Source of the DNA: Candidatus Hydrogenedens sp. | Lineage (GTDB): Bacteria > Hydrogenedentota > Hydrogenedentia > Hydrogenedentales > Hydrogenedentaceae | Direction of reading: 5' to 3' | NCBI GenBank assembly: GCA_049968235.1 | Contig: JBMFRC010000047.1 | Coordinates: forward strand, 1 to 780 | Length of the DNA stretch: 780 bases | Translations under genes and position numbers: made by a program | Notes under the pieces: generated by a model | Databases searched by the model: none | Seen by the model: the letters and a program-made list of their open reading frames with translations, nothing else | What the model was told of the DNA's origin: nothing | Shown: positions 1 through 780 of the stretch, piece after piece | How the letters are laid out: every line of letters starts with the position of its first letter | Numbering within the stretch: the stretch's first letter is position 1

Positions 1-109
1 TTAATTCATTAATAGCATTTGTTTTAATCATTCTATTACAATGTTTATCAACAATATTTGCAATCTTAGTTTCAAATTTTTTACCTTTGTTTTTGTTATA
101 ATTTGACAT
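1..109 (-). CDS. Gene A: 5' end (N-terminal 36 aa) of a minus-strand CDS running off the left edge. Hand translation: MSNYNKNKGKKFETKIANIVDKHCNRMIKTNAINEL... Hypothetical protein, possibly the N-terminal helix of a RecU/Hjc/YraN-like PD-(D/E)xK nuclease.
   Basis: The reverse complement of 1-109 reads ATG TCA AAT TAT AAC AAA AAC AAA GGT AAA AAA TTT GAA ... with no stop through to the window edge. The ATG (complement of 107-109) is the first ATG after an in-frame stop (complement of 122-124). Codon position 1 is about 83% purine (30 of 36), which is coding-like. The overlapping plus-strand frame is F/I/L-rich with about 36% purine at position 1, the typical shadow of a K/N-rich gene. The motif N-K-G-x-x-F-E-x-x-I-x-x-x-x-x-K-H echoes the N-terminal 'N-R-G-x-x-L-E..L' of RecU, 'K-G-x-x-x-E-R-E-L..L-E-K-H-G-F' of Hjc and 'G-E-x-L-A-x-x-Y-L' of YraN, but only 36 aa are visible and the catalytic core is outside the window. 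The fragment was probably missed by the ORF track because of a length cutoff. Confidence 0.4.
   Translation of the reverse strand, partial: MSNYNKNKGKKFETKIANIVDKHCNRMIKTNAINEL
94..102 (+). promoter_or_regulatory. Candidate extended -10 promoter element TGTTATAAT (TGnTATAAT consensus) for gene B, with a weak -35-like TTCAAA at 71-76 (20-bp spacer, suboptimal). Predicted TSS is about 109-111, inside the palindrome, giving a leader of about 13-15 nt.
   Basis: Exact match to the extended -10 consensus, read from the sequence. Its position relative to the gene B ATG (124) is appropriate. Caveat: TATAAT-like strings arise frequently by chance in DNA of about 20% GC. Confidence 0.3.
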
Positions 110-126
110 AACTAACGTTAGTTATG
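107..126. promoter_or_regulatory. Perfect 20-bp palindrome CATAACTAACGTTAGTTATG (central ACGT, containing AACGTT). Its two ends are the divergent start codons of gene A (CAT on plus = ATG on minus) and gene B (ATG). Candidate operator for a dimeric DNA-binding protein and/or an 8-bp-stem, 4-nt-loop RNA hairpin that sequesters either start codon.
   Basis: Read directly from the sequence: 107-116 CATAACTAAC is the exact reverse complement of 117-126 GTTAGTTATG. It is the entire intergenic space between the two divergent ORFs plus both start codons. It lies 5 bp downstream of the TGTTATAAT extended -10 at 94-102, where a TSS or operator would sit. Confidence 0.5.
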
Positions 127-540
127 ATGAATGTAATTTTAAATATAATAACAAGAAATATATTAAACAAAGTTTTTATTATGTTTGGTATAATGAGTAT
201 TTCATTAATTGGATTAGGTATATATTCTTACAAATATTATAAATTAAAAACTGAAAATCAAATATTACAAGCACAAGTTAATTCTCTACAACAAAATTAT
301 AACATGTGCAAATTAGATCTTGAAAATGTAACTAATGAATACAACAAATTACAAAATTTACATAACAAAAAACTAAAGAATTGCTATACTACAGTAAAAC
401 AAACTCAAGACAAATGCTTAAAAGAATATTATAATAAAACAATTAAAGATTTAAACTTAAAACCTGAAGATTTGCAAAAAAAACAAATAGAACAATCTGA
501 TGATCAGCTTTTAAACCAGTTAAATAATCTATTCAATTAA
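124..540 (+). CDS. Gene B: complete 138-aa small bitopic membrane protein. It has a short N-terminal tail (1-18), one TM helix (about 19-36, IMFGIMSISLIGLGIYSY), a K-rich juxtamembrane stretch KYYKLK, a roughly 5-heptad amphipathic coiled coil (about 44-85), a Cys-containing linker (C62, C87, C98) and a C-terminal helix (about 105-137). No Trp. It could be an i-spanin(Rz)-like, FtsB/DivIC-like or other membrane-anchored coiled-coil protein, and the family is not assigned.
   Basis: This is the ORF-track ORF. An open frame of 138 codons is very unlikely by chance in 20% GC DNA, where stop codons occur at roughly 0.1 per codon. Codon position 1 is strongly purine-biased. Hydrophobic residues recur with 3,4 spacing at L48, V52, L55, Y59, C62, L66, V69, Y73, L76, H80/L79 and L84, the a/d pattern of a coiled coil. 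There is no lipobox and no signal-peptidase motif. No SD (GGAGG-like) is seen upstream of ATG 124. In-frame alternative starts exist at 127, 181 and 193; 181 would start the protein directly at the TM helix. Confidence 0.7.
   Translation: MMNVILNIITRNILNKVFIMFGIMSISLIGLGIYSYKYYKLKTENQILQAQVNSLQQNYNMCKLDLENVTNEYNKLQNLHNKKLKNCYTTVKQTQDKCLKEYYNKTIKDLNLKPEDLQKKQIEQSDDQLLNQLNNLFN
142..170 (-). promoter_or_regulatory. Possible sigma70-like promoter for gene A on the minus strand: -35 TTGTTT (complement of 165-170), a 17-bp spacer, and -10 TATATT (complement of 142-147). The predicted TSS near 134-135 would give a leader of about 25 nt containing the palindrome.
   Basis: Hexamers and spacing were read by hand from the reverse complement of 110-180. 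The -10 matches TATAAT at 5 of 6 positions, and the -35 matches TTGACA at 3 of 6. It lies inside the 5' coding region of gene B, as expected for tightly packed divergent genes. It is weak evidence because such matches are common in AT-rich DNA. Confidence 0.2.
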
Positions 541-551
541 TTTTTTTGTTG

Positions 552-780
552 CTACATATAGTATATCACATTTACAATTGGTTCATCTCTTTCTATTATA
601 ACAACCTTTTCTGTAACTATACCTACATTATTAACTTCTGTTATTGATACTTTTTTGCCATTATATGCTTGTTGCTTATTACGTATATAGTTTTTAGTTA
701 AAAATGGATATTGCCCTTCTTTTGCAAATTTAATAAAAGTAGCATTAACTACTTCAATATCATTAGTATCTACTTTTTGT
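552..780 (-). CDS. Gene C: 3' end (C-terminal 75 aa plus stop) of a minus-strand CDS entering from the right edge. Hand translation: ...QKVDTNDIEVVNATFIKFAKEGQYPFLTKNYIRNKQQAYNGKKVSITEVNNVGIVTEKVVIIERDEPIVNVIYYM*. Hypothetical protein, family not recognised.
   Basis: The reverse complement of 552-779 is open for 75 codons and ends at TAG (complement of 552-554). The first codon positions are purine-rich. No competing plus-strand ORF is reported for 541-780. The fragment is truncated by the window, so it was probably below the ORF-track length cutoff. Gene C's stop lies only 11 bp from the gene B stop, a convergent arrangement. Confidence 0.55.
   Translation of the reverse strand, partial: QKVDTNDIEVVNATFIKFAKEGQYPFLTKNYIRNKQQAYNGKKVSITEVNNVGIVTEKVVIIERDEPIVNVIYYM

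What the first reader, a model, noticed from the sequence alone, without database searches (positions are those of the whole stretch)
107..126. Perfect 20-bp palindrome whose two ends are the divergent start codons of genes A and B
CATAACTAACGTTAGTTATG is a flawless inverted repeat of 10+10 bp with an ACGT core. By symmetry it places an ATG on each strand, and each ATG is the first one after an in-frame stop on its strand, so the two divergent ORFs start mirror-symmetrically with only 14 bp between them. Perfect palindromes of this length are classic binding sites for dimeric regulators such as HTH repressors, RM-system C-proteins or TA-antitoxin-type autorepressors. Sitting at or over the predicted TSS of gene B, it would act as a roadblock or operator for both divergent transcripts. 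If transcribed whole, it also folds into an 8-bp-stem, 4-nt-loop hairpin (two G-C pairs, the rest A-U, so weak) that buries whichever start codon is on that mRNA. Either way it suggests coordinated, possibly mutually exclusive, control of the nuclease-like gene A and the membrane protein gene B.
Basis: seen in the sequence. Interest (0 to 1): 0.6.

Follow-up and report, generated by a model that had tools for sequence, protein, structure and literature searches.

The report
Palindrome joining two divergent phage gene starts
A perfect 20-base palindrome spans the start codons of two back-to-back genes on a fragment of an uncultured giant-type phage; it is most likely two mirror-image gene-start signals squeezed on top of each other, and nothing found here shows it is a docking site for a regulator.

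Summary
CATAACTAACGTTAGTTATG (107-126) is a perfect 10+10 palindrome, and its ends are the start codons of gene A (minus strand, PD-(D/E)XK nuclease) and gene B (plus strand, membrane/coiled-coil, spanin-like).

The window is a phage fragment filed under a bacterial MAG. Related contigs carry split multisubunit RNA-polymerase genes distantly like those of AR9-type jumbo phages.

- no second copy in about 26 kb of the phage, or as an exact 18-mer in the assemblies searched;
- no recognisable regulator among ten neighbouring genes;
- the only sister lineage keeps the divergent A/B pair but has a 29-nt spacer with no palindrome.

Perfect 20-bp palindromes also occur inside ORFs of related phages.

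This phage group has start-anchored signals. TAAATTA-N6-ATG occurs in 17 of 79 genes. An AAC box starts 10-12 nt before the ATG in 30 of 59 others. Shine-Dalgarno sequences appear only in genes lacking both.

A and B both carry AAC in the commonest position. With a 14-nt spacer the two boxes abut as AAC|GTT, so six of the ten palindromic pairs follow from shared start signals.

Verdict: a real, modestly unusual feature, probably two interleaved bidirectional start modules. An operator is not excluded.

The parts
107..126 (.). Perfect 10+10 palindrome CA-TAAC-TAAC|GTTA-GTTA-TG
   Evidence: Identical in 7 other assemblies of the same phage.
1..109 (-). Gene A, N-terminal 36 codons (start codon = CAT 107-109). 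It is a PD-(D/E)XK nuclease of family PDDEXK_15, 153 aa in relatives, and runs off the left end of the window.
124..540 (+). Gene B, 138 aa: N-terminal hydrophobic segment plus coiled coil with three invariant Cys. Weak match to Rz-like i-spanins.
114..116 (+). AAC box of gene B at -10..-8 from its ATG. This is the commonest position of the class-2 start signal.
117..119 (-). AAC box of gene A (GTT on the + strand) at -10..-8 from its ATG. It abuts the box of B, giving the AAC|GTT core.
110..112 (+). Second AAC, at -14..-12 of gene B. It is the complement of positions -3..-1 of gene A. This part of the symmetry is not explained by the commonest box position.
121..123 (-). Second AAC, at -14..-12 of gene A (GTT on the + strand).
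541..552 (+). Gene-end signal of B: T7 run directly after the TAA stop, then GTTGC. It marks B as a monocistronic unit.
552..780 (-). Gene C, C-terminal part (191 aa in relatives; stop = CTA 552-554). It is convergent with B and has no T-run after its stop on the minus strand.
94..102 (+). TGTTATAAT, a perfect extended -10 of the sigma-70 type, inside gene A codons 3-5. It would place a host-type transcription start at about 109-110. Considered, but not favoured.
   Evidence: Not reported by the two-hexamer scan. The corresponding codons differ in sister lineage L009.

Best explanation
The palindrome is where two mirror-image gene-start modules overlap. The genes are divergent and monocistronic, probably late-expressed, and belong to an uncultured phage that encodes its own multisubunit RNA polymerase.

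In this phage group most genes lack a Shine-Dalgarno sequence and instead carry a signal at a fixed distance from the ATG. One class is TAAATTA-N6-ATG. The other is an AAC box starting 10-12 nt before the ATG. The AAC box has the geometry of the AR9 late promoter, A(-11)ACA-N6-T-A/G(+1), if transcription starts at or next to the A of ATG; the mRNAs would then be leaderless or nearly so.

Genes A and B each have AAC-N7-ATG. Their ATGs are only 14 nt apart, so the two boxes abut on opposite strands as AAC|GTT. Together with CAT/ATG this fixes 6 of the 10 symmetric pairs.

The other four pairs form the outer TAAC/GTTA repeat. They are most likely fortuitous, or a quasi-palindrome made perfect by template switching.

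Consequences, all inferred:
- the two initiation regions interleave on the same 20 bp, so a given template can fire only one direction at a time;
- the hairpin is not part of the normal mRNAs;
- no dedicated dimeric regulator is needed.

Shown: the motif statistics, the geometry and the absence of conservation. Inferred: that the AAC box is a promoter element, where transcription starts, and mutual exclusion.
For: Phage identity. Relatives of the window carry PF00623 and PF00562 RNAP fragments. The beta-like protein is about 24% identical to beta subunits of Staphylococcus S6/PALS_2, Yersinia YerA41 and Listeria LPJP1 phages, with Bacillus phage records among the 36 hits.

Class 1 signal. Exact TAAATTA lies exactly 6 nt before the ATG in 17 of 79 genes. 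The heptamer occurs 23 times in upstream 30-mers against 0.84 expected. Further fixed positions are GCA at -23..-21 and a T-run at -29..-25.

Class 2 signal. AAC starts at -12, -11 and -10 in 8, 10 and 12 genes, which is 30 of 59 genes, against about 1.6 per position elsewhere. A and B are both at -10.

Shine-Dalgarno. GGAG-type sequences occur in only 3 genes, all lacking both signals. Two overlap the preceding gene. The third has a 120-nt upstream spacer in which TAAATTA lies about 30 nt before the ATG.

Start calls. The called start is the first in-frame ATG in 75 of 80 genes, so the motifs are not an artefact of start-site choice.

Monocistronic units. T>=6 runs follow 45 of 79 stop codons, against 0.5% of coding windows. 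One follows B (window 541-547) and one follows A in L002.

Orthologues. The AAC box is kept in the B orthologue of L009 (-12) and the A orthologue of L012 (-10).

Literature. The AR9 late consensus is AACA-(6N)-TA/G. [quoted passage not shown]
Against: - No transcription start is mapped. The AAC box could be a non-SD translation signal rather than a promoter element.
- Known jumbo phages have real leaders: AR9 26-491 nt, phiKZ mostly 31-40 nt with no leaderless transcript found.
- With exact AR9 spacing, the -10 position would put the start at the T of ATG, so the geometry must differ by one nucleotide.
- The base after AAC is G here, not the A of the AR9 consensus.
- The model does not make the full palindrome much more probable. 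P(both genes at the -10 position) is about 0.04, roughly the same as three chance complementary pairs, and four further pairs (p about 0.013) remain unexplained.
- Other short divergent spacers with two AAC boxes (L012, 22 and 25 nt) are not long palindromes.
- The A orthologue in L009 lacks an AAC box at -12..-10.
Confidence: 0.45

Rival explanations
1. Operator. A dimeric DNA-binding protein of the phage or the host binds the 20-bp palindrome and represses or times both divergent genes together.
For: Perfect dyad symmetry over 20 bp, with conditional chance of about 5e-4 for the 14-nt spacer. It is invariant in 8 assemblies, and positions 107-142 show no polymorphism. Nearly all neighbouring proteins are ORFans, so an unrecognised regulator could be among them.
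Against: Single copy, with no exact or degenerate sites in other intergenic regions. The exact 18-mer is not found elsewhere in assemblies that hold this phage. No HTH, RHH or similar hit in ten neighbours. It is absent from the only sister lineage, which keeps the same gene pair. The invariance is not significant given 94-95% overall identity (P of no variable site in 20 nt is about 0.2). Equally perfect palindromes sit inside ORFs of related phages.
Confidence: 0.25
2. Fortuitous or mutational palindrome with no link to initiation signals. A 14-nt spacer happened to be, or was made by intrastrand template switching at a quasi-palindrome, self-complementary. The CAT/ATG ends add three pairs for free.
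For: The window-level probability is only about 0.01, and the empirical rate of 10+10 palindromes in related DNA is about 1 per 30 kb, two of the three being in ORFs. The 18-mer core recurs about 20 times in unrelated metagenome contigs, about the chance number. There is no conservation beyond one species-level lineage. The internal TAAC-TAAC/GTTA-GTTA repeat is the kind of structure that slippage or template switching produces (established knowledge of quasi-palindrome mutagenesis; not tested here).
Against: Exact centring between two start codons has a conditional p of about 5e-4. The core coincides with the strongly position-specific AAC box on both strands.
Confidence: 0.17
3. RNA-level control. 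Transcripts that begin inside the partner gene, or read through from gene C into A, carry the whole palindrome. The 8-bp hairpin then buries the AUG, and only transcripts that start within the palindrome are translated. This resembles the hairpin control recalled for T4 lysozyme gene e and endonuclease VII gene 49.
For: The hairpin is predicted at -5.9 kcal/mol and dominates the ensemble (frequency 0.83). It persists in longer contexts for the A-side RNA (z = -2.4 to -2.8). These genes have no SD, so start-codon accessibility should matter. Gene C has no T-run after its stop on the minus strand, so read-through towards A is conceivable.
Against: The stem is weak and AU-rich. In longer B-side contexts the fold is not better than shuffles (z = -1.3 to -1.6). 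The sister lineage has no comparable hairpin. The start-anchored motifs argue that the main transcripts exclude the 5' arm. The T4 precedent is recalled from memory and was not checked here.
Confidence: 0.1
4. Structural DNA site. The AT-rich palindrome extrudes as a cruciform and is bound or cut by the junction-specific nuclease encoded by gene A itself, giving autoregulation or a recombination or processing site.
For: Gene A belongs to a phage PD-(D/E)XK family and gives weak matches to PHROGs annotated as Holliday-junction resolvases. The DNA hairpin arm is predicted at -3.9 kcal/mol.
Against: Purely speculative: there is no conservation and no repeat of the site elsewhere.
Confidence: 0.03

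Closest known systems
Late promoters of the non-virion RNA polymerase of jumbo phage AR9: A(-11)ACA-(6N)-T-A/G(+1), recognised on the template strand (PMC5312081, PMC7598289, PMC5449584)
   Same: A minimal AAC(A) box lies about 10 nt upstream of the presumed start point. T precedes A at the start in about 60% of the AAC-box genes listed. The genome context has split beta/beta' genes distantly homologous to the AR9 group. The genes involved, a nuclease and a lysis-type protein, are typical late functions.
   Different: Here the box is anchored to the ATG, implying leaderless or 1-2-nt leaders, whereas AR9 leaders are 26-491 nt. The commonest position is one nucleotide closer than in AR9. The fourth base is A in only half the cases and is G in A and B. 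Uracil DNA and template-strand recognition are unknown here, and no transcription start is mapped.
Palindromic operators of dimeric repressors in divergent control regions (lambda-type cI/cro regions, RM C-boxes, TA antitoxin operators)
   Same: Dyad symmetry of operator-like length, located between divergent genes and overlapping both initiation regions.
   Different: No cognate regulator, no second site, no conservation in the sister lineage and no RM or TA gene context. The symmetry includes the start codons themselves.
Overlapping (interleaved) divergent promoters with mutually exclusive polymerase binding
   Same: Two initiation regions occupy the same about 20 bp on opposite strands.
   Different: The known cases use sigma-70 promoters with separate -10/-35 elements and ordinary leaders. 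Here the elements are 3-nt boxes, probably for a phage polymerase, and the coding regions are only 14 nt apart.
Hairpin sequestration of translation starts in T4 late genes e and 49 (recalled from memory, not checked here)
   Same: A lysis-related gene and a junction-resolvase-like gene each have a start codon inside a potential hairpin.
   Different: There is no evidence here for the long, translationally silent transcripts that the T4 mechanism needs. The stem is weaker, and one palindrome would serve both strands.

Membership tests
Operator of a dimeric transcription regulator | Inverted repeat of operator length in a promoter region | tested here: met
   Perfect 10+10 palindrome between divergent starts.
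Operator of a dimeric transcription regulator | Cognate DNA-binding protein encoded nearby | tested here: not met
   Ten neighbouring proteins give no DNA-binding family in Pfam or PHROGs at E<=0.01. ORFans could hide one.
Operator of a dimeric transcription regulator | Further sites (regulon or multiple operators) | tested here: not met
   No exact or half-site copy in intergenic DNA of about 26 kb. Matches with <=4 mismatches are at chance level and in coding DNA. The exact 18-mer is found only at this locus in assemblies holding the phage. The rest of the genome was not available.
Operator of a dimeric transcription regulator | Conservation of the site, or of its symmetry, in related genomes | tested here: not met
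   Kept only within one lineage of 94-95% identity, which is uninformative. Absent in sister lineage L009, which has the same gene pair.
Operator of a dimeric transcription regulator | Sequence-specific protein binding | not testable with these tools
   Needs EMSA or footprinting.
RM-system C-protein operator (C-box) | Adjacent C gene with restriction and methylase genes; C-box consensus | tested here: not met
   The flanking genes are a PDDEXK_15 nuclease and a spanin-like membrane protein within a phage RNAP gene neighbourhood. No methylase or HTH is present. The GACT/AGTC-type C-box is recalled from memory and is not present in the sequence.
Toxin-antitoxin autorepressor operator | Operator upstream of a co-directional small antitoxin-toxin operon | tested here: not met
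   A and B are divergent and monocistronic, each followed by a T-run gene-end signal.
AR9-type late promoter of a phage multisubunit RNAP | AACA box about 11 nt upstream of the start point | tested here: inconclusive
   AAC lies at -10..-8 from each ATG and is followed by G. AAC is strongly position-enriched in 30 of 59 genes. The offset differs by one nucleotide from AR9.
AR9-type late promoter of a phage multisubunit RNAP | T(-1) A/G(+1) at the transcription start | tested here: inconclusive
   TA is present as T123/A124, and symmetrically on the minus strand. No transcription start data exist.
AR9-type late promoter of a phage multisubunit RNAP | Phage-encoded split beta/beta' polymerase in the same genome | tested here: met
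   PF00623 and PF00562 genes lie within 5 kb in L001 and L002. About 24% identity to jumbo-phage beta subunits.
AR9-type late promoter of a phage multisubunit RNAP | Initiation by the phage polymerase at this site | not testable with these tools
   Needs 5'-end mapping or in vitro transcription.
Intrinsic terminator or known structured RNA | G+C-rich stem followed by a U-run, or an Rfam family match | tested here: not met
   No terminator-like site in the window. No Rfam match to the window at E<=1.

The most novel reading that the evidence does not exclude
The 20-bp palindrome is a single symmetric bidirectional initiator. It holds two interleaved promoters, each recognised on the template strand by a phage-encoded multisubunit RNA polymerase, and each fires a leaderless mRNA starting at its own ATG. 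The nuclease and the spanin-like gene are then expressed in a mutually exclusive, one-template-one-direction manner. This would be part of a genome-wide grammar, not described for known jumbo phages, of ATG-anchored promoters and hairpin-less T-run gene ends.
Probability: 0.2. Interest if true: 0.6.

Novelty: new variant of a known kind. Interest (0 to 1): 0.3.

Why it matters
The palindrome on its own matters little. It is one site in one uncultured phage lineage, and its symmetry may be largely a packing consequence.

What it led to is more useful. An uncultured, very AT-rich clade of RNA-polymerase-encoding phages appears to use three kinds of gene signal:
- gene-start signals anchored to the ATG (TAAATTA-N6-ATG, and AAC at -10..-12);
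- a Shine-Dalgarno sequence only in the three genes that lack both start signals;
- T-run gene ends with no G+C-rich hairpin evident.

If confirmed, this would extend AR9-type minimal promoters to leaderless expression. It would also give a sequence-only way to split such genomes into temporal gene classes.

The A/B junction would be the tightest test case for how two such promoters share 20 bp.

Tried and rejected
- DNA similarity of the whole window to 50,697 phage records: no match.
- The 20-mer in IMG/VR: none.
- Exact look-up of protein B: failed, although an identical protein (P0003) is listed on a 780-nt NCBI contig.
- Wider search for B relatives, with a single sequence and with a profile: only the window lineage and L009 exist in 5.8 billion proteins. 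None in IMG/VR.
- A relatives L012 and L015 have different upstream neighbours, so they cannot test the junction.
- L008, L038 (archaeal MAG) and L039 (a phage with ordinary SD sites) are too distant to be informative.
- tblastn of protein A against phage records: no match.
- Rfam on the window: nothing. tRNA scan of the related loci L001, L002, L009, L012 and L015: none.
- Sigma-70 and terminator scan: promoter-like sites at shuffle level, none at the palindrome, and no terminators.
- Unrelated 18-mer hits L027 and L031 looked like operator arrays. They turned out to sit inside a long inverted repeat, about 130 nt in L031, in unrelated contigs. This was dropped as irrelevant.
- k-mer enrichment: the half-site words (TAACTAA, ACGTTAG and others) are not enriched upstream of other genes once A and B are discounted.
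- TAACGTTA as a variant of the class-1 TAAATTA element: rejected, because both the length and the spacing to the ATG are wrong (3 nt instead of 6).
- phiKZ-type TATG initiator: considered, since both arms end in TATG. It would start the RNA at the G and destroy A's start codon, so it was rejected for A. It remains conceivable for B's second ATG (127-129).
- Polymorphism test for constraint on the palindrome: no power.

Full report
**1. What is there**

Bases 107-126 are CATAACTAACGTTAGTTATG. This is a perfect self-complementary 20-mer, and its symmetry stops exactly at its ends.

- ATG 124-126 opens a 138-aa ORF on the plus strand (gene B, 124-540).
- CAT 107-109 is the ATG of a minus-strand ORF that leaves the window on the left (gene A).
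- On both strands an in-frame TAA lies four codons upstream, with no alternative start in between.
- Read in fours, the palindrome is CA-TAAC-TAAC|GTTA-GTTA-TG.

**2. Is it more than chance?**

- In 20,000 dinucleotide-preserving shuffles of this 21.7% G+C window, a perfect arm of at least 10 appears in 1.0%.
- Two divergent start codons are complementary by definition. The real coincidence is therefore a palindromic 14-nt spacer, at about 5e-4.
- Against this, about 91 kb of related phage DNA holds three independent 10+10 palindromes where 0.63 are expected, and two of them lie inside ORFs.
- The 18-nt core turns up about 20 times in unrelated metagenome contigs, roughly the chance number.

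The feature is unusual for one window. It is not beyond what a large scan would throw up.

**3. Where the window comes from**

- Protein B is identical to NCBI MGC8739803.1, which sits on a 780-nt contig filed under a Candidatus Hydrogenedens MAG.
- Seven other assemblies carry the same region at 94-95% nucleotide identity, on contigs up to 44.8 kb.
- Those contigs are densely packed with ORFans. They include split RNA-polymerase genes (PF00623, PF00562) whose beta-like product is about 24% identical to beta subunits of Staphylococcus S6/PALS_2, Yersinia YerA41 and Listeria LPJP1 phages, with Bacillus phage records among the hits.
- The window is therefore a mis-binned fragment of an uncultured, very AT-rich phage that encodes its own RNA polymerase.
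- Gene A is a PDDEXK_15 phage nuclease, with weak matches to PHROGs annotated as Holliday-junction resolvases.
- Gene B has an N-terminal hydrophobic segment, a coiled coil and three invariant cysteines. It gives a weak Rz-like spanin match.

**4.

- *Other copies.* None in IMG/VR. In the metagenome collection, only the same locus of the same phage. In the about 26 kb of this phage that could be read, the half-site TAACGTTA and the arm words occur only in coding DNA. Matches to the 16-nt core with up to four mismatches are at chance level.
- *Regulator nearby.* Ten neighbouring proteins give no DNA-binding family.
- *Conservation.* All eight strains keep the site, but the flanks are just as conserved: 59 variable columns in 780, so a 20-nt stretch has no variable site with P of about 0.2. 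Only one sister lineage exists in 5.8 billion proteins. It has A at 74% and B at 42% identity and keeps the divergent pair, but its spacer is 29 nt, unalignable, and has no palindrome or hairpin.

All three refutation criteria are met as far as the data reach.

**5. What the surroundings show**

I tabulated 79 genes from five related contigs (L001, L002, L009, L012, L015). They reveal a strict signal grammar.

- *Gene ends.* 45 of 79 stop codons are followed within 25 nt by a run of at least six T, and 25 of those runs begin directly after the stop. In 31 of the 45, GC follows within 3 nt of the run. Only 0.5% of coding windows have such a run. Convergent pairs share two-sided versions such as TAATTTTTTTTGCAAAAAAATTA, and only 4 of 17 divergent spacers have a T or A run of six or more.
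- *Start class 1.* The exact heptamer TAAATTA lies exactly 6 nt before the ATG in 17 genes. It occurs 23 times in upstream 30-mers against 0.84 expected. Further fixed positions are GCA at -23..-21 and a pyrimidine at -1.
- *Start class 2.* Among the other 59 genes, the trinucleotide AAC starts at -12, -11 or -10 in 8, 10 and 12 genes. Elsewhere it averages about 1.6 per position.
- *Shine-Dalgarno.* GGAG-type sequences occur in only three genes, none of which has either signal. Two overlap the preceding gene. The third has a 120-nt upstream spacer in which TAAATTA lies about 30 nt before the ATG.
- *Start calls.* The called start is the first in-frame ATG in 75 of 80 genes, so these patterns are not gene-caller artefacts.

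Literature comparison:

- AR9 late promoters are A(-11)ACA-(6N)-T-A/G(+1) (PMC7598289, PMC5312081).
- The two classes here fit those descriptions if transcription starts at or next to the A of ATG, giving leaderless or nearly leaderless mRNAs.
- That differs from AR9 (leaders 26-491 nt) and phiKZ (31-40 nt, no leaderless transcript).

That the AAC box is a promoter element, rather than a non-SD translation signal, is an inference by analogy.

**6. Reading the palindrome in that light**

- A and B both lack TAAATTA and SD. Both have AAC at -10..-8, the commonest position, and each is followed by a T-run gene end, so each is its own unit.
- With ATGs 14 nt apart, B's box (114-116) and A's box (117-119, GTT on the plus strand) abut, which produces the AAC|GTT core.
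- Start codons plus boxes account for six of the ten symmetric pairs.
- The outer TAAC/GTTA repeat gives each gene a second AAC at -14 and TT at -2/-1. It accounts for the other four pairs (chance about 0.013).

A limit must be stated. The model gives the core a meaning but does not make the whole palindrome much more likely. Two genes sharing the -10 position has P of about 0.04, about the same as three chance pairs.

Other short divergent spacers with two AAC boxes (22 and 25 nt in L012) are not long palindromes. Only the 14-nt spacing makes the modules interleave.

Inferred consequences: initiation in the two directions competes for the same 20 bp, and normal transcripts would not contain the full hairpin.

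**7. Weighing the explanations**

| Explanation | Confidence |
|---|---|
| Interleaved mirror-image start modules, with the residual symmetry unselected | about 0.45 |
| Genuine operator for an unrecognised dimeric factor (perfect symmetry and ORFan neighbours keep it alive) | about 0.25 |
| Chance or template-switch palindrome unrelated to initiation | about 0.17 |
| RNA hairpin acting on read-through or upstream-initiated transcripts | about 0.10 |
| Cruciform recognised by gene A's nuclease | about 0.03 |

For the hairpin model, gene C has no T-run on its strand, so read-through into A is conceivable.

**8. Verdict**

The site is best filed as a new variant of known kinds, namely overlapping divergent promoters and AR9-type minimal late promoters. 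Interest is low to moderate. The more valuable by-product is the start- and end-signal grammar of this uncultured phage clade.

Noticed in passing
whole window (1-780): The window is an entire 780-nt contig. Its protein B is identical to NCBI MGC8739803.1, labelled 'MAG: Candidatus Hydrogenedens sp.'. Its relatives lie on phage-like contigs with split RNA-polymerase genes, so the contig is probably a phage fragment mis-binned into a bacterial MAG.
   Followed up: partly
L001, L002, L009, L012, L015 (e.g. L002 12140-12165; L001 10226-10251): Exact TAAATTA lies exactly 6 nt before the ATG in 17 of 79 genes, across four lineages. GCA is fixed at -23..-21, a T-run at -29..-25 and a pyrimidine at -1. 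This looks like an early-type promoter placed for leaderless mRNAs.
   Followed up: partly
same loci; window 114-116 (+) and 117-119 (-): The trinucleotide AAC starts at -12, -11 or -10 from the ATG in 30 of the 59 genes without TAAATTA, against about 1.6 per position elsewhere. The geometry resembles the AR9 late promoter AACA-N6-TA/G.
   Followed up: partly
window 541-552; L009 14889-14905 and 17672-17687; L012 6263-6280: Gene-end signal: a run of six or more T follows 45 of 79 stop codons within 25 nt, and 25 of these runs begin directly at the stop. GC follows within 3 nt in 31 of the 45. Convergent genes share two-sided TTTTTTTTGCAAAAAAA. No G+C-rich hairpin is evident, which suggests T-run termination by the phage polymerase.
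   Followed up: partly
L012 4503 and 5417; L002 8164-8382: Canonical Shine-Dalgarno sequences (AGGAGG, GGAGGG) occur in only three genes, all lacking both start signals. Two overlap the preceding gene. The third has a 120-nt upstream spacer in which TAAATTA lies about 30 nt before the ATG. The host therefore appears to read SD, and the SD-less genes probably use leaderless initiation.
   Followed up: partly
window 1-142 versus 143-780: Among eight strains, only 4 variable columns fall in 1-142 and 55 in the remaining 638. Positions 107-142 are invariant. The A N-terminus, the spacer and the B N-terminus are the most conserved part of the window.
   Followed up: no
window 94-102: TGTTATAAT, a perfect extended -10 of the sigma-70 type, lies inside gene A. 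It would start a host-type transcript at about 109-110. It is encoded by the Asn-Tyr-Asn codons of A, and the corresponding codons differ in the sister lineage.
   Followed up: partly
L015 4499-4518; L008 6084-6103: There are two other perfect 10+10 palindromes, TTTCTTCGATATCGAAGAAA and AGATAGAAAATTTTCTATCT, both inside ORFs. Related loci hold 3 such palindromes against 0.63 expected, a mild general excess of long perfect palindromes.
   Followed up: partly
L031 8357-8492; L027 175-245: In two unrelated contigs (30% and 41% G+C) the same 18-mer, ATAACTAACGTTAGTTAT, is surrounded by further AACGTTAGTTA-like repeats. In L031 these lie inside a long inverted repeat of about 130 nt, next to an asparagine-synthase-like ORF. 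This is an unidentified repeat element with no Rfam family.
   Followed up: partly
L026 1477-1570: The 18-mer sits at the centre of a much longer perfect palindrome at a contig end (...GAATGTTATGCACAAGA|ATAACTAACGTTAGTTAT|TCTTGTGCATAACATTC...). This may be an assembly fold-back artefact or a hairpin end.
   Followed up: no
L002 1-4697: Four tandem genes of about 486-515 aa lie here. At least two share near-identical internal sequence, so they appear paralogous. The three with readable upstream regions have near-identical ones (T-run-GC...AACAAC...AAATT-ATG).
   Followed up: no
protein P0002 (L007 494-910): JGI names a 91%-identical copy of protein B 'predicted nuclease with TOPRIM domain'. Nothing found here supports that: B is a membrane-anchored coiled-coil protein with a weak spanin match and no TOPRIM or other nuclease-family match.
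   Followed up: partly
L002 11013-11051 (orthologous to L001 6069-6107): The next divergent pair (gene C and its neighbour) also has mirror-image start contexts, CATATTG...CAATATG, with an AAC box at -11 on both sides. The C orthologue in L009 also keeps AAC at -11 and CCAATATG.
   Followed up: no

What the first reader, a model, noticed from the sequence alone, without database searches (positions are those of the whole stretch)
124..540. Orphan plus-strand gene B for a small TM coiled-coil protein wedged between two opposite-strand genes
Gene B (138 aa) is the only plus-strand gene in the window, and it is packed tightly between its neighbours. It lies 14 bp from the divergent gene A start, and 11 bp separate its stop from the convergent gene C stop. 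This is the layout of an inserted or accessory cassette rather than an operon member. Its product has one N-terminal TM helix followed by a coiled coil of at least 5 heptads. Cys62 sits at a heptad d position, which is compatible with a disulfide-linked parallel dimer as in Rz-type i-spanins. Two more Cys (87, 98) and an acidic C-terminus follow. This architecture is shared by phage i-spanins, FtsB/DivIC/FtsL septation proteins and some membrane-anchored effector or sensor subunits of defence systems. No embedded or overlapping Rz1-like lipoprotein ORF was found by scanning the +2 and +3 frames (all ATG-initiated frames stop within 14 codons or fewer), and the FtsB-type C-terminal beta-motif is not evident, so it may be a distinct family. 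Being divergently paired with a nuclease-like gene across a palindromic operator makes a two-gene nuclease plus membrane-protein module plausible. This is a hypothesis, not a demonstrated system.
Basis: partly seen in the sequence, partly recalled or inferred. Interest (0 to 1): 0.55.

Follow-up and report, generated by a model that had tools for sequence, protein, structure and literature searches.

The report
Spanin-like phage membrane coiled-coil protein
Gene B is a real, conserved gene of an AT-rich hot-spring phage that carries its own multisubunit RNA polymerase. It encodes a small membrane-anchored coiled-coil protein with three invariant cysteines that looks most like the inner-membrane half of a phage "spanin" lysis complex, but no partner gene was found, and it is not an inserted defence cassette.

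Summary
A 138-codon ORF lies at 124-540. It is 14 bp from the divergent gene A and 11 bp from the convergent gene C, and no embedded ORF is present. It is a real gene: dN/dS is 0.17-0.23, and the longest ORF in 2000 shuffles is 106 codons.

The product has an N-terminal hydrophobic helix (residues 17-35), a roughly 70-residue coiled coil, a Pro-containing break and a short C-terminal helix. Cys62, Cys87 and Cys98 all sit on the hydrophobic seam. They are invariant in the only distant homolog found among 1.84 billion representative proteins (about 40% identity).

Both lineages are hot-spring phages with split multisubunit RNA polymerase genes. Both keep the same 11-gene block around gene B, so it is not an inserted cassette. 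Gene A is a T5 D14/RusA-like recombination nuclease. The palindrome is not conserved, and PADLOC, Pfam and PDB searches give nothing.

The top PHROG hits for both lineages are Rz-like i-spanin families (E = 1.7e-5 and 8e-4). Lambda Rz scores against foreign spanin families in the same range. Architecture-preserving shuffles reach only E of about 0.01.

No o-spanin, endolysin or holin was found in about 35 kb of held sequence.

Best reading: an i-spanin-like envelope protein (confidence about 0.4). The function is inferred, not shown. Interest is modest.

The parts
124..540 (+). Gene B, 138 codons plus a TAA stop: small bitopic membrane coiled-coil protein
   Evidence: ORF. dN/dS 0.17-0.23. Homologs P0001-P0006. 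Top PHROG hit phrog_739, Rz-like spanin, E=1.7e-5.
172..231 (+). Codons 17-36: hydrophobic N-terminal transmembrane or signal-anchor helix (VFIMFGIMSISLIGLGIYSY)
   Evidence: Kyte-Doolittle mean of 2.04 over residues 17-35. Helical with pLDDT of about 90. A hydrophobic segment is kept in P0006.
244..453 (+). Codons 41-110: continuous coiled-coil helix with a conserved hydrophobic seam
   Evidence: AF2 helix 2-110. The seam residues are identical or conservative in both lineages.
307..309 (+). Cys62 codon (TGC), heptad d position, invariant
382..384 (+). Cys87 codon (TGC), on the seam after the stutter, invariant
415..417 (+). Cys98 codon (TGC), 11 residues after Cys87 and on the same helix face, invariant
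454..489 (+). Codons 111-122: Pro-containing low-confidence break (NLKPEDLQKKQI)
   Evidence: AF2 pLDDT below 50 at 117-124 and non-helical at 111-122. An indel lies here in the alignment with P0006.
490..534 (+). Codons 123-137: short conserved C-terminal helix (D..L.QLN..F)
   Evidence: AF2 helix 123-137. D127, L130, Q132, L133, N134 and F137 are invariant.
110..123 (.). A/B intergenic spacer, a perfect 14-nt palindrome AACTAACGTTAGTT (20 nt with both start codons, 107-126)
   Evidence: Conserved in L001-L006 but absent in L007.
541..548 (+). TTTTTTTG directly after the gene B stop: the gene-end motif of this phage group
   Evidence: Same position in L001 (5477-5484) and L007 (10412-10420). 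Present 1-7 nt after the stop of 22 of 38 genes.
1..109 (-). Gene A, N-terminal 36 codons of a 153-aa PD-(D/E)XK nuclease (context, not part of a module with B)
   Evidence: The full-length relative hits PF24608 at 1.2e-10 and phrog_244 at 3.6e-13. T5-like D14 relatives.
552..780 (-). Gene C, C-terminal 75 codons plus stop of a 191-aa protein with no family match (context)
   Evidence: Full length in L001 5493-6068. No Pfam or PHROG hit. 68% identical between lineages.

Best explanation
Gene B encodes a bitopic membrane protein of a lytic, jumbo-phage-like virus from hot springs.

Anatomy. The N-terminal helix (residues 17-36) anchors it in the cytoplasmic membrane. The remaining 100 or so residues project outward as a parallel homodimeric coiled coil. 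The three seam cysteines (62, 87, 98) can lock that dimer with interchain disulfides. A Pro-containing hinge and a short conserved C-terminal helix form the distal tip.

Proposed function. This is the anatomy of an Rz-type i-spanin. I therefore propose that it works as the inner-membrane arm of an envelope-spanning lysis complex, whose tip binds an outer-layer partner and helps to breach the outer envelope at the end of infection.

Shown: the gene is real and under purifying selection; the TM helix, the long helix, the break and the short helix; the invariant seam cysteines; weak profile similarity to i-spanin families; the phage context.

Inferred: the N-in/C-out topology, the dimer, the disulfides, the partner and the lysis role.
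For: 1. Architecture matches the published description of Rz: a class II membrane protein whose periplasmic domain has two helical coiled-coil segments joined by a linker, with homotypic intermolecular disulfides (PMC6139136, read). Here: TM 17-35, helix to residue 110, break at 111-122, helix at 123-137.
2. The three Cys are invariant across two lineages that are about 40% identical, and all lie on the a/d seam.
3. The top PHROG hit of the window protein is phrog_739, Rz-like spanin, at E=1.7e-5 over nearly the whole profile (positions 6-119 of 122); phrog_214 is second. The divergent homolog P0006 independently has phrog_1152 (8e-4) and phrog_739 (0.033) on top.
4. Calibration. Lambda Rz hits the same foreign spanin families at only 6e-6 to 4.5e-3, and phrog_739 at 4.5e-3.
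5. Controls. Eight sequences that keep the TM segment but permute or shuffle the tail reach at best E=0.0086. The native order therefore adds about 10 bits.
6. B is one of the two fastest-evolving genes in an otherwise well-conserved block: 38% against 58-89% for most neighbours. From general knowledge, this is typical of lysis and envelope-contact proteins.
7. T4 is a precedent for spanin genes that lie far from the holin and endolysin genes (PMC6139136).
Against: - No o-spanin gene is embedded in, overlapping or adjacent to B.
- The only lipoprotein candidate (L001 3563-3880) lies 1.2 kb away on the other strand, outside the conserved block. It has homologs only in lineage 1.
- No endolysin or holin was recognised in about 35 kb of held sequence.
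- The spanin hit disappears when the TM segment is removed, and architecture-only controls still hit spanin families at E of about 0.01-0.07. The similarity is therefore largely architectural.
- hhalign against lambda Rz gives a probability of 1%.
- Flanking charges do not decide the topology.
- Small residues at -3/-1 (G-L-G in the window protein, S-T-G in P0006) leave a cleavable signal peptide possible.
- The host, and whether it has an outer membrane, is unknown.
Confidence: 0.4

Rival explanations
1. A membrane protein with another envelope role. Candidates are superinfection exclusion, a lysis-timing regulator (antiholin or holin-like), or a secreted or signal-anchor-release periplasmic protein. 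Under this reading the outward-facing disulfide-linked coiled coil binds a host or phage envelope component rather than an o-spanin.
For: The same anatomy and conserved Cys as in the best explanation. No spanin partner and no lysis neighbours were found. Small residues at -3/-1 at the end of the hydrophobic segment in both lineages are compatible with signal-peptidase cleavage (sequence). The protein evolves fast.
Against: No PHROG or Pfam hit to holin, antiholin or exclusion families. The best hits are all spanin families.
Confidence: 0.3
2. A membrane tether that faces the cytoplasm, similar in architecture to phi29 p16.7 (N-terminal anchor, coiled coil, C-terminal interaction domain). It would hold the phage replication, recombination or transcription machinery at the membrane, in keeping with its neighbours (resolvase, RNA polymerase subunits).
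For: The gene sits inside a conserved block of DNA and RNA metabolism genes. The tail is Lys-rich, with 14 K+R in 98 residues. There are slightly more K/R after the TM segment than before it (sequence). The p16.7 comparison comes from my own knowledge and was not tested here.
Against: Three invariant cysteines on a coiled-coil seam are better explained by an oxidising compartment. No DNA-binding or other domain was detected. The top profile hits are spanins.
Confidence: 0.15
3. A phage-encoded mimic of the FtsB/DivIC/FtsL divisome proteins that interferes with host cell division.
For: The architecture is the same: an N-terminal TM segment plus a short coiled coil.
Against: There is no DivIC/FtsB/FtsL Pfam or NCBIfam hit at E<=1 or E<=0.1. 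The coiled coil (about 70 residues) is much longer than the divisome leucine zipper. There is no divisome synteny, because the context is a phage.
Confidence: 0.04
4. One reading: an inserted accessory or defence cassette in which the membrane protein pairs with the divergent nuclease through a palindromic operator.
For: The two genes are divergent in both lineages. A perfect palindrome fills the spacer in lineage 1.
Against: The whole 11-gene block is syntenic, so the pairing is not specific. Gene A is a T5 D14/RusA-like phage recombination nuclease. PADLOC gives only a coiled-coil DndD artefact at E=0.0037 for one member and nothing for P0006. The palindrome is absent from lineage 2. Composition and the gene-end motif are native to the phage.
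Confidence: 0.03

Closest known systems
Rz-type i-spanins (lambda Rz; PHROG families 739, 1152, 214 'Rz-like spanin')
   Same: It has an N-terminal TM anchor and a mostly helical coiled-coil ectodomain in two parts joined by a hinge. It has conserved cysteines suited to homotypic interchain disulfides. It is of similar size (138 aa against 117-153 aa) and is phage-encoded. Its weak cross-family profile similarity is of the same strength as that between genuine i-spanin families (PMC6139136).
   Different: There is no embedded, overlapping or adjacent o-spanin gene and no lysis cassette nearby. It has three seam cysteines, whereas only 9 of 526 i-spanins have three (Table 8 of PMC6139136). It shows no detectable similarity to lambda Rz itself. 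The host envelope type is unknown.
T4 PseT.3/PseT.2 separated spanin pair
   Same: T4 is a precedent for spanin genes placed among nucleic-acid metabolism genes, far from the holin and endolysin (PMC6139136, Fig. 8 legend). The i-spanin is small (117 aa).
   Different: In T4 the two spanin genes are still adjacent, and the cysteines are in the o-spanin rather than the i-spanin. Here no adjacent partner exists and the cysteines are in the TM protein.
FtsB/DivIC/FtsL
   Same: Bitopic, with an N-terminal TM segment and a coiled coil.
   Different: No family match. The coil is much longer. The seam carries cysteines. The context is a phage.
phi29 p16.7 membrane anchor of replication (from my own knowledge, not tested)
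   Same: A small phage protein with an N-terminal TM segment, a coiled coil and a C-terminal dimerising part, located near DNA metabolism genes.
   Different: The p16.7 C-terminal domain is cytoplasmic and binds DNA. No such domain was detected here, and the conserved cysteines argue for an extracytoplasmic location.

Membership tests
Two-component spanin, i-spanin subunit (Rz-like) | Single N-terminal transmembrane domain | tested here: met
   Kyte-Doolittle mean of 2.04 over residues 17-35. Helical in AF2. A hydrophobic segment is kept in P0006.
Two-component spanin, i-spanin subunit (Rz-like) | Class II topology (N-in, C-out) with an uncleaved anchor | not testable with these tools
   Flanking K/R counts are 2 on the N side and 3 on the C side in both lineages, which does not decide. 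A G-L-G / S-T-G motif could be a signal-peptidase site. DeepTMHMM or SignalP, or PhoA/LacZ fusions, are needed.
Two-component spanin, i-spanin subunit (Rz-like) | Periplasmic domain dominated by helices or coiled coils, in two parts joined by a linker | tested here: met
   AF2 helix 2-110, break at 111-122, helix at 123-137. Conserved 3-4 seam.
Two-component spanin, i-spanin subunit (Rz-like) | Cognate o-spanin (outer-membrane lipoprotein) gene embedded in, overlapping or directly following the i-spanin gene | tested here: not met
   No plus-strand ORF of 20 aa or more lies inside B. The next gene is convergent. The lipobox scan finds only L001 3563-3880 (-), which is 1.2 kb away and confined to lineage 1.
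Two-component spanin, i-spanin subunit (Rz-like) | Periplasmic cysteines that allow homotypic intermolecular disulfides (present in 507 of 528 systems) | tested here: met
   Cys62, Cys87 and Cys98 are invariant and on the seam. Disulfide formation itself was not tested.
Two-component spanin, i-spanin subunit (Rz-like) | Sequence or profile membership in a described i-spanin family | tested here: inconclusive
   phrog_739 at 1.7e-5 and phrog_214 at 0.018. P0006 hits phrog_1152 at 8e-4. This matches the cross-family range of lambda Rz. However, architecture-only controls reach 0.009 and the tail alone gives no hit. hhalign against lambda Rz gives 1%.
Two-component spanin, i-spanin subunit (Rz-like) | Phage of a diderm host, with a lysis role | not testable with these tools
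   The host is unknown. No endolysin or holin lies in the held ~35 kb. The rest of the 45-126 kb contigs could not be fetched.
Unimolecular spanin (T1 gp11-like) | N-terminal lipoprotein signal plus a C-terminal TMD | tested here: not met
   There is no lipobox, and the TM segment is N-terminal.
FtsB/DivIC/FtsL septation proteins | Match to PF04977 or the related Pfam/NCBIfam models | tested here: not met
   No such hit at E<=1 in Pfam or at E<=0.1 in NCBIfam.
FtsB/DivIC/FtsL septation proteins | Cellular divisome gene neighbourhood | tested here: not met
   All ten loci are phage contigs with split RNA polymerase, tail sheath and tail tube genes.
Anti-phage defence systems (PADLOC models) | Match of B or its neighbours to a defence protein model | tested here: not met
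   Only DndD at E=0.0037 on the coiled-coil region of one member, and nothing for P0006, A or C.
Class III holin (T4 T) or T4 RI antiholin | Match to holin or antiholin families | tested here: not met
   No holin or antiholin family appears among the Pfam or PHROG hits at E<=1.

The most novel reading that the evidence does not exclude
A partner-less, or distantly partnered, Rz-like arm: a triple-disulfide-locked coiled-coil membrane protein. In thermophilic jumbo-type phages with their own RNA polymerases it would breach the outer envelope either alone or with a non-adjacent, non-canonical partner. One candidate is the N/Q-rich lipoprotein 1.2 kb away in lineage 1; another is a host outer-layer protein. 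That would be a new genetic and mechanistic variant of envelope disruption.
Probability: 0.12. Interest if true: 0.5.

Novelty: new variant of a known kind. Interest (0 to 1): 0.27.

Why it matters
If it is a spanin arm, it would extend spanins to an undescribed group of very AT-rich hot-spring phages with multisubunit RNA polymerases. It would also be a case where the two spanin genes are not linked, which current spanin finders assume they are (PMC6139136). That bears on the open question of how 'spanin-less' phages breach the outer membrane.

Taken alone, the gene is a small orphan membrane protein whose function is only inferred. A specialist would not find it very surprising. The surrounding phage group is probably of more interest than gene B itself: no IMG/VR or GenBank relatives were found in the searches run, no Shine-Dalgarno sites, and a T-run gene-end motif that abuts stop codons.

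Tried and rejected
- DNA and protein searches of GenBank phages with the window and with gene B gave no match.
- Scans of IMG/VR viral contigs with B, the RNA polymerase beta-like protein, gene C and gene A alignments gave no relatives.
- The GTDB genome scan gave none. The metagenome scan returned only contigs already held.
- The PDB profile search gave only chance coiled-coil hits; the best was TIM10 at E=0.02.
- Foldseek of the AF2 model against viral structures gave nothing, as expected for a single long helix.
- Rfam on the window gave no match.
- The sigma-70 promoter scan was at the shuffle expectation, and no hairpin terminators were found.
- The AR9 late-promoter consensus AACA-N6-TA/G (PMC5312081) is not present upstream of gene B in either lineage.
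- The JGI name of one cluster member, 'predicted nuclease with TOPRIM domain', was rejected. No Toprim or nuclease domain appears in Pfam, so the name is probably a coiled-coil artefact.
- The 105-aa lipoprotein was tested as a conserved o-spanin partner. Its homologs occur only in lineage 1, so this is not established.
- I considered a tandem-fusion AF2 'dimer' and did not run it. Only pLDDT and secondary structure are returned, so Cys-Cys contacts could not be read.
Full report
**1. What is in the window**

The window is 780 nt with 21.7% G+C, evenly AT-rich throughout. It holds three genes.
- Gene A runs on the minus strand from 109 to beyond position 1 (MSNYNKNKGKKFETKIANIVDKHCNRMIKTNAINEL).
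- Gene B runs on the plus strand over 124-540 (138 aa).
- Gene C runs on the minus strand, with its stop codon at 552-554 and its body extending past 780.

The A/B spacer is a perfect palindrome, AACTAACGTTAGTT. It extends to 20 nt when the two mirrored start codons are included. No plus-strand ORF of 20 aa or more lies inside gene B, so there is no embedded Rz1-type frame.

The window is identical in length to a 780-nt NCBI MAG contig, and its gene B product is identical to the protein on that contig. That contig is labelled 'Candidatus Hydrogenedens sp.' (protein MGC8739803.1, P0003). Everything below shows that the sequence is viral, so that bin assignment is probably wrong.

**2. Is gene B a real gene?**

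Yes, on four counts.
- At this base composition a codon is a stop with probability 0.088, so 138 open codons have a probability of about 3e-6. In 2000 shuffles the longest internal ATG-ORF was 106 codons, with a mean of 36.
- Six related contigs are about 95% identical in DNA and keep the frame intact. Their indels fall only in the B/C spacer.
- Nei-Gojobori dN/dS between the window and three of these contigs is 0.17-0.23.
- The missing Shine-Dalgarno site is not an argument against expression. None of 38 called genes in the two reference loci has an SD-like tetramer.

**3. Anatomy of the product**

- Residues 17-35 (VFIMFGIMSISLIGLGIYS) are strongly hydrophobic, with a Kyte-Doolittle mean of 2.04.
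- AlphaFold2 run on the single sequence gives one continuous helix over 2-110, a low-confidence break at 111-122 (NLKPEDLQKKQI) and a helix at 123-137. Mean pLDDT is 82.
- Read directly from the sequence, positions 41/45/48/52/55/59/62/66/69/73/76/80 form a 3-4 seam: L N L V L Y C L V Y L H. After a four-residue stutter the seam continues at 84/87/91/95/98/102 as L C V Q C Y.
- Cys62 (heptad d), Cys87 and Cys98 (one 11-residue repeat apart) all sit on the seam.
- The 'acidic C-terminus' is marginal, with 12 D+E against 14 K+R in the tail.

**4. Relatives and context**

An exhaustive HMMER search of 1.84 billion representative proteins found only two clusters. One is the window's own cluster (91-100% identity). 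The other is P0006, 136 aa, 43% identity, E=4.8e-22. Word-indexed searches with the single sequence and with a profile found nothing more. In the alignment the seam, the three cysteines and the C-terminal helix motif D..L.QLN..F are invariant.

Both clusters lie on phage contigs of 7 to 112 kb found in the same samples. One of these samples, SRR6311222, is listed among terrestrial hot-spring metagenomes in PMC8468003.

The contigs encode:
- split multisubunit RNA polymerase pieces (Rpb1 and Rpb2 domains);
- a tail sheath and a tail tube.

The nearest GenBank relatives of the beta-like subunit are at only 22-29% identity. They include AR9, phiR1-37, YerA41 and Staphylococcus jumbo phages.

The order A(-) B(+) C(-) D(+) E(-) F(+) G(+) H(+) I(+) J(-) K(-) is identical in the two lineages. 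Protein identities between the lineages are A 72%, B 38%, C 68%, D 37%, E 58%, F 89%, G 86%, H 59%, I 51%, J 66% and K 79%. The genes upstream of A are unrelated in the two lineages.

Gene B is therefore a fixed but fast-evolving member of a conserved block, not an inserted cassette. Strand switches are frequent across these loci, so 'the only plus-strand gene' is an effect of the small window.

**5. The nuclease-module and operator ideas**

- The full-length gene A product (153 aa) matches PF24608 (PDDEXK_15) at 1.2e-10 and phrog_244 (RusA-like Holliday junction resolvase) at 3.6e-13.
- Its only GenBank phage relatives are the 'D14' proteins of T5-like Aeromonas phages. It is an ordinary phage recombination gene.
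- PADLOC gives only a DndD coiled-coil hit at E=0.0037 for the window protein and nothing for P0006, A or C.
- The palindrome is kept in the 95%-identical contigs, which says little at that level of identity.
- The palindrome is absent from the 29-bp spacer of lineage 2, and its core TAACGTTA occurs only once in 15 kb.

The defence-module and palindromic-operator readings are not supported.

**6. What does gene B resemble?**

- Pfam, NCBIfam and PDB sequence searches give nothing significant. The best results are DUF948 at E=0.028 and TIM10 at E=0.02. No DivIC/FtsB/FtsL hit appears.
- Against PHROGs, the top hit of the window protein is phrog_739 (Rz-like spanin) at E=1.7e-5, covering profile positions 6-119 of 122. 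Next is phrog_214 (Rz-like spanin) at 0.018.
- P0006 independently has phrog_1152 (Rz-like spanin, 8e-4) and phrog_739 (0.033) as its top hits.

I calibrated these hits in two ways.
- Eight control sequences kept residues 1-40 and either permuted the tail in 7-residue blocks, shuffled it or reversed it. They still hit Rz-like spanin families in four cases, at E=0.0086-0.065. The tail alone (41-138) hit none. Much of the signal is therefore architectural, and the native order adds about 10 bits.
- Lambda Rz, taken from NC_001416, hits its own family at 1e-79. It hits foreign spanin families only at 6e-6 to 4.5e-3, including phrog_739 at 4.5e-3, phrog_1152 at 1.5e-4 and phrog_214 at 1.1e-4.

Gene B thus resembles i-spanin families about as much as genuine i-spanins of different families resemble each other. 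A direct profile comparison with lambda Rz gives no similarity beyond the TM segment (probability 1%).

**7. Fit to the spanin definition**

The definition is taken from PMC6139136. Rz is a class II inner-membrane protein whose periplasmic domain has two coiled-coil helices joined by a linker. It carries homotypic intermolecular disulfides and binds the o-spanin through its C-terminus. Of 528 two-component systems, 507 have periplasmic cysteines. T4 keeps its spanin genes away from its holin and endolysin genes.

Gene B meets the TM, helix-linker-helix and cysteine criteria. It fails the criterion of a linked o-spanin gene.
- Nothing is embedded in it, and the next gene is convergent.
- Lipobox scans of 15-20 kb in each lineage find only one credible lipoprotein (L001 3563-3880, 105 aa, MNIVKIPSKKKIIALTFALSLFTFGC...).
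- That lipoprotein is 1.2 kb away on the other strand, outside the conserved block.
- Its homologs occur only in lineage 1.

No endolysin or holin was recognised in about 35 kb of held sequence.

**8. Verdict**

The most likely mechanism is a membrane-anchored, outward-facing, disulfide-lockable coiled-coil homodimer that acts like an i-spanin arm (confidence about 0.4). The gene, its anatomy, its conservation and its phage context are shown. The topology, dimerisation, disulfides, partner and lysis role are inferred.

Rivals, with confidences:
- another envelope function, or a secreted protein: 0.3;
- a cytoplasm-facing tether for replication or transcription: 0.15;
- a divisome mimic: 0.04;
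- a defence cassette: 0.03.

The protein cannot be filed as a member of the two-component spanin family, because the linked o-spanin was tested for and not found. It is best described as a new sequence family with i-spanin-like architecture, which I rate as a new variant of a known kind. Interest is modest (0.27).

Noticed in passing
window 541-548; L001 e.g. 127-134(-), 2055-2062(-), 5477-5484(+), 10207-10214(+); L007 e.g. 2285-2300, 5067-5083, 10412-10420: A gene-end motif. T6-8 followed by G (usually TAA|TTTTTTTGC[A]) starts 1-7 nt after the stop codon, on the same strand, in 22 of 38 genes of the two phage lineages. Convergent pairs share TTTTTTGCAAAAAAAA. T6+G sites number 26 and 39, against 10 and 13 in shuffles. 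No hairpin terminators were found. It looks like a hairpin-less terminator and/or an upstream promoter element for the phage's own RNA polymerase.
   Followed up: partly
L001 upstream of 3880(-), 7165(-), 7223, 8569, 10249, 10949; L007 upstream of 12124(-), 12188, 13535, 15205, 15911: A conserved TAAATTA box lies 6-10 nt upstream of the ATG in 11 of 38 genes, including the RNA polymerase beta-like genes and the lipoprotein. It is often preceded by the T-run-GC element and an AACA-like stretch. Genes A, B, C and D lack it, so they belong to a different promoter class. It does not match the AR9 early or late consensus quoted in PMC5312081.
   Followed up: partly
L001 and L007, all called genes: None of 38 genes has a Shine-Dalgarno-like tetramer in -20..-4. 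Translation initiation in this phage and its host appears to be SD-independent.
   Followed up: partly
L001 3563-3880 (-); L002 8503-8832 (-): A candidate lipoprotein of 105-109 aa. It has a signal peptide with a TFGC/TIGC lipobox, an N/Q-rich repeat linker (NQY/NQF) and a C-terminal part with two Cys. It lies just outside the conserved block, has homologs only in lineage 1 at 70-100% identity and matches no family. It could be a separated o-spanin or an exclusion lipoprotein.
   Followed up: partly
whole window: The window is identical in length to a 780-nt contig binned into a 'Candidatus Hydrogenedens sp.' MAG, and its gene B product is identical to the protein on that contig (MGC8739803.1). 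All longer relatives are phage contigs, so the binning is probably a mis-assignment. One JGI cluster member is named 'predicted nuclease with TOPRIM domain', which no search here supports.
   Followed up: partly
L001 6108-6437 (+); L007 11111-11437 (+): Gene D is a second small plus-strand coiled-coil protein (about 109 aa) on the other side of gene C. At 37% identity between lineages it evolves as fast as gene B. It matches no family, and its start codon is called differently in different contigs (108 aa against 85 aa).
   Followed up: no
L002 1-4697 (-): Four tandem genes of about 486-515 aa (the first cut by the locus end). The three whose starts are held begin with MKK and have a TTTTTTTTGC...AACAA upstream region. 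They have no Pfam or PHROG match (two of them were scanned), and whether they are paralogs was not tested. Possibly structural or receptor-binding genes.
   Followed up: no
L001, L002, L007 (RNA polymerase genes: L001 755-2041, 7223-10206, 13478-14404): The phage group carries split beta and beta-prime-like RNA polymerase subunits at only 22-29% identity to AR9, phiR1-37, YerA41 and Staphylococcus jumbo phages. No relatives were found in IMG/VR with the patterns used. G+C is 24-27% although the source is a hot spring. This looks like an undescribed lineage.
   Followed up: partly
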